Shown here: piece after piece, positions 1 through 64,000 of the stretch | Position numbering within the stretch: position 1 is the first letter of the stretch | Layout of the letters: every line of letters starts with the position of its first letter | Assembly: GCA_020631905.1 (NCBI GenBank) | Contig: JACKGQ010000001.1 | Coordinates: 229,854 to 293,853, forward strand | DNA length: 64,000 bases | From: Candidatus Nomurabacteria bacterium | Lineage (GTDB): Bacteria; Patescibacteriota; Saccharimonadia; Saccharimonadales; VXPC01 | Reading direction: 5' to 3' | Notes under the pieces: model-generated | Told to the model about the DNA's origin: nothing | The model's database searches: none | Seen by the model: the letters and a program-made list of their open reading frames with translations, nothing else | Program-made: the position numbers and the translations under genes

Positions 1-6
1 TTAGGT

Positions 7-1359
7 ATGAAGAAGGCGGTCAAACAACTAGCCGAGAAGGCGCTACGTGGTGGGCTTTATAACAAAGTGGTTTTGCCGAAACACTATGCGAACGCCGTCG
101 CCCAAAACATCAAGCACGGGTTTCCGGCCCGCCGGCTCAAGGTAATTGGTGTAACCGGTACCAATGGTAAAACCAGCACCTGTTATTTAATCCATAGCAT
201 GCTACTGGCAGCGGGCTACAAAGCTGGCCTAATGACCACGGTGGCTTACGGAGTGGGTAAGAATATTCAGCCGCAAATTCACCACATGACTAGCCAGCCG
301 ATTGGTCTGCTGCTGGAGCGGATAGAAAAGATGAAAGCCGAGGGCATGGACATCTTAGTATTAGAAGTCACCAGCCACGCCTTGGCTCAGTTCCGCACCA
401 TGGGTGTGCCGTTCGATATTGCGGTAATGACCAACGTCACCCACGAGCATCTCGATTACCATGGTACTTTTGGCGCCTATCTGGGGGCTAAACTCAAGCT
501 GTTTAAATTGGCCAATCGGAATAAGCACGGGCACCGGATTGGAATAGTTAACGCCGACGACGAAAACGCCGCTGTTTTTGCCGATGCGATTGAAAATGTC
601 CTGGCTTATACGCTAGATCCTAAAGCAACAGGTGCTGTCGCGGCGCCGCGCAAGCTCAAGCTAACCCCGCGCGGTAGTACCTACGAAACCGAGATCAAGG
701 GAGTCAAACTTAAGCTCAAGTGCAATTTACCAGGCAGTTTTAATGTGGCCAACAGTTTGGCCGCGGCGAGTGTGGGCGTGGCCTTGGGCCTCGAGGCCAA
801 GCAGATCGAGGCAGGCATCGCCAATCTCGACAACGTCGAAGGCCGAATGACTAGGGTCGACGAAGGCCAAAGTTTTGACGTAATTGTCGATTTTGCCCAC
901 ACACCAGATAGTTTCGAGAAGTTATTCAAAGATTTGCGACCAGTGGTCAAGGGCAGACTAATTGCTTTGTTTGGTAGCGCTGGCCGGCGCGACGAATCCA
1001 AGCGAGCCATTCAAGGCCGACTAGCCGGCAAATATGCCGATTTGGTCGTGGTGACCGAAGAGGACGACCGCGATATCGACGGTACCGAGATTATGAATCA
1101 GATTGCTCACGGGGCCGAGGAGTCGGGCAAGGTTCGTGATCAAGATCTATTTTTGGTACATAACCGCACCCAGGCGATCGAGCTTGCCCTCATGCAGGCC
1201 AAAAAGGGCGATACAGTCATTTTGCTAGGCAAGGGCCACGAGAAGACCATCGAGCGAGCTGTCGGTAGTGGCGGTACTAAAGACCCCGATAACCCATGGG
1301 AAGAGCACCCATGGGACGAGATCGGCACCACCCGCAAACTTCTTAAGACTATAAAATAG
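7..1359 (+). CDS. murE: Mur ligase family protein, MurE-like (UDP-MurNAc-L-Ala-D-Glu:diamino-acid ligase)
   Basis: 450-aa ORF. ATP-binding GVTGTNGKTST, DFAHTPDSFEKLF and GSAGRRDESKR...VVVTEEDDRD motifs match MurE-type Mur ligases. N-terminal domain is short. Confidence 0.8.
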   Translation: MKKAVKQLAEKALRGGLYNKVVLPKHYANAVAQNIKHGFPARRLKVIGVTGTNGKTSTCYLIHSMLLAAGYKAGLMTTVAYGVGKNIQPQIHHMTSQPIGLLLERIEKMKAEGMDILVLEVTSHALAQFRTMGVPFDIAVMTNVTHEHLDYHGTFGAYLGAKLKLFKLANRNKHGHRIGIVNADDENAAVFADAIENVLAYTLDPKATGAVAAPRKLKLTPRGSTYETEIKGVKLKLKCNLPGSFNVANSLAAASVGVALGLEAKQIEAGIANLDNVEGRMTRVDEGQSFDVIVDFAHTPDSFEKLFKDLRPVVKGRLIALFGSAGRRDESKRAIQGRLAGKYADLVVVTEEDDRDIDGTEIMNQIAHGAEESGKVRDQDLFLVHNRTQAIELALMQAKKGDTVILLGKGHEKTIERAVGSGGTKDPDNPWEEHPWDEIGTTRKLLKTIK

Positions 1360-1361
1360 TA

Positions 1362-1390
1362 TTGTAAAATAAGCATAAGTAGTGTATAAT
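1362..1390 (+). promoter_or_regulatory. sigma70-type promoter TTGTAA-N17-TATAAT upstream of G+C-rich ORF A
   Basis: TTGTAA at 1362-1367, exact 17-nt spacer, TATAAT at 1385-1390, in AT-rich DNA directly after the murE stop. Confidence 0.55.
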
Positions 1391-1473
1391 AGTGTTATTG
1401 ATCATGAGAGTGGTCATGAATTTTTGACAATGTGTGAAAAAAAAGCCGCGGTTTTCCGGAGGTGTGTGTTTAA

Positions 1474-2280
1474 GTGGTTTTAACACAGACCCCCGGAAAG
1501 CCAACAGGCGGCTTACTTCTACCCGGGAAATTGATTGGAACTACTACAGCCATGACCATGACCATGACCGACTCGACCGTCAGCACCGACAACCTGCTCC
1601 AGCAGGTTGGTGCCATCACCAGCCACAAGTTCTACGAAGTGGTGATTGGCGATGCCAGGGTCATCCTGGACATCGCAACCATCCACGGGATCGGCAGCAG
1701 GCAGGACGCCAACAACGCGAATTCCATCTGCTGGGCCATCCGCGTGGCCGAAGGCAAGATCAACGCCCTCGAGGGCTTCTACCGCAAGGTGGAGGCCCAG
1801 CTGGCCGCGGTGCGCGAGCACCCACAGAGCGAGCACCTCTACGGGCGGGTCCGCGCCGACATCGACGCCGGCATGCCGGCGATCGGTCAAGAGCTTCAGC
1901 ACCAGCTGCAGTTCGCGCAGGAGAGGCTCTTGCCGGGCCTCGAGAAGCGCCAGGTCAGCCTGGACAAGGCCCTGCAGATCCTGGCGCGAGTGCGCCAGGA
2001 AGAGGCTTACGCCGACTTCGTGGACCAGCGCGGCCCGGCACCGGCCGAGTGCTTCGAGAACCTCGATGTTCTCTGGGCGCATCTCCACGCCTACAGGGAG
2101 TGGAACAGCGTTCTGCCCGACAACCCCGCCTTGCGGCACATGGGGCTCGACCCCAGTGTGACCCACCAGGGTCACCGGCCGCACAGCTCCGCCAGCCGGC
2201 GGGGTGCCGGTCCGCGTGACGACGTCCGCCCGAAGGCCCGCAACCCCAAGGGGAAGCGGGGCAAGGGGAACAAGCAGTAG
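1474..2280 (+). CDS. hypothetical protein, strongly G+C-rich ORF (island A)
   Basis: GTG start 11 nt after GGAGG (1459-1463); alternative ATGACC x3 start at 1551. This frame gives balanced amino-acid composition and G/C-dominated third codon positions. C-terminal tail is basic (KARNPKGKRGKGNKQ). No family recognised. Confidence 0.6.
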   Translation: MVLTQTPGKPTGGLLLPGKLIGTTTAMTMTMTDSTVSTDNLLQQVGAITSHKFYEVVIGDARVILDIATIHGIGSRQDANNANSICWAIRVAEGKINALEGFYRKVEAQLAAVREHPQSEHLYGRVRADIDAGMPAIGQELQHQLQFAQERLLPGLEKRQVSLDKALQILARVRQEEAYADFVDQRGPAPAECFENLDVLWAHLHAYREWNSVLPDNPALRHMGLDPSVTHQGHRPHSSASRRGAGPRDDVRPKARNPKGKRGKGNKQ

Positions 2281-2309
2281 CCGCCAGGCCAGGGCTTAAG
2301 CCAAGGGTG

Positions 2310-2364
2310 GGAGAGGTGCGACAAGTAGGCATTTGTCTACTTGCTAAGAGCGCAATACCTCTCC
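2310..2364. terminator. nested hairpin between convergent genes
   Basis: Outer stem GGAGAGGT (2310-2317) / ACCTCTCC (2357-2364). Inner stem CAAGTAG (2322-2328) / CTACTTG (2337-2343). Lies between the ORF A stop and the stop of the minus-strand gene at 2436. Confidence 0.4.
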
Positions 2365-2435
2365 TGCCCGGGGCAATCAACACACATTGTCACTTCACCA
2401 AAGGTTTTACTAGAAATTTAAAACTTTTGACGAAG

Positions 2436-3293
2436 TTAAAGAGTCAGACTAACACAGCGGATAAAACCACCGCCCTTAACTAGCTCGGTTACGTTCGGAC
2501 TAAGCACGTTGTAACCTCTATCACGTAACTCACTTGCCAGATTATGAGCGTGATTGCTCATAATTACGGTTTTTCCTGTACTAACTAGGTTGCACGCGAA
2601 ACCAGTTTTAGCTTCGTCGAAGCTAACCTCGATTTTATCAATATCTGTTAGTGCACGGATTTTGGCTTGGCTTTCGGGCAGCAAGGCATCCGGGCAATAC
2701 GCGATGGTGTGGTCGTCGATGACCGCAAGCGCAAGATCGAGATCGTAAAAGAAGCTATCTGGCCAGCCGGTGACCGGATTGATGACCGGTTGGTTGTCGG
2801 CACCTAGCTCTGGAATAGCTTGCACACCGATAACAGTTTTACCAAATTCGCGTCCGAGCATGTCGTGCACCTCGGGGCTGGTGCGGTACTGACTACCAAC
2901 AAAAATGTAGTTACCGCAGGGTAGGGCATCGCCCTGGCCACTAAAGTGGAGATCATCTGGCAATTTAACTGTCTCGAAACCAAGCTTTTGCAGCGTTTCG
3001 AGCGCATAGGGCTCTTCTGAGGCGCGTTGCTCTGGCAAATTACTCATGACTGCCTTATCGCCAATTACCAGCGCCCAGTTGGCCGTATAAACCCCGTCTT
3101 GGCTAGTAGGTGGTGCGGGTACTTGAATAACCTCTATACCAGCTTGCTCGAACAAACTTTTGATTTCGGCATGTTCGGCTTGGGCTCTGGCTAGATCGAC
3201 AGGCTTGGAGGCATCCATATGCGAGTTGATCGCGAATCCGTCGTTAAAGTAGTTGGCATCGGACATCAAGACGCGTTGGTTAATCAGACTCAT
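2436..3293 (-). CDS. guanidino-group-modifying enzyme superfamily protein (amidinotransferase/DDAH-like)
   Basis: 285 aa. C-terminal GGGFIRCVSLTL resembles the catalytic-Cys motif of the amidinotransferase/DDAH/arginine-deiminase fold. The size fits DDAH-like proteins rather than ArcA. Confidence 0.65.
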   Translation of the reverse strand: MSLINQRVLMSDANYFNDGFAINSHMDASKPVDLARAQAEHAEIKSLFEQAGIEVIQVPAPPTSQDGVYTANWALVIGDKAVMSNLPEQRASEEPYALETLQKLGFETVKLPDDLHFSGQGDALPCGNYIFVGSQYRTSPEVHDMLGREFGKTVIGVQAIPELGADNQPVINPVTGWPDSFFYDLDLALAVIDDHTIAYCPDALLPESQAKIRALTDIDKIEVSFDEAKTGFACNLVSTGKTVIMSNHAHNLASELRDRGYNVLSPNVTELVKGGGFIRCVSLTL

Positions 3294-3644
3294 AGAAAAG
3301 TAGTATATAGGCCGAAGGCCTTAGGGGCTAGTTTTAAGGAAAGCAAAGCATTAAATCTTTACTAATATTTTCAAGAAAGCAAAGCTTTCCATCTCACTCT
3401 TCTATTTTTGAAGAGACCAAAAACAGAAGCAAAAAAAGTCTTCCCAGCCACCCAAACATCCAGACTATCAAGCTTACAGCTCTTAAATCTGGTAACTTGC
3501 GGAACTTGCTGGCAAAGCCAGCTGCATACAGTCCTCGTTACCATACTTAAGAACTACAAGCTTGCTAATCTCGAGTTTGGGTGATGCTGGATATACAAGA
3601 CCGACAGACATCTAATATCCGAGTTCTAAGATCTATCTCATATC

Positions 3645-3680
3645 AATAAACGAGAAAACCCCGAGCCCCTGAGAGGGCTC
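3645..3680 (-). terminator. rho-independent terminator of G+C-rich ORF B1
   Basis: On the minus strand, stem GAGCCC-TCTCAG-GGGCTC is followed by GGGGTTTTCTCGTTT, directly after the stop at 3693. Confidence 0.55.
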
Positions 3681-3692
3681 TAGGGCTCTCGA

Positions 3693-4127
3693 TCAGAAGC
3701 TCGGGGTAGTTGCCCCAAGTCGACGTCGCTCGAAGCGTCGCCGTTTTCCATGTTGCGAGCCATGCATTTCGCAGGTGTGCTGCGGGTTGGCTTCTGTCAG
3801 CCAGTAGCAGAGCAGAAGCTGCAGGAACTCGCACGACCGTCGTGTCAGCAACTGCTCGGGGCAGTTACGATCCAGGCTGGTCACGTAGTAACCAAAGGAA
3901 TCTTGGTTAACCAGTAGCGAGTGATGAACTTCACCACTCAGATCGGCCAAAACCCGAAGGTCTGGTAGCTGGCAGTTGGAGTTCAGCCGGATGCGAAGGT
4001 AACCACCTGGCGGTGTATACTTGCCGGCGAGACTCACCGTCCGGTTGTCGAAGTGAATGGTAGGAGGTAGGTCGGTAGCAGACATGTCGAGCATTTGGAG
4101 CGACAGTCTGTTGAGGGTCGGGCTCAC
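3693..4127 (-). CDS. hypothetical protein, G+C-rich ORF (island B1)
   Basis: GTG start preceded by AAAGGA. 144 aa with a Cys-containing, Arg-rich C-terminus. Has its own promoter and terminator. No family recognised. Confidence 0.55.
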   Translation of the reverse strand: MSPTLNRLSLQMLDMSATDLPPTIHFDNRTVSLAGKYTPPGGYLRIRLNSNCQLPDLRVLADLSGEVHHSLLVNQDSFGYYVTSLDRNCPEQLLTRRSCEFLQLLLCYWLTEANPQHTCEMHGSQHGKRRRFERRRLGATTPSF

Positions 4128-4161
4128 TTGAGATCCTTTGTTGGCGTGTGGGACGAACGAC

Positions 4162-4190
4162 TATTATGCCAAATTTATTGATAATGTCAA
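4162..4190 (-). promoter_or_regulatory. sigma70-type promoter for ORF B1 (TTGACA-N16/17-CATAAT/ATAATA)
   Basis: Minus strand reads TTGACATTATCAATAAATTTGGCATAATA, in a short AT-rich gap between two G+C-rich ORFs. Confidence 0.55.
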
Positions 4191-4195
4191 CCCAT

Positions 4196-4227
4196 AAAAG
4201 CGGAAACCCCAGGCTACTTGCCTGGGG
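4196..4227 (-). terminator. rho-independent terminator after ORF B2 and its tRNA-like 3' element
   Basis: Minus strand: CCCCAGG-CAAGTAG-CCTGGGG followed by TTTCCGCTTTT. Confidence 0.6.
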
Positions 4228-4271
4228 CGTTGTAGTGCGGAGCGACGGCTCGACGCACAATTCAAAAGGAG

Positions 4272-4360
4272 AAGGTTCGAAGTGGGCGAACCCGGGTTTG
4301 AACCCGGACCGAGGAAACCTCGGTGTATTGGCGGTTAATCCGCCCACTACTCGAAACCTT
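4272..4360 (-). other. tRNA-like structured element (acceptor-like stem plus T-arm-like hairpin plus extra hairpin); not a canonical tRNA
   Basis: Minus strand starts 3 nt after the ORF B2 stop. Acceptor-like pair GTGGGCG/CGCCCAC is extended to about 17 bp. Hairpins are CCGAGG-TTT-CCTCGG and TCCGGG-TTCAAA-CCCGGG (T-loop-like). No D-arm or 7-nt anticodon loop can be drawn. Confidence 0.4.
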
Positions 4361-4363
4361 GAG

Positions 4364-4807
4364 CTACTCCGACATCGCGGGCGGCAGCCCCGCCTCGTGG
4401 GTGGCGTACCACTCACGGTGGGGATCGATCACCCCAGGCTCTTCAGAGTTGTTGCCATCTTCGATCAGGCCGAGACCCTTCGGCCAAGTCCTGATCAACC
4501 CCACGATGGTTGCGATGACCTCCTGCTCCTTCCGGGTTGAGGCGTCCGTGACGGGCGCATCGTGGGCTCCGAGCAGGATTTTCACCGTTGCGGTGTCCGG
4601 GTAGTAGACCCAGTCGTCAGCGCTGATGCCGGCGACTTGACCCATGTCGGCAATCAGCTGGTCGAGGCCGGCAGATGTCAACGGCTGGAAGAACTCGATC
4701 TCGCCGAAGTGACTGTTGGGATGGACTGCAATTCGCAACCAACCACAGCCGTCACCAAGCGTGGTGAGCTCCCTATCCGAACCCTCAGTGAAGGTTGAAG
4801 GTTTCAA
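4364..4807 (-). CDS. hypothetical protein, G+C-rich ORF (island B2)
   Basis: TTG start 5 nt after AGGAGA. 147 aa with balanced composition. Has its own promoter. No family recognised. Confidence 0.6.
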   Translation of the reverse strand: MKPSTFTEGSDRELTTLGDGCGWLRIAVHPNSHFGEIEFFQPLTSAGLDQLIADMGQVAGISADDWVYYPDTATVKILLGAHDAPVTDASTRKEQEVIATIVGLIRTWPKGLGLIEDGNNSEEPGVIDPHREWYATHEAGLPPAMSE

Positions 4808-4851
4808 GGTGTCTCCTTGTAAAGGGCCCGGACTTGTTTCCGAGCTTGGGC

Positions 4852-4880
4852 ATCTTACACAATCTATATCACATTGTCAA
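4852..4880 (-). promoter_or_regulatory. sigma70-type promoter for ORF B2 (TTGACA-N17-TAAGAT)
   Basis: Minus strand: TTGACA (4875-4880), 17-nt spacer, TAAGAT (4852-4857). Confidence 0.6.
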
Positions 4881-4892
4881 ATTTATGAATAT

Positions 4893-5498
4893 ATGTTAAA
4901 AATATATATGTTTATGACTGAAGGAGTCTTAGCCGAACAAAACTTGACCTTACGGGTCGGCTTATTGCTCAAAAAAATTACTAAATACGGCCTAGGCGCA
5001 TTCCAAGATGGCCCCGAATTCTTTAAGCGCTCGATTGAAGATGGCCATGCCGTTGGTAAGTTTGCGCTAAAGGCAAGGCCGGGGGTCAATCTAGAAGCGG
5101 TTAAGCCGGAGTTTCGCATGGTTGTATCAGTCCCAGTCCGCGAAACTGGCGAAATTATTCTGGACGAAGAGACGCTTAATGTTGCATGGTGTAGCTTGCG
5201 CTCATTCCTAACCCCAGAAATAGTCGGTGGCGAACAACGCGACCCTAAAGAATGGGTGGTTAATTCCGGCACCGGCATAACCGATGAACAAACAGGCACC
5301 ACCGACAATGAAATTAAAGATTTATTAGACACAGTCACCGATTCTTCGTTAGTTGTGGCCGGCCAAACCTTGATAGAGGCTCCAGACCTCGAGCAGGAGG
5401 TTATAGCAGCCCTTAATCGTCAGCTAAGCTTAGCTGATCGACTTAATCAGTTGCTGGGCAACTATCTAGAACTGACTAGATTCGACGATATTTATTAG
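4893..5498 (+). CDS. hypothetical protein
   Basis: The long ORF 4716-5498 overlaps ORF B2 upstream, so the likely start is one of ATG 4893, 4908 or 4914 in the AT-rich divergent promoter region. No family recognised. Confidence 0.5.
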   Translation: MLKIYMFMTEGVLAEQNLTLRVGLLLKKITKYGLGAFQDGPEFFKRSIEDGHAVGKFALKARPGVNLEAVKPEFRMVVSVPVRETGEIILDEETLNVAWCSLRSFLTPEIVGGEQRDPKEWVVNSGTGITDEQTGTTDNEIKDLLDTVTDSSLVVAGQTLIEAPDLEQEVIAALNRQLSLADRLNQLLGNYLELTRFDDIY

Positions 5499-5506
5499 TC
5501 TATTGG

Positions 5507-5773
5507 TTAAGAGAGCGAGCAGACAGGTCGACCGTCGTTATCTATAGCTGTATCTGCGAAAGAAGCCATGCTTGGCTCAAACTGAAAAGTATAAGACTGG
5601 CCTTCTTCGTCAACACAGGTAACTCTAACTAGACCGTCATTATCGTGGTGGAATGTTGGTTCACCAATCACCCTACCGTTTAAAGAAACTGTACGCTGCA
5701 GAACTAACGCGACCACCGCATCTATACCTGCAACACGTGGGTCGCAAAGTTCATGCATTGACAAACTACTCAT
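5507..5773 (-). CDS. hypothetical protein (88 aa)
   Basis: ATG-initiated ORF filling the gap between flanking genes, with ordinary composition. No family recognised. Confidence 0.45.
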   Translation of the reverse strand: MSSLSMHELCDPRVAGIDAVVALVLQRTVSLNGRVIGEPTFHHDNDGLVRVTCVDEEGQSYTFQFEPSMASFADTAIDNDGRPVCSLS

Positions 5774-5826
5774 AATCTGTTAAATTTTAACACATAAGTA
5801 ATTAAAACGCAAACGATAAACATCTT

Positions 5827-6834
5827 ATGACTTCACCACTAGATAAAGTTAACGAACAAGACCCCGTGTTAAGTAGGCGGGCATTTGACCCGCTCGAAAT
5901 AGAGTTTGGCGATAAAAACTTAAGACGCCAAGCTTTAAATCTCGACATTGAAGCGCTGAATACATCGTTAGATCCTAATGAAAGAATCGAACTGTTAGTT
6001 GATGCATGTTATTTGATGTTTCGAGATGAGGAACTGGTTGAACGTGCAACTGGGCTAGCCCGTAGTACCATGGATATGGTTGTCGAGAGGTTAGATGTTG
6101 CACTGACTCCCACAGAGCGGCTTAGAATGCGTATGCGTTTACTCGATCTAGGTGAGTTGCACTCACTTGGACTAATCCGTCAAACCGAGCTCGATCACTA
6201 CGATGGTGATAGCCTAGAGGAATTTGATGCGAAGCACACTAAAGCTATGGTCGCTCGTGAGTCTCGATTAGTGCTTTCGGTTCGAGCGGGCATTGATATG
6301 CTGGAAGAAGCCCATAAAGCCCACGAAGCCTCGGAAGCCGAACCGGTGCTACAGAGAGATTTGCGCGGAATGATGTTTGAAGCCCTTGTTATGACATACG
6401 CCAGGTATCTCTTATATGAAGATGAGAACACTCTAGATGGTGTGTTCGGCAGTAGCTATTTTAGCGATAAAAGCTCAGCACACGACGCAACAACTAAGAA
6501 CCACGACATGGTCGTTCGAGATATAGACGGTAATCCAATATCGATCATACAGACAAAAAACTACCATATGGGACATAATCACTACGATCGGCGTATCGAC
6601 CCTGTCGAGGCGCACAATTTTGGACTGTTTATGCGCGAACCCGGTAAATATATACATGCTCTAAGGCTACTTATTGACAATAACCCGATGACATCAGAAA
6701 AGATGCTGGTCGAAGCGAAGGCCCGACTAGAAGAGATTACTGGGCTCAGGGCTCTTTTAGAGGCCCGACGCCAATCGCGCAGGGTGGCCTCGGGTATTGG
6801 TATGGCAGTTGAAGCTGCTGACGTAAGATTGTGA
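5827..6834 (+). CDS. hypothetical protein (335 aa)
   Basis: Long ORF with protein-like composition. No motif recognised. Confidence 0.6.
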   Translation: MTSPLDKVNEQDPVLSRRAFDPLEIEFGDKNLRRQALNLDIEALNTSLDPNERIELLVDACYLMFRDEELVERATGLARSTMDMVVERLDVALTPTERLRMRMRLLDLGELHSLGLIRQTELDHYDGDSLEEFDAKHTKAMVARESRLVLSVRAGIDMLEEAHKAHEASEAEPVLQRDLRGMMFEALVMTYARYLLYEDENTLDGVFGSSYFSDKSSAHDATTKNHDMVVRDIDGNPISIIQTKNYHMGHNHYDRRIDPVEAHNFGLFMREPGKYIHALRLLIDNNPMTSEKMLVEAKARLEEITGLRALLEARRQSRRVASGIGMAVEAADVRL

Positions 6835-6863
6835 TTGACACATTATTAGCACTCGGTTAGTAT
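6835..6863 (+). promoter_or_regulatory. groESL promoter TTGACA-N17-TAGTAT
   Basis: TTGACA at 6835-6840, 17-nt spacer, TAGTAT at 6858-6863. Overlaps the CIRCE operator. Confidence 0.65.
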
Positions 6864-6872
6864 GAGTGCCAG
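6846..6872 (+). promoter_or_regulatory. CIRCE inverted repeat (HrcA operator)
   Basis: TTAGCACTC-GGTTAGTAT-GAGTGCCAG versus consensus TTAGCACTC-N9-GAGTGCTAA, located upstream of groES. Confidence 0.85.
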
Positions 6873-6926
6873 AAACTGCGACGCAGTTTGTTATCAATAG
6901 CAATTCGTAAGAGGGAGTAAGACAGA

Positions 6927-7196
6927 ATGTCGAAATTAAGCATTGTACCGCTAGCCGACTTGGTGCTAGCCAAAAACGACGAAGCTCAGGCCAAGACTGC
7001 CAGTGGCTTGTTCTTGCCAGAAAATGCTCAAGAAAAACCAAAGACTGCCACTGTCGAGGCAGTTGGTCCAGAAGTTAAGGGTATTAAAGCTGGTGATCAG
7101 ATAATCTTTAAAAGCTATAGCACGACCGACATCAAACATGGTGGAGTTGATTACATTTTAGTAAAAGAAGAAGATGTTCTAGCAAAGGTAGGCTAG
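6927..7196 (+). CDS. groES: co-chaperonin GroES
   Basis: 89 aa. Contains the mobile-loop pattern TASGLFLPE... Sits immediately upstream of groEL. SD GAGGGAG lies 9 nt from the ATG. Confidence 0.95.
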   Translation: MSKLSIVPLADLVLAKNDEAQAKTASGLFLPENAQEKPKTATVEAVGPEVKGIKAGDQIIFKSYSTTDIKHGGVDYILVKEEDVLAKVG

Positions 7197-7246
7197 GACA
7201 CACTCAGAATAAGAACTAATAGTAAGAAAGGAGAAGTCTTAGGGCT

Positions 7247-7281
7247 CTAAGATCTAAGCTCTAAGATCCAAGATCTAGAAT
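7247..7281 (+). repeat. heptanucleotide tandem array (CTAAGAT-like, 5 units) in the groEL 5' UTR
   Basis: Units CTAAGAT CTAAGCT CTAAGAT CCAAGAT CTAGAAT end at the groEL ATG. Preceded by GGCTCTA. Confidence 0.85.
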
Positions 7282-8899
7282 GAGTAAACGAATATACTAC
7301 GATGCAGATGCCAGAGAGCGCTTACTGGGCGGTGCGAGGGCCCTGTACGAAGCTGTAAAAACAACTATGGGCCCCAAAGGTCGCAATGTGATTATCGCTA
7401 AAAGCTACGGCGCACCTACGATTACTCACGACGGTGTAACTGTTGCCAAAGGCATTGATTTACCAGATAACGATCCAGCTACTTTAGGCTATAAGGTGGG
7501 TGCCGAGCTGATCAAGCAAGCTGCCAACAAAATGAACGATGTTGCCGGCGACGGCACAACCACTGTAACTGTTCTGACCTACCATATTTTAAATGAAGCC
7601 AACAAACTAATTGCGGCTGGCCACAACCCAATGCAACTCCGCAAAGGCTTGGAAAAGGCTGCCGAAGAGGTAATTGCTGCTCTCGAAGGTATGCGCGAAG
7701 ATATCGGCAACGATAAAAAGCGGGTGGCTCAGGTAGCTACTATCTCGGCCGGCGACTCGACGATTGGCGACATGATTGCCGAAGTTATGGAAAAGGTCGG
7801 TCGCGAAGGTGTGGTAACTGTCGAAGAAGGCCAAGGACTGGCCATGGAAAGCGAAGTTGTCGAAGGCTTTACCTTTGACCGTGGTTTTGTTAGCCCCTAT
7901 ATGGTTACCGACAGCGGTCGCATGGAAGCAGTCTACGACAAGCCAAGTATCGTAATTACCGACAAGAAAATCTCGAGCATTCAAGAATTTTTACCAGTTC
8001 TTGAAAAGCTTGCCCAAGCTGGCAAAAAAGACGTAGTACTGATTGCCGAAGATGTTGAAGGCGAGGCTCTGGGAGCGCTGATTTTGAACAAGCTTAAAGG
8101 TGTGCTCAACACCGTTGCGGTTAAGGCTCCATCTTTTGGTGACCGCCGCAAAGATATTTTGAACGACATTGCCATTTTGACTGGTGCAACTGTGATTTCC
8201 GAAGACCAAGGCTATACCTTTGAGTCGGCCGACCTAAGCATGATCGGTAGTGCTCGCCGAGTAATTGTAACTGCCGACGAAACTACAATCATTGAGGGTG
8301 CCGGCAATCCGGTTGAATTAGCCTCGAGGATTGATCAGATCAAAACTCAGAGCACCAACGCAAGCAGCGAGTTCGACAAAGAAAACCTAGACAAACGAGC
8401 GGCTGCCCTAAATGGCAAAGTTGCGGTGATCAAAGTTGGTGGTGCCACCGAAACCGAGATCGAAGAGAAGAAATACCGAGTCGATGACGCTGTGGCTGCC
8501 GTCAAAGCCGCCCTCGACGAAGGCATCGTGCCTGGTGGTGGCGTAACACCTGTAAACTTAGCTGTTGCGATCGACGACACCGACTCTGGTGCCGCTATCT
8601 TGAAAAATGCTCTCGAACAACCATTCCGAATCTTACTAACCAACAGTGGTTTGAATGCCGACGAGTGGCTGCCGCAAGTTAAGGCCGGTAAGCCGGGTAT
8701 GGGACTAGACGTCAATAATCCAAGTAAATTGGTAGACATGAAGGCCAGTGGAATCGTCGACCCTGCTCGGGTAACACGCGAAGCCATCCAGAACGCAGTC
8801 TCGATTGCCGGCACCAGCATGACCATGGGTGCGCTTGTAGTCGACGAGCCAGAAGACAAGTCGGCTGGTGGTGCTCCTGATATGTCTGGCATGATGTAA
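7280..8899 (+). CDS. groEL: chaperonin GroEL
   Basis: 539 aa. Contains TMGPKGRNV, AGDGTTTVTVL and a C-terminal GGAPDMSGMM tail. Confidence 0.98.
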   Translation: MSKRIYYDADARERLLGGARALYEAVKTTMGPKGRNVIIAKSYGAPTITHDGVTVAKGIDLPDNDPATLGYKVGAELIKQAANKMNDVAGDGTTTVTVLTYHILNEANKLIAAGHNPMQLRKGLEKAAEEVIAALEGMREDIGNDKKRVAQVATISAGDSTIGDMIAEVMEKVGREGVVTVEEGQGLAMESEVVEGFTFDRGFVSPYMVTDSGRMEAVYDKPSIVITDKKISSIQEFLPVLEKLAQAGKKDVVLIAEDVEGEALGALILNKLKGVLNTVAVKAPSFGDRRKDILNDIAILTGATVISEDQGYTFESADLSMIGSARRVIVTADETTIIEGAGNPVELASRIDQIKTQSTNASSEFDKENLDKRAAALNGKVAVIKVGGATETEIEEKKYRVDDAVAAVKAALDEGIVPGGGVTPVNLAVAIDDTDSGAAILKNALEQPFRILLTNSGLNADEWLPQVKAGKPGMGLDVNNPSKLVDMKASGIVDPARVTREAIQNAVSIAGTSMTMGALVVDEPEDKSAGGAPDMSGMM

Positions 8900-8982
8900 G
8901 TATTCAGGAGGGAATGACTTTCCCTCCTGACGCGCAGGCAAATCGAAGATTTGTCTGGCTGTCCTCCCTTCGCAAAGGATCT

Positions 8983-9019
8983 AATAAACCCGGAGTAAAT
9001 CCGGGTTTATTAGTGTTTT
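8983..9019 (+). terminator. hairpin terminator downstream of groEL
   Basis: AATAAACCCGG-AGTAAAT-CCGGGTTTATT followed by AGTGTTTT. It is one of at least five hairpins between 8900 and 9130. Confidence 0.55.
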
Positions 9020-9231
9020 AAATGGTTATCTAGATGTTACTTATTCTTAAACTGGGAAGGTTGAGCGTTCTCGGGCTGCTCATATCCCAAAGCGGAATAA
9101 AGAGATCGGAGTGGATCCGATCTCTTCGCGGTTTTTGAGGAGGTGTGCTAGCCCTTCAACCAAAGACTTATAGCCTCTGATCAAATCCAGATTTATTTAA
9201 TTTTATGAAAATTGGGTGTTGTAAGTAAAAC

Positions 9232-9260
9232 TTGCAATACTTTAATACTTGTGGTATACT
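9232..9260 (+). promoter_or_regulatory. promoter TTGCAA-N17-TATACT (extended -10 TGG)
   Basis: TTGCAA at 9232-9237, 17-nt spacer ending in TGG, TATACT at 9255-9260. Upstream of the LPXTG protein gene. Confidence 0.6.
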
Positions 9261-9295
9261 ACAGTTACTAATTGGAAGGTTAGGAGTTGGATTAA

Positions 9296-9793
9296 ATGCC
9301 ATACAAGAAAAAAGATACCAAGATTTCTAATGCGCAAGCATATTTGAAGTCGACCGACACAGTCAGTCGACCGACTGCCATTATTATGAGCTTGTTAACG
9401 TTTTTGGCTGTATTTGCGGTTGTCTTGAGCCTATTCTTGGGTGGAAAGTGGTTGTACGACCGTCAGAACAATAATTCGAGCTCCTCGACCAGTACAACTC
9501 AGAGCACTTCTAGTAACACAGAAACAGACAATTCAAGCAAAGTTACCTCGAACTCAGCTGGCAACGACGGGCTTGGGATTACAGTTATCGACGGCGACGG
9601 CGAAAAGATTGCTAGTCGCGTGGGTGAGCAGTTTAACAAGTCGACCACTACCTCGACCGACAAGCCAGCTTCGACACCAGTCGTTAAAACCGATACTTTG
9701 CCTCGGACTGGTCCAGCCAACAATCTTCTGATTGCAGTCGGAGTTGTCGTAATTGTATCAGCTAGCCACAGCTTGTATGCTCGCCGCAGATAA
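9296..9793 (+). CDS. LPXTG-anchored Ser/Thr-rich surface protein
   Basis: N-terminal TM or signal anchor, S/T-rich spacer, then C-terminal LPRTG plus a hydrophobic stretch plus RRR, which is a sortase sorting signal. Confidence 0.8.
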   Translation: MPYKKKDTKISNAQAYLKSTDTVSRPTAIIMSLLTFLAVFAVVLSLFLGGKWLYDRQNNNSSSSTSTTQSTSSNTETDNSSKVTSNSAGNDGLGITVIDGDGEKIASRVGEQFNKSTTTSTDKPASTPVVKTDTLPRTGPANNLLIAVGVVVIVSASHSLYARRR

Positions 9794-9822
9794 CTCATAA
9801 AAATACGGAATTATCAGAATTT

Positions 9823-9848
9823 AGAGAGCTCGCCATGAGCTCTCTTTT
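9823..9848 (+). terminator. rho-independent terminator
   Basis: AGAGAGCTC-GCCAT-GAGCTCTCT followed by TTT. Confidence 0.7.
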
Positions 9849-9865
9849 GGTTTATGCTTATATAT

Positions 9866-10891
9866 ATGTTAGACGATCTTAAATATATTCACACCAAAGA
9901 TTCTGGCGATGCCTTGGGTATGGCCGAAAAGCAATGGCAGCAGCTCGAGCACGAGTTTCCTGTACCCGACCTAAATAAACCCGATAAAGTGGTCTTTGCG
10001 GGCATGGGCGGCTCAGCACTAGAGGCGCTGGTTTCGATGACCTGGCCTGGGTATAACGTGCCATTCGAGCTGGTTCGCGATTACGACTTACCTAAGTATG
10101 TCGACGATAAAACCTTGGTGATTGTCTCGAGCTATTCGGGTAATACCGAAGAGGCAGTTTCGGTGCTCGAACAGGCAATTGCCAGCCCGGCCCAGGTGGT
10201 CGTGCTAGCTGGTGGTGGCGAATTGGCTGATTTGACCCGCGATAAACATCAGATATATGTTGATTTGCCTAAAGCCAGCCAACCACGTTATGCAGTTTTT
10301 TATGCCCTTAAAGCACTAGTTACAATGCTCGAGCGAGCGGGTTTGGTAGCCGAGGCAGAAGCCGAGAAGGCTTTGCATAACAGTGCTGAATTTTTGCGCG
10401 AAGAAGTTAAAAATTGGCTACCCGATGTGCCAACTAGCAACAACCCGGCCAAGCGCTTGGCGCGTGAGCTGGTCGGTAAGTCACCAGTTGTTTATGCTGG
10501 CAAAGTCCTTGCGTCAGCTGCCTATAAATGGAAAATAAGTTTTAACGAAAATGCCAAGAACGTCGCTTGGTGGGGGCAATACCCGGAGTTTAATCATAAT
10601 GAGTTTATGGGCTGGAGCTCGCACCCACATGATAAGCCTTATGAGGTGATCGATTTGCGCAGTAGTTTTGACCACCCACGGGTTCGAAAACGTTTTGAAC
10701 TCAGCGACAAGCTACTAAGTGGCAAGCGACCTAAAGCCCATGTAGTAGAGGCCAAAGGCGCGACTATCTTAGAGCAAATTTTGTGGACGATAAGCTACGG
10801 AGATTTTGTTTCGATCTATCTTGCACTACTAAATGGGGTTAACCCAACCCCGGTCGACCTGATAGAAAAGTTCAAACACGAGCTTGGCTAA
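9866..10891 (+). CDS. bifunctional phosphoglucose/phosphomannose isomerase family protein (SIS domain)
   Basis: Contains GMGGSALEA and VIVSSYSGNTEE SIS motifs, and a PGI/PMI-type C-terminal half. An alternative ATG lies at 9854. Confidence 0.75.
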   Translation: MLDDLKYIHTKDSGDALGMAEKQWQQLEHEFPVPDLNKPDKVVFAGMGGSALEALVSMTWPGYNVPFELVRDYDLPKYVDDKTLVIVSSYSGNTEEAVSVLEQAIASPAQVVVLAGGGELADLTRDKHQIYVDLPKASQPRYAVFYALKALVTMLERAGLVAEAEAEKALHNSAEFLREEVKNWLPDVPTSNNPAKRLARELVGKSPVVYAGKVLASAAYKWKISFNENAKNVAWWGQYPEFNHNEFMGWSSHPHDKPYEVIDLRSSFDHPRVRKRFELSDKLLSGKRPKAHVVEAKGATILEQILWTISYGDFVSIYLALLNGVNPTPVDLIEKFKHELG

Positions 10892-10956
10892 AGCCCTCAT
10901 GCTTGCTTGAATGCAAGGCGGCATGTGTCTTAACTTAATGACAGTAAGGAGAGTAT

Positions 10957-11286
10957 ATGGCGTTAAGTATTGAAGCGGGCGAGATAGGATTTGAACATGC
11001 TGTGCTGGCTTACCAGGTGTGGCCAGATGGGCAAAGTATATCAAGTCTGAAGCTGCCAATTCGGGAATCGTCGGCCATGGCAGTCGAAGAGATCGATATG
11101 CCGGAAACAACAGCCTGGGTGACATTTTTTGTCGCAGCTGTTTGTGTAGCTAGAGTCCGGGACGAAAGTGCAGGTGTCGACAGACAGATGATTTTGAGCT
11201 CTAACACCAGTATCCCGGAGCTCGAGCTAGAAGATCACGTTGTGATTGAGAGAAGTGGCAAAAGGGTGAAGTTAGCACCATTATAA
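10957..11286 (+). CDS. hypothetical protein (109 aa)
   Basis: ATG ORF in an otherwise empty gap. No motif recognised. Confidence 0.4.
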   Translation: MALSIEAGEIGFEHAVLAYQVWPDGQSISSLKLPIRESSAMAVEEIDMPETTAWVTFFVAAVCVARVRDESAGVDRQMILSSNTSIPELELEDHVVIERSGKRVKLAPL

Positions 11287-11431
11287 CTGATACTAGAGCA
11301 AGGCGAGTTACCAGATTTTGTTCGGGACTGGCTGGTGCCTTACGTTGAACTTGGTAGCAGTGGTAATCCGACCGCGTCAGCCCTTAAGAGACTTCTATAA
11401 AAAATCTGGCCGGGACTTGATTTAGCTAATA

Positions 11432-12658
11432 CTATGAGCGGAGGGCGTCGATTGGTTTTTTGCGACTTGCTTTCCAGGCTGGGCCAGCCCCGAATAAGAC
11501 ACCGACAATAACCGACATAGCAATCGCCAGTAATATAACTGTTGGGCTGAAAGCTGGCTTAATGTTCGTAGTGGTACGAATGACTAATCCGGCTAGCTGC
11601 GATACAAATACACCGATAAAGCCGCCAGTTACACTGAGTACAATCGATTCCGACAAGAATTGACTCAGGACTTGCCAATTACTAGCACCAATCGCTTTAC
11701 GAATGCCGATTTCGCGGGTACGCTCGGCGACATTTACGAGCATGATGTTCATGATACCAATTCCACCAACAATCAACGAGATGGCGGCCACTGCGGCCAC
11801 TAAAGCCGTGACTAACTGAAAAATATCCTCGGTTACATACTCGAGTTCGCTCAGGCGTAATACACTGTAATCTTCTTGGTTATGGAGCTCATGGAGCTTC
11901 TGGTTGATAGTTTGCATAAGTTGATTAAGATCGGTTTGGCCTCGCACCAATATTTCTTTGATCTTGGTGTTTTCGGCTTGGAGTTTGTGCAAGGCCGAAA
12001 AATCTACAAAAACGGTGTTGTTGTAGTCTATGCCCAGGTTGATCGGGTTGGCTGGGAACCGTTCAAAGACACCTTTGATGACAAAATCTTGTCCGCGGAC
12101 TTTAATAATCGAGCCAATTGGCGAAGGATCACCAAATAACTGATCGGCTACCGAAGCACCGATCAGAACTGTCCTATCTGATGGTGTCGAGCTAAAATCG
12201 GAACCATAACTTATCTGGCGGCCAAGTAATCCGGAAACATTACTATTTGTGGCTATCAAGTAGCCATTGCTTAATAAGTTGCCATCACGGTCGGTGATTT
12301 CGGCGCTAATATCGGCTAGTGGCGAAGTTGCCGTAACCCCAGGTATGGCGTTGACTGCATCAAGGTCTGCTTGTGTCAGGCTATTTGAGCTAAGTGCACG
12401 GTTGAGGTTGTATCGGGCGATAGTGCCGTCTGGATTACGGTCGATCACATGACCCGAACGTATGCTAATCACATTGGCACCGCTGGCCTCTACCTGCGAC
12501 AGAACTTGATTCTTAACTCCTTGACCAACGTTGATTGCCAGCACTATCGAAGCTACACCAATGACTACGCCCAAGATTGTTAAGCCACTACGGACACGCG
12601 CACCACGTATATTGTGCATTGCGATTCGGACATTCGAACTAGTGTTGCTAAAAATCAT
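11432..12658 (-). CDS. ABC transporter permease, MacB/FtsX family
   Basis: 408 aa. N-terminal TM helix, large extracytoplasmic domain and C-terminal FtsX-type 3-TM bundle. Overlaps the upstream ATPase gene by 4 nt. Confidence 0.9.
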   Translation of the reverse strand: MIFSNTSSNVRIAMHNIRGARVRSGLTILGVVIGVASIVLAINVGQGVKNQVLSQVEASGANVISIRSGHVIDRNPDGTIARYNLNRALSSNSLTQADLDAVNAIPGVTATSPLADISAEITDRDGNLLSNGYLIATNSNVSGLLGRQISYGSDFSSTPSDRTVLIGASVADQLFGDPSPIGSIIKVRGQDFVIKGVFERFPANPINLGIDYNNTVFVDFSALHKLQAENTKIKEILVRGQTDLNQLMQTINQKLHELHNQEDYSVLRLSELEYVTEDIFQLVTALVAAVAAISLIVGGIGIMNIMLVNVAERTREIGIRKAIGASNWQVLSQFLSESIVLSVTGGFIGVFVSQLAGLVIRTTTNIKPAFSPTVILLAIAMSVIVGVLFGAGPAWKASRKKPIDALRS

Positions 12659-13497
12659 TTCTTCTTACCTTTTTGTTTAGAGGTACGTTTCTTGCTGGCG
12701 ACATGTTTCGGGTCGACTTGGTCTGCTTTTTTATGCTTTTTGCCAGACTTGCGGGCCTCGTAATCTTCGCGTTCGACAACGTCCTGGACCTTGGTTAGAT
12801 CGATTTGCTGATTTTCTTTCAAGGCTTGGTCGATTCGAATCAGTCCATCTTGCATGTATATGACTCGGCTGGCATAGCGGGTCAGCTCTGGGTTATGGGT
12901 GACCATCAAAATAGTATTGCCTTGCTTATTGATAGTTCGAAGTAAGTCCATAATCACTTTGCTGGAAGCTGTGTCGAGATTGCCGGTTGGTTCGTCGGCC
13001 ACAATCAGGGAGGGGCGGTTAACAAGGGCTCTGGCGATTGCGGCTTTCTGAGTTTGACCACCACTGAGTTGTTTTGGTAGGTAGTATTCCTTGTTGCGAA
13101 TCCCGAGTCTTTCCAAAAGATCGCTAGCTCGCTTAAGACTGTTGATGTGGGTGGTGCCCTTGTAGGTGAGTGGCAAGGCTACGTTTTCTAACACGGAAAT
13201 ATTCGGCAAAAGGTTAAAAGATTGGAAAACAAAGCCAATGTGGTCGCGACGAATTTTGGCTTTGCCACGGGCAGAGAGATCATTTATATGGACACCCTCG
13301 ACTTCGTAGATACCATCAGTGGGATCGTCGAGTAGGCCGATGACATTTAGTAATGTTGTTTTACCCGAACCACTTGGGCCCATAATAGCGAGGAACTCAC
13401 CCTGATCGATTTCGAGACTAACATCATCGAGAGCAATGGTGGTGGCGTCGCCAAGGCCGAAAACCTTGCGGATGTTTTGTAGTTTTACTATCTGCAT
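12655..13497 (-). CDS. ABC transporter ATP-binding protein (MacB/LolD-like) with Lys-rich C-terminal tail
   Basis: Walker A GPSGSGKTT, signature LSGGQ, Walker B LIVADEPT. About 45 aa of K-rich extension. Confidence 0.95.
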   Translation of the reverse strand: MQIVKLQNIRKVFGLGDATTIALDDVSLEIDQGEFLAIMGPSGSGKTTLLNVIGLLDDPTDGIYEVEGVHINDLSARGKAKIRRDHIGFVFQSFNLLPNISVLENVALPLTYKGTTHINSLKRASDLLERLGIRNKEYYLPKQLSGGQTQKAAIARALVNRPSLIVADEPTGNLDTASSKVIMDLLRTINKQGNTILMVTHNPELTRYASRVIYMQDGLIRIDQALKENQQIDLTKVQDVVEREDYEARKSGKKHKKADQVDPKHVASKKRTSKQKGKKK

Positions 13498-13577
13498 TCT
13501 GGACTATTATTGTAGATTGAAGATTGCTTTTCGAGCAAGCATAAGAACCAGAATTTTGTTCTGGTATAATAGAAGGC

Positions 13578-13871
13578 ATGAGTGAAGTGAGTATCGATCC
13601 CATTGACACAAGAGGCATGGTGGCGGGTTGCTATGCGACGTTTATTAGTTGGAATGACCATCCAGACACGGCTCCTATTACAGAATTTCTAGATCAGCAG
13701 GGTGTCGACTACTTACCAGTTTTGCTCGACCCAGAGAGAGAAACGTGGCTGGGGACTAGGCCAAGTCTCGATGTGCCAGGGTATGGAACATATGTTGGTC
13801 GAGAAGAGATTGAGGTGGCAGTCACTCATCTTAATCTCGGGTCTGCTGCAACTATGGCCGCTGGGCTCTAG
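13578..13871 (+). CDS. hypothetical protein (97 aa)
   Basis: ATG ORF. No motif recognised. Confidence 0.4.
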   Translation: MSEVSIDPIDTRGMVAGCYATFISWNDHPDTAPITEFLDQQGVDYLPVLLDPERETWLGTRPSLDVPGYGTYVGREEIEVAVTHLNLGSAATMAAGL

Positions 13872-13894
13872 CTTATGTGAAAAAATAATACTTT

Positions 13895-13921
13895 GGTTCG
13901 CGGTTTGTCGCCGAATCCCGT
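13895..13921 (+). repeat. degenerate copy of the tRNA-Ser T-arm region
   Basis: GGTTCG-cggtttgtcgc-CGAATCCCGT compared with GGTTCGAATCCCGT in the tRNA. The 10-mer CGAATCCCGT is identical to 14119-14128. Confidence 0.5.
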
Positions 13922-14049
13922 AAAATAGTTTGGCCGCACCAAATTCAAACCTTTTGGATTTGAGAGTAACAGCAATGACCTGTCAGACTAATACTTTTAC
14001 CACTTGTTTTGCAAAAGTAGTGATCCGACAGTCGTCATTGACTGCGACT

Positions 14050-14139
14050 AGGAGAGGTGTCCGAGTGGTTGAAGGAGCACGCTTGGAAAGCGTGTATGCG
14101 GGCAACCGTATCACGGGTTCGAATCCCGTCCTCTCCGCC
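14050..14139 (+). tRNA. tRNA-Ser (anticodon GGA), CCA encoded
   Basis: Acceptor GGAGAGG/CCTCTCC, anticodon arm CACGC-TTGGAAA-GCGTG, long variable arm, T-arm GGGTTCGAATCCC, 3' GCCA. Confidence 0.9.
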
Positions 14140-14300
14140 AGTGAGAAATAATTGAACCAAGGCAGTAAGTATTTAGTTACGCCTTGTTACAGGAGTACTG
14201 GATGCGAACCCGTAGGGTTACGAATCTTGTCATAATCTACTGATTTGACGAGATATAGTAGATGGTGGAATAGCTTTAGCTAGTCTACCACCGTACGTTT

Positions 14301-14318
14301 ATCCCGTCCTCTCCGCCA
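14301..14318 (+). repeat. perfect 18-nt direct repeat of the tRNA-Ser 3' end (att-like)
   Basis: ATCCCGTCCTCTCCGCCA at 14301-14318 is identical to 14122-14139. The two copies are separated by 161 bp of hairpin-rich non-coding DNA. Confidence 0.85.
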
Positions 14319-14325
14319 AATATTT

Positions 14326-15024
14326 ATGAAGACAAAACAACATAAAATCGCCCTTGTCCTGGCTCTAGTGGCTGCCGCTTGCGTAGCCTTGAGCATAGTT
14401 CGCTATATTTACTCAGGCACGATCAGACATTTGTATTTACCCTGGAATTTACTACTAGGTTCTTTACCTTTGTATCTTGCCTACATCTTGAGCCAGTATC
14501 GTGGACGCTGGTTTTGGGTATTGTTCATAGTCTGGCTACTTTTCTTGCCAAACGCTTTTTATATAGTCACTGATTTACTGCATCTTAACCCGATTGAAGC
14601 CAATCTTGAACACTACTGGGTAGGCAATTACCGTTATGCCCTAGAACCAAATAGCCCAGGCATTTTATTCGACACGGCACTCCTATTTATGTATTCGAGC
14701 TATGGCTTTTTGTTGGGGTTGATATCTACTGGAGTAGTCCATGATCAACTTCTCGACAAGAAGAGATTCAAGCCAAATGCAGCTTGGCTTACAATTTTGG
14801 GTTCGTTATTTTTGAGTGGCTTGGCGATCTTTATCGGGCGACGACTCAGACTAAATAGCTGGGACATAGCCACCGATCCAGTTGGGCTAGTAAAGTTAAT
14901 TGCCAATATATTTTTGCACCCAATAGCAAACGCCGAGGCTTGGGCTGTAACGTTACTATTCTTCTATGTTAGTGCTTGTTTTTATCTACTTTACCGAAGT
15001 TTGATATACTTAACTAAACCATGA
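14326..15024 (+). CDS. integral membrane protein (DUF1361-like)
   Basis: 232 aa with multiple hydrophobic helices. The resemblance to DUF1361 is from memory, not from a search. Confidence 0.65.
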   Translation: MKTKQHKIALVLALVAAACVALSIVRYIYSGTIRHLYLPWNLLLGSLPLYLAYILSQYRGRWFWVLFIVWLLFLPNAFYIVTDLLHLNPIEANLEHYWVGNYRYALEPNSPGILFDTALLFMYSSYGFLLGLISTGVVHDQLLDKKRFKPNAAWLTILGSLFLSGLAIFIGRRLRLNSWDIATDPVGLVKLIANIFLHPIANAEAWAVTLLFFYVSACFYLLYRSLIYLTKP

Positions 15025-16697
15025 ACTACCTTGAGGAGCTAGTAGCCGACCTAGAGCATTTTGGCGTAAAACCAGAGCTTATTCAGTTTGGCAACGACCA
15101 GATTGGCAGCGACATAGCGATGCCATGCTTTAGCTTAGCTCAAGAGCTGCGTCAGAGTCCCCAGGCGATTGCCCAAGATATTGCCGGCCGCCTAAATCAC
15201 CCCGACATCAACAGGACAGAAGCTCTGGGTGGTTATGTGAATATTTGGCTAAACGAAGAGTCGATGGTCCGAGGCTTAATTGCGCAAGGAGCAGAGAATC
15301 CTGATTATGGGTCGGTCGAACCAAATAATCGAACAGTAATCGTTGAATATGTGTCGCCGAACCTTGCTAAACCGCTTTCAATCGGACATCTGCGAAATGC
15401 GCTTCAGGGGAGAGCCTTGACTAACTTATATCGGTCGCAGGGCTACAAGGTTATTACCGATAGCCATTTGGGTGACTGGGGAACTGTGTTTGGTATGTGG
15501 GTAGTTGGTTTTCAGACATTTAGTAGCTACGAAGCCTTAGGCTCGGGAGGCAACAAAGAACTCGGCAGAGTTTATGTCGAAATGAGGAAAAGCTTGAAGG
15601 CCGAGGCCGAAGCCGGGCGGGATGAATTGAAGCAATCCGTCCAAGACTGGCTAATTAAGTTAGAGGCTGGTGACGAAGAGGCTTGGAAATACCATGAATT
15701 GTTTAAAAACATTTCACTGGCCGATACCAACCGGGTACTTGCAAAACTAAATATTGTTTTCGATGAAACTCTAGGGGAGGCATTTTATTACCAGCAAGCT
15801 CGTCAGTTAATCGAACAGTTGCTGTCAGATGGGGTTGCGACTAAACAAGATGATAATTCAGTTATTGTTGATTTGTCATCTGAGAATCTTGAAACACCAC
15901 TGTTATTGCAGAAGAGCAACGGAGCCCTGTTATATGCGTCGACGGATATAGCCACGATCAAGTACCGCGAGGAACGTTGGGATCCAACGGCAGTTTTGTA
16001 TGTGGTTGGCGCAGAGCAACAATTTCACTTTAGGCAACTTTTTGCATTTAATAAACTGGCTAAATATAGCGATGCCGACCTGGTCCATTATTGGTATGGT
16101 TTGGTCGAAGAGATTGGCGAAGATGGCCAGAGGCAAAAAATGAGCTCGAGGCGAGGTGCAGTCTATCTAGAAGATGTCTTAGACCTCGCCCTCGAGAAAG
16201 CAAAAGCTCAGGCCGAGCCAAACATGAGCACAGAAGATATTACAAAGGTCGCCTACGGAGCAATTAGCTACAGAGAGTTTCTGCAAGGACACCAGAGCAA
16301 TGTCTTATTTAACTGGGAAGAAATGTTTAGTCTAACCGGTAAATCCGGGCCATACGTCCAGTATGCGGCTGTTCGATTAAACTCAATTTTGGCTAAATCG
16401 TCGCTTCAGCCAGCAAGAACAGACGGTTATGATTGGCGAGCAGAACACAGTTTATTACACAAACTGCTCGGCTATCCAGCCCTCGAAAGACAGGCCCGAA
16501 CAGAGCTCGAGCCCAGCAAATTAGCTTTTTATATTTATGATTTAGCCAAAGATCTTAACCGATATTACGAGACAACAATAGTACTGGACGAAGATGAACA
16601 AGTTCAGGCAAACAGACTTTGGTTAATGCAAATCGTTAAGCAGAATCTGGCGCATGCTCTTGGTATTTTGGGCATCGACATTCCAGAGAAGATGTAA
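15021..16697 (+). CDS. argS: arginine--tRNA ligase
   Basis: 558 aa. Contains the class I motifs SPNLAKPLSIGHLRN (HIGH-like) and MSSRRG (KMSK-like) and a C-terminal anticodon-binding domain. Confidence 0.93.
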   Translation: MNYLEELVADLEHFGVKPELIQFGNDQIGSDIAMPCFSLAQELRQSPQAIAQDIAGRLNHPDINRTEALGGYVNIWLNEESMVRGLIAQGAENPDYGSVEPNNRTVIVEYVSPNLAKPLSIGHLRNALQGRALTNLYRSQGYKVITDSHLGDWGTVFGMWVVGFQTFSSYEALGSGGNKELGRVYVEMRKSLKAEAEAGRDELKQSVQDWLIKLEAGDEEAWKYHELFKNISLADTNRVLAKLNIVFDETLGEAFYYQQARQLIEQLLSDGVATKQDDNSVIVDLSSENLETPLLLQKSNGALLYASTDIATIKYREERWDPTAVLYVVGAEQQFHFRQLFAFNKLAKYSDADLVHYWYGLVEEIGEDGQRQKMSSRRGAVYLEDVLDLALEKAKAQAEPNMSTEDITKVAYGAISYREFLQGHQSNVLFNWEEMFSLTGKSGPYVQYAAVRLNSILAKSSLQPARTDGYDWRAEHSLLHKLLGYPALERQARTELEPSKLAFYIYDLAKDLNRYYETTIVLDEDEQVQANRLWLMQIVKQNLAHALGILGIDIPEKM

Positions 16698-16746
16698 CCA
16701 GACCAATATCTGGTAAAAAAGCTTATGTTCATGCTAAGCTTTTAGT

Positions 16747-18246
16747 ATGTTTGGAAGCAAAAAAGTAGAGGCTGGCAAGAAAGCCCTCGTTCTATTTCCG
16801 GATCAGTTATTCAAAATTGATGATTTGCCAAGCGTCGACAGAATATATTTTATTGAAGATCCGCTTTACTTCGGCAACGACAAGACATATCCCTACAAAA
16901 TACATGGCTCAAAGATAATCTTTTTACGGGCCAGCATGCAAGCCTATCTGGGCGAAGAATTGTGGCCAGCAAAATTAGAAATTGACTACATGGAGAACCA
17001 CCCAGATTTATGGTCTGGTGCAGCAGTTGCCAGAGCAGCACTCGATGGCTACGAAACAATTTATGTGTTCAAGCCCAATGATCACCGGCTCAAAGAGAGG
17101 TTGATTAAGGCCGAACAGGAGCTTACTGATGAGTATTCGGTTGTCTGGCTAGATCTACCTAATTTTTATCTACAGACGCAAGAAATACGCGAGTTTTTCG
17201 ATGCTAAAAAGACTGACTTTAAGAACTTTTACCAGTGGCAACGAGAGCGTTTTAACATACTTATCGGCAAAGACTATAAGCCTGTTGGTGGCGACTGGAT
17301 GCTACCCGAACCAAAACCCGTAAAGCAGGCTAGCGTAGGTATGCGTTCATTCGGTAACAATAAATATGTTGCCGAGGCCTATCATTATGTCGAGAATCGC
17401 TTTAGTCATTATCATAATCTTCCAGAAGATTTTATCTGGCCGGTTACTCGCGAAGAAGCTGGCCAATGGCACGAGGACTTTTTGTCTACACGACTAGCTG
17501 GCTATGCGGCCGGGTCTCATCAGTTAGATCTGGAGTCTTCTTGGAGTGGACGTTCGTTGATTGGTACACTTCTTGAGTCTGGCTTGGTTTACCCTCAAGA
17601 GGCGCTGAAATTAGCTACACAAAATCATAGCAAAAAGCCTGGAGAGTTGGTCGATCTAGAGCTCTATGTGCGAAATATATTGGGCTGGCGAGAGTACATG
17701 CGTGGTTATTACCTGGAGCGCTGTGTTGACTTGCCGGGTAAAAATGAACTCCAGGCGTCAAGGGTAATGACATCGGCCTGGATCGACGCTCAAACCGGAC
17801 TCGAGCCAGTCGACGCAATTATCAGAAAAGCTCGACGTACTGGCTACATATCTTCACAAGAACGAGTAGTAATGGCTAGTTTGATGCAAATTATCGGATT
17901 TCACCCCCAGAACGTTATTGCTTGGTTCCGGGAAATGTCGATCGATTCTAGTGAATGGCAATTGGTTACTAATGTTTTAGCGGTGACCCAGTTTGCTGGG
18001 GGCAAGAACCTATTAACAGCCCAGCCAGTATTGTTGTCTAGTAGTCAGTTAGTTGATATGGGCGCTCATGCCGATCAGACATGGCAAGAAATATGGGATG
18101 GGCTGTACAGCCGTTTTATCGACATGCACCGGACACGCCTAGATAAGAATGTCGTCAAACTTCATGACGCACTGGGCGAAGATATTAAGCGAGTGCTTGG
18201 CTACAGGGCGGGCGACTTCTTGGCCGAATATACAGTCCGCGGCTAG
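16747..18246 (+). CDS. photolyase/cryptochrome-related protein (PhrB/CryB-like, COG3046-type)
   Basis: FYQWQRERF...KPVGGDWM and ILGWREYMRGYY resemble PhrB-type proteins. The C-terminal half has only one Cys. Confidence 0.6.
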   Translation: MFGSKKVEAGKKALVLFPDQLFKIDDLPSVDRIYFIEDPLYFGNDKTYPYKIHGSKIIFLRASMQAYLGEELWPAKLEIDYMENHPDLWSGAAVARAALDGYETIYVFKPNDHRLKERLIKAEQELTDEYSVVWLDLPNFYLQTQEIREFFDAKKTDFKNFYQWQRERFNILIGKDYKPVGGDWMLPEPKPVKQASVGMRSFGNNKYVAEAYHYVENRFSHYHNLPEDFIWPVTREEAGQWHEDFLSTRLAGYAAGSHQLDLESSWSGRSLIGTLLESGLVYPQEALKLATQNHSKKPGELVDLELYVRNILGWREYMRGYYLERCVDLPGKNELQASRVMTSAWIDAQTGLEPVDAIIRKARRTGYISSQERVVMASLMQIIGFHPQNVIAWFREMSIDSSEWQLVTNVLAVTQFAGGKNLLTAQPVLLSSSQLVDMGAHADQTWQEIWDGLYSRFIDMHRTRLDKNVVKLHDALGEDIKRVLGYRAGDFLAEYTVRG

Positions 18247-18279
18247 TGTATACTGGCAGAATAAACAGAGGAGCGAGTT

Positions 18280-18705
18280 ATGGACTATCTTAGTGAGTTG
18301 GGCAATGTGAACATCATCGCGGTGTTATGTGCGACGTTTGTTTCTCTAGTGCTCGGTTTTATTTGGTATAACATGAATGTATTTGGAGCTAGATGGGCCA
18401 AATTGGCTGGCATTAAGAAAAAGGATTTAGACAAACCCAAGGGCATTGGCCTAAATATGTTGATTATGTCGATCGGGGCTTTTGTCGCGGCCAGCGTAAT
18501 TGCGGTGATTATGCAAGCAACAGATATGGATACAGGCTTAGATGGGTTTACGCTAGGCTTTTTGTTTGGTTTGGCTTTTCGACTCTCGTCCCATTTCATG
18601 CACAATGCCTTCGTTGGCAGAAACCATGAGCTATCGGTTATCGACGGCATGCATGATACTTTACAGCTCGCCCTGATGGGTCTAGTTATTGGTTTGTGGC
18701 TCTAA
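18280..18705 (+). CDS. small membrane protein (DUF1761-like)
   Basis: 141 aa with 4 hydrophobic helices. The N-terminal pattern LVLGFIWYNMNVFGARWAKLAG is typical of DUF1761 (from memory). Confidence 0.6.
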   Translation: MDYLSELGNVNIIAVLCATFVSLVLGFIWYNMNVFGARWAKLAGIKKKDLDKPKGIGLNMLIMSIGAFVAASVIAVIMQATDMDTGLDGFTLGFLFGLAFRLSSHFMHNAFVGRNHELSVIDGMHDTLQLALMGLVIGLWL

Positions 18706-18706
18706 G

Positions 18707-19036
18707 TTATTGCTTTGGCTTATCGAGTTTGTCTAAGCCAAGTTTTTTGACCATCAAGTAGATAACCAGAGCGGTTGCGACAAGGGTGATTATCGAATCG
18801 AGAATCGCTCCCCAGCCGATTGTTAGCTCGCGACCGCTTTTGAGTGATACGACTGTCCAGCTTAACCCAGACAAGCTTTCATTACCTAGAATGAAACCAA
18901 CGATTGGGCTTATAAGGTTGTTTACAATCGACGAAACAGCCCCGCTGGCTGCTACACCAATTGCTAAACCAACTGCTAAACCTACAACTCCCTGAACTCT
19001 TACGAAGTCGACGAATTCTTTGACTGTTTTATTCAT
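18707..19036 (-). CDS. mscL: large-conductance mechanosensitive channel MscL
   Basis: 109 aa. KEFVDFVRVQGVVGLAVGLAIGVA matches the MscL TM1 signature. Second TM helix and basic C-terminus present. Confidence 0.85.
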   Translation of the reverse strand: MNKTVKEFVDFVRVQGVVGLAVGLAIGVAASGAVSSIVNNLISPIVGFILGNESLSGLSWTVVSLKSGRELTIGWGAILDSIITLVATALVIYLMVKKLGLDKLDKPKQ

Positions 19037-19113
19037 AATACTTCCTCCTTTTTTTGCTTACTCATAGATTAGCATATATCGGCAACTCGGCATGCTCGAT
19101 GTATAATCATGCT

Positions 19114-19407
19114 ATGAAATCTGAGCCAAAATTATGGTTTAAAGCGAAACGCTACGGCTGGGGATGGCGACCTGTCAGCAAGGAGGGTTGGTTGGTTACA
19201 GTTATCTTCGCTGGCTACCTTGGAGTTATTGGTGTCGGGTATGGTAGAGTTGCCGAGAAACTAGAGCTAATCGATACAGGCAGTGGTTCGCTAATTTGGC
19301 TGACAGCCTTATATTTTACGAGTATCGCTGGTTCGGTGGCTGGTTTAATATGCCTAATAAGATCGAAGAGCGAAAAACCAGGCTGGCGCTGGGGAAATAA
19401 AAAGTGA
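19114..19407 (+). CDS. small membrane protein, hypothetical
   Basis: ATG lies 6 nt after TGTATAAT (19100-19107), so the mRNA may be leaderless. Two TM helices. The track ORF starts at TTG 19054. Confidence 0.5.
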   Translation: MKSEPKLWFKAKRYGWGWRPVSKEGWLVTVIFAGYLGVIGVGYGRVAEKLELIDTGSGSLIWLTALYFTSIAGSVAGLICLIRSKSEKPGWRWGNKK

Positions 19408-19796
19408 ACAACAATCTAAGTCCTCGCCAAAAGTATATACTCGAAGATGCTGGAACAGAGTTACCTGGCAGTGGGCAATTGCTTCACGTCGATAAAACTG
19501 GGGTATACCACTGTGCAAAATGCGATACGCCACTTTTTTTGAGTAGCTCGAAATATGACTCAAGCACACCCGGATTAATTGGTTGGCCTAGTTTTGATCA
19601 AGCCATTCAAGATTCGGTTGAGTTCCGCGAAGATAAATCTCTTGGACAGTTGCGGACAGAGGTTATCTGCAAGCAGTGCGGCGGCCATTTGGGCCATGTC
19701 TTTGCTGCGAATGATTCGAGCACAGGTCAACACTTCTGTATTAATTCGGCAGGTTTATGTTTTGAAGGCCAAGATGGCGAGAGAATCGATGGCTGA
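19404..19796 (+). CDS. msrB: peptide-methionine (R)-S-oxide reductase MsrB
   Basis: Two CxxC pairs (HCAKCDTPLF, ICKQCGGHLGHVF) and the GWPSF motif. Confidence 0.93.
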   Translation: MNNNLSPRQKYILEDAGTELPGSGQLLHVDKTGVYHCAKCDTPLFLSSSKYDSSTPGLIGWPSFDQAIQDSVEFREDKSLGQLRTEVICKQCGGHLGHVFAANDSSTGQHFCINSAGLCFEGQDGERIDG

Positions 19797-21129
19797 TAAG
19801 CAAAAAGATATTAAGCAGACGGGTAGATTGATAGATGTAGATCACATAAGTCTTGAGGAAATGATTGATGTACGTCAACCAACCGCACCCGTCCAGACTT
19901 TGGCAGCTCCATTGGTGTCAAAACCTAGACATCATTTTCTTAGGGCAACGATATTGGCAGTAATTTCTGTCGGACTGGCATTAAGCTATACGCTATATAA
20001 CCAGCATCTGGCTGTCTCGCCTGGTGTTGATCAAACCGTAACTCAACCTCAGCCATTAGATGAAATCGTAAAAGTTGAAGGTCGATATTTGTTTTCTGGA
20101 ACCTTGGTCTGGGACCGCAATGTGGAAGAGTGGAGCAAGGACGCCAACGGCAATATCGACCCAGCCCAGCCGTTCTCGTTGCTCGACAGTTATAATCCAG
20201 ATCAATATGGCGCCTGGATAGCCGACTTAGAATGTCCAACTATCGAAGCCGATATTCCTTTTGAGGCAGGTATGCAGCTACTCCAATTTAATTGTCGCCA
20301 AGAGTATTTGCCCTATGCCGCCAAGTATTTCGATTATTTTGATTTTGCCAATAATCACTCCGACAATTTAGGCCGCGATAAACTAATTGAGACCAAAGCT
20401 GCTCTCGAAGAAAATGGTATTGGTTATTTTGGCGACCCCGACCCAAGCCTAACCGACGAGACATGCAAGGTGGTTGCGTTGCCGGTTACAGTAACCATGA
20501 GTAATGGGATCACTAGCCACGAAGAAGATGGCCGGATGCCGATTGCCTTATGCGCCTGGCATTATTTCTATCGACTGCCAAGAGCTGGCGAGATAGAACA
20601 GATGCAAAAATATGCAGAAATTATGCCGGTGTTTGCTTTTTTGCACATGGGCACTGAGTACCAGACGCACTCCAACGCCTACCAGCAAAATGTAGCCCAC
20701 AAAATTATCGATGCTGGCGCCGATTTTGTGATTGCGAACAACCCACATTGGGTTCAGGAGTCAGAAAGTTATAAAGGCAAGTTAATAGTCTATTCAACTG
20801 GTAACTTTATTTTTGATCAAGCTTGGAGCCAAGAGGTCTCCAGTAGTGTTAGTATCGATGCTTTAACCGAATTTACGCTTGCTCCAGATGTTGAAAACTG
20901 GCTAGAGGTTGGCAAAAATTGCCCCGATAAGGCTGACTGTTATCAGCAAGTTCTGGAAGCTGGATTAAGTAAAATGTCCGCCTCTTATAGCTATACTCCG
21001 ATTGCTGGTTATATAAGCAAGACCACACCACAAGCTAGAGCCGACGCTGCTGGTCAAGCTTTTATCGAGAAGCGTCTCAACTGGGCCGAAGTGAGTAGTT
21101 TGCTTGAAAACAATCCACTAGAGCCCTAA
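19774..21129 (+). CDS. CapA/PgsA-family metallophosphatase-like protein, membrane anchored
   Basis: Contains ANNHSDNLG, FLHMGTEYQ and ANNPHWVQ motifs of the PGA_cap (CapA) family. The start could be ATG 19774 or 19789. Confidence 0.7.
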   Translation: MARESMADKQKDIKQTGRLIDVDHISLEEMIDVRQPTAPVQTLAAPLVSKPRHHFLRATILAVISVGLALSYTLYNQHLAVSPGVDQTVTQPQPLDEIVKVEGRYLFSGTLVWDRNVEEWSKDANGNIDPAQPFSLLDSYNPDQYGAWIADLECPTIEADIPFEAGMQLLQFNCRQEYLPYAAKYFDYFDFANNHSDNLGRDKLIETKAALEENGIGYFGDPDPSLTDETCKVVALPVTVTMSNGITSHEEDGRMPIALCAWHYFYRLPRAGEIEQMQKYAEIMPVFAFLHMGTEYQTHSNAYQQNVAHKIIDAGADFVIANNPHWVQESESYKGKLIVYSTGNFIFDQAWSQEVSSSVSIDALTEFTLAPDVENWLEVGKNCPDKADCYQQVLEAGLSKMSASYSYTPIAGYISKTTPQARADAAGQAFIEKRLNWAEVSSLLENNPLEP

Positions 21130-21140
21130 ACTAGAGTCTC

Positions 21141-21671
21141 ATGGAATTAAAAAAATTACTCTGGATTGATCTTGAGATGACTGGTCTGAGGCCGCAGACC
21201 GATATTATTCTTGAAGTTGCCTGCAAGGTTACCGACCTGGACTACAAGACCTTAGATGAGTACCAAGCAGTCGTTAAGCCAGACATAGATATCCAAGATT
21301 TACTCAACGATTTCAGTCGCCAGGCTCACACCGACAGCGGGCTGCTAGATAAGCTTTCGAGTGGCCAGACCTCGGACGCAGTTGAGGCTGCACTAATTGA
21401 TTTTGTTGAGCGGCATTTTGGCCAAGAAAAGGTGGTTATCGCTGGCAATAGTATCTATATGGATAGGCAATTTATTAACTATTGGTGGCCACAGCTAGCA
21501 GCAAGACTGCACTACCGGATGCTTGATGTAAGTGCCTTTAAGATTTTAGCCCAGGCCAAGTATGGACTTTTTTATACCAAAAAAGAAGCTCATCGAGCTC
21601 TCGACGACATTCAAGAATCGATCGATGAACTAGTTTTTTACGAGCAGCATATGGATTTAAAACATGAGTAG
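21141..21671 (+). CDS. orn: oligoribonuclease
   Basis: DEDDh exonuclease pattern: WIDLEMTGL, NSIYMDRQF, HRALDDI. Confidence 0.9.
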   Translation: MELKKLLWIDLEMTGLRPQTDIILEVACKVTDLDYKTLDEYQAVVKPDIDIQDLLNDFSRQAHTDSGLLDKLSSGQTSDAVEAALIDFVERHFGQEKVVIAGNSIYMDRQFINYWWPQLAARLHYRMLDVSAFKILAQAKYGLFYTKKEAHRALDDIQESIDELVFYEQHMDLKHE

Positions 21672-21993
21672 GAAAGAATTACACGACTTTTTACTCAGTT
21701 TCCCAAATACACGCCTCGACTATCCTTTTGGTGAGAGCGTGGCCGTCTACAAACTAAAGCATGGCGAAGAAGAAAAGATGTTTGCCCTGATGAGCGAAGG
21801 CAAAGAACCAATAAATTTGAGTCTAAAATGTGATCCAAATCTAGCCACACATCTGCGCGAAAAATACGAAAGTGTAATGCCCGGGTATCATTTAAACAAA
21901 AAACATTGGAATACGATCATACTGAGCGGGCAGTTGAGTCGGCAAGAGATCGAAGACTTAATCGCGCACAGCTATCAATTGGTTTCCGCCTAG
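21664..21993 (+). CDS. MmcQ/YjbR family DNA-binding protein
   Basis: 109 aa. YPFGESVAVYKL...MFALM...LSLKCDP...HLNKKHWNTI is typical of the YjbR family. Confidence 0.75.
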   Translation: MSRKELHDFLLSFPNTRLDYPFGESVAVYKLKHGEEEKMFALMSEGKEPINLSLKCDPNLATHLREKYESVMPGYHLNKKHWNTIILSGQLSRQEIEDLIAHSYQLVSA

Positions 21994-22589
21994 TTAGTGG
22001 CAGCTACATCGTAGCCTAGAAGAATTGATATGTTCGCGTAGGCTTGATTAATTGTCTCGCGCTGCGAAGTTGAATCAGTACCGGCGTATGCTTCCGCTAA
22101 TTGGCTGCGGTATTCAAGCAATTTGTTTGTGTACAGTTCATAGAACGAGGTGTCGTAGGTGTTGGCACTCGTAGCCGCATTGAGCTCGTCGCGTATGGTT
22201 TGATCGACAGCATTTTGAAGTTCTAGTTTTGTTACCTCACGACCGAGTTTTTCGAGTAAGCTGTTAATTGCAAAATGATCACTATTTAGCAGAACAACAG
22301 AACCTGCCAGAAGTTCCTGAGATTCTGAACTACGAATTTTGCTTTTTGCACCACTAGCTATATCTAGTAAGTCGGCTTGCTCGCTGTAGATCTCTGCCAG
22401 TCGATCTGCAGGGCCAGTATCTGGCTTGAGCACTATCCCGAATACTACCCAGGCTATAACTATCAGTAAGCAAATCCCACCAACCACCACCATCAACCGT
22501 TTGAGCATGCTTGGCTGGCCATTGGGGCTAAAACTACGTTTTGGTGACGTCTGAGTTTGGGGATTCAAAAAAAAGTCGTATTCACTCAT
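21990..22589 (-). CDS. membrane-anchored hypothetical protein
   Basis: 199 aa with a single N-terminal TM helix followed by a helical domain. Confidence 0.55.
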   Translation of the reverse strand: MSEYDFFLNPQTQTSPKRSFSPNGQPSMLKRLMVVVGGICLLIVIAWVVFGIVLKPDTGPADRLAEIYSEQADLLDIASGAKSKIRSSESQELLAGSVVLLNSDHFAINSLLEKLGREVTKLELQNAVDQTIRDELNAATSANTYDTSFYELYTNKLLEYRSQLAEAYAGTDSTSQRETINQAYANISILLGYDVAATN

Positions 22590-22751
22590 GCCATAAGCTT
22601 AACCGATAATCTCTGAATTTTAAATCCTCTAACAGCCGGGATTTAATTTGGGTTTCTGGGTGCGCTATAAAGTACAGTACCATCATAAACTGCCACTCGC
22701 GACAAGCTTCTGATTTGTTATCTGTTGGTAACAGAAGTAAAATAACCGCAT

Positions 22752-24515
22752 ATGAGTGAAGGCAAGGATCTGGTGTTCGATGTTAAGCAACGGCTCGGTA
22801 TCGAGGATGTAGTTGGCGACTACCTTGAGCTTAAGCGAGCTGGCCGTAATCTTAAAGCCTTAAGTCCGTTCAACCCAGAGAAAACAGCTAGCTTTATGGT
22901 CAGTCCAGAAAAACAGATCTGGCACGACTTTAGTTCGGGCAAGGGTGGTGACATGCTAAGTTTTATTATGGAGGTCGAAGGGCTAGATTTTAAAGAAGCG
23001 CTCGATTTATTAGCGCGCAAGGCCGGCTTAGATCCAACGGCGTATCGAAGCTCGGGCGACCAGGCTGCTGGCAAACTCAAAAAACGGGTAAGCGAGGCGT
23101 TAGAACAGGCAACTAAGTTTTATCAGACACAACTTCTGCATAACCCGGCGGCACTAAACTATGTAACCCAGCGTCGAGGTTTCACAAAGCAGTCTCTAAT
23201 CGACTTTAGAATTGGTTATGCGCCGGATAAGCTCAATGCTTTAAGTAGCTACCTCAGAGATAAGGGTTTTAAAGACACCGAGATAACTGGTGCCGGGTTG
23301 GCTGTGTTGCGATCTCGTGGTCCAATAGACATGTTTCGTGGGCGAATGATGGTGCCGTTGATGGACACTCAGGGTATGGTAATTGGCTTTACGGCAAGAT
23401 TGGTCAAAGATGGCCAGGACGGGCCAAAATACATCAATACACCTCAGACCTTAGTTTACGATAAATCACGACACGTGTTTGGCTTTTCGCAGGCAAAAGA
23501 CGCAATCCGAAGAGCTGGCTACGCGGTTGTTACAGAAGGTAACTTAGACGTTGTTTCGAGCCACCAAGCTAGCGTAAAGCAGGTAGTGGCAACTGCCGGT
23601 ACTGCCATGACAATCTACCACCTTAAAACAGTGGGCCGATTGACCAGTGATATTAGGTTAGCTTTCGATGCCGATCGAGCGGGTATCGCAGCAACGGAAA
23701 GAGCTATCGAGTTAGCCCAAGATCAGGACTTGCAACTTTCGGTAGTCAACATTCCATCGGGCAAAGATCCTGACGACATAGTTCGAGAAGATTCAGCCTT
23801 ATGGCAAGAAATTATTACCAAGCCTGTTTACGCAGTCGATTGGTTAATCGATCGTTATAAGAATATACTCGATATCGAAACAGCCCCAGGGAAGCGTGAG
23901 TTTACAGATGTAATTTTAAGACTCATAAAAAAACTCCAAGATCCGGTCGAAAAAGATCATTATTTAAGGGTCTTGGCCGAAATGGTAGATATCTCGCTTG
24001 ATTCGATAAAGCTAAAGCTCGATCAGATTAAGTTAGACAGTCAACCGACTAAGCGCCGGGTTGTCGAAAATTTGTCGAGCACAAATATTAAACCCGACGC
24101 CAGTGTAATCGAAGATAACTTCTTGGGTTTGCTAATTCTATACCCAACTACTCGGAGGGTGGCCGAAACTACTGCTGGACAGTTGTTGTTCTCGCGACCC
24201 GGCCGACAGCAGATATACGACTACATCTTGGCCAACCCACACGCGAGCATCGACGACATGTCGCCGCCAGAAGAGTTGCAAGAAGTTAGCGAGCATGTTA
24301 AACTTGCCGCGTTTACGGCAGAGCACAATTATCAAGATTTCGATTCGAACGAACGCCTGCGCGAAGCGAGTGATCTCGCACAAAAACTTATCAAAAATAG
24401 CAAACAACACACCAAAAATGAACTTATCAATCAACTTCGTCACGCCGAGACACAAGGCGACGACGACATGGTTAGTCAAATTGTTCAGGCTATCGACCGC
24501 CTCAACAAACAGTAA
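22752..24515 (+). CDS. dnaG: DNA primase DnaG
   Basis: 587 aa with primase core and TOPRIM (VTEGNLDV, DADRAG). The zinc-binding-domain region aligns but lacks the CHC2 ligands. Confidence 0.95.
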   Translation: MSEGKDLVFDVKQRLGIEDVVGDYLELKRAGRNLKALSPFNPEKTASFMVSPEKQIWHDFSSGKGGDMLSFIMEVEGLDFKEALDLLARKAGLDPTAYRSSGDQAAGKLKKRVSEALEQATKFYQTQLLHNPAALNYVTQRRGFTKQSLIDFRIGYAPDKLNALSSYLRDKGFKDTEITGAGLAVLRSRGPIDMFRGRMMVPLMDTQGMVIGFTARLVKDGQDGPKYINTPQTLVYDKSRHVFGFSQAKDAIRRAGYAVVTEGNLDVVSSHQASVKQVVATAGTAMTIYHLKTVGRLTSDIRLAFDADRAGIAATERAIELAQDQDLQLSVVNIPSGKDPDDIVREDSALWQEIITKPVYAVDWLIDRYKNILDIETAPGKREFTDVILRLIKKLQDPVEKDHYLRVLAEMVDISLDSIKLKLDQIKLDSQPTKRRVVENLSSTNIKPDASVIEDNFLGLLILYPTTRRVAETTAGQLLFSRPGRQQIYDYILANPHASIDDMSPPEELQEVSEHVKLAAFTAEHNYQDFDSNERLREASDLAQKLIKNSKQHTKNELINQLRHAETQGDDDMVSQIVQAIDRLNKQ

Positions 24516-24557
24516 GTTATTGATCTAAACAAATTATTCAAGAAAGGCTTATGACTA

Positions 24558-25679
24558 ATGGCAGGCAAGAAGAAAGAAAAAGTATTTGGCAAAAAAGAAA
24601 TTGAGACTATCAAGCAAAGTCTAATCGAAAAAGCGGGCGAAGAAGCTAGCTTGGACTACAAACTTATAGTTGCCGAAATACCAGATACACCAAAGAATCT
24701 TAAAGCTATCGACAAAGTAGTCAAAGGTTTAACCGATGCTGGTGTTGAGGTAATTATGCCCGAAGAGCCAAGCGAAGACGACCTAAGTGACGATTGGGAT
24801 GGTGAAGACGAAGAAATTGTTCTCGACGAAAAAACCTACCTCGACGATGTTTCCGACGACTCAGTACGCTTGTATTTGCGCGAAATCGGCAAAATACCTC
24901 TGTTGAGTCCAGAAGAAGAACTCGAACTAGCCTACAAAGTAAAAGAAGGCAATAAGCGCGCCAAAGATAAAATGGCCGAAGCCAACATGCGTTTGGTAGT
25001 GAGCATTGCAAAGCGCTACGTCGGACGTGGTCTAGATCTGCTTGATCTAATCCAAGAAGGCAACACCGGTCTGCTGCGTGCTGTTGAGAAGTTCGAACCA
25101 GACAAGGGTTTTAAGTTTAGCACCTATGCGACCTGGTGGATTCGCCAGGCTATTACCCGCGCAATTGCCGACCAAGCTCGGACGATTCGAATTCCGGTAC
25201 ACATGGTCGAAACGATTAATAAATTGTTGCGCACCCAACGTCGACTAGCCCAAGACCTCAACCGTGAACCAACTTTCGAAGAGATTGCCGAAGAGATGGA
25301 GATTGATGTCGACAAAGTTGAGCACATTATGAAGATCAAGCAAGATATTCATAGCCTCGACCAAACCATCCGCGACGACGAAGACGACAGCTCTTTAAGC
25401 GATTTTATCGAAGACACCGACACCATTACTCCCGAAGAATCAGCCACGAATCAGTTACTCAAAGAACATGTTAAAGAACTGCTTGCCGGCTTGTCTGAAC
25501 GTGAACAAAAAATTATTCGCATGCGCTTTGGCCTAGACGATGGCAAGAACCACACTCTCGAAGAAGTTGGCCAAGAGTTCCAAGTGACCCGCGAACGCAT
25601 ACGCCAGATCGAAGCCAAAGCTCTAACCAAACTGCGCAAGCACAAAGACAGCAAGAAGCTCCTCGACTATATTAAATAG
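24558..25679 (+). CDS. rpoD: RNA polymerase sigma factor RpoD (sigma70)
   Basis: Region 2 [14 protein letters not shown] and region 4.2 [24 protein letters not shown]. Confidence 0.97.
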
Positions 25680-25684
25680 GCTCA

Positions 25685-25710
25685 AGTTTATATAATTGAT
25701 TATATAAACT
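25685..25710. terminator. AT-rich palindrome between convergent rpoD and msrA (bidirectional terminator candidate)
   Basis: AGTTTATATAAT-TG-ATTATATAAACT. A T-run follows on the + strand. Confidence 0.5.
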
Positions 25711-25716
25711 GCTTTC

Positions 25717-26304
25717 CTATTTTTTGCCGGATTGGATTTGTTGCCAGACTAGCTCTTTGAACTCTTTGCGACCACTGGCGTTTTTGTAGATTTCGTAGCG
25801 GGCGGCGCTCTTCTTGTAGAACTCTTGGTGATACTCCTCAGCCTCGTAAAAGGTCGTAAACGGGAGTATCTCGGTAACGATTGGCTTGTCGAACTTGCCA
25901 GAGTCCTGCAGAGTTTGTTTACTGGTTTCGGCTTGAGACTTCTGCTCGTCGGTTTCGTAGAAAATGGCAGCAGTATACGATGGTCCTTGATCGATAAATT
26001 GACCAAAGGCGTCGGTGGGGTCGATGTTTTGCCAGAAGATATCGAGCAGTTGCTGGTAGGTAATCTTGGCAGGGTCGTAGTAGACCATCACTGATTCACG
26101 GTGGCTTGTACGCCCCGTGTAGGTATCTTCATATGTTGGGTTATATTCGGTGCCACCGCCGTAGCCACTGATAGCATGTTTAACTCCAGGAGTCTCCTGA
26201 AAAACTGCCTCCATACACCAGAAGCAACCCGTCGCAAAAATTGCCCGTTTCAAGCCTGGCTCGATCTGTTCACGAACAATCACTTTAGTTTGATTTAATT
26301 CCAT
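25717..26304 (-). CDS. msrA: peptide-methionine (S)-S-oxide reductase MsrA
   Basis: Contains the GCFWCME active-site motif. 195 aa. Confidence 0.93.
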   Translation of the reverse strand: MELNQTKVIVREQIEPGLKRAIFATGCFWCMEAVFQETPGVKHAISGYGGGTEYNPTYEDTYTGRTSHRESVMVYYDPAKITYQQLLDIFWQNIDPTDAFGQFIDQGPSYTAAIFYETDEQKSQAETSKQTLQDSGKFDKPIVTEILPFTTFYEAEEYHQEFYKKSAARYEIYKNASGRKEFKELVWQQIQSGKK

Positions 26305-26368
26305 GGCTCAACTCCGTAAAGTACCTAAAATTATACAACTTTCTTAATCAAGACTAGCCATAAGCAAG

Positions 26369-26397
26369 TTGACAAATGTCTGTCTGTATGCTAATAT
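26369..26397 (+). promoter_or_regulatory. promoter TTGACA-N17-TAATAT
   Basis: TTGACA at 26369-26374 and TAATAT at 26392-26397. ATG 26407 lies only 9 nt after the -10. Confidence 0.55.
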
Positions 26398-26406
26398 ATA
26401 TGCACT

Positions 26407-26607
26407 ATGACAGAAATAAAAATCACAGTAGTAGAAGAAGAAAATAATCAACCATCTACGGTAACCGTTAGACGTCTAGGCGGAGCCTCACTACCTAAAG
26501 ATTATGGTAGTGGTAACTGGGATCCAGATGCTGGTGGCTACAACGACCCCGGTAGTGATCGCGCCATTGCAGCTAATAATGGTGCTGAAATCGACGGCGG
26601 TTTCTAG
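26407..26607 (+). CDS. small hypothetical protein (66 aa)
   Basis: Supported mainly by the consensus promoter directly upstream. The protein is Gly/Asp-rich. Confidence 0.4.
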   Translation: MTEIKITVVEEENNQPSTVTVRRLGGASLPKDYGSGNWDPDAGGYNDPGSDRAIAANNGAEIDGGF

Positions 26608-27515
26608 GCTACTTTTGCAAGTGCTTGTTTGCGAGCGGCAATCGACTCGTAAACCTGGTTTTCGACCATTCGACGGTGGGCTTCTTCTGGATTGCCTAGA
26701 TATTGCCAATGCCAAGGTTCGTATATTATCCCGGCATGACTGATGGTCGATAAAGGGTTATCTGGATTAGGGTGATATGGCAGCCAGTAGCCACAGTCTG
26801 GCCCAAATTTTAAGAGTGCCTCAAATTCTAGGGATTGCTCAAAACTAGCAACATTATCTCTATAACCTGTCTGGGGATTTAGTAACAGTTTGCCAAATTG
26901 ATCGCCGATAATCATAAAGTCCACAGCCGGGTGCCGGTAGTCGCTGTGTTGTGAACTGCCTGGCACCGAGCAACGCTTCAGCGCATCGCCGAGGCCATAT
27001 TCAACAATCGCACGTAGCAAAGTTATTGCTTGGTATGAAGGCGATCGGTAGCCTGAATCGATAATTATTCCAGGACGTTCTGGCCAGTTGCGAATAGATA
27101 TTTGTTCGACGATATACTGGTTGCAATTTGCCTGAAGGCTTAATAAATCGGAGTAAGTATGGCGGGGCATGAATTTTGTGTTCGGTTGCCGGTATTTACC
27201 GTCGGCACCAACATACGCTTGCTGGATTTCTGCAAATGCAGCATCTGGCGGCACGTCGGCAAATATCTCTATCGGTGATTCGGTGCCAGTTTGAGGTTTT
27301 TCTAGCAAGAGCACATCTTGAAAGATTCTTGCTGCGTGCGGATGAGAATCGAGCATGGCCAAGAGTTGAGTTTTTGAGTAAGTAGGAGCAAATTTATTGT
27401 CCGGCTGGCTCAATATACTAATAATCCAAGCGTTGGCCTCGCTCAGCTCTTCGCTAGACCAGCGCCCAGAGAACTCCTCTGGGGTTATTTTGTCGACTGT
27501 GTATGTTTCGGTCAT
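26604..27515 (-). CDS. LAS-family (peptidase M15, VanY-like) D,D-carboxypeptidase-like protein
   Basis: SGYRSPSYQ, SQHSDYRHPAVD and EPWHWQY resemble the VanY/M15B metal-binding and catalytic motifs. Confidence 0.6.
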   Translation of the reverse strand: MTETYTVDKITPEEFSGRWSSEELSEANAWIISILSQPDNKFAPTYSKTQLLAMLDSHPHAARIFQDVLLLEKPQTGTESPIEIFADVPPDAAFAEIQQAYVGADGKYRQPNTKFMPRHTYSDLLSLQANCNQYIVEQISIRNWPERPGIIIDSGYRSPSYQAITLLRAIVEYGLGDALKRCSVPGSSQHSDYRHPAVDFMIIGDQFGKLLLNPQTGYRDNVASFEQSLEFEALLKFGPDCGYWLPYHPNPDNPLSTISHAGIIYEPWHWQYLGNPEEAHRRMVENQVYESIAARKQALAKVA

Positions 27516-27549
27516 TGCTCATACTCTAGCATACGCGTAAGATTCAATC

Positions 27550-27891
27550 ATGTCAGAAGAATTAGACAGAACAGACCTAGATCGTGTTAGAGAGGCGATC
27601 GGCTTACACAAACTCGTAGCTGGTGAAACAAGTACTTGGTATCAAACAGATTGGCCAGGCTATAGGATTTCCATAACCGAAGGATGGGGTTCGATAGAAA
27701 TTAGCGGTCAGTATCCTGCACCAGTTGAGCCCAATAGGGTCATTGAAGTGCCGGACAGATCATTCAGGCTGCTTGCAGATATTGACGGGTTATCGTACAA
27801 AATCGAAGAAATATTGTTCGGTAACTGGCGTGATGATGTCGATGGGCATGGCTATCGAGTAGGCGATAGTGATGAAATCTACTACGATTAG
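27550..27891 (+). CDS. hypothetical protein (113 aa)
   Basis: ATG ORF. No motif recognised. Confidence 0.4.
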   Translation: MSEELDRTDLDRVREAIGLHKLVAGETSTWYQTDWPGYRISITEGWGSIEISGQYPAPVEPNRVIEVPDRSFRLLADIDGLSYKIEEILFGNWRDDVDGHGYRVGDSDEIYYD

Positions 27892-28700
27892 ATTGTCGTT
27901 CTGAGTCTACGAATAGCAACAAACTGGTGCGGATTACTGAGTTTCGTGCAGTCGATGCCAGCACGAGTTATCGGGAGTGTTTCGCGTACGACTCCTCCCA
28001 GATATTGGGGATTCTTACGGCTAGAATGAGCAAGTTCTATGGAGTTGTTTTCTGTGTTCACAATAACGGCGATATGTTGGCGTTTATCGGCACCATCTAG
28101 CATATGCACCAGATCTCCTATCTGGGCATCCTCAGGACTTACAGCGTAGCTAGAAAAATCCGATGTGAGTGTGCGAACGTTACATAAATTGGCTGGCTTT
28201 CGGTTGAAATTATCGACTACCCAACTAATTGGTACGTCGTTCGGAAGGTTTTTAATCTCTTCGGGCGTAAGCTTATGCTTTTCTTGCCATTCTTTATAGT
28301 TTAGGGCTCCGTTCATGACAGCTTCTTTAGGCATTGCAAGCATGTCTGACAGTCGTACTCCATGAACAACTTCAAGCACTTCAGACATAACATAATATAC
28401 AAACCCTGAGCACTCGATTGCCTTATAGTTCATCGACTTATCTGGGAGGCTTCCATCTATTAGCTTTTGCCGGATTTGCTGACCATTTAGATCTGGGTAA
28501 TTCGCCTTAATGTAGTCGACAGATCTCTTGATTTCATCTGGACTAGTTTTGCCAAGACCTCGGATTGCTTGCTTGGTCTCTATATATAGGTCATTGCGTA
28601 AATAGGGAGCCCAAAAAACTTCGCCGGTGTTTGTGGTGTAAGAGAATCTGGAAATTGCTCGATTCAGAGCATTTTGAATATCTTTCTGTTGACCCGTCAT
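27888..28700 (-). CDS. NlpC/P60-like cysteine peptidase
   Basis: ECSGFVYYV (catalytic Cys context), GDLVHM...HIAVIV and ELAHSS resemble the NlpC/P60 Cys-His-His arrangement. Confidence 0.55.
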   Translation of the reverse strand: MTGQQKDIQNALNRAISRFSYTTNTGEVFWAPYLRNDLYIETKQAIRGLGKTSPDEIKRSVDYIKANYPDLNGQQIRQKLIDGSLPDKSMNYKAIECSGFVYYVMSEVLEVVHGVRLSDMLAMPKEAVMNGALNYKEWQEKHKLTPEEIKNLPNDVPISWVVDNFNRKPANLCNVRTLTSDFSSYAVSPEDAQIGDLVHMLDGADKRQHIAVIVNTENNSIELAHSSRKNPQYLGGVVRETLPITRAGIDCTKLSNPHQFVAIRRLRTTI

Positions 28701-28721
28701 CAGGTATAATATCTTAACACA

Positions 28722-29642
28722 ATGATACCAATAGCAGATATCTACGAGGCCCGGAAACGGATTTCACGGGTAGCCAAACTTACACCTGTTCTTACTTCGA
28801 ACAGTATCAATCTAGAACTTGGACGTAAATTATTTTTTAAGTCAGAGCATCTGCAGACAACAGGAAGCTTTAAAATACGGGGGGCTTTAAACGCGGTCTT
28901 GCAAGCACCTGAAAATGCGCCAGGGATTATCGGTTTTTCCTCTGGTAATCACGCCCAGGGCTTGGCCTACGCAGCCAGCATATCGTCAAGGCCAGCAATT
29001 GTAATTATGCCTAGCGACTCCTCGAAGCTAAAGGTAGAAGCCACCAAACGATATGGCGCCAAGGTTGTTACTGAGGGGGTAACAGTCGAGAATCGTTACG
29101 AGATATTAAGCAAGATGATTGTCGAAACCGGGTATCATCCGATTCCACCTTTTGATGACTATCGAGTTATGGCAGGTCAGGGTACGATAATGCTTGAACT
29201 GCTCGAGCAAGTTTCGGATCTGGATGCAGTGCTTGTTCCGGTAGGTGGTGGTGGGCTGATTAGTGGCATAGCATCCGTAGTAAAGCAGTTAAAGCCATCG
29301 ATCGAAGTTATTGGTGTTGAGCCTGTTGGTGGCGACGATACCTACCAGAGCTTACAGAAAGGTGAAAGGGTTCAGCTAGATAAACCACCGACAACAATCT
29401 GTGACGGTATCCGGACGATCATACCTGGCGAAAAAACCTTTCCGATCATTCAAGAGACAGTCGATAGAATCATAGTTGTCCCTGATGAGGCAACAATCAG
29501 GGCTCAAGCGTTGATCATGCAGAGAATGAAACAAATAGTTGAACCTACGGCGGCGATCACCCTAGGTGCTGTGCTTGTCGACAAAGATTTGCCAAGTAAC
29601 GTCGGCTTAATCTTGACCGGCGGAAATTGGATGCCACAATGA
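28722..29642 (+). CDS. PLP-dependent threonine/serine dehydratase family protein (serine racemase-like fold type II)
   Basis: SFKIRGA PLP-lysine motif, GGGGLISG glycine loop. 306 aa with no regulatory ACT domain. Confidence 0.85.
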   Translation: MIPIADIYEARKRISRVAKLTPVLTSNSINLELGRKLFFKSEHLQTTGSFKIRGALNAVLQAPENAPGIIGFSSGNHAQGLAYAASISSRPAIVIMPSDSSKLKVEATKRYGAKVVTEGVTVENRYEILSKMIVETGYHPIPPFDDYRVMAGQGTIMLELLEQVSDLDAVLVPVGGGGLISGIASVVKQLKPSIEVIGVEPVGGDDTYQSLQKGERVQLDKPPTTICDGIRTIIPGEKTFPIIQETVDRIIVVPDEATIRAQALIMQRMKQIVEPTAAITLGAVLVDKDLPSNVGLILTGGNWMPQ

Positions 29643-30472
29643 GCTTAAACAACATTAATCCAGATATTTTAAACTTACCCATACCTAGTTTTGAGGCAAA
29701 GCGTAAACAAAAAACGACCAATGGCTACGCCGACATATCACTCAACCACGACCACCCATTATTCAATGATCCAGTGGTTAAGTTGAGTGCTTACGATGTT
29801 CGATGTCAAAGTTATTATGCAAACAATAGTTGGCTCGGCGAAGGGAGTGGTTTTGAGGCGGCGATGCGAGATGTCTATGTTCGTCAGGACATAGCTGAGC
29901 GGCTACAACGTATCAACGCTTTTCTCGGATCGACAACCGCAGACTTTATTCACGAAGCACTTGGTGGAAGGGTCGATATTTTTGTAACAGATGGTCTTAG
30001 ACCAGTGGCATTGATAGAGGAGCTCTATCACCGACTAGTTCCAGATTCAATCCGCAGAGATCACCCTGAGTTGAGTGAGGCCGAAGTTATGCGCTGGCGT
30101 GACCATCGTATGGCCAAACCAGATTCGAATGCGCCACACTCTACCGGTGGTGCTATCGATATAGCGCTTTCGTATCCCGCAACAAATCAAAAAGTACCAA
30201 ATGGCTTTGAAAGAGATAATATGGAAACAATGATTCCAGAATATCTAGAGATTCTGGAGTTAAGCCAACCACTTTCACCCGAGCAGAGACTAGCCCAGCT
30301 TAATCGACGGATACTCTATTATTTAATGACATCTGCCAGTTCCGAACGTGGTGGGGCAGATTTTGTTAATAATGGACTTGAGCTCTGGCATTTTGGAACA
30401 GGTGACAAACTCTCTGGTTTAATTGGCGATAGAGACGCTTATTACGATCAGGTTGCGGAGCTTCCAGAGTAA
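29627..30472 (+). CDS. D-Ala-D-Ala dipeptidase-like protein (VanX/DdpX, peptidase M15D)
   Basis: HSTGGAID (HxxGxAxD) and ELWHFG (ExWH) motifs. Overlaps the upstream dehydratase gene. Confidence 0.65.
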   Translation: MDATMSLNNINPDILNLPIPSFEAKRKQKTTNGYADISLNHDHPLFNDPVVKLSAYDVRCQSYYANNSWLGEGSGFEAAMRDVYVRQDIAERLQRINAFLGSTTADFIHEALGGRVDIFVTDGLRPVALIEELYHRLVPDSIRRDHPELSEAEVMRWRDHRMAKPDSNAPHSTGGAIDIALSYPATNQKVPNGFERDNMETMIPEYLEILELSQPLSPEQRLAQLNRRILYYLMTSASSERGGADFVNNGLELWHFGTGDKLSGLIGDRDAYYDQVAELPE

Positions 30473-30483
30473 GCAGCATACTA

Positions 30484-30512
30484 TTGACAGACGTAAGAAA
30501 ATAATTTATAAA
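30484..30512 (+). promoter_or_regulatory. promoter TTGACA-N17-TATAAA (probable leaderless transcript)
   Basis: TTGACA at 30484-30489 and TATAAA at 30507-30512. ATG 30522 lies 9 nt after the -10. Confidence 0.55.
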
Positions 30513-30521
30513 CATATACCT

Positions 30522-30884
30522 ATGAATACTGAAGCAGGCAATTTATCTCAGCCCACTACTTACGGGCTATTAGACACACTTTGGTTTGATGAAGATCTGC
30601 CAACAACCCCAGTAATATCTAATGGTATGGGTGACATACTACGAGCAGATAGCTTCGAGTTGCCACCGGATGAAACAGTCGGCGACAGTAGGCCTATGCA
30701 GGTTATCCGTGTTCAAATGCAAGATGGCTCTGTGCATTTTCATATTGGCGATGGTACATTCGGTGATACCAATCAGAATGCTGTCACACTGAGAAAAGGC
30801 GATGTACTAGAAGGGGTGCCAGACCCAGAGAGATCTGCCGAACGTTTAGTCAAAATTGGTCGCTATGTGCACCGAGCAATTTAA
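30522..30884 (+). CDS. hypothetical protein (120 aa)
   Basis: In-frame ATG of track ORF 30423-30884, positioned right after a consensus promoter. Confidence 0.45.
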   Translation: MNTEAGNLSQPTTYGLLDTLWFDEDLPTTPVISNGMGDILRADSFELPPDETVGDSRPMQVIRVQMQDGSVHFHIGDGTFGDTNQNAVTLRKGDVLEGVPDPERSAERLVKIGRYVHRAI

Positions 30885-30996
30885 TTCTTATCCAAAAAAA
30901 TAACTTACTAATTAGAACTTCGCATATAAAAGTTGCTTGGTAGTTTGCTTTAAAACAAAGCCCGAATACCTATATGTTATGGTATAATATTTACAG

Positions 30997-33639
30997 ATGA
31001 GCAAGAGGTTAGTGATTATCGATGGCATGTCCGTCTTCTACCGGGGCTACTATGCCATGCCTAGCCTGAGCACCAAAGACGGCACACCGACAGGGGGTGT
31101 TTATGGTTTTACAAGCCTGGCACTCGAGATTATCAAGCAACTCGAACCAAATTATGTATGCGTAGCATGGGACAAGTCAAAAACAAGTACTCGCAAGCGC
31201 CTAGATCTATATCCGGAATACAAAGCTGGCCGCAAACCACCTCCACCAGATTTTTATGCTCAGATACCAATTTTAAAAGAATTGCTCGAAGCATTCAGTT
31301 GGCCGCTGTATGAATGCGATGATTATGAAGCCGACGATATCATTGCGACCCTTGCCAAGAAAGCCGAGGCCAAAGACATCCAAACAATTATTATCGGTTC
31401 GGATTTGGACTTGCTCCAAGCGGTGACCGCTAAGACACACATGTACGCGCTCAAGAAAGGCTTTAGTAACATTCAACAGTTCGACGAAGCCGAATTCGAG
31501 AATAAATATGGTATTAAAGTTGAGCAGTTTATTGATCTAAAAGCAATCATGGGAGATGGCAGCGACAATATCCCAGGTGTTTCCGGTATCGGCAAAAAAG
31601 GCGCTGCCGAGTTATTGCAACAGTTTGGCACGCTCGAGAATGTTTACGAAAATCTTGATCTTGTAAAAGAGTCGATGCGTAAAAAACTAGAAGCTAGTCG
31701 AGACATGGCTTTCTTGAGCAAAAAAATCGTCACCCTTATGCTCGACGCACCGGTCGATCTGGATTTAAAAGCTATGGATGTGAATGATGTCGATGCAGCT
31801 AGGGTGCGGGCAGATCTCCAAAAACTTGAATTTCATAGTCTGCTGCGTAGTTTGCCAAAGACGATGGTAGACGCAGCGGCTCCAATTTTGGCACCGCAAT
31901 CTAGCAGTAAGCTTACTTTACCCAAAGTGCACATACACAATCGTCTCGACAATTTTTCGGATATCGACACAAGCAAACCTGTGTTTACGCACGTTTTTTG
32001 TAAGGGTAGATTTGGTGATGACCCTCAGGCTGTGCTCCTAGCCAACGACAACAAATCTCTACATATCTACAAGTCCGTCGGCCCAGAACTCAGAACTCAG
32101 AACTCAGAACTCAGAATCTATGGTTATGCCACTAAGCATAGCTTACAGATGTTGATCAGGCATGGTTTTGAGCAAGTCGAAGTCGAGCACGATATTAAAG
32201 TCGGAGCATTTTTAATAAATCCTTTGATTCGTGAACAATCGTTGAGTGCAATCGCTCTGAGCGATGCAGGCTACGATATCGAGCTGGATGATCTAGATGT
32301 TCAGGAGTTTATTTCGAAAGCACCAGAAATGTGCGCGATTATCCATGCAGTTGTCGACAAGCAAAAAGATGTAATGCAGAAGACAGGCCGACTTAAAAAG
32401 CTCGCAGAGGATATCGAGTGGCCAGTAATACCAGTATTAGCGCGAATCGAGCTCGCTGGCATGAAACTCGACGCCGACTATTTACGTAAAATGGGCGAAG
32501 AGATGTCTGGCAAGATTAGCGATCTTGAGCAAACTATTTACGGCTACGCCGACGAACAGTTCAATATCAGCAGTCCAACTCAGCTTGCCGATATTCTATA
32601 CGACAAATTAGGTCTACCAACTCAAGGCGTAAAAAAAGGCAAAACAGGCTACAGCACGGCTGCCAGCGAGCTGTCTAAACTCCGTAACCTTCATCCAATT
32701 ATCGAATACATTAGCGAATATCGGGAGCTTACAAAGCTCAAGAGTACATATATAGATACCTTGCCAGAACACCAAGGTGCCGATGGCCGAGTACGTAGCG
32801 ATTTACGCCTGACTGTGGCGGCTACCGGACGCTTGAGCAGCAGTGAACCGAACCTCCAGAATATCCCTGTTCGTAGCGAAGTTGGCAAAAAAATTCGGAA
32901 TGCGTTTGTTGCCGAACCAGGTAACTTGCTTGTTAGTGCCGACTATAGCCAGTTCGAGCTGCGTCTAGCAGCCGTACTTGCCGGCGATAACGACATGGTC
33001 GAAGCTTTTAATAGTGACGAAGACATCCATACACTTACCGCAAGCCAGGTATTTGGCGTGGCACTAGAAGATGTGACGCGCGAGATGCGCTACGATGCCA
33101 AGACTGTTAACTTTGGTATTCTTTACGGCCAGGGTAGTCATGGTCTAGCCCAACAAACGGGTATGAGCTATGGGGAGGCCAAAGAGTTTATCGACAAATA
33201 TTTCGAAAAGCGGGCTGCTATACGCGAGTACATCAAGCACCTGCGCGAGCAAGCCAAAGAGCAGGGCTACGTCGAAACGATGTTTGGCAGACGTCGGCCA
33301 ACACCAGATGTTGCCAGCAGTAACTTTATCGTCCGCGAGGCAGCTTACCGCCAGGCAGTTAATATGCCAATTCAGGGGAGTGAAGCCGATTTAATGAAGA
33401 TGGCGATGATTAAACTCGAGAACGAGTTTAATCATAGTTCTGAGTTCATGGTTCTAAGTTCTAAGCAGAAACCACGGCAGATTATGCAGGTCCATGACTC
33501 GATCATCGTAGAATGTCGTGAGCAAGATGCCGAAAAGGTTAGCAAGTTAATGAAAGAAACTATGGAAAACATCTACCCAAGCCTCGAGATTAAACTCAAG
33601 GTAGATGTATCCGTAGGCACCAATTGGGGAGATCTTTAA
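30997..33639 (+). CDS. polA: DNA polymerase I
   Basis: 880 aa. 5' nuclease domain, central domain, and polymerase motifs DYSQFELRLAA, RYDAKTVNFGILYG and QVHDS. Confidence 0.97.
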   Translation: MSKRLVIIDGMSVFYRGYYAMPSLSTKDGTPTGGVYGFTSLALEIIKQLEPNYVCVAWDKSKTSTRKRLDLYPEYKAGRKPPPPDFYAQIPILKELLEAFSWPLYECDDYEADDIIATLAKKAEAKDIQTIIIGSDLDLLQAVTAKTHMYALKKGFSNIQQFDEAEFENKYGIKVEQFIDLKAIMGDGSDNIPGVSGIGKKGAAELLQQFGTLENVYENLDLVKESMRKKLEASRDMAFLSKKIVTLMLDAPVDLDLKAMDVNDVDAARVRADLQKLEFHSLLRSLPKTMVDAAAPILAPQSSSKLTLPKVHIHNRLDNFSDIDTSKPVFTHVFCKGRFGDDPQAVLLANDNKSLHIYKSVGPELRTQNSELRIYGYATKHSLQMLIRHGFEQVEVEHDIKVGAFLINPLIREQSLSAIALSDAGYDIELDDLDVQEFISKAPEMCAIIHAVVDKQKDVMQKTGRLKKLAEDIEWPVIPVLARIELAGMKLDADYLRKMGEEMSGKISDLEQTIYGYADEQFNISSPTQLADILYDKLGLPTQGVKKGKTGYSTAASELSKLRNLHPIIEYISEYRELTKLKSTYIDTLPEHQGADGRVRSDLRLTVAATGRLSSSEPNLQNIPVRSEVGKKIRNAFVAEPGNLLVSADYSQFELRLAAVLAGDNDMVEAFNSDEDIHTLTASQVFGVALEDVTREMRYDAKTVNFGILYGQGSHGLAQQTGMSYGEAKEFIDKYFEKRAAIREYIKHLREQAKEQGYVETMFGRRRPTPDVASSNFIVREAAYRQAVNMPIQGSEADLMKMAMIKLENEFNHSSEFMVLSSKQKPRQIMQVHDSIIVECREQDAEKVSKLMKETMENIYPSLEIKLKVDVSVGTNWGDL
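32084..32118 (+). repeat. heptanucleotide tandem array (CAGAACT x4 plus 1 degenerate) inside polA
   Basis: CAGAACT CAGAACT CAGAACT CAGAACT CAGAATC, translated as PELRTQNSELRI. Confidence 0.9.
33436..33463 (+). repeat. heptanucleotide tandem array (AGTTCTN-like, 4 units; reverse complement of the AGAACT core) inside polA
   Basis: AGTTCTG AGTTCAT GGTTCTA AGTTCTA, translated as SSEFMVLSS. Confidence 0.8.
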
Positions 33640-34200
33640 ATGAATGAAGACATAGCATTTAAAGGAAGATTGTTTGAGATTGTACATCTTCTGCAGGCCG
33701 ACGGCCGAGTGTTCGAGGTTGCTAGGCGAGCACCTGGGGTGCGATTAATTGTTGCAAATCAAAATGAAAAGAAGATTTTACTTACTAAAGAATTCAGGCG
33801 TGAGCTAGATGCCTGGGATTATCGTTTGCCTGGCGGCAAAGTATTCGATTCACTCGACGAATACGAAGCTTTTCGACAATCTGGTAAAGACATTCTAGTG
33901 GCTGCCAGATCCAAAGCTACTCAAGAAGGTGCCGAAGAAGCTGGGGTTGATATAAAAGACGTCGAGCTATTTGAAAAGTCTACTCTTGGGGCAACTGTAG
34001 AATGGGATTTGTTTGTGTTCGAAGTCACCAACTGGCAAGCACATAAAGATGGCCAAAAATTGGAAGATGGCGAGAACATCGAAGCCGACAACTGGTTCAG
34101 TTACGGGCAAGCTAAACAAATGATTTTAAATGGTGAAATGCAAGAACACCGCATCGCTTTGCTACTACTACAATGGCTGGAGAAACAAAATGACCGATAA
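33640..34200 (+). CDS. NUDIX hydrolase
   Basis: The Nudix-box region GGKVF...ATQEGAEEAGV is degenerate but recognisable. 186 aa. Confidence 0.75.
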   Translation: MNEDIAFKGRLFEIVHLLQADGRVFEVARRAPGVRLIVANQNEKKILLTKEFRRELDAWDYRLPGGKVFDSLDEYEAFRQSGKDILVAARSKATQEGAEEAGVDIKDVELFEKSTLGATVEWDLFVFEVTNWQAHKDGQKLEDGENIEADNWFSYGQAKQMILNGEMQEHRIALLLLQWLEKQNDR

Positions 34201-34606
34201 AGATTTTCTAAGAATTGCTGTAGAAGAGTCAAAGAAAGTTCCTGCGCCTTACGGTTTCGGTGCTGTAATAGTTAAAGATGGCGAATTAATTATTGCAGAG
34301 CATAATCATGTAGCCGAGTATAACGACCCTTCGGCACACGCTGAAGTAACTGCTATTCGAGCAGCATGTTCAAAGCTTGGTGATTGGCACATCCATGGCA
34401 CGACAATGTATACGTCCCACGAACCATGCATGATGTGTTTATGTTGTGCTGCCTGGGCACAGATTGACAGGATTGTGTTCGCAACTCGTGCTGATGAGCT
34501 TACGGAAGATATGTATGAGTTCAGAAACGCCGAATTCAAGAATATTGCTAGCAAGCTACAGAGACAAATTGAGGTTCAGTATTTGCCTTTAAGGATCGAG
34601 GAATAA
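34190..34606 (+). CDS. CMP/dCMP-type zinc deaminase (guanine deaminase/TadA-like)
   Basis: HAEVTAI and PCMMCLCCAAWA (HxE...PCxxC). ATG 34190 overlaps the upstream stop. Confidence 0.85.
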   Translation: MTDKDFLRIAVEESKKVPAPYGFGAVIVKDGELIIAEHNHVAEYNDPSAHAEVTAIRAACSKLGDWHIHGTTMYTSHEPCMMCLCCAAWAQIDRIVFATRADELTEDMYEFRNAEFKNIASKLQRQIEVQYLPLRIEE

Positions 34607-35250
34607 TGGAAGTACCGTATAACTTACATTTTGAGCCGAGTTGCGAAGAAGTGGTGTTGATTGCCCCGGGTAGCTCAGGCGGTATGAAGCAGAGCTTAAT
34701 TAGGGCCGTGTTTGAACGTGCTGTCGAGCAGAGGCTGACAGTCCTAGCCTTTGACTATCCGTATTACTACCGCGGTGACGAGCAACCATCAAGTCAACTA
34801 AGAGAAGAAGTTGAGGCTATGGCCGAAGCCACGGATTTACTATCTGAGGCTGGAGCAAAGAGTCTGCATATTATAGGGAAGTCGTTGGGAGGAGTTGTTG
34901 CCAGCATACTGCTCAGACACACTAGGCAGATGGAGCGTGAAGCCGATAAGCTAGGTGAAATAACTGAACCAGATGGCCCTTGGTCTTCGCTGTCGGATAG
35001 AGTTCGACTTACAGTAATGGGTTTTGTTATGCCTGATATAACAATCGAAGACCTAGCTGCCTATCGGGTCGATATTATTCAAGGACAGTTCGATCGATTT
35101 GCGAATGTCATGGATATCCGCGACATGCTCGACAACGCAGATAGGCCTGATATTGGCGTAACAGAAGTTGTTGGCGCTGATCATAGTTTTCGTGATTCTA
35201 GTGGCGACGATATCTATGTGCAAGCAGCTGTTAATCTGATCGAGTGGTGA
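34606..35250 (+). CDS. alpha/beta hydrolase fold protein
   Basis: GKSLGG nucleophile elbow (GxSxG) and C-terminal DH pair. 214 aa. Confidence 0.6.
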   Translation: MEVPYNLHFEPSCEEVVLIAPGSSGGMKQSLIRAVFERAVEQRLTVLAFDYPYYYRGDEQPSSQLREEVEAMAEATDLLSEAGAKSLHIIGKSLGGVVASILLRHTRQMEREADKLGEITEPDGPWSSLSDRVRLTVMGFVMPDITIEDLAAYRVDIIQGQFDRFANVMDIRDMLDNADRPDIGVTEVVGADHSFRDSSGDDIYVQAAVNLIEW

Positions 35251-35660
35251 TGACTAGCTTGATTCATAAAGTTGCTGGGATAATAATAAAAGACAGGCAG
35301 TTACTGGTGGTGCGTGAGTTTGGTAAGAGCGTGTTTTTTAGCCCGGGTGGTAAGATTGAGCCCGGCGAAAGCAAAGAGCGGGTGCTAATGCGCGAGCTGG
35401 CCGAAGAACTCGGAATTCAGACAACCCCCAAAGATTTCAGGCCTTTTGGCCATTACAAGGCCGAAGCTGCCGGGAAGGTAGGCGCGATGCTCGAGATGGA
35501 TGTACTGATGGTTACGAACTACGAAGGCCAAATAAGGGCTGGTAGCGAGATCGAAGAGCTAGCTTGGGTCGACAGCCAGAACCAAGCCGGCTTAGAGCTT
35601 GGCAGTATATTTGAACATCATGTTATTCCCGAGCTAAAATCGAAAAACTTAATTGACTAG
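35244..35660 (+). CDS. NUDIX hydrolase (MutT-like)
   Basis: Nudix box GGKIEPGESKERVLMRELAEELGI. Confidence 0.85.
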   Translation: MVMTSLIHKVAGIIIKDRQLLVVREFGKSVFFSPGGKIEPGESKERVLMRELAEELGIQTTPKDFRPFGHYKAEAAGKVGAMLEMDVLMVTNYEGQIRAGSEIEELAWVDSQNQAGLELGSIFEHHVIPELKSKNLID

Positions 35661-37201
35661 CGTCTAGATAAGTCGAGCAGATCAGACCAATACAAGATTG
35701 AGCCACTGGCTAATAGTCGGTTAACTTCGGGTATTAGATCGTTGTCATTAAAATAGCCACTCCAAACTGCTATCGGGCTGTGGTTGACTGCTATCAGACC
35801 ATCTTCTATATGTACTGAGTCGAACGAACTAGTTTCAAGCAGACTTGGGTTACCTGCAGCGATTAGTGTAATCTTGCCTGGATCGTATGGTACGAGTCGT
35901 AGGTCGTACAGCTCACCAGATATGACCGAGTAAGAGCCAATAAAAGCTATTTGATCAAAAGCATTGCGTATTACGAGCGGGTTTTGGATGGTCGTAAAAG
36001 CGTATGCACCTTCGTATGCTTCGTCTATCTGATAAAAGTAAACAGCTGTAACATTATTTAAGTACTCAATTGACCCCTCGCCATTTAACACCGACTCGAT
36101 ACTCGATTGTGCTGCCTCTTGTGGACTTGGCTCTTGCTCTAGGTAGTTAAGCGTATTAAAGTTTGAATTCATGTATTTGTTGTAGTAGCTGGCGGGGCAG
36201 ATTCGGTAATAATTGGTTAAGTCGACCAAGCCAGACTTGAAGCCAGGGTATTTAGCCTCGATATCTTCGATAATCGCATATTGCTTGAGCTGGTAAACCG
36301 AGCCCCAATCTACATCTCCCGGTAATACCATGCCTCGAGAAGTGAGCATTTCCGTAACAAGCGTAGCCCAATCTTCATGCTCACTTTGAGCACCGTAGGC
36401 GACCGCAAACTGACGAAACTCTGAAGGTTCGATTAACCATGGAGCTGGATCTAGATAGCGATCATTCAGGTAGCTGATTTGTCTCTGACTAGACTGCAGC
36501 TCGGCAATAAGTTGATGGTATCTACTGCCTGAGTTGCATAATTCGGTCTGAAGCGCATGAGCAATCTCGTGTACGAATGTGTCTGGCCCGGCCGATTCGT
36601 CAACCGCAATATCTTGGATGCCAATGTTGAACGCAGATTTGTTGAAAGTCACTCCAGCTGCGTCGCCCAAATTTGGGTTATCCGGGATAGAGTCAATCGA
36701 GGCAAAGACCGAAATGCGCAGATCGAGTGAGCGGACTAATTCGCTTGGGTAAAATCCTGGCCCGAGAATCGGTCCACTCGGGTCTGGATAAGGCAGGTTA
36801 TCGTACAGTGGCTGATAGATGGGATCATTCAGGCCGGCTGGGGCGTCTTCGGGAGTGTATACCGGGTTATATTCAACCCCACGTGCAACCAATGTTTGCT
36901 GGATGTAATCGGCTTGTAGACCGGTGTCAAAATACGCGTTTCTCAGTTTTAAGGATTCAAGTATTTGTTCAAACATGCCGCCAACAGGTATCGGCGTTTT
37001 CTCGATACATACTTGGCTGCCTGGACTCGTTTGGACGGTCGACTCGACGGATGGTTGCTGGTTTGAGTCTGCCATACTTGCAGCTGTATCGGTCGAGCTG
37101 TAGTCACCATCTAAGGCTAGTCCAAACATGCTCGATAACACTAAACCAAAGGCTACAAAGCGGCGGCGCACAAAGGGCTGCTCGTATCTTGTTATTTTCA
37201 T
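35657..37201 (-). CDS. secreted or membrane-anchored putative zinc metallopeptidase (HExxH)
   Basis: N-terminal hydrophobic anchor and the FVHEIAHALQ motif. No family otherwise recognised. Confidence 0.5.
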   Translation of the reverse strand: MKITRYEQPFVRRRFVAFGLVLSSMFGLALDGDYSSTDTAASMADSNQQPSVESTVQTSPGSQVCIEKTPIPVGGMFEQILESLKLRNAYFDTGLQADYIQQTLVARGVEYNPVYTPEDAPAGLNDPIYQPLYDNLPYPDPSGPILGPGFYPSELVRSLDLRISVFASIDSIPDNPNLGDAAGVTFNKSAFNIGIQDIAVDESAGPDTFVHEIAHALQTELCNSGSRYHQLIAELQSSQRQISYLNDRYLDPAPWLIEPSEFRQFAVAYGAQSEHEDWATLVTEMLTSRGMVLPGDVDWGSVYQLKQYAIIEDIEAKYPGFKSGLVDLTNYYRICPASYYNKYMNSNFNTLNYLEQEPSPQEAAQSSIESVLNGEGSIEYLNNVTAVYFYQIDEAYEGAYAFTTIQNPLVIRNAFDQIAFIGSYSVISGELYDLRLVPYDPGKITLIAAGNPSLLETSSFDSVHIEDGLIAVNHSPIAVWSGYFNDNDLIPEVNRLLASGSILYWSDLLDLSRR

Positions 37202-37246
37202 GTCACACTAGTAAAGCACCCGTTCACCTGATCGACAAGCATAAGC

Positions 37247-38458
37247 TTAGGCGCGTCTAGGCTTAATGCCAAGAGCACTAATAGTTACGAATACAAATAA
37301 AAACGCCAAAAATGCGTAAGACGACCGAGCTCCGAACAGACTAATAAACACGGCGATGCCAAGCTTAGCGACCAGCGATCCTGCAAATGTCGATGTGTAA
37401 TATGTAGGGTAGGCCATGTCTTCTTCGTGGCGATCAACTTGGTCGAACACAAATAGTTCGCAGATTGGCTCTAGGAAAGATAAAGCCAGCGAACAAGCAA
37501 TCGTAACCCCGATCACAACATGTATGTCATTGGCAATTAACATTAGTATTGAGGCAATTGTGAGCAACGAAAAACCGGTGGCAAATATCTTTCTATACCC
37601 GAAAAATCGGACGGTTTTAACTGTCAAAAATTCGAACAAAAACAGCGGCAACTGCGTTGCTCCAACTACCAACCCGACACTAGTTGGGCTGTAACCGTTA
37701 TCGAGCATAAACAAAGGCAAAAATGCCCAGACGTAACCCCACCACAATCTAACTCCTAAGCTCTGGATATAGGCAATGGTTAAGTTTTTTCGAGATAAGT
37801 AAAACTTAATGTTGGCTAGCGGATCGGTATCGAGCTTGACGCGTCGTTTGCCCTTAACATGTATCGGTAACAAAACGATTATTATTGCCGAAATCATGAT
37901 AAAACCACCGCTTAGTAATAGGGTGTTTCTTGTACCTAACTGACTTAATGCTAGTCCTCCAAGGATTGGTCCCACAAACCAACTAAAGTTAATCAGCGAG
38001 CCAAAGATACCCTGAAGGTTTGTGAATTCACGCTTAGAGCTTGTAGTGTCTTTAAGGGCGATATTGATTGCGTTGCCGCCAAACATCAATAATATATTGG
38101 TTAAACAGTAGGTAATAATCGCGACTGGCACAACTTTTGTAAGACCCAAAAAAATGGTTGCAAACGACAGGAGTATTCCCGAAACCACATATATAACAAT
38201 CTCGCTATATTTTTCGAGCAGATACGGCGCGACCATGGTAAACACAATCGCCAGTAGCGAGCCGAGTGCGGCTACGTACCCAACCGCAGCATCGGTTAGA
38301 CCGATGTTATGAAAATATATCGAGGCAATCGCGGTTAATATCGATGTGCCCATCGATAGGGCAATCCTAGATACCAAGATCTCGCCACTGGCTTTTATAT
38401 GGATTGGACTTTTTAAGAAATCGCTCATGAAGTCTGAGTATAAACCAAGCGTGTACAA
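37247..38458 (-). CDS. MFS transporter
   Basis: 403 aa with about 12 TM helices and a basic loop (HVKGKRRVK) between the two halves. Confidence 0.85.
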   Translation of the reverse strand: MYTLGLYSDFMSDFLKSPIHIKASGEILVSRIALSMGTSILTAIASIYFHNIGLTDAAVGYVAALGSLLAIVFTMVAPYLLEKYSEIVIYVVSGILLSFATIFLGLTKVVPVAIITYCLTNILLMFGGNAINIALKDTTSSKREFTNLQGIFGSLINFSWFVGPILGGLALSQLGTRNTLLLSGGFIMISAIIIVLLPIHVKGKRRVKLDTDPLANIKFYLSRKNLTIAYIQSLGVRLWWGYVWAFLPLFMLDNGYSPTSVGLVVGATQLPLFLFEFLTVKTVRFFGYRKIFATGFSLLTIASILMLIANDIHVVIGVTIACSLALSFLEPICELFVFDQVDRHEEDMAYPTYYTSTFAGSLVAKLGIAVFISLFGARSSYAFLAFLFVFVTISALGIKPRRA

Positions 38459-38465
38459 TATAGCT

Positions 38466-39044
38466 ATGATAAAAGCAGTTTTGTTTGATTGCTTCGGGGT
38501 TTTGGTCGAAGATGGGCTGGGGATTATGAGCCGTGAATTTCAGCCCACGCAAAATCAGTGGCAAGAAATGCAAGTTTACCGATTGCAGGCCGACCAAGGC
38601 AAAATCGATAGCCAGCAAGTTCAGCAAGAGTTTGCCCGGATTCTGAATGTTAGCTACGAACAGATCGCCAATTCTTTTGGTCGTCTTCACAAGAACTATT
38701 CAATGTTCGAAATAGTTAAAAGTATCAAGAAGCAAAATTTAAAAACCGGACTCCTCAGCAATGTGAGTCCTGGCTTTATTGAACGTTATTTTAGCCCCGA
38801 CGAAAAAGGACTGTTCGACACAATGCTACTAAGTTTTGAACTCGGTTTCACTAAGCCAGACAAACGCTTTTTCCAAGAGGCAGAGTTACGGCTTGGAGTC
38901 GATTCGAGTGAGTGCATATTTATCGATGACAACCAGCAAAACGTAGCCGCTGCGGAAGCCTTAGGCATGCTCGGGCATGTTTATGGCAACTTGAATGATC
39001 TCGGTTCGTTTCTTCGAGTTAATGGGGTTGGTGTTGAGCTTTAA
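38466..39044 (+). CDS. HAD-superfamily hydrolase
   Basis: Motif I LFDCFGVLV (DxF/D variant), motif IV FIDDNQQNV. ATG 38466 is taken within the longer track ORF. Confidence 0.8.
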   Translation: MIKAVLFDCFGVLVEDGLGIMSREFQPTQNQWQEMQVYRLQADQGKIDSQQVQQEFARILNVSYEQIANSFGRLHKNYSMFEIVKSIKKQNLKTGLLSNVSPGFIERYFSPDEKGLFDTMLLSFELGFTKPDKRFFQEAELRLGVDSSECIFIDDNQQNVAAAEALGMLGHVYGNLNDLGSFLRVNGVGVEL

Positions 39045-39281
39045 TTAGCGGATTTTGACGTAGAGTTTACGAGTTAGTTGGCAACGAGTTTTAACCTCGT
39101 AGTAGCGCATTCGCAAGATGCTAGCAGTGGCAGCGTTGGGCATATAAACTGTTAACATGTTTGGCTGAATCCGGATTTCTGGAGTTAGCTCGAACTCTTG
39201 GCGAATAAATTCTCGGAGTGCGGTTACTTCTGTTGGCTCCTCCATGTTCTTCTGCAATAAAAGATCTTTAAGCGAATCCAT
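39045..39281 (-). CDS. hypothetical protein (78 aa, possibly DUF721/DciA-like)
   Basis: Small basic protein. The family assignment is a weak recollection only. Confidence 0.4.
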   Translation of the reverse strand: MDSLKDLLLQKNMEEPTEVTALREFIRQEFELTPEIRIQPNMLTVYMPNAATASILRMRYYEVKTRCQLTRKLYVKIR

Positions 39282-39298
39282 GAGCTAAGTATATAGTA

Positions 39299-39327
39299 TT
39301 GAAGAAATCGTCTAAGTATTGTAGAAT
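39299..39327 (+). promoter_or_regulatory. promoter TTGAAG-N17-TAGAAT upstream of G+C-rich ORF C
   Basis: TTGAAG at 39299-39304, 17-nt spacer, TAGAAT at 39322-39327. Confidence 0.55.
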
Positions 39328-39373
39328 ATGCATCTGGACAATCCGGTCCAATTACCCAAAAAGGGGTACGTAC

Positions 39374-39901
39374 ATGAACGAAGATTTCCATTCTGATATC
39401 GGTGGGGTTCGTGACCAGCTCAACAGCTTGTTACGGGAAATCAGGGAGCTTCAGGCAAGAGCTGCCCAGTTCCAGTCTGATCTCGATCGCCGTCGTTCCG
39501 TGCAGCTCGACCCTGGCATCACCTCTGTTGACGCACAACTCGCGGAGTTCAGGTTGAAGATCATGTTCCTCCGCACAGAGTTGCTCGATGTCGCTGAGGG
39601 GGGCATCACCGAGGCCTATGCCAGCAGAGTCGACGAGAGCATGCCCGGTGTCGTGGAGTTCTACAACGAGTTCTTCGAAGCTCTCCAGACCTACGTCTTC
39701 GAGCCCGACTGGTTCCCGTTGAGGTTGGTCTTGGTGCCGAAGCCATCGAGCTGGCACACGCCCTCGGTGTCTCACACCCAACTGGTAGACAGTTTCAAGC
39801 AGGAACTCGCTGAGTTGTTCGCCAAGCACGGTGTGACCAGTGGACGCGTCGACGTCCGTAGAGGTCAGATCGTGGCCTTCACCCTGGATCCCCAGCGGTA
39901 G
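39374..39901 (+). CDS. hypothetical protein, G+C-rich ORF (island C)
   Basis: ATG lies 8 nt after AAAAAGGGG. 175 aa with a coiled-coil-like N-terminus and G/C-rich third codon positions. The antisense ORF 39431-39973 is a GC artefact. Confidence 0.6.
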   Translation: MNEDFHSDIGGVRDQLNSLLREIRELQARAAQFQSDLDRRRSVQLDPGITSVDAQLAEFRLKIMFLRTELLDVAEGGITEAYASRVDESMPGVVEFYNEFFEALQTYVFEPDWFPLRLVLVPKPSSWHTPSVSHTQLVDSFKQELAELFAKHGVTSGRVDVRRGQIVAFTLDPQR

Positions 39902-39980
39902 ATGGCTAGAAGCGGATCGGATTACCACTCCGGGGTGTGGAGCGTTAAGTTCCACCCCGGGGTGCCGATTCATGAAAACG

Positions 39981-40004
39981 ACACTCCGACAGGAGTGTTT
40001 TTTG
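39981..40004 (+). terminator. rho-independent terminator
   Basis: ACACTCC-GACA-GGAGTGT followed by TTTTTT. Confidence 0.75.
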
Positions 40005-40049
40005 CTACAAGAACTATGAACAGAAGTCTCCGGACTATATACTAGCTGT

Positions 40050-40913
40050 ATGCCGGAGTTACCAGAAGTCGAGACGGTTGTTTTGGGTTTGCGCAGCCTT
40101 TTACCTGGACATAAGTTTGTGCGGGTCGAGTTTGACTGGTCAAAAAGTTTCCCGAATACGCAAGCCGATGTCGAGAAGTTTTTGTTTGGTAGCGATGTAA
40201 TCGATGTCCGACGTCGCGGTAAGGCAATTTTAATCGATCTTAGCAGTGATTATACATTGGTAATTCATCTCAAGATGACCGGTCAACTTGTATATCGTGG
40301 TGAGTCCGATTTCGGCGGCGGTCACCCAAGCGACAGCCTAGTCGACAAACTGCCCGACAAGTCGACTCGGGTTGAGTTTGAGTTCGAAAACGGTCATAAA
40401 TTATTCTTTAATGATCAGCGAAAGTTTGGCTGGGTCCGGCTGTTACCAACTCTCGAGGTTGGCGAAATAAATTTTATGAAAAATCTTGGCCCAGACGCGC
40501 TAACAGTCACTGACACAGAGTTTGTAAAAAGATTTAAATCTCGCCACAAAAGTATTAAAGCCTGTTTACTCGATCAGACTATCTTGGCGGGTTGCGGTAA
40601 TATCTATGCCGATGAGGCTTTGTGGGCTAGCCAAATACACCCAAAAACTACCGCCAGTAAACTGACAGACAAGCAGCTTGCCGAGCTGCATAGATGCCTC
40701 CAACAAGTCCTAAAACTCAGCATTAGCTTGGGTGGCAGTAGTAGCAAAAACTATGTTAACGCTCAAGGCGAACGCGGCAGTTATTTAACTTTTGCGAACG
40801 CTTACGGGCGTGATGGTTTGCCATGCAATCGTTGTGGGCAGGAGATGACTAAAATGGTGGTCGCTGGTCGAGGTACACACGTCTGCCAGGGCTGTCAGCG
40901 AGTCAAAAAATGA
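40050..40913 (+). CDS. mutM: formamidopyrimidine-DNA glycosylase
   Basis: N-terminal MPELPEVE, H2TH region and C-terminal zinc finger CNRCG...CQGC. Confidence 0.95.
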   Translation: MPELPEVETVVLGLRSLLPGHKFVRVEFDWSKSFPNTQADVEKFLFGSDVIDVRRRGKAILIDLSSDYTLVIHLKMTGQLVYRGESDFGGGHPSDSLVDKLPDKSTRVEFEFENGHKLFFNDQRKFGWVRLLPTLEVGEINFMKNLGPDALTVTDTEFVKRFKSRHKSIKACLLDQTILAGCGNIYADEALWASQIHPKTTASKLTDKQLAELHRCLQQVLKLSISLGGSSSKNYVNAQGERGSYLTFANAYGRDGLPCNRCGQEMTKMVVAGRGTHVCQGCQRVKK

Positions 40914-41815
40914 GCGTAACGACATTAGTCGGTAGCCCTCAACGTGTCCTAGATGAGCTTACCAAGATCAGGACAAATTTTATCGATCAGTACGGCGAAT
41001 TAGCTGTCGAAGTTATTGATGATCCTGAGCTGCCACTAGAAACTATCCTGGCGGCAGCTGCTAGTTTGCCGTTTTTGGTCGAGCGAAAACTGGTAATAAT
41101 TAAGGATCTAAGTAGGTTTAGCGACGCACAAGACCTACAGAACTTATTGGCAGCCACTAGTGATAGCGTGGAGTTAGTGCTCACGGATCGCAATCTAGAT
41201 AAACGTAGTAAGTTATATAAAACTCTCCAGAAAACTACCGAATTTAATGAATTACGTCCTGCCAGTGGACAAAACCTAGTTCGACAAATTATCGCTTGGT
41301 CGCAAGAGATCGACTTACGGCTGAGCCCGCAAGCAGCCGAGTATTTGATCGACCAGGTAGGTGAAAACGAGGCGATGCTAAAGAGTGAGCTCCATAAGCT
41401 TGCGATTGTCGGCAAAGCCGATAAATCTACGATCGACGAGTTGGTCGAGAAACAGGTTCATAGTCGGGTTTTCGATTTACTTGATGCAGCCATGAACAAG
41501 CAACTGGCGCTAGCCGATCAACTTTACGCCGAACAACGTGCCCAAAAAGTTGAGCCACAGGCAATCTGGGCTCTAATTGTTTGGCAACTTCAGGTGCTGG
41601 CACTTGCCAAGACCACTAAAGACCCGGAGGCCATTGCAAAGCAGGCTGGTATAAATGTCTACCCAATCAAAAAGGCCTTAAAGCTAGCTAAAAGTATGGA
41701 TTATGCGCGAATGCTAGACTTAACAAATCAAGCAGTTGAGCTAGACTTATCGATAAAAAACGGTATCGACCCAGACTCAGCAATTAGACTATTTCTTGCG
41801 AACCTAGCGACCTAA
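40910..41815 (+). CDS. holA: DNA polymerase III subunit delta
   Basis: 301 aa. ATGA overlap with mutM. The clamp-loader delta-like three-domain length and pattern are a moderate match judged by eye. Confidence 0.7.
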   Translation: MSVTTLVGSPQRVLDELTKIRTNFIDQYGELAVEVIDDPELPLETILAAAASLPFLVERKLVIIKDLSRFSDAQDLQNLLAATSDSVELVLTDRNLDKRSKLYKTLQKTTEFNELRPASGQNLVRQIIAWSQEIDLRLSPQAAEYLIDQVGENEAMLKSELHKLAIVGKADKSTIDELVEKQVHSRVFDLLDAAMNKQLALADQLYAEQRAQKVEPQAIWALIVWQLQVLALAKTTKDPEAIAKQAGINVYPIKKALKLAKSMDYARMLDLTNQAVELDLSIKNGIDPDSAIRLFLANLAT

Positions 41816-41861
41816 AAAGCCTCTGCTAGAGAGGCTTTAGATGTGTTTGGTGGTTTTGAGA

Positions 41862-42242
41862 CTATTTATTAGCTGGTGCCTTTTTAGGAGCAGCTTTTTT
41901 TGGAGCTGGCTTAGCAGCTGGAGTTTTCTTAGCTGGTGCCTTTTTGGCAGCCGGTTTCTTAGCTGTTGAGCTAGGCTTTGAGCCGGCTTGCTTGGCCGCA
42001 TTGGCAACTTGGGCCTTTTTGCGGGCGGCTTTATTTTTGTGAATCACGTTCTTTTTGGCAGCTTTATCGATTGCACTGTCGACGGCAACTTTAGTGGCCT
42101 GGATATCGGCAGATTTTCCACCCTTTATGGCTGCCTGGAAAGCTTTTAATGCATCACGGACTCGACGCTTGGCAACACTGTTGCGTTTGGTGGCCGCGTT
42201 AGTCTGCTTAACACGCTTTTTTGCAGATTTTATGATTGGCAT
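41862..42242 (-). CDS. rpsT: 30S ribosomal protein S20 with Lys/Ala/Pro-rich C-terminal extension
   Basis: N-terminus MPIIKSAKKRVKQ...; the last roughly 40 aa are AKKPAAKKAPAKKTPAAKPAPKKAAPKKAPANK. Confidence 0.9.
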   Translation of the reverse strand: MPIIKSAKKRVKQTNAATKRNSVAKRRVRDALKAFQAAIKGGKSADIQATKVAVDSAIDKAAKKNVIHKNKAARKKAQVANAAKQAGSKPSSTAKKPAAKKAPAKKTPAAKPAPKKAAPKKAPANK

Positions 42243-42375
42243 TTTATTCCTTTTGACATTAGTTATTATCTTATAACCGGTGTAATATACACTAAAATCT
42301 TACTTTAAGCAAAAACTACTTGAATAAACAAAACGTTTATGGTAATGTACCAGGAGTAAAACTAAAAATAAAAAT

Positions 42376-43977
42376 ATGGATCAAAATTCACCCAATCCTA
42401 AGCAACAAATAGTCGAAAAGCTAAAATCGTCCGAGAACGTTTTAGTAACTGTGAGCACTAACCCAAGTGTCGATCAGCTAGCAGCCGCCATAGGCATGAC
42501 CTTACTGCTAGACAAACTTGGAAAACGAGTAACCGCTGTCTATAGCGGAGAAACTCCAAGTACAATCGAATTTCTTAATCCAGAGGGAAATCTGCATAAA
42601 GGTATCGACAGCCTTCAGGATTTTATTATTTCACTCGACGCCAGTAAGGCAGACAAGCTGCGCTATAAAAGAGATGGCGATGTTGCAAAGATCTTTATTA
42701 CTCCCAATAAAATCGCGATTTCCGAAGACGACCTCAGTTTTAGTAAAGGTGATGTAAATGTCGACACTGTGGTTGCGCTCGGAGTTGATCAGCGCGAACA
42801 CCTCGATCAGGCGATAGTTGCCCATGGCCGAATACTCCACGATGCCAGTGTGCTGACTATGATGGCTGGCAATGCTACTAGTGATGTTGGATCAATCAAT
42901 TGGCAAGATCCGGCTGCTAGCAGTTTGTCGGAGATGATTGTTAGCATCAGCGAAGCTTTTCAGAGTGGTTTGCTTGATGCACAGATGGCAACAGCCTTCT
43001 TAACGGGCATTGTAGCCGAAACAGATCGGTTCAAGAATAGCAAGACCACGCCAAAAGTCATGACAATGTCGGCTCAGTTGATGTCGGCTGGAGCAAACCA
43101 GCAATTGATAGCCGATAATCTGAGTCAGCCACCCGTAGAGCCAGAAAAGACCGAACCAGAAAAGGTCGAACCTGAAGTTGCACCAGCAGAGTCAGAGCCA
43201 CAACAAGAGCAGCCGGAACAACAGTCTGCCGAAAGAGTCGATTTTAATAACGCACCTACCGAAGAAAAAAAGCCCGCCCAATCTTCTGATGTGCTGAACT
43301 TTAATATGCACGACATCGAAGGCAACGTGACTTACGGCGACGAGGCTGGCGGGGCCCAGAAGGCCAAAGCAGATGACGAAGTTGAGGTAGACTTACGTAC
43401 CGATCGAATTCATATCGATAACGAAGGCAATATGCAGGCCGTCGACAAAGAAAACCCCGATTCAAATTCGAGTGAAAATGCCGGTGTGTCCGAGAACCCA
43501 GCCAACCTTGGTCAAGCATCTACTGCAACTAGTCCAGAGCCCGAAGCCGAGAACCAGTCACCGGAAGCCGAACGTCACGCCGAAGGTGGCGAGAGCTTTG
43601 CTCTCAATAAGCGCATGAAGGTCATCCAACCACTACCACCAGAACCAGAAGAAAAGCCTGACGCAACATCTGCTCCAGAGGTGTCGGACAGGACAATCGA
43701 CGATATCGAGACTCGTATCCAGCAGAATAATATACCAGAAGCAGACCAGGCAGTCATCGAACCTGCGTTGCCGGTTTCCCAAGATAATGCTCGCGAACAA
43801 GTTTATGATGCAATTAAAGCCGATTTACCAAACGAGGCTCCAGAGCCTATCAAAGCCCTCAACGCAATGCCTCTTAACGAAGGTGATACCGAACCGTTAA
43901 GTGAGCCAACTCAGCCTCAAGTAGAGTCGACAGCACCACCGCTACCACCTCCGCCAATCGCTCCCGATGGCGCTTAA
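42376..43977 (+). CDS. DHH/DHHA1-like protein with long acidic low-complexity C-terminal region
   Basis: The N-terminal ~230 aa resemble NrnA-type phosphoesterases, but no DHH motif is visible. The C-terminal ~280 aa are E/P/D-rich. Confidence 0.45.
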   Translation: MDQNSPNPKQQIVEKLKSSENVLVTVSTNPSVDQLAAAIGMTLLLDKLGKRVTAVYSGETPSTIEFLNPEGNLHKGIDSLQDFIISLDASKADKLRYKRDGDVAKIFITPNKIAISEDDLSFSKGDVNVDTVVALGVDQREHLDQAIVAHGRILHDASVLTMMAGNATSDVGSINWQDPAASSLSEMIVSISEAFQSGLLDAQMATAFLTGIVAETDRFKNSKTTPKVMTMSAQLMSAGANQQLIADNLSQPPVEPEKTEPEKVEPEVAPAESEPQQEQPEQQSAERVDFNNAPTEEKKPAQSSDVLNFNMHDIEGNVTYGDEAGGAQKAKADDEVEVDLRTDRIHIDNEGNMQAVDKENPDSNSSENAGVSENPANLGQASTATSPEPEAENQSPEAERHAEGGESFALNKRMKVIQPLPPEPEEKPDATSAPEVSDRTIDDIETRIQQNNIPEADQAVIEPALPVSQDNAREQVYDAIKADLPNEAPEPIKALNAMPLNEGDTEPLSEPTQPQVESTAPPLPPPPIAPDGA

Positions 43978-44008
43978 TTAACCTTTGTCTAGTTAGCCTA
44001 TTTTATGT

Positions 44009-44042
44009 ATTCAGATTATATAATCGATTATATAATCTGAAT
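44009..44042. repeat. perfect 34-bp AT-rich palindrome immediately upstream of truB
   Basis: ATTCAGATTATATAATC|GATTATATAATCTGAAT. Shares the core TTATATAAT-N-GATTATATAA with 25685-25710. Confidence 0.85.
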
Positions 44043-44047
44043 AAGCA

Positions 44048-44881
44048 ATGGAATTAGACAGAATCTTACTAATTGATAAACCTCAAGGTTGGACATCGTT
44101 CGATGTTGTCGCCAAAATTCGTGGCTCTATGCAAAATAAGTACAACTTGGCTTTGCGGGATACACCCGAGCTTTGTGGTTGCGAAGAGTGCAAGGCAGAA
44201 GTGAAGCGCAGAGCAAGCCTTACATCAGTAAGGCGCGCGAGCACTGGAACTTCTAACGCGGCAATCACGCACCAGACGACTGGGAATGATCAGATTCATT
44301 CTGATTATCCAAGGCGTCGACACAAAATTCGGGTGGGTCACACAGGTACATTAGACCCTATGGCTACGGGTTTGCTGGTGATTGTGACTGGCAAGAACAC
44401 AAAAATGGTCTCCGAGATGATCAAGCACGACAAAACCTACGAGGTCGAACTAACTTTGGGTTCGATAAGTGACACAGGTGATGCCGAAGGTAAGCTGACC
44501 AATCTAAATAAGCTTGTACCAGATGCACTGGCGGTAGACGAAGCAGTCTTAAGTTTTGTTGGCGAAATTATGCAGACACCGCCCGCTTATTCGGCGATAA
44601 AGATTAACGGCAAGCGGGCTTATCAGCTAGCCCGAGAGGGCAAAGAAGTAAGGTTAGAGCCACGCAAAGTGAACATTTACTCAATCTTAGACATAAAGTA
44701 CGAGTATCCAGTAGTAAGTTTTGTGGCCGAGGTGAGTAGTGGCACCTATATTCGCTCACTGGTGCAAGATATCGGCCAGATGCTTGGCACAGGTGCTTAC
44801 ATGAGTGGCCTCAGGCGCACCAAAGTCGGCGAATATGATATTGATGACGCCACAGAACCTGAATCGCTTGAGCTTGCATAA
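44048..44881 (+). CDS. truB: tRNA pseudouridine(55) synthase TruB
   Basis: LLIDKPQGWTSFDVV and GHTGTLDPMATG (catalytic Asp). Contains an insertion of about 67 aa between these motifs. Confidence 0.9.
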   Translation: MELDRILLIDKPQGWTSFDVVAKIRGSMQNKYNLALRDTPELCGCEECKAEVKRRASLTSVRRASTGTSNAAITHQTTGNDQIHSDYPRRRHKIRVGHTGTLDPMATGLLVIVTGKNTKMVSEMIKHDKTYEVELTLGSISDTGDAEGKLTNLNKLVPDALAVDEAVLSFVGEIMQTPPAYSAIKINGKRAYQLAREGKEVRLEPRKVNIYSILDIKYEYPVVSFVAEVSSGTYIRSLVQDIGQMLGTGAYMSGLRRTKVGEYDIDDATEPESLELA

Positions 44882-44910
44882 GCCAGAGTATGGAGTATAA
44901 GTAACGGCTT

Positions 44911-45810
44911 ATGAGTGCAAGAAGCCGTCATACACCTACTTTGAGTGGCAGACTAGATATGGTCTTCCCGAATGACCCGATGTCCGAGGCCCGTAGCAGT
45001 GGGCGAATGGTGGTTCAGGAATTTACCTGGGGCGATGCATTGAGTAAAGTTGTCGAACAACTAGATATTAGCGTAGCAGATGCCCTAAAAATGCTCGGCA
45101 TATCTTTGGAGACCGTCCAGAACAGTGGCGTGATCAAGCTGACCGATGGGGCATATGCCGAATATCAGGAAGACCGGGTCGATGAACTGGCTAGAACAAT
45201 CGCTACGCAGATACAGCCAGAAATCGAAAGAATTGGGTTGCGATTCGAGGAGCTTAAGGCTGGTTGGCGTGTTGAGGAGGATCGTCTGGATAGCTACCAA
45301 AAACTAGCTGAGATGCTCCTAAATTATGCTAGTGAGACAGATAATCTGCATGAAGACCTTAACTCTCAAGCAAGACATTTTCCACCTCGCACAGCTCTAA
45401 GATATGCAATTTATGAACTCAGGGATTTTAATGACGATCTTCAGGCTAGACTCCGGGATATGGCCGGTCGCTTAGAAAAAAGTGCACACCTACTATCGTT
45501 AGCCGATCTGGCGACAGGTGTACTTGAAGCCGGTCTCTCAAGTTCTTACGGACAACTAATTACCTCTAGGGCTCTAGCTTCGACCATAGAAGCTATTTTG
45601 CAGGGGCATCGTTACGACGTTTCGCGCGTCTTGGTTGATCGACTTCTGGTTGGTGACACTCAGCTAGATGTTTTTAGGAGACAACTACGAACCGAAGCAT
45701 ATGAGTACTGCTTGGCCGAAGCTCGAGACAGGTGGCAGCAGGTTGCCGAAGTTGTCTTTCTAGCCGAAGATCCATACTACTTAAGAGTTAAAAACGGTCA
45801 AGAACAATAA
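44911..45810 (+). CDS. hypothetical protein (299 aa)
   Basis: Long helical-looking ORF. No motif recognised. Confidence 0.55.
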   Translation: MSARSRHTPTLSGRLDMVFPNDPMSEARSSGRMVVQEFTWGDALSKVVEQLDISVADALKMLGISLETVQNSGVIKLTDGAYAEYQEDRVDELARTIATQIQPEIERIGLRFEELKAGWRVEEDRLDSYQKLAEMLLNYASETDNLHEDLNSQARHFPPRTALRYAIYELRDFNDDLQARLRDMAGRLEKSAHLLSLADLATGVLEAGLSSSYGQLITSRALASTIEAILQGHRYDVSRVLVDRLLVGDTQLDVFRRQLRTEAYEYCLAEARDRWQQVAEVVFLAEDPYYLRVKNGQEQ

Positions 45811-45816
45811 AATAAC

Positions 45817-45845
45817 TTGCATAATATTTACACATATGTTATAAT
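45817..45845 (+). promoter_or_regulatory. promoter TTGCAT-N17-TATAAT driving the G+C-rich non-coding locus
   Basis: TTGCAT at 45817-45822, exact 17-nt spacer, consensus TATAAT at 45840-45845. Confidence 0.65.
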
Positions 45846-45852
45846 GATGTAA

Positions 45853-46410
45853 TCAACCTGAGGTGAGGTGTTTAACCCCTTGAGTTGAACATTTACAATC
45901 AGGTACTAGAAAAAAAATCGCGGTGGCGAGGCAGACGACGGTGTTGGATTACCGTATGGCGCCTTAGCCCCAGTTGGCATGTTGCAAGCAGCAATTCTGC
46001 AGCGTCATCTGACGTGCACCACATTTGTTGGCCGGCAAAGATTAGCCGGACTTGCCAAACTTCTCCGAGGTGCGCGTCGCGTGCTTTGGGGTGCGTGCGG
46101 GCTCACCCGCAACCGAATGGGCGATGCCGGATCCGCTGGCCGCCGAATAGACCCTAGTGAAAGGGGTAAGCTGTGGTCCCACCGGGCCTCTAGGCCGTAC
46201 CGGTCCAAGATGCTACCACCCGAAAGGGGGAGCTATATCAGACTGGTACGGCTATCTTCAGTCAAAATCTGGTGCTCCGCTACAGGCTTGCGTCCACTAC
46301 GTGGCCACCTGGGGCGGAGCACCGAGACCCAATGAAAACCGCCGCCCCGACCTCGTGCAATCGGCCGCAAGGCAGCATGGGGTCGGGGCACAGGTTATCT
46401 AGTACCTGAA
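45853..46410 (+). ncRNA. candidate large structured ncRNA, class unassigned
   Basis: Consensus promoter upstream. An 11-bp closing inverted repeat (45899-45909 / 46399-46409) encloses a core of about 61% G+C. The core has perfect 9-13 bp helices and GNRA loops on the + strand. Only R/W/C-rich overlapping ORFs are present. Confidence 0.55.
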
Positions 46411-46457
46411 TTTCCACTAAATCTTAAAAGAGTTAAGGTTTGATGGAGATTAAATAC

Positions 46458-46485
46458 TTGCCACATCTGTTATTTGTGGTACAAT
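46458..46485 (+). promoter_or_regulatory. rpsO promoter TTGCCA-N16-TACAAT with TG extension
   Basis: TTGCCA at 46458-46463 and TGgTACAAT at 46477-46485. Confidence 0.6.
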
Positions 46486-46554
46486 TTAGGCTAACGCCAT
46501 CACTCTTATCTGAATAATTAGAAGAGTACAAAGTAATAAAGGAGTAATACCTGC

Positions 46555-46821
46555 ATGATTTCAGCTGATAAGAAAGCTAAAACCATCAAAGCCCACGCCC
46601 GCAAAGATAGCGACGTCGGCTCACCAGAAGTTCAGGCAGCTGTGCTGACAGAACGCATTAAAGAAGTTACTGAACATCTTAAAGTTAATAAAAAAGATAA
46701 TATGGCTCGCCGTGGTCTGCTTCAGATGGTCGGCAAGCGACGTCGATTATTGAGCTACTTGGCCCGCAAAGATGCTGCTGGCTACCAAGCTTTGATTAAA
46801 AAGCTCGGCATTCGCAAGTAG
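46555..46821 (+). CDS. rpsO: 30S ribosomal protein S15
   Basis: 88 aa. [48 protein letters not shown]. Confidence 0.97.
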
Positions 46822-46897
46822 TTAGGCTTAGTTAGTTTGGGGTGAACCCCCGAACTCTAGTGAGCCTAACTATAAGTCTCACAAGAACATTATTAAA

Positions 46898-46976
46898 AGT
46901 CAGCTTTTGTAAGTAATAGATCTAGACTACTCGGATAGTAATCTCGGAGTATTTAAATCTGTTACTTAAGCTGACT
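46898..46976 (+). promoter_or_regulatory. long hairpin in the rpsO-pnp intergenic leader
   Basis: AGTCAGCTT (46898-46906) pairs with AAGCTGACT (46968-46976), extended by TAAGTAA/TTACTTA. Its position matches the known pnp leader stem of other bacteria. Confidence 0.45.
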
Positions 46977-46992
46977 ACTTAGAAGGAGATAT

Positions 46993-49110
46993 ATGGATAT
47001 TATCAATCCTAAAGGCGACAAGACTTTACGTGTAAGTACAGAATTTTGTGGCCGCGAATTAAGCCTAGAAGTTAACCGTTTGGCTTTCCGCTCGGAGGCT
47101 GCCGTCTTGGTAACTTACGGCGACACTGTTGTGCTTGGCAACGTCAATGTTGGCGACCCGATTTCGGGTATGGACTATTTTCCGCTTACAATCGACTACG
47201 AAGAGCGCTTTTATGCAGCCGGCAAGATAAGTGGCTCGCGCTACATTAAACGCGAAGGTAAGCCAAGCGACGACGCTGTGCTTATCGGGCGACTTATCGA
47301 TCGGCCAATTCGACCACTGTTTCCGAAAGGTTATCGTAACCAAGTGCAGGCAGTAGCGACTGTCTTGAGCCTCGATCCAGAGGTTCGACCAGACGCTGTA
47401 GCCATGATTGCCATCAGTACCGCCATGACACTAACCGGAGTGCCGTTTGACGGCCCTGTAGCTGGAGTGCGTGTTGGTTTGGTTGATGGCAAGCTAGTAG
47501 CTTATCCAAATACCAGCGACATCAAGACAAGCGATCTAGATATTATGGTTGCTTGTGTCAAAGACGGTGTAATGATGGTCGAGGCCGGGGCAAACGAAGT
47601 TAGTGAGGCGACAATCGTCGAAGCTATGGAGGTTGCGCTAAAGGCCGTACAACCAGTCCTCGAGCTGCAAACCAAACTAGCCAAAGATCTAAAAGTTCAG
47701 GCTCAAGAATACGAGCTGTTGCTGCCAGATGCCGATATCGACGAAGCTGTAACCGACTTTTTGAAGGGTAAACTAGGCGATAAGGTCCAAGGTGGTTACT
47801 TTGAGCGCAAAGCTAGCTTAGACGAATTACGTCAGCAGATGGTCGACAAATTTAGTGCCGATTTAGGTGAAGATGCATGGGGGGCTGTAAAAGGTCAGTA
47901 TCTCGATGCTTTCGAACTAATCGTTAATAAAGATGTTCGAGAACAAATTATTACCAAAGGCGTGCGCCCCGATGGCCGCGAACTTACCCAGGTTCGACCA
48001 TTAAGCAGCCAGGTAGGTGTATTGCCGCGAACTCACGGCAGCGCCATTTTTACTCGTGGTGTAACCCAGGCGTTAAACATTACAACCTTGGCGCCCCTAT
48101 CTTACACACAAGCGGTTGATACAATGGAAAAAGACGAAGAGCGACGCTACTTCCATCACTACAATGCCCCTGCCTATACTTTAGGCGAGACTGGCCGTAT
48201 GGGTAGCCCAGGCAGGCGCGAGATTGGCCACGGTTATTTGGCCGAGCGAGCGGTTAGCCCGATGCTTCCTAGTGAAGAAGATTTCCCATATGCAATCAGA
48301 ACAGTTACCGAGATTATGAGCCAGCATGGTAGCACCAGCATGGCCGCTACTTGTAGTAGTGTACTTAGCCTGATGGATGCCGGCGTGCCTCTAAAGCGGC
48401 CAGTCAGTGGTGTGGCTATGGGTCTGATTATGGATGGCAAGAAGCCGGTTGTGCTAACCGATATTCAAGATGCCGAAGACTTTGCTGGTGATATGGACTT
48501 TAAAGTCACTGGCACCACCGAAGGCGTAACCGCCCTACAGATGGACATGAAAGTTCATGGCCTGCCAGTCGATGTATTAGCTAAAGCCATTGAACAGGCT
48601 AAGCAAGGCCGCGCCGATATCTTGGCTCACATGCTCAGCGTGATCAAGGCGCCACGAGCCGAACTCAGCCAATATGCACCACGTGTCGAAACCATCAAGA
48701 TTAATCCAGACAAGATCCGCGATGTGATTGGCAAGGGTGGCGAAACCATCCAGAGGATTATTGCCGAAACAGGTGCCGATATCGACATCAAAGACGACGG
48801 CACAGTCTTCTTAGCCAGCAACGACGGCGAGATGATGGCCAAAGTTAAGCAGATGATTGCCGACCTAACCGAGGAGCCAGAAGTTGGCAAAATCTACCGC
48901 CAGCGTCCGGTTGTTAAGGTGATGGATTTCGGGGCATTCGTAAATCTCTTCCCAGGTACCGACGGCATGGTTCACGTGAGTGAAATGGCCGAAGAGAGGG
49001 TTGAGAGCCCAAGCGATGTAGTTAAAGAAGGTGATCTTGTCGACGTTAAACTGATGGCGATTGACGACCGAGGACGACTTAACCTAAGCATGAAGAAGGC
49101 CAAAGGCTAG
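46993..49110 (+). CDS. pnp: polyribonucleotide nucleotidyltransferase (PNPase)
   Basis: 705 aa. Two RNase PH domains, KH (IGKGGETIQRI) and an S1 domain. Confidence 0.98.
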   Translation: MDIINPKGDKTLRVSTEFCGRELSLEVNRLAFRSEAAVLVTYGDTVVLGNVNVGDPISGMDYFPLTIDYEERFYAAGKISGSRYIKREGKPSDDAVLIGRLIDRPIRPLFPKGYRNQVQAVATVLSLDPEVRPDAVAMIAISTAMTLTGVPFDGPVAGVRVGLVDGKLVAYPNTSDIKTSDLDIMVACVKDGVMMVEAGANEVSEATIVEAMEVALKAVQPVLELQTKLAKDLKVQAQEYELLLPDADIDEAVTDFLKGKLGDKVQGGYFERKASLDELRQQMVDKFSADLGEDAWGAVKGQYLDAFELIVNKDVREQIITKGVRPDGRELTQVRPLSSQVGVLPRTHGSAIFTRGVTQALNITTLAPLSYTQAVDTMEKDEERRYFHHYNAPAYTLGETGRMGSPGRREIGHGYLAERAVSPMLPSEEDFPYAIRTVTEIMSQHGSTSMAATCSSVLSLMDAGVPLKRPVSGVAMGLIMDGKKPVVLTDIQDAEDFAGDMDFKVTGTTEGVTALQMDMKVHGLPVDVLAKAIEQAKQGRADILAHMLSVIKAPRAELSQYAPRVETIKINPDKIRDVIGKGGETIQRIIAETGADIDIKDDGTVFLASNDGEMMAKVKQMIADLTEEPEVGKIYRQRPVVKVMDFGAFVNLFPGTDGMVHVSEMAEERVESPSDVVKEGDLVDVKLMAIDDRGRLNLSMKKAKG

Positions 49111-49156
49111 AGCTGCCAAATAGCATCCATTTTGGGCACTAGAAAGACGTGAGAGT

Positions 49157-49711
49157 ATGGCAAAAAATTTACACGAAACAGGTTACGAGCATCGGTTTGT
49201 GGCATTTGATTTCAGTGGCTTTCCTTCTGTGATTGAGGTCGATGGTATAACCCTAAATTTCTTTAATCTCGAAGATGCCGAACGACTAGATGAGATAACG
49301 TCTGATGACACCGTCCAGAGGTACATTCCTTGGGCAGCTGAAGATAAGCGTGCATATATTGAAAGGACGACTACGGCCAGGCAGAACAGAGGCCCCCGAT
49401 ATGCCATAAGGCTAGGAGAAATTCTGATTGGCCATTTTGCCATTTTTCCTAGTCCTGACGTACAAGGTGTTATTGAACTAGGCTACGTTATTGATAAGGC
49501 TTACAGGGGCCAAGGAATCATACCTAAGGTTTTGCTTGAATGTGAGTCAATAATTAGAGAGCAAATGCCTAAAGCAAGAATAGGCTTAGCAATAAACGAT
49601 GAAAACGAGGCGAGTATACGTGTTGCCCAAAAAGCAGGTTTCGAACGTACCGATACTATCAGTGATGGAGATAGGTTGTATATAAAAGTAGGGGATCAGA
49701 TTGGTCAATAA
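49157..49711 (+). CDS. GNAT family N-acetyltransferase (RimJ/RimL-like)
   Basis: YRGQGI acetyl-CoA-binding-loop pattern. 184 aa. Confidence 0.8.
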   Translation: MAKNLHETGYEHRFVAFDFSGFPSVIEVDGITLNFFNLEDAERLDEITSDDTVQRYIPWAAEDKRAYIERTTTARQNRGPRYAIRLGEILIGHFAIFPSPDVQGVIELGYVIDKAYRGQGIIPKVLLECESIIREQMPKARIGLAINDENEASIRVAQKAGFERTDTISDGDRLYIKVGDQIGQ

Positions 49712-50300
49712 GCAACAGCAACTAGATCAGATTGCGGCAGATATTATCAAAAATAATGTCTGCCATGAGCTAGCGGCTGGGGCAATTCAGTTGGTGATGG
49801 GAGTGGGTGACCCAAATGCCGATATTGTTTTGATAGGTGAAGCCCCGGGCAAGAAAGAAGATGAGCAAGGCGAACCATTTGTCGGTGCCTCTGGTAAATT
49901 TTTGAACGAAATGTTAGAATCTATACACCTAAACCGTTCTCAAATATACATAACGAACATCGTCAAGTACCGGCCACCGAACAATCGCGACCCGTCACCA
50001 ATTGAGAAAAAGGAGTTTACACCATATCTAGAACGCCAACTGGAAGTTATAAAGCCAAAAATTGTTGTAACTTTAGGTCGGCATTCTGGGGAATATTTTT
50101 TACCAGATTTAAAAATTAGCCGAGATCATGGCCAAGCTTTCCGGATGTCCTGGAAACCAAGCGATGGTAGCGAAGGATTAAATCTAATAGTTTTACCTCT
50201 GTACCATCCGGCAGCCGCCCTTTATAACGGTGGTATGCGCCAAACCTTGTTATATGACTTTGCCAAGATCCCAATCATTATTAAGAAAATGAATAAATAA
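49701..50300 (+). CDS. uracil-DNA glycosylase, family 4-like
   Basis: GEAPGKKED, FVGASGKFL and LYHPAAAL motifs. Only one Cys in the whole protein. Confidence 0.8.
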   Translation: MVNKQQQLDQIAADIIKNNVCHELAAGAIQLVMGVGDPNADIVLIGEAPGKKEDEQGEPFVGASGKFLNEMLESIHLNRSQIYITNIVKYRPPNNRDPSPIEKKEFTPYLERQLEVIKPKIVVTLGRHSGEYFLPDLKISRDHGQAFRMSWKPSDGSEGLNLIVLPLYHPAAALYNGGMRQTLLYDFAKIPIIIKKMNK

Positions 50301-50319
50301 TTAATTAAAAGGAAGATTA

Positions 50320-52404
50320 ATGAATCAAAATCCTAACCAGCGTCCAAGACAAAACAATCGGCGCCCAAATCAAAATCGACAACCTAACCAAAAGAACCAA
50401 GCTCAGAAATCCGGAGAACAAAGTAACCGGAGTCAGGCTTTAAGTTTAAAAAATTCAGAAACAAGCCGTGGACAAGCTATTCGAGCTTCGCGACGAAGTC
50501 GAGATTTAGCCGACAAAGTCCTAGATGGCGCAAACTTAGCCGATCAAAACAGCACGCGAAAACGAGCCAACCTATTGCCTATAAAGAACGAGAATAAACT
50601 TAGAGTTACGCACCTTGGCGGTCAAGACGGTATCGGCGAAAAGAACATGATCGTTATCGAGTATGGCGACGAAGCTATCGTTACCGACTGCGGTAATGAG
50701 CTTGGTCTAGATTTGCCTGGCATTAACTACTCTGTTCCAGATGTCAGCTATTTAGAGACTATCAAACACAAGATTAAGGCATATGTGATTAGCCACGGTC
50801 ACCTTGACCACATTGGTGGTTTACCGCATATATTGCCAAAGTACCCGGCACCAATTTATGGTTCGATATTTACAATTGGTATGGTTCAGAAAACTCTTGG
50901 TAATCATCAAAATACAGCCGATATCTTAGACGAGTTCAGTTATAACGAAATGAATATGGATAATCATGAAAGACTGATGGTCGGTAAGCATTTTACAATC
51001 GAACTTGTGCGAATCACACACTCTATACCAGAGAGCAGCCTGATAGTTGTTGATACACCGCTTGGTCGAGTGATCAACACGGGTGATTTTCGTCTTGACC
51101 CAGAGCCGCTAGACAGCCGCCCGAGTGATCTTGAGCGGATTAAAGAACTCGGTAAAGACGGCGTTTTGCTACTGATGAGTGATAGCACAAATTCACAGCG
51201 CCCAGGTCGCACACCTACCGAACATACACTTCAAGATAGCTTCCACGATGTCATCAAGAATGCTCCCGGACGTATCATGGTGGCCAGTTTTTCGAGCAAC
51301 ATTAACCGCGTCCAAATGATTATAAATAGTGCTAGCGAAGCTGGCCGAAAAGTAGCTATCGATGGTCGAAGCATGATTCAACACGTCGAACTTGCAGTTA
51401 AACTTGGCTTGCTCCGAGTGCCTAAAAATACGATCGTGGCGATGGCTCAGGCCGTCAACCTACCAGATGAAAAGGTCTTGGTAATGTGTACTGGTGGTCA
51501 GGGAGAGAACGGGGCAGCTCTGCCACGCATGAGTATTGGCGAACACAAACACATCAAGCTACGTGAAGGCGACACTGTTGTAATTAGTTCGACCCCAATT
51601 CCAGGTAACGAAGTCGCTTATGAGCAACTTGGCAACGATTTGATTAAGCTTGGTGTTTTCTTGTTTAGAGCACCTACATGGGAAGTTGATGGCTGTAGCG
51701 GTCCACTTCATGTTTCTGGACATGCTTTCCGAGATGAGCATAAAGATATGATCGAAATGTGTAAGCCAAAGTACTTTACGCCAATTTATGCTGGCGCCTT
51801 TAACCGCAAACATCATCAAAATGTTGCAATCGAAATGGCTACGATGCCGCGTGATCGAACTTTTATGGTTGATAATGGCGATGTGCTCGAGATTGACGAG
51901 AATCTGGCTGCCAAACTCCACAAAGACGCTGTTAGCCATGGCTCGGTGTTAGTCGATGACTCTGGCCAGACAGTGCCTAGCGTAGTCGTTAAAGATCGCT
52001 TGCTCTTAAGCGAGACTGGCCTAGTAGTAGTTGTGCTTACAATCGACCGCCGTACTGGTGGGTTACTGACCAGCCCAGACATCATCACCCGAGGTTTCAT
52101 TTATATTCGTGACAACGAAGAGCTAATGAATCTATTCCGCGGCGAACTACGTCGGGCGGTATCTCAGCGCTACAAGCGCGTCGATCTAGATCGCTTTAAA
52201 GCCGAGCTCAAAGATCATGTTACTCACTTCTTGTTCGATCAGACCCAGCGAAGCCCGATAGTAATACCAGTCATCAACGTCGTTGGAGGCCGTAAGGGCT
52301 CTGACGGCAAAGAACAGCCAGCAACTAACAAAGACGTCGAAGACCAGCAGAAACGTTTTGCCGAGCTGCGGGCAGCTATCCGCAGCCAAGACCAACGCGA
52401 TTAA
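50320..52404 (+). CDS. rnj: ribonuclease J with Q/N/R-rich N-terminal extension
   Basis: HGHLDHIGG metallo-beta-lactamase motif and beta-CASP architecture. The first ~70 aa are NQNPNQRPRQNNRRPNQNRQPNQKNQ... Confidence 0.93.
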   Translation: MNQNPNQRPRQNNRRPNQNRQPNQKNQAQKSGEQSNRSQALSLKNSETSRGQAIRASRRSRDLADKVLDGANLADQNSTRKRANLLPIKNENKLRVTHLGGQDGIGEKNMIVIEYGDEAIVTDCGNELGLDLPGINYSVPDVSYLETIKHKIKAYVISHGHLDHIGGLPHILPKYPAPIYGSIFTIGMVQKTLGNHQNTADILDEFSYNEMNMDNHERLMVGKHFTIELVRITHSIPESSLIVVDTPLGRVINTGDFRLDPEPLDSRPSDLERIKELGKDGVLLLMSDSTNSQRPGRTPTEHTLQDSFHDVIKNAPGRIMVASFSSNINRVQMIINSASEAGRKVAIDGRSMIQHVELAVKLGLLRVPKNTIVAMAQAVNLPDEKVLVMCTGGQGENGAALPRMSIGEHKHIKLREGDTVVISSTPIPGNEVAYEQLGNDLIKLGVFLFRAPTWEVDGCSGPLHVSGHAFRDEHKDMIEMCKPKYFTPIYAGAFNRKHHQNVAIEMATMPRDRTFMVDNGDVLEIDENLAAKLHKDAVSHGSVLVDDSGQTVPSVVVKDRLLLSETGLVVVVLTIDRRTGGLLTSPDIITRGFIYIRDNEELMNLFRGELRRAVSQRYKRVDLDRFKAELKDHVTHFLFDQTQRSPIVIPVINVVGGRKGSDGKEQPATNKDVEDQQKRFAELRAAIRSQDQRD

Positions 52405-52417
52405 AGGGTGTGTCTTG

Positions 52418-53002
52418 ATGATAAACCAGTTTAATCGCCCGGATAGAAGCTACGATATTCTGCCGTACGATCCTGTGTGGGCTATAAAATTTAAAGAATT
52501 ACGCGAAAGGCTCAAGGCGGTCCTTGGAGATATAGCGATATTAGTAGAGCATATTGGTAGTACGGCAGTTCCAGGTATGGCGGCCAAGCCACAAATTGAT
52601 GTCATAGTTGGAGTAAACAACCTAGAAGATGTGCGCACACTTAAAGACAAAATGGCAGATGCCGGTTTTAGCGCCAGAGGCGATTTCGTTGGTAACGGTG
52701 AAGAGTACTTTACTGAAGATGATCAGGCTGGTCACAGACTAGCGAGTATTCATATTCAAAAAATAGATAGTCCGGAAATTCCTAAACAAATTCGTTTTCG
52801 TGAATACATGCGGCTGAATATCAATGGCGATCGAGATTTATACGAGCTGAAGAAACAAGAACTAAAACAACTCTTCCCAGATAGCTATAATGCCTATGGC
52901 GACGGTAAACGTCTGCTACTCGAAGAAATTCATCAACGCTGTAAAAAGTGGGCCGAAGAAGCTAACTTTCACTATGAAGATTACATAAATAGAGATGAGT
53001 AG
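52418..53002 (+). CDS. GrpB family protein (UPF0157)
   Basis: EHIGSTAVPGMAAKPQIDV signature. ATG 52418 is taken within the longer track ORF that overlaps rnj. Confidence 0.8.
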   Translation: MINQFNRPDRSYDILPYDPVWAIKFKELRERLKAVLGDIAILVEHIGSTAVPGMAAKPQIDVIVGVNNLEDVRTLKDKMADAGFSARGDFVGNGEEYFTEDDQAGHRLASIHIQKIDSPEIPKQIRFREYMRLNINGDRDLYELKKQELKQLFPDSYNAYGDGKRLLLEEIHQRCKKWAEEANFHYEDYINRDE

Positions 53003-53004
53003 AT

Positions 53005-53667
53005 GTGGATTTGTTTACATCTAACCTAGACGCCTTGCATCATGTGCAGCGCGAGGTGCTGAGAAAGCTTACTTACAGCCCATTCGTACTGTCGCACGCA
53101 GCATTGCTACCAGAAGGAATGGCTGGCAATTCTTTTAACTATCATTTACGTACTCTGATTCGCCAGAAGCTTATACAGAAGAACGAAGAGGGCTACCTTC
53201 TAACACCACTAGGCAGGCTGGTGATTGATTCGATGTCTCTCGACGACAAACGCTTTAAGTTACGACCAAGTGTCGGTATCATGCTAATTATTAAATCAGG
53301 CCGCAAGACCTTACTTTATAAGAGTAGTCGGCAGCCTATGCCAGGTTTTGTAGCTCTGCCATATGGCAAATTAAGAATATCGCAAACCTTTTTTGAAACA
53401 GCCGAGCGTATAATCAAGCGCCGTGGAATAGACCCACGAGCTATTAAGGATCTAGAGTTTAGAGAACCATTTAACCTTCGTTATTACCAGGGCGAACAAC
53501 TGGTTGCGCATCGGGTGGGTGAAATATGGACAGCAAATTACTCAGGCACCTTAAGTGATTTTCAGACAGAAAACGGGCAGACATTCTGGAGCGATCAACT
53601 AGTCGAATCTAAAGAGCTAGATCTGCTGACTAGTACTGGCTTACATGATGCTCGGATAGACATCTAG
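53005..53667 (+). CDS. hypothetical protein with N-terminal winged-helix-like domain
   Basis: GTG start. FNYHLRTLIRQKLIQKNEEGYLLTPLGR resembles a wHTH. The C-terminal domain is unassigned. Confidence 0.4.
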   Translation: MDLFTSNLDALHHVQREVLRKLTYSPFVLSHAALLPEGMAGNSFNYHLRTLIRQKLIQKNEEGYLLTPLGRLVIDSMSLDDKRFKLRPSVGIMLIIKSGRKTLLYKSSRQPMPGFVALPYGKLRISQTFFETAERIIKRRGIDPRAIKDLEFREPFNLRYYQGEQLVAHRVGEIWTANYSGTLSDFQTENGQTFWSDQLVESKELDLLTSTGLHDARIDI

Positions 53668-53737
53668 GTAAAAAGTTTTACTTACCTACGCAGGCTTGGG
53701 TTGCTATCGTTTTGCCATAAACGAAAGGATAGAAATA

Positions 53738-54610
53738 ATGGCAGTCGAAACAAGATTTCCAAATTCAGATATGAAAGAACGCTGGGAGATTATGAACGAA
53801 GCCCTGCGAGTCTGTACACACTTGGCGATGCGAGCCTTTGCTGAAGGTTACGATTTACAGGTGGAATATAAGCCTGATGGCAGTAAAGTCACCGAGTTAG
53901 ACGTAGCCTTAAACGAGAAGTTGATAGAGCTAATCAAACAACACTTACCCCAGGACACAGTACTAGGCGAAGAAGTAAAGTATCTACCAGCCCAACCTAA
54001 TGGCTTTGTTTGGCTCCACGATCCCATAGATGGAACAAGTGGCTTTGTGCGTAATTCTCGTAATAAAACTCCAGGTCTTTGCACCTCGGCGGGCATGATC
54101 GCACTGATACCTCCTGGACAAAAGCAGCCCTGCATGGCTGGTGTCGATCGAATATCTGACGAGCCAGAAACATATGCACTGAGTGATTGGTCGAATTGGG
54201 GAGTCGACATGCCAGAAGCATACCGGGTCAGAACTGAGGTTGAGTCTTTAGCCCAAGTCGAGCGTTACGACTGGAACCACTGGGACGGCGCTGAACTTGA
54301 TTTAAGAAGGTTAGACGCACATCTGCCAAAGACCGCAAAAAGAATCAAGATTTCTTCGCTAGGAATTATGGCGGGTAGGGTGGCGACTGGCTTGCTCGAC
54401 TTTGCAGTGTTTCCGGGACCTCGCAGCAACCCACATGACTACGTACCGTCAATGTATTTGCTAGACAATAACCCATACGAACCGTGGGTAACCAACTTAG
54501 ACGGAGAGACCATTGTAAACATAGATTGCCTGAGACCAACCAACGGCGTGATACTTGCTAGCTCTCAGCACCTGGGCGCTGAGCTACTAGAGCTATGTGC
54601 TAATTTGTAA
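53738..54610 (+). CDS. inositol monophosphatase family protein (SuhB/CysQ-like)
   Basis: LGEE and WLHDPIDGTSGF motifs. RBS GAAAGGA lies upstream of ATG 53738. Confidence 0.8.
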   Translation: MAVETRFPNSDMKERWEIMNEALRVCTHLAMRAFAEGYDLQVEYKPDGSKVTELDVALNEKLIELIKQHLPQDTVLGEEVKYLPAQPNGFVWLHDPIDGTSGFVRNSRNKTPGLCTSAGMIALIPPGQKQPCMAGVDRISDEPETYALSDWSNWGVDMPEAYRVRTEVESLAQVERYDWNHWDGAELDLRRLDAHLPKTAKRIKISSLGIMAGRVATGLLDFAVFPGPRSNPHDYVPSMYLLDNNPYEPWVTNLDGETIVNIDCLRPTNGVILASSQHLGAELLELCANL

Positions 54611-54699
54611 CGAACACTTTACGAACATGACTTTTTGTGATACAATATAGGCCGACTGATATTAGCAACAAAAACATAACTAACCTATAATAAGAAGCC

Positions 54700-56964
54700 A
54701 TGGCAAAAAAGAAATCTAAAAAGAAATCTGCTGCAAAAAAGAAAGCAGAAGTTACCGAGAAGAAGTCTTCACCACTCCTAAGGCAATCGTTTGCGTTCAT
54801 ATTAATTATTATTGCGCTGTTTGTCTTGTTTGGGAGTTTTGGTCAAGGAGGGGCGCTACCGGTAGGTCTATTTAAGATGTTCTCCTGGCTGGTCGGCTAT
54901 ACTGCCTATATAGTCGTTCCAACGGTGATTGTTTATCTGGCTATCCAGAAGTTTAAGCACGAGGACAATATCATCCCGTTCTCGAAATTAGCCTCTGCGG
55001 TTGTGGCCGTCAGCATGTTAGCAGGGATGCTACACGTCTATGTAGACCGCAAAGACGCCGCCAGTTTAGCTGGCGATGGTTCGTATGGAGGCCAGATTGG
55101 GCATTTTGTTAGCTCAGTTTTACTGACAATGCTTGGTAGTAACACGGCGTTCATATTGCTGGTTGCACTGACTATTATATTTTTCTTATTCACTTTTGGC
55201 GTCTCGCCGAAAAGATTCTTCGGTGCATTTATAAAATTATTCAAACGCACAAAAGCTGAAGACAGCGAAGAGTCAGATGAAGTTACCGATTTAGCTCAGC
55301 TCAAAGGGCATAAGCAAGCCAAGTTTGAACTCCACGAAGGTGTTCCAGTCGAGAATCATCACGATGAACCTGCAGATGGCAAGCGATTATCTAGCTTTAA
55401 GAATAGTGTTGAACAACTCGCCAAAGATGAGAATCATGAGGCCTTAACAATCGCTGCCGACGAAGACTGGCAGTTCCCAAATATTGACTTACTAAACCAA
55501 AAACAAGACAAGGCCGATGCTGGCGATGTCCAGGAGAATGCCGAAATTATCCGAGAAACATTGGCCAATTTCAACATCGATGCCCAGATGGAGGGAGCTA
55601 ACATCGGTCCACGCGTGACCCAATATACACTCCGACCGCCATCAGGCACCAAGCTTACCCGGATCACAGGTCTCGAGAGCAACATCGCTCTCGATTTGGC
55701 GGCTCAGTCGATCCGAATCGAAGCTCCAATTCCAGGTAAGCGAGCGGTTGGTATAGAAGTCCCGAATAAAAAAGCTGCAACTGTACGCTTGAGTGGGGTA
55801 CTGTCTTCTAAAGAATGGGCTGCCGAGAAAAATGGCCTGGCTTTCGCGATTGGTCGAGATATCTCGGGGTCACCAATTGTTGAAAGACTTGAGCAAATGC
55901 CACACTTGTTAATCGCTGGTCAAACAGGCTCCGGTAAATCAGTCATGATCAACAACTTGCTAACCAGCTTGCTTTTCCATAAGAGCCCAAGCCAGATGAA
56001 GCTAATTTTGGTCGATCCTAAACAAGTCGAATTAACTCCTTACAGCGACATACCGCATCTACTCACACCGGTTATCCACGAACCAGAGAAGTGTGTTAGT
56101 GCCCTCAAATGGGCGGTTGCCGAGATGGAGCGTCGCTTACGGGCGTTTGCAGAAGTTAGTAAACGCAACATTGTTGATTACAATAGTCTAAAAACTGATG
56201 CTCAGATGCCTTACATCGTGATTGTTATCGATGAGCTGGCCGACCTTATGATGGTGGCGGCTCGCGATGTCGAGGCGCTAGTTGTTCGACTTGCCCAAAA
56301 AGCCCGTGCTGCCGGTATACACTTGGTACTTGCGACCCAGCGACCAAGTGTTGATGTAATCACCGGTCTTATCAAAGCAAACGTACCTGCCCGAATTGCC
56401 TTCACGACTGCTAGCCAGGTAGATAGCCGCACGATTCTTGACCAAATCGGTGCCGAGAAGTTACTTGGCCTGGGAGATATGTTGTTCACTACGGCAACAA
56501 TGCCAAAGCCAAAACGAGTTCAGGGTGCCTTTATCGGTGACGAAGAAACGGTTAAAGTATGTGATTTCTTGCGCGATCAACGAACTCCGCAGTATGACGA
56601 CGAGGTTGTCAGTATGCCAGTTCAGCTACACGGACGTGGTAGCACTGTCGTGGGTTACGGCGAGGGTACCGATACAGAAGACGACATGTGGCGAGACGCC
56701 GTTCAGGTTGTAATCGACAGCGGCAAAGCTAGTACAAGCTTATTGCAACGACGTCTGCGAATTGGTTATGCCAGGGCAGCCCGAATTATCGAAGCCATGG
56801 AAGAACAGGGCATAATCGGCCAGGCAGATGGTTCACGTCCGCGTGATGTGCTCGTAAGCAGTGCCGATGATGTATTTGGCGGCGGTGGGTCACACGAGTT
56901 CGATGATTTTAACGAACCCAGTGTCAACGATGATGGTGAACAAATCGATGTTCATGTTGGCTAA
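54700..56964 (+). CDS. ftsK: DNA translocase FtsK
   Basis: N-terminal TM helices, Walker A GQTGSGKS, Walker B VIVIDELADL and a gamma domain (LLQRRLRIGYARAARIIEAME). Confidence 0.95.
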   Translation: MAKKKSKKKSAAKKKAEVTEKKSSPLLRQSFAFILIIIALFVLFGSFGQGGALPVGLFKMFSWLVGYTAYIVVPTVIVYLAIQKFKHEDNIIPFSKLASAVVAVSMLAGMLHVYVDRKDAASLAGDGSYGGQIGHFVSSVLLTMLGSNTAFILLVALTIIFFLFTFGVSPKRFFGAFIKLFKRTKAEDSEESDEVTDLAQLKGHKQAKFELHEGVPVENHHDEPADGKRLSSFKNSVEQLAKDENHEALTIAADEDWQFPNIDLLNQKQDKADAGDVQENAEIIRETLANFNIDAQMEGANIGPRVTQYTLRPPSGTKLTRITGLESNIALDLAAQSIRIEAPIPGKRAVGIEVPNKKAATVRLSGVLSSKEWAAEKNGLAFAIGRDISGSPIVERLEQMPHLLIAGQTGSGKSVMINNLLTSLLFHKSPSQMKLILVDPKQVELTPYSDIPHLLTPVIHEPEKCVSALKWAVAEMERRLRAFAEVSKRNIVDYNSLKTDAQMPYIVIVIDELADLMMVAARDVEALVVRLAQKARAAGIHLVLATQRPSVDVITGLIKANVPARIAFTTASQVDSRTILDQIGAEKLLGLGDMLFTTATMPKPKRVQGAFIGDEETVKVCDFLRDQRTPQYDDEVVSMPVQLHGRGSTVVGYGEGTDTEDDMWRDAVQVVIDSGKASTSLLQRRLRIGYARAARIIEAMEEQGIIGQADGSRPRDVLVSSADDVFGGGGSHEFDDFNEPSVNDDGEQIDVHVG

Positions 56965-57026
56965 ATCTTAGTCTATATTGCAAGTGGTGTATCAACGGAG
57001 TATGCTGGCCTTTAGAGGCACGCACG

Positions 57027-57800
57027 ATGCAAGACACCAGAATAGAAGCACCACTCGATAAATACAAAATGCCACTGCCGGTAATTACGCCAGCTTATAT
57101 TGCTCGAACACTAGGGCGTTCAGGCGTGGATGGGCATCATTCAAATTTTAACCGGCGTCGAGCAGAGCTAAATACGCCTGGTGGTCGGGCGCTACGAGCG
57201 CTTAGGGTTCAAGATATTCTAGTGCCTGTGCATCGTCGATTTAACGAAGTTTGTCGACAACCAGACTTAAGTTTTCTTGATCACCCCATACCGGGGCAAC
57301 CAGTGTTTGAGCGAGTCCCGCTTTACCACGCCGCCTATATTCCAACTCACGGCATAAACCCATATGCTGATGATCCAAGCAAATTCGTCAGTCTCAGTCC
57401 TAAGCAGCGCGCTTTGCTCGGTGAAGACGTAGAGCTCGAAGGCAGATTCGACCGAGACAACAGATACGTCCTATCTGAGCATATCGGTAATTTTATGTTT
57501 GGCTTTATGCTTGATAATTTTACCGACGAAACTGATCTAGAAAATGTGTCCGCCTTAAGTCTCAAGAAAGCCAAACAAGCTAGATTAATCCGAGAAATTA
57601 TGAAGCGTGTGGTTGGAGATGCTGCAGCATTGGCTCAGCCAATGTATAAGCGGGCTAGGCTTGATCGCCGAACGACTCGTATGCGTCACTGCATACACGC
57701 AGTCGAAGTCTTAGTTGATTTACTCGACAGGGCTTATGTCAATCGTAGCGCAGAAGATGTTTTTGGTTTCGAACTCAAAGCACGGGCTGGGTTGAGTTAA
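57027..57800 (+). CDS. hypothetical protein (257 aa)
   Basis: Long ORF with protein-like composition. No motif recognised. Confidence 0.55.
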   Translation: MQDTRIEAPLDKYKMPLPVITPAYIARTLGRSGVDGHHSNFNRRRAELNTPGGRALRALRVQDILVPVHRRFNEVCRQPDLSFLDHPIPGQPVFERVPLYHAAYIPTHGINPYADDPSKFVSLSPKQRALLGEDVELEGRFDRDNRYVLSEHIGNFMFGFMLDNFTDETDLENVSALSLKKAKQARLIREIMKRVVGDAAALAQPMYKRARLDRRTTRMRHCIHAVEVLVDLLDRAYVNRSAEDVFGFELKARAGLS

Positions 57801-57835
57801 TCAGATATATTCAAGCTCACTTAAAAGAATAAATG

Positions 57836-57862
57836 GAAAAGCCCGGATAAAGTATCCGGGCT
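57836..57862 (-). terminator. 10-bp hairpin terminator (U-run on the minus strand)
   Basis: AGCCCGGATA-(AAG/CTT)-TATCCGGGCT at 57840-57862. On the minus strand it is followed by TTTTCC. It also sits after the + strand ORF 57027-57800. Confidence 0.7.
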
Positions 57863-58319
57863 GGGTAGTCTTTTTACGAGCATACCCGAAGGCTCGACTG
57901 GGATAGCATCTCTTTTCTTCGAGATGTTGACCATTTTTAGGCGGTTGCAAGCGGTTAAACGCGCTTCGGCCTAAAAAGGTGAGGTCTCTCAGTGTAACCT
58001 CAGCGAACCTGTGGAACGTGTCACTAGGGCTATTGCCACCGGACTTGCGTCCAGTATCTACGTTCCAAGGTGTGCGCCGCCTATCCGGTAAGGTCCTGGC
58101 GTCGGCCTCAGCGTTGCATGCAGTAGCCCATTCGGGCTAAAGGCTTCGCATCTTGGTCGGGGCCATGCTTTCGAAGCGCACAAAATTCTTGCCGAGTTAC
58201 CCCTCGGCAGGGTGGAGGCGTTACAGCTACTCGTAGCCGAAAGCCTTCTGCAGCCAGCGTAGCTGGGCTGCAATCATCTCTCCCCCCTTTCGATAGACGT
58301 AGGAATTTGGATGATGACA
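57836..58319 (-). ncRNA. candidate large structured ncRNA, class unassigned
   Basis: Minus-strand promoter at 58326-58354 and terminator at 57836-57862. The ~480 nt between have no plausible ORF but many perfect helices: 9-bp 57934-57942/57969-57977, 7-bp 58013-58019/58060-58066, and GGAC-GCAA-GTCC at 58041-58052. Confidence 0.55.
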
Positions 58320-58325
58320 AGACAT

Positions 58326-58354
58326 ATAGTAACATAACATAGAAAAATAGTCAA
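58326..58354 (-). promoter_or_regulatory. promoter TTGACT-N17-TACTAT (minus strand)
   Basis: Reverse complement of 58349-58354 is TTGACT. A 17-nt spacer follows. Reverse complement of 58326-58331 is TACTAT. Confidence 0.6.
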
Positions 58355-58379
58355 TATATTTTTAAAGATTGCAAAACAT

Positions 58380-58408
58380 TTGCATGCGACCACTGTTAGT
58401 GATACAAT
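58380..58408 (+). promoter_or_regulatory. rpsF operon promoter TTGCAT-N17-TACAAT
   Basis: TTGCAT at 58380-58385 and TACAAT at 58403-58408. Divergent from the ncRNA promoter. Confidence 0.6.
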
Positions 58409-58473
58409 TTCACACGCAAACTTCAGCTTGTGGCTCAAAGTGCACAGGCATTAACCAAAGGAAGGAGTCTTTA

Positions 58474-58848
58474 GTGGATACATACGAAGTTGCGGTTTTG
58501 TACCATCCCGATCTCGAGCTTGACCTCGACAAAGGTGCAACCAAAGTTAAACAAATAATTAGCGACGCCGGCGGCAAATTAGTTGCCGAAGATGTCTGGG
58601 GGAAGCGCAAGCTAGCTTACCGAATCGCCGGTAACGAGCACGCGGTTTATGCCTTTTACGAGGTGCAGATGCCTGGTACAGCGATTGCCAAGATAGAGGC
58701 TAGTCTGAATATCACCGACGAAGTGATCCGTTTTTTGATATCAAAGAACGACACCGAAGCAGTCGAAAAGGCCCGAATTTTTAAAGAAAAACGCAAGCGT
58801 GAAGAGTCTGACGACGAACAAAAAGCAGAAGATAACAACGACAACTAA
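58474..58848 (+). CDS. rpsF: 30S ribosomal protein S6 with acidic tail
   Basis: GTG start after AAGGAAGGAG. YEVAVLYHPDLE...WGKRKLAYRI. The track ORF extends further upstream (TTG 58369). Confidence 0.9.
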   Translation: MDTYEVAVLYHPDLELDLDKGATKVKQIISDAGGKLVAEDVWGKRKLAYRIAGNEHAVYAFYEVQMPGTAIAKIEASLNITDEVIRFLISKNDTEAVEKARIFKEKRKREESDDEQKAEDNNDN

Positions 58849-58974
58849 CTTTTAAGAATGGAAAGGAGGCTTCGCTAGCAGAGGGAAAAGAGCAGCCGGA
58901 AGTTTGGATTCATTCCAAACACCGCGCGCCGAGAAAAACCGTAGGTTTGTCTTGGATAGCGAAGCGAAAATAGT

Positions 58975-59436
58975 ATGGCGAGAAGTTTTAACCAGGTAAC
59001 ATTAATGGGCAACCTGACTCGGGATCCAGAGCTACGCTCAACCCCAGGCGGCCAAAGCGTTTGCAGCTTTAGTCTAGCGCTTAATCGCAGCTACAAAGAC
59101 AACAGTAGTGGTGAGTGGAAAGAAGCCACCGACTTTGTCGATGTTACTGCATGGGCTGGTCTCGCTGAGCGAGTGGCTCAGTATTGCCAAAAAGGTAAAC
59201 AAGTACTTGTGAGCGGTCGTTTACAGTCGAGCTCTTGGGAGCAAGACGGTGCTAAGCGTAGCAAGGTAGAGGTTGTAGCTAACGATGTAACCTTCTTGGG
59301 TGGCGGTGGCCAGTCTGAAGATGGTGGAGCGGGTGGTGGCGCTAGCCAGGCTCGATCTAGCAAGCCAACCGACGAAGATGTAGTCATCAACGACGTCCCC
59401 GACGGCGAGATCGACCTCAGCGAGATACCCTTTTAG
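58975..59436 (+). CDS. ssb: single-stranded DNA-binding protein
   Basis: OB-fold N-terminus (NQVTLMGNLTRDPELR), Gly-rich linker and acidic tip DLSEIPF. Confidence 0.95.
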   Translation: MARSFNQVTLMGNLTRDPELRSTPGGQSVCSFSLALNRSYKDNSSGEWKEATDFVDVTAWAGLAERVAQYCQKGKQVLVSGRLQSSSWEQDGAKRSKVEVVANDVTFLGGGGQSEDGGAGGGASQARSSKPTDEDVVINDVPDGEIDLSEIPF

Positions 59437-59472
59437 TAAGTAAAATCTAAACACGGTGGATTAAGGAAATAC

Positions 59473-59751
59473 ATGAGCGAACACGAGAATTTAATATGTG
59501 TCGAAGGCAAAAGGTGCTCGAACTGTCCATTTGTGGGTAATGTTGCCGTGAAAGCAGTTATCGTTGATCGTCGTGATGGTTCGTTAACAGTTGACTATGT
59601 CGACGGCACCGAACCGGCACCTGAAAGAGATCAAGCTGATTCTGCGAATGCTAAGGATGCAAAGATGCTGATTCGTTTTGGTGTATGCTCGAGCCATGGC
59701 TCATGGGACACTGAAAAATACAGCGAACTAAATGAAAATATGATGGGCTAA
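59473..59751 (+). CDS. hypothetical protein (92 aa) inserted between ssb and rpsR
   Basis: ATG ORF with a CxxC-containing N-terminus (CVEGKRCSNCPF). No family recognised. Confidence 0.45.
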   Translation: MSEHENLICVEGKRCSNCPFVGNVAVKAVIVDRRDGSLTVDYVDGTEPAPERDQADSANAKDAKMLIRFGVCSSHGSWDTEKYSELNENMMG

Positions 59752-59782
59752 ATAACTAGAATTAAATTAAGAAAGGAGATGA

Positions 59783-59824
59783 GGCTCTAGCTCTATGAAC
59801 TTAGAACTATGAACTCAGAACTAA
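59783..59824 (+). repeat. heptanucleotide tandem array (GAACTNA-like, 6 units) in the rpsR 5' UTR
   Basis: GGCTCTA GCTCTAT GAACTTA GAACTAT GAACTCA GAACTAA, ending 3 nt before ATG 59828. Confidence 0.85.
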
Positions 59825-59827
59825 AAC

Positions 59828-60040
59828 ATGAAAGATGCTAAGAAAATTAAAAGTGATCACACTGGGTCAATCTATTTCGACCACAAAGACGTCAAAGCGT
59901 TACAGCGCTTTACCGACCAGTTTGGTCAGATACACCCACGCAAAAAGACAGGGCTAACAGAGATGCAGCAGCGTCGATTAAGCCGTGCAGTTAAGCGGGC
60001 TAGGCACCTAGCACTATTACCATTCGTTTCACGAGGATAG
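59828..60040 (+). CDS. rpsR: 30S ribosomal protein S18
   Basis: 70 aa. RRLSRAVKRARHLALLPF. Confidence 0.92.
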   Translation: MKDAKKIKSDHTGSIYFDHKDVKALQRFTDQFGQIHPRKKTGLTEMQQRRLSRAVKRARHLALLPFVSRG

Positions 60041-60044
60041 ATCG

Positions 60045-60602
60045 ATGAATCCAACAGATTTAAAAAAGGGTACACTTTTTACACTCGACGGCGAGCCTTA
60101 TCAATCGATCGAATATCGGCAAAAGGTGATGGGACGAGGTAGTAGTGTAGTGACTGTTCGTGGACGGAGCCTAAAAGATGGCCGAATTATCGAGAAGACA
60201 TTCCGAGGCAGCGAAGATTTAGGCTACGCTGACATTGCCAAGCAAAATGCTCAATACTTGTACGCTGACGACTCGACACTCTACTTCATGAATGAAGATA
60301 ATTACGAGCAGATAGAGCTCAGCCGTGAGATGGTTGGCGATTACGCCAGCTACCTCAAAGAAGGTTCACGCGTAATTGTCCAGTTTTTTGAGGGTCAACC
60401 GATTACAGTGGAGTTGCCAAAAAATGTCTGGCTGCAAGTTGAGTATACCGAGCCAGCTGTCAAAGGCGATACCAGTAGCAGCGTTCAAAAAGATGCCAAA
60501 CTAGAGACTGGTTTGGTTATTAAGGTGCCAATATTTATCAAAACCGGCGACGTGATCTCGGTAGATACCGAAACTGGCGCTTACCGCGAACGTCAGAAAT
60601 AA
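60045..60602 (+). CDS. efp: elongation factor P
   Basis: 185 aa. LDGEPYQ...EPAVKGDT...KVPIFIKTGDVISVDTETGAYRER. The loop tip is Arg (MGRGSS). Confidence 0.95.
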   Translation: MNPTDLKKGTLFTLDGEPYQSIEYRQKVMGRGSSVVTVRGRSLKDGRIIEKTFRGSEDLGYADIAKQNAQYLYADDSTLYFMNEDNYEQIELSREMVGDYASYLKEGSRVIVQFFEGQPITVELPKNVWLQVEYTEPAVKGDTSSSVQKDAKLETGLVIKVPIFIKTGDVISVDTETGAYRERQK

Positions 60603-60623
60603 ACAGGTTCGAGGATAGCGCAG

Positions 60624-61175
60624 ATGCCCCTGCATAAATATTTGGAAACTGGTGCAAGCACAGCAGGTTTTGAACCAGCCAATGAGTTGATGGTGTTAGT
60701 GCCTCTGGCCAAATTTCCAGATGAGTTTGGTGGTGATAACCAGCCTTGGCCGCGGCATATCACGGTCTTGGCACCAGCCAAGATTCCTGCCGAGCAGCAA
60801 CTAACAGCAATTGGAGTAGTGGCCGAAGTGGCCCATGCAAATCTTGCTAGTGTTATCCAGTTCGGTGAATCCGAAGATTTCTCTGGCTCAGATGCTCAGC
60901 CGGTTGCAGTTGAGCGCGCCAGATTAAGGTTGCTTCATATAGATTTGCTCCAAGCACTCAAGAATGCCGGTGTAGACTGGCCAATCGGCGAGTGGGCCGG
61001 GGCATTTTATAACCCTCACTCCAGTGGTCAGCGAGAGATAGACCCAGCGCTAACGATACCTGTCTGGACACTGATGGTGATTGGTAAATACGCACTCGAG
61101 CAAGGCGGCTCGACTAAGCGAGTCTTAGACGCTTCGCGGATGCAATGGCCAGAAAGTCAGGCCTCTAGATTATGA
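60624..61175 (+). CDS. hypothetical protein (possible 2H phosphoesterase-like)
   Basis: RHITVLAP and NPHSSG could be the two HxT/S motifs of the 2H fold. The evidence is weak. Confidence 0.35.
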   Translation: MPLHKYLETGASTAGFEPANELMVLVPLAKFPDEFGGDNQPWPRHITVLAPAKIPAEQQLTAIGVVAEVAHANLASVIQFGESEDFSGSDAQPVAVERARLRLLHIDLLQALKNAGVDWPIGEWAGAFYNPHSSGQREIDPALTIPVWTLMVIGKYALEQGGSTKRVLDASRMQWPESQASRL

Positions 61176-61888
61176 GACTAGACGAATATCTAGTGTATAA
61201 AAAACTTGTTGACTCGCGGTCGCAGGCTCAAGACCTGATCAAACGCGGTAAAGTTCGAGTCGACACAAAGTTTATTGCTAAGCCAGCTTGGCGAGTGAAT
61301 GGCAACGAACGGGTTCAGCTTACCGAAAAAGACAAGTTTGTTTCTCGCGCAGGCCATAAACTAGCATCTGTAGTCGAGGCATTTAAACTCGATTTTAAGA
61401 ATAAAATTGTGCTCGATGTCGGCAGTAGCACGGGCGGTTTCACCGAGTTAGTCCTCAAGGCTGGCGCCAAAAAGGTGATTGCTGTCGATGTTGGTAGCAA
61501 TCAAATGCGGCCACACTTAGCGACAGACCCACGGGTAGACCTGCGCGAGAAAACAGACATTCGAGATGTGCGGCTATCAGAGCTCGAACTGCCAGACTTG
61601 GTTGTGGCCGATGTGTCATTCATTAGTCTGACGAAAATTCTGCCATCGCTAAAACAGAACCTAAAGTCCACCACCATCTTGGCGGTGATGGTTAAACCTC
61701 AGTTTGAGTCCGAGGGCTATAAATTAAATGATGGTGTGGTTAAAAATAGCAAACAACGCCGGGAGATTTTAGAGCGTTTTGAGTTGTGGCTAAATCAGAA
61801 TCGCTGGTTAATCCTTGGCAAGCGCGACTCTGGTCTGGCTGGCAGCAAAGGTAACTTAGAGCGATTTTATCTTTTAAGGCAAGCCTAA
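61172..61888 (+). CDS. tlyA: TlyA family rRNA (cytidine-2'-O)-methyltransferase
   Basis: N-terminal S4 domain (RLDEYLV) and the SAM motif VLDVGSSTGGFT. Confidence 0.9.
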   Translation: MRLDEYLVYKKLVDSRSQAQDLIKRGKVRVDTKFIAKPAWRVNGNERVQLTEKDKFVSRAGHKLASVVEAFKLDFKNKIVLDVGSSTGGFTELVLKAGAKKVIAVDVGSNQMRPHLATDPRVDLREKTDIRDVRLSELELPDLVVADVSFISLTKILPSLKQNLKSTTILAVMVKPQFESEGYKLNDGVVKNSKQRREILERFELWLNQNRWLILGKRDSGLAGSKGNLERFYLLRQA

Positions 61889-61938
61889 AAGACTCATCTT
61901 GCTTTGTTCTCGTTACTTAAATCTTTATACTATTAAGC

Positions 61939-63639
61939 ATGAGCAAAAAGCAGGCGGTGGTAGCTTTTATACGGCGAGTTTATTGGTTTCGCATATTGCT
62001 CGTATTAACCGCGATCTGCATACTCGACATTCTCTTTCAGCTTGGTCTACCAACTAACACTACTAGCTCAAACGCTCGGCTCGGAGAAAACAATATTGTA
62101 TCGATGAAAGCCAGCGATATCGAACATATGCTCTCGGTTTACGAAGATAGTTCGTACATTTATATCAAGGTAGGCGATGAGCAGTATATTAAAAAGTTTA
62201 AGGACGTCGGTATTACAATCGATATCGACAAGGCCAAGACTCTTGCAAACTATGGCTTGTCGAAGAAGCTGATTCCGTTTAGCGCTCTGTATCGATTTAC
62301 AAATAGTTATCATGACTTGCCATTGATTTACAATTCCGAAACCGCCAGGCCCTTTATCGAAGAAATTGCCGCCTATGGTAATGTCGAACCCGAGCCGGCT
62401 CGCCTAATCGCCAATAATGGCCAAGTTGGAGTTGTGGCCGACGTACCTGGCACGAATGTCGATGTCGAAGATGCGCTACAGGCGCTTGGCCATGTAGAGT
62501 ACGTTGACCGAATCGAATTCTATGCCGATCAATACGCGGTCCGCAGTGAGTTAACCGAGGCAAAGGCTTCTGAGTTTGCCAATCAGGCCAACCAATTTAT
62601 TAAAACCCCACCCGTATTTGAGCTTGATGGTCAGGTGGTTAATGTTGCGCCCACCAATATGGCCGATTGGTTTAATATCGAACAAGTCAATAGCAAATAT
62701 CAGCTAGCCCTTAATCAAGACGCAGTTGGCGAGTATTTAGACCAAGTTGCTCATGAACTTTTTGTTCCGTCTGTTGGTACTAAGGTAACCTTACTGGATG
62801 GTCAGGAAACAACTCGAGTAAATGGAGTCGCAGGTAAGGTCTTAGATAAGCAGAAGGCTCTTGCCGATATCGAAGCGGCACTCAGTAAGGGTGATGTGGG
62901 TCAGTCGATTGATCTTCGGTTAACTGATGTCACGCCTGGAGTAACATACGAACGCACATATTCACGCACTATTAGTGGCCTAAAGGTATTTGTCGCCGAC
63001 ACTGCCGCCCGAGGAAATTTCTATGTAAGCTTAGTTGGCATAGACAATCCTAGCATGAAGGCTGAATACCGAGGTGGCACGAGCATAACTGCCGCTAGCA
63101 CCTATAAAGTCTACGTTGCATATTACATTATGCGCGAGATTGAGCAGGGTCGAGCCGAATGGTCGGACAAGCTTCCTAGTGGACGCCAAGTAGAATCGTG
63201 TATGGAAGATATGATAGTCGTCTCGAGCAATTCGTGTGGTATCGAACTGCGAGATTACTTTGGCATAAGCAAGATTAATAATCAGTTACGAGCAATTGGT
63301 TTACCCAAGGCTCAAGTTGGCCCAGCCCAAACATCTGCCGACGACTTGTCTAACTTCTTCTACAAGCTGACTACCCAGAATATTCTTAGTAGTACTAATC
63401 GAGATAAACTGATTGATATGCTTAAGCGCCAAATACACCGTTTGGCAATACCAGCTGGCGTAGCCCCAACGCCAGTGGCCGACAAAGGTGGTTTTTATGG
63501 CACCTATAATCATGACACCGGAATTGTGTACGCCACCAATGGTCGATATGCATTAACGATCATGAGTGCCGGAGGCTATAGCAAAGCTGACCTTGCCAAT
63601 CTTGCTAGAGATATCCATAATTTTGTAATCAAACTATGA
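61939..63639 (+). CDS. membrane-anchored serine hydrolase (class A beta-lactamase/DD-peptidase-like C-terminal domain)
   Basis: N-terminal TM helix. C-terminal SxxK (ASTYK), SxN (SSN) and KxG (KGG) triad. Confidence 0.6.
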   Translation: MSKKQAVVAFIRRVYWFRILLVLTAICILDILFQLGLPTNTTSSNARLGENNIVSMKASDIEHMLSVYEDSSYIYIKVGDEQYIKKFKDVGITIDIDKAKTLANYGLSKKLIPFSALYRFTNSYHDLPLIYNSETARPFIEEIAAYGNVEPEPARLIANNGQVGVVADVPGTNVDVEDALQALGHVEYVDRIEFYADQYAVRSELTEAKASEFANQANQFIKTPPVFELDGQVVNVAPTNMADWFNIEQVNSKYQLALNQDAVGEYLDQVAHELFVPSVGTKVTLLDGQETTRVNGVAGKVLDKQKALADIEAALSKGDVGQSIDLRLTDVTPGVTYERTYSRTISGLKVFVADTAARGNFYVSLVGIDNPSMKAEYRGGTSITAASTYKVYVAYYIMREIEQGRAEWSDKLPSGRQVESCMEDMIVVSSNSCGIELRDYFGISKINNQLRAIGLPKAQVGPAQTSADDLSNFFYKLTTQNILSSTNRDKLIDMLKRQIHRLAIPAGVAPTPVADKGGFYGTYNHDTGIVYATNGRYALTIMSAGGYSKADLANLARDIHNFVIKL

Positions 63640-64000
63640 GTCGTCGAAAAACATATCTTGGTCTGGCCATTTTTGGAATGTTGATTGCCGCCAGTCTTGG
63701 CTACATACTGATTGCAACTTTTCGCGTAAGCAAGTTGCCCGATATTGAGCAGACCAATCAAGAGCCGACCACACACCAACAAACGTCGGACTCCGAGCCA
63801 GAACTGCCCGAGCCAACCCACTTTAATGCTCATGTATTGCAGCAAACTATCGACGATTGGGTCACCAACCATGCCGGAACATATGGAATTGTCGTCCAGG
63901 ACCCGCGCACCAAGGATACGTTAGCAACTTATAATCAGCACCAAACTTTTTTTACGGCAAGTCTATACAAGTTGTATATGGCTTTTCTGGTCTGGCAAGA
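63636..64000 (+). CDS. membrane-anchored serine hydrolase paralog, 3'-truncated by the window end
   Basis: ATGA overlap with the previous gene. Translation MSRRKTYLGLAIFGMLIAAS... reaches TASLYKLY (SxxK). No stop codon before position 64000. Confidence 0.55.
   Translation, partial: MSRRKTYLGLAIFGMLIAASLGYILIATFRVSKLPDIEQTNQEPTTHQQTSDSEPELPEPTHFNAHVLQQTIDDWVTNHAGTYGIVVQDPRTKDTLATYNQHQTFFTASLYKLYMAFLVWQ

Follow-up and report, generated by a model that had tools for sequence, protein, structure and literature searches.

Tandem seven-nucleotide repeats located immediately upstream of start codons have already been described in other bacteria, and the closest precedent for the repeats reported here is provided by the TAACTGA repeats of Beggiatoaceae together with heptanucleotide simple sequence repeats (SSRs). 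The TAACTGA heptamers, which are found in marine Beggiatoaceae and in some Cyanobacteria and Bacteroidetes, end about 1 nt before start codons that mostly have no Shine-Dalgarno (SD) sequence, are present at internal genes of ribosomal protein operons, and adopt a stop-free orientation inside open reading frames (ORFs) (MacGregor, 2015; PMC4679880). In 'Maribeggiatoa' BOGUAY, the repeat-containing leaders mostly lack an SD, and where an SD is present, it is located after the repeats and ahead of the start codon (PMC4679880). Heptanucleotides are given as the most common class of long SSRs in prokaryotes in the work of Mrazek (2007), as cited in PMC4679880.

In the small genome of an uncultured member of the Saccharibacteria (TM7), we identified a family of 7-base tandem repeats, copies of which have reached several places, twice in the interval from SD to start codon in the essential genes rpsR and groEL, and twice in frame inside polA. 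In the window (the whole 64-kb stretch of DNA that was analyzed), the pattern GMWCTNNGMWCTNNGMWCT, with at most one mismatch, yields 13 matches at 5 loci, compared to 0.22 +/- 0.42 in shuffled sequences; the original prediction that the inserts exceed chance thus holds, and both belong to a single repeat family. The family unit is G[A/C][A/T]CT-NN, with AGAACT, AGATCT and AGCTCT cores, and the five loci are the rpsR leader, the groEL leader, two sites in polA that carry the repeats in opposite orientations, and an intergenic remnant (Table 1). Four period-7 arrays of 4.3-4.7 copies are detected by TRF (7246-7277, 32084-32116, 33436-33465 and 59793-59824), those in the two leaders being imperfect (72-84% matches). 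The scan covered the window and about 11 kb of flanking sequence of the roughly 770-kb genome; no further arrays are present in these flanks (9.6 kb on the right side of the window and 1.1 kb on its left side).

Table 1. Heptad arrays and associated features in the window
Feature	Position	Strand	Composition and evidence
Short degenerate array, GATCTTA GAACTCG GATATTA ...	3615..3640	-	One match with 1 mismatch; lies in an intergenic region of 400 nt; tentative
Heptad-like remnant, CTCAGAA TAAGAAC TAATAG	7203..7222	+	Read from sequence; tentative
Displaced SD of groEL, AAAGGAG	7229..7235	+	44 nt before ATG 7280
groEL leader array	7237..7279	+	Inverted unit TCTTAGG, then GCTCTAA GATCTAA GCTCTAA GATCCAA GATCTAG
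Perfect array in polA, (CAGAACT) x 4.7	32084..32116	+	In frame, read as PELRTQNSELRI; TRF, 100% matches
Opposite-orientation heptad array in polA	33435..33465	-	In frame, SSEFMVLSSK; TRF, protein and codon alignments
Displaced SD of rpsR, AAAGGAG	59772..59778	+	Read from sequence; 49 nt separate SD and ATG
Six-unit 42-nt insertion, rpsR	59781..59822	+	GAGGCTC TAGCTCT ATGAACT TAGAACT ATGAACT CAGAACT; TRF, empty site in relative
27-nt core, GAACTTAGAACTATGAACTCAGAACTA	59797..59823	+	Near-exact inverted copy of 33435-33461
rpsR, ribosomal protein S18, 70 aa	59828..60040	+	Pfam PF01084, E 4.9e-20; 3' of array

In the rpsR leader, the SD is followed by A, TGA, the heptad units GGCTCTA GCTCTAT GAACTTA GAACTAT GAACTCA GAACTAA (59783-59824 in the register of the original prediction), AAC and ATG 59828. 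This layout had been predicted correctly, as had the lack of an SD near the start codon (there is no GGAG-type motif close to it), except that GGCTCTA is followed by five further units, not six, and does not directly follow the SD but lies 3 nt (rpsR) or 7 nt (groEL) beyond AAAGGAGA. The array is delimited by TRF with periods of both 7 and 14. Excision of the 42-nt insert leaves AAAGGAGAT-AAAAC-ATG, i.e., a canonical 7-nt spacer. The start codon of rpsR is correct because the N-terminus of the encoded S18 protein (MKDAKKIKS) agrees with that of the nearest relative (MKDVKKIKS). For this contig, NCBI also annotates a Ribosomal_S18 protein of 70 aa. No record was returned when S18 was looked up as an exact protein, and its neighboring genes were used in its place. 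In the Logan contigs, rpsR was completely overlooked by the automated gene caller, so inserts of this kind can yield false 'missing ribosomal protein' calls in genomes of the Candidate Phyla Radiation (CPR).

The groEL leader follows the same layout, as originally predicted, and its SD-to-ATG stretch includes GGCTCTA AGATCTA AGCTCTA AGATCCA AGATCTA (4.6 copies with a period of 7 according to TRF). The units of the two leaders differ, with AGATCT and AGCTCT cores in groEL vs GAACT in rpsR. The spacer between groES and groEL is expanded to 83 nt, compared to 8-15 nt in the three closest relatives, and the heptad-like remnant is located within this spacer, 5' of the groEL SD, with AGAACT at position 7212.

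The orthologous sites are empty in relatives at rpsR, at groEL and at the polA site 33435..33465. In the nearest relative, the stop codon of ssb, TACACTAAGGAGTACTAC and the ATG of rpsR follow one another, i.e., AAGGAG is separated from the start codon by TACTAC, and in 44 Saccharibacteria species the SD of rpsR is located 5-9 nt before the ATG. In the three closest relatives, the groES stop is followed by AGGAGG, GAGGG or GAGGAA, 5-10 nt and the ATG of groEL. Heptads of this kind were not found in the contigs examined from the closest relatives, which amount to about 100 kb with considerable overlap, nor at any of the other 44 Saccharibacteria loci. Because the closest relatives retain a canonical SD with a 6-10 nt spacer at both genes, without heptads, and their polA genes lack the 33-nt insert, the arrays are lineage-specific insertions. 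The comparison of orthologous leaders, which had been suggested as a check, reveals vacant sites rather than drifted heptads, and with the SD, spacer and ATG intact at both genes in relatives, the suggestion of a spreading repeat or micro-insertion is borne out. The leaders are 100% identical in other assemblies from different samples in NCBI, Logan and ENA (five for groEL and four for rpsR); this agreement among several independent assemblies shows that the arrays are not artefacts. No copy-number variation is seen between the assemblies, all of which represent a single strain (99.98% identity or more), making this a weak test of variability.

Each of the two arrays in polA (ORF 30997-33639) spans 33 nt and is read without encountering a stop codon; in the forward array, the stop-free GAACTCA is the only unit used. 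The forward array lies in a variable linker, where codon alignment with the closest homolog shows a net gain of 3 nt, i.e., the array substitutes for about 30 nt instead of lengthening the gene, a replacement that simple slippage does not explain. The opposite-orientation array is part of a 33-nt (11-aa) insertion that is missing in all 8 aligned homologs (58-81% identity to the window protein). This second site is directly linked to rpsR: the segments 59797-59823 and 33435-33461 are identical in 26 of 27 positions in inverted orientation (27 nt, 96% complementary), with the variant spacer dinucleotides in the same order. Given the 26/27 inverted match, the rpsR and polA repeats were copied between the loci rather than grown independently. 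A copy shared by a leader and a coding region shows that short tandem repeats can disperse by copying, beyond slippage in place.

The repeats in the window resemble the TAACTGA repeats in many respects. Both are tandem 7-nt repeats with 2-6 copies per set and many loci per genome; in both, the forward copies end a few nucleotides from start codons, over the expected ribosome-binding site (RBS), are found at internal genes in ribosomal protein operons, and place stop codons in all three frames, whereas a minority of the copies is located in ORFs, stop-free and in protein regions that are peripheral or variable; and both are missing in close relatives. An AACT core is common to TAACTGA and GAACTNA, but the TAACTGA unit itself is not matched here, the units [CTA][AT]GAACT, AAGATCT and AAGCTCT sharing this core only, and the window heptads, with their three alternative cores, are more degenerate. 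Other differences include the host (a CPR/Saccharibacteria genome of ~0.8 Mb, unlike the TAACTGA hosts), the number of loci (5 known here vs 169 sets of TAACTGA), the in-frame translation of one forward array and, unlike in BOGUAY, the retention of an intact SD 5' of the array, such that the RBS is split.

Several other systems share some of these features. Heptamers of the STRR type were reportedly described in cyanobacteria by Mazel et al. in 1990. As in the window, the prokaryotic LSSR and STRR, with period 7 as the most common long-SSR class, are attributed to polymerase slippage and show a sporadic, lineage-specific distribution; however, their descriptions mostly concern intergenic repeats in large genomes and include neither insertions between SD and start codon in essential genes nor near-identical composite copies at two loci. 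The tandem 7-nt repeats in the 5' region or 5' coding sequence of Haemophilus influenzae hmw1A/hmw2A and Escherichia coli K1 neuO can alter expression, but these tracts are perfect, hypervariable in copy number and associated with surface or virulence genes, in contrast to the imperfect arrays of the window, which are invariant across samples and reside in the housekeeping genes groEL, rpsR and polA. The Rickettsia palindromic elements (RPE) are palindromic sequences of 100-150 nt that are dispersed in a reduced genome. As with the heptads, insertions of RPE are tolerated in frame in essential protein-coding genes as well as in intergenic DNA, but their palindromic ends have no counterpart here, where tandem 7-mers are found instead.

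The placement of the arrays is not specific to the interval between SD and start codon, contrary to the original prediction, given that polA accounts for two of the five loci, with arrays in opposite orientations that are both translated in frame. Nevertheless, of the three arrays in non-coding DNA (five loci in total), two are located within SD-to-start spacers (post hoc P of about 0.002-0.02). Within the window, the preference for start-proximal positions among non-coding arrays is real, albeit in a small sample, and echoes the published TAACTGA case. A purely neutral model accounts for this placement only by appeal to survivorship.

We consider it probable that the rpsR spacer is a lineage-specific six-unit insertion of a dispersed heptad family, produced by slippage and ectopic copying, with translation of rpsR starting independently of the SD. 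Under this explanation, arrays of 7-nt units would be generated through replication slippage and moved between loci by a putative ectopic copying step, possibly short-patch gene conversion or template switching. The arrays would survive only at sites where they cause no fatal harm. In coding DNA, the survivors would be limited to stop-free units or multiple-of-three frames in variable loops, and with a genome as compact as this one, the spacers directly 5' of start codons might be among the few places in non-coding DNA where arrays are tolerated. There, the insertion would have displaced the ancestral SD to 44-49 nt from the start codon, and translation of rpsR and groEL most likely would initiate without a properly spaced SD, as already holds for about half of the window's genes, on a G-poor leader with stop codons in all three frames just 5' of the ATG. 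The displaced SD might serve, at most, as a standby site for ribosome loading. A perfect AAAGGAG is kept in both leaders, and these displaced SDs could still be used.

An SD is missing in about half of the window's genes, and many of these contain a TATAAT-like box 6-10 nt upstream of the start codon. SD-independent initiation is plausible because so many window genes lack an SD and because the rpsR start is weakly structured, its start region ranking among the least structured in the window (3 of 47). Initiation without a properly spaced SD thus appears to be tolerated in this host. An unstructured start is not a common feature of the two genes, however, and was rejected as such, as the groEL start region ranks 41 of 47 by ensemble energy. 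Known cis-regulatory RNA leaders, including ribosomal protein leaders and other Rfam families, were rejected for want of a credible covariance-model match: a tRNA is the single Rfam hit in the whole window at the gathering threshold, and the hits returned by E-value scans of both leaders, namely to a human lncRNA model, VrrA antisense and PYLIS, are all below the threshold and attributable to chance. An internal promoter or a leaderless start arising from the insert was rejected as well, given that a consensus scan detects no promoter-like sigma-70 -35/-10 pair in either leader; in the same type of scan, promoter-like sites are found 5' of groES (6835-6863) and 5' of rpsF (58379-58408). Finally, translational bypass of the type known from T4 gene 60, with its 50-nt gap, was rejected because the gap precedes the conserved rpsR start codon; with respect to bypass, a mini-ORF of 3 codons is all that could serve as an upstream ORF, and rpsR is not in frame with the CTC landing site at 59814.

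The SD-spacer-ATG arrangement of two essential, highly expressed genes has thus been split by 42-44 nt in an organism that persists, which amounts to a natural experiment. The split sites imply that either ribosomes of Saccharibacteria are independent of SD spacing, also in the presence of an SD, or the repeat compensates for its loss, and either answer bears on the start of translation in CPR bacteria and on the function of the heptamer repeats 5' of start codons (MacGregor, 2015).

A shared control element, one of the candidates originally proposed, could act post-transcriptionally: the arrays would be bound by the ribosome itself or by a putative protein of the S1, Csp or CsrA type, and would co-regulate or enhance translation of highly expressed genes such as groEL and rpsR. 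Two unrelated, highly expressed genes indeed carry forward arrays that end 0-5 nt before the ATG, an excess of start-proximal positions is apparent among the non-coding arrays, and the same proposal has been made for the TAACTGA repeats 5' of the S1, L3, S4 and S21 genes (PMC4679880). In addition, among GAACT arrays elsewhere, an ORF start is located within 60 nt on the downstream side in 48% of the cases, compared to 34% on the reverse side and 39% at random. The units at groEL and rpsR are unlike each other, however; within polA, arrays of either orientation are translated; their absence from every relative leaves no conserved regulon; and only two leaders are involved. The proposal of a shared control element also receives no support from RNA structure beyond that of shuffled sequences or from any Rfam family, and dedicated translational control is the less likely role of the arrays; altogether, we regard such an element as possible but unlikely. 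The idea that GAACT heptads are a special universal motif was rejected: in viral contigs, 114 four-unit arrays with this core were counted, compared to 117, 82 and 63 for control cores of identical composition. The SD-array-ATG layout is rare among 66 start-proximal GAACT arrays elsewhere. Among array-bearing metagenome and viral contigs, none was found to originate from this organism or its relatives, the sole hit being one viral contig with the bare 34-nt repeat in common, and period-7 arrays with other motifs are found in three Chloroflexota loci and in hundreds of metagenome and viral contigs.

A split RBS or ribosome shunt, in which a hairpin would return the SD to within about 11-14 nt of the AUG, or ribosomes would slide or shunt across the array, also appears rather unlikely. 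In phage T4 gene 38, an insert between the SD and the AUG is looped out by a stable hairpin that is required for function. As in that gene, a long insert parts the SD from the AUG here, the SD is a perfect AAAGGAG in both leaders, and loop-out by a hairpin is conceivable: the predicted hairpins begin 1-2 nt past the SD and end 10-13 nt before the AUG in both leaders, and in groEL a stem of 10 bp is predicted between the inverted unit UCUUAGGGCU and AGCUCUAAGA (7237-7246 with 7257-7266). Unlike the stable, essential hairpin of gene 38, however, these predicted structures are equaled by shuffled sequence. The groEL leader folds with -15.2 kcal/mol (z -0.76) and the rpsR hairpin, which is weak and bulged, with -10.5 kcal/mol (z -0.71), and 41 and 46 of 200 shuffles, respectively, fold at least as well, so a significant RNA structure in the leaders was rejected. 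Furthermore, the minimum free energy structure of groEL also pairs the GGA of the SD, the direct GAACT repeats are unable to pair with each other, the invariance of the leaders offers no variation in which covariation could be sought, and the effective spacing would still exceed the 5-9 nt of the relatives.

The broader scenario in which the array RNA recruits ribosomes or an RNA-binding protein, and initiation proceeds 44-49 nt past the retained SD in a standby- or shunt-like manner, is quite improbable in our assessment. If true, a set of highly expressed genes of a CPR bacterium would form a small regulon at the post-transcriptional level, and the start-proximal heptamers of Beggiatoaceae, Cyanobacteria and metagenomes would represent one general, uncharacterized mode of translational control.

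It is very improbable that ribosomes loaded at the SD are relayed to the rpsR ATG by terminating and reinitiating at mini-ORFs. Both mini-ORFs that had been noticed in the rpsR leader indeed exist, namely ATG AGG CTC TAG (59779-59790) and ATG AAC TTA GAA CTA TGA (59795-59812), and a third ATG, at 59809, forms ATGA together with the stop codon that ends the second. However, SD-driven initiation requires a spacing of more than 0-1 nt between SD and ATG, and the first ATG is only 0-1 nt from the SD, too close for such initiation, whereas the third mini-ORF extends beyond the rpsR ATG in a different frame. The relay cannot be the shared mechanism because the groEL leader contains no mini-ORF starting with ATG, GTG or TTG, and it was rejected on leader anatomy.

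Phase variation similar to that of hmw1A and neuO, in which heptad slippage would alter the distance between SD and start codon or the polA frame and so switch expression, is hardly credible. Heptanucleotide SSRs in 5' regions are known to act as expression rheostats (PMC8262952, PMC12721329), and the polA array 32084-32116 is a perfect repeat; against this, the genes are essential housekeeping genes rather than surface or virulence genes, the imperfection of the leader arrays suppresses slippage, copy number is equal in every independent assembly, and in polA, a change of 7 nt would shift the frame with lethal effect.

An explanation without genuine repeat structure, be it chance, an ordinary drifted leader or an artefact of assembly, has practically no probability, since nothing beyond the small size of each array speaks for it, and the excess of matches over shuffles, the 26/27 copy at two loci, the empty sites in relatives and the identical assemblies all speak against it. 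The heptamer GGCTCTA, which is present in both leaders, occurs in 14 copies compared to 7.4 expected, and was rejected as a specific signature of insertion given that this is just about twice the expected frequency. A third GGGCTCTAG, at 3672-3690, is part of a terminator-like hairpin of a minus-strand gene that ends at 3693 and looks unrelated.

The original prediction of a Shine-Dalgarno sequence (SD), a run of heptads and a distant start codon at rpsR matches the sequence. The leader consists of AAAGGAG (59772-59778), A, TGA, six 7-nt units (GGCTCTA, GCTCTAT, GAACTTA, GAACTAT, GAACTCA and GAACTAA), AAC and ATG 59828, which opens the ORF (59828-60040) for ribosomal protein S18 (Pfam PF01084, E 4.9e-20); this start is confirmed by the N-terminus of the nearest relative (MKDVKKIKS, compared with MKDAKKIKS in the window). 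The same layout is found at groEL, where AAAGGAG (7229-7235) is followed by 44 nt including the heptads GGCTCTA, AGATCTA, AGCTCTA, AGATCCA and AGATCTA and then by ATG 7280, and Tandem Repeats Finder (TRF) detects period-7 arrays in both leaders. Mini-ORFs are present in the rpsR leader only, the first ATG abutting the SD; the groEL leader contains none.

Comparison of orthologous leaders within Candidatus Saccharibacteria, where the source genome is placed, shows that relatives have an SD, a short spacer and no heptads at both genes. The nearest relative identified, whose EF-P shares 81% identity, has TACACTAAGGAGTACTAC between the ssb stop and the rpsR ATG; in the window, AAAGGAGAT is followed by 42 nt and then AAAAC ATG, and exact removal of the six units restores a canonical 7-nt SD spacer. 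Across 44 Saccharibacteria species representatives, the rpsR ATG is preceded by an SD at 5-9 nt, and heptads are present at none of these loci. The groES-groEL spacer is 83 nt long in the window versus 8-15 nt, an SD plus short spacer, in the three closest relatives (GroEL identity 88, 83 and 80%). An array in polA (33435-33465) sits in a clean 33-nt (11-aa) insertion that is missing in all 8 aligned homologs including the closest one, and another (32084-32116) lies in a variable linker, where the net increase in length is just 3 nt. Given these empty sites and the absence of the heptad family from the relatives' contigs that were compared (some 100 kb altogether, much of it overlapping), the arrays are insertions specific to this lineage.

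The heptads belong to a family represented elsewhere in the window (see table). The pattern of three consecutive G[AC][AT]CT-NN units with at most one mismatch has 13 matches at five loci in the window, compared to 0.22 +/- 0.42 expected in dinucleotide shuffles. Two of the arrays lie in the 880-aa DNA polymerase I ORF (polA, 30997-33639) and are translated as PELRTQNSELRI and SSEFMVLSSK. In an alignment, the first two units of the rpsR array are of the groEL-like AGCTCT type and the rest are of the polA-like GAACT type, so that both flavours form one family. Furthermore, a repeat search identified 59797-59823 in the rpsR leader and 33435-33461 in polA as inverted copies of each other that match at 26 of 27 nt, with the variable spacer dinucleotides in the same order (TA, AT, CA, A-). 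Independent slippage would not be expected to yield this shared order, suggesting that one array was copied from the other rather than expanded independently, perhaps through template switching, ectopic gene conversion or some mobile mechanism. The original interpretation is right in part: the two inserts have a common cause, a spreading heptanucleotide repeat whose insertion split two canonical ribosome-binding sites. The element is not dedicated to the SD-start position because it is translated in polA in both orientations. A segment at 45393-45422 resembling the groEL-type units at its start and the rpsR-type units at its end (73% identical to 59789-59818), located in an ORF without a Pfam match, may be a decayed sixth array.

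Heptad arrays and other features of the window and of Chloroflexota comparison loci
Feature	Position	Strand	Context	Detected by
Perfect (CAGAACT) x 4.7 array	32084-32116		in polA, in frame	TRF
Imperfect AGTTCTA array (reverse complement of TAGAACT)	33436-33465		in polA, in frame	TRF
Short degenerate heptad array, fifth locus	3615-3640	minus		three-unit pattern match
AGCTCTAAGATATGCAATTTATGAACTCAG	45393-45422	plus	inside ORF 44911-45810	
92-aa ORF (MSEHENLICVEGKRCSNCPF...)	59473-59751	plus	between ssb and rpsR	
rpsF-ssb spacer	58849-58974			
Terminator-like hairpin (CCCCGAGC...GCTCGGGG then TTTTCTCGTTT)	3660-3706	minus	overlaps stop of gene 3693-4127	
126-aa ORF	41862-42242	minus	15-nt-periodic repeats at 41865-42035	repeat search
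Period-7 clusters, L063 (Herpetosiphon giganteus)	4558-4821, 8479-8785			
Period-7 cluster, L046	9643-9699			
Period-7 cluster, L056	8877-8936			

The operon order in the window is rpsF, ssb, 92-aa ORF, rpsR and efp. Since no gene separates ssb from rpsR in the nearest relative or in the majority of the 44 other Saccharibacteria loci, the 92-aa ORF, which matches no Pfam family, is a lineage-specific insertion in the rpsF-ssb-rpsR operon. Intergenic spacers of this operon are generally longer in this lineage: the heptad-free rpsF-ssb spacer spans 126 nt versus 29 nt in the nearest relative.

An assembly artefact is excluded because five further assemblies of different samples (Logan, ENA) carry the groEL leader at 100% identity, and NCBI assembly GCA_020428525.1 as well as Logan contigs of two runs have an identical rpsR leader. 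All these assemblies represent one strain (at least 99.98% identity), and their agreement speaks only weakly against copy-number switching. The heptanucleotide phase-variation tracts of hmw1A and neuO differ in being perfect, hypervariable and located at surface genes (see PMC8262952, PMC12721329). NCBI annotates rpsR, whereas the Logan gene caller leaves it uncalled in three contigs of the same strain (L086, L089 and L338, corresponding to window 59752-60044), so that 293 nt between efp and the 92-aa ORF stay empty, presumably because there is no ribosome-binding site near the start. In CPR genomes, such inserts can lead to a ribosomal protein being wrongly scored as missing.

Among the non-coding arrays, a preference for sites between SD and start codon is suggested. 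Two of the three lie in SD-start spacers, which account for about 2.7% of non-coding DNA (itself 11.4% of the window). With only three arrays, the start-proximal bias is suggestive (post hoc P ~0.002, or ~0.02 for all positions up to 10 nt from a start), and part of it may reflect survivorship in a compact genome. The bias matches the pattern of the TAACTGA repeats of Beggiatoaceae, which are mostly forward, end about 1 nt before start codons, cover the expected ribosome-binding site, mostly without an SD, and occur at internal genes of ribosomal-protein operons, with a minority inside ORFs in the stop-free orientation (MacGregor 2015, PMC4679880). A close relative lacks these repeats; binding by S1, Csp or CsrA, or no function at all, has been proposed (PMC4679880). 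The window heptads are a further case of this known but functionally unexplained kind of repeat.

Most interesting is the displacement of the SD by 44-49 nt, which two essential genes tolerate. Promoter-like sites were found upstream of groES and of rpsF and none in either leader, which implies that groEL and rpsR are internal to operons; neither leader matches an Rfam family. In a crude survey scanning 3-12 nt upstream of starts, about half of the window genes have no SD, and many have their ATG 6-10 nt 3' of a TATAAT-like box instead. Examples include the starts at 30997 (polA, GGTATAATATTTACAG-ATG), 28722, 61939, 54700, 40050 and 44048 and the minus-strand gene 2436-3293. Judging from these sequences, leaderless or very short-leader mRNAs appear to be widespread in this Saccharibacteria genome. 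We infer that initiation in the absence of a correctly spaced SD is routine in this organism, so that the insertions at rpsR and groEL would be survivable. Few start regions in the window are less structured than that of rpsR (rank 3 of 47); this does not hold for groEL, which ranks 41 of 47 by energy and 13 of 47 by unpaired probability. The displaced SDs may still serve as standby sites. Predicted hairpins starting 1-2 nt after each SD and leaving 10-13 nt to each AUG would be compatible with a split ribosome-binding site, but shuffled sequences fold with energies just as good (z -0.76 and -0.71).

Four-unit GAACTNN arrays occur in at least 120 metagenome contigs and in 114 viral contigs; neither this organism nor a close relative is among the sources listed. 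Viral contigs contain control cores with an equal base composition at similar frequency (GACTA 117, AGCAT 82, CAAGT 63). GAACT therefore does not stand out as a universal motif; period-7 arrays are common whatever their sequence. Among long simple-sequence repeats of prokaryotes, heptanucleotides are the most abundant class and probably originate from polymerase slippage (Mrazek 2007, as cited in PMC4679880). Many of the listed arrays abut start codons, an upstream SD is rare among the 66 start-proximal ones, and in a crude test the orientation bias to starts is only modest (48% forward, 34% reverse, 39% at random positions). An IMG/VR viral contig (L261, 7762-7795) contains 34 nt that match the perfect polA array, (CAGAACT)n, without any difference; as the contig is otherwise unlike the window, the repeat probably arose independently.

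In the Chloroflexota loci, clustered period-7 arrays of other motifs (GGCTATG, CTATGTT, TCATCCC, AGGACTA/CTTAGTC and AGACCAC/ATCGTCT) are often set as inverted pairs. They flank rpsR in L046 and L063, and those of L046, directly 3' of the gene, resemble a terminator made of heptads. In the window, the loop of the terminator-like hairpin contains a tandem 8-nt duplication, AGGGCTCT AGGGCTCT, which includes GGCTCTA, the word that opens both leader arrays. The repeats of the 126-aa ORF specify a low-complexity protein rich in lysine and alanine (KKAAPAKK-like).
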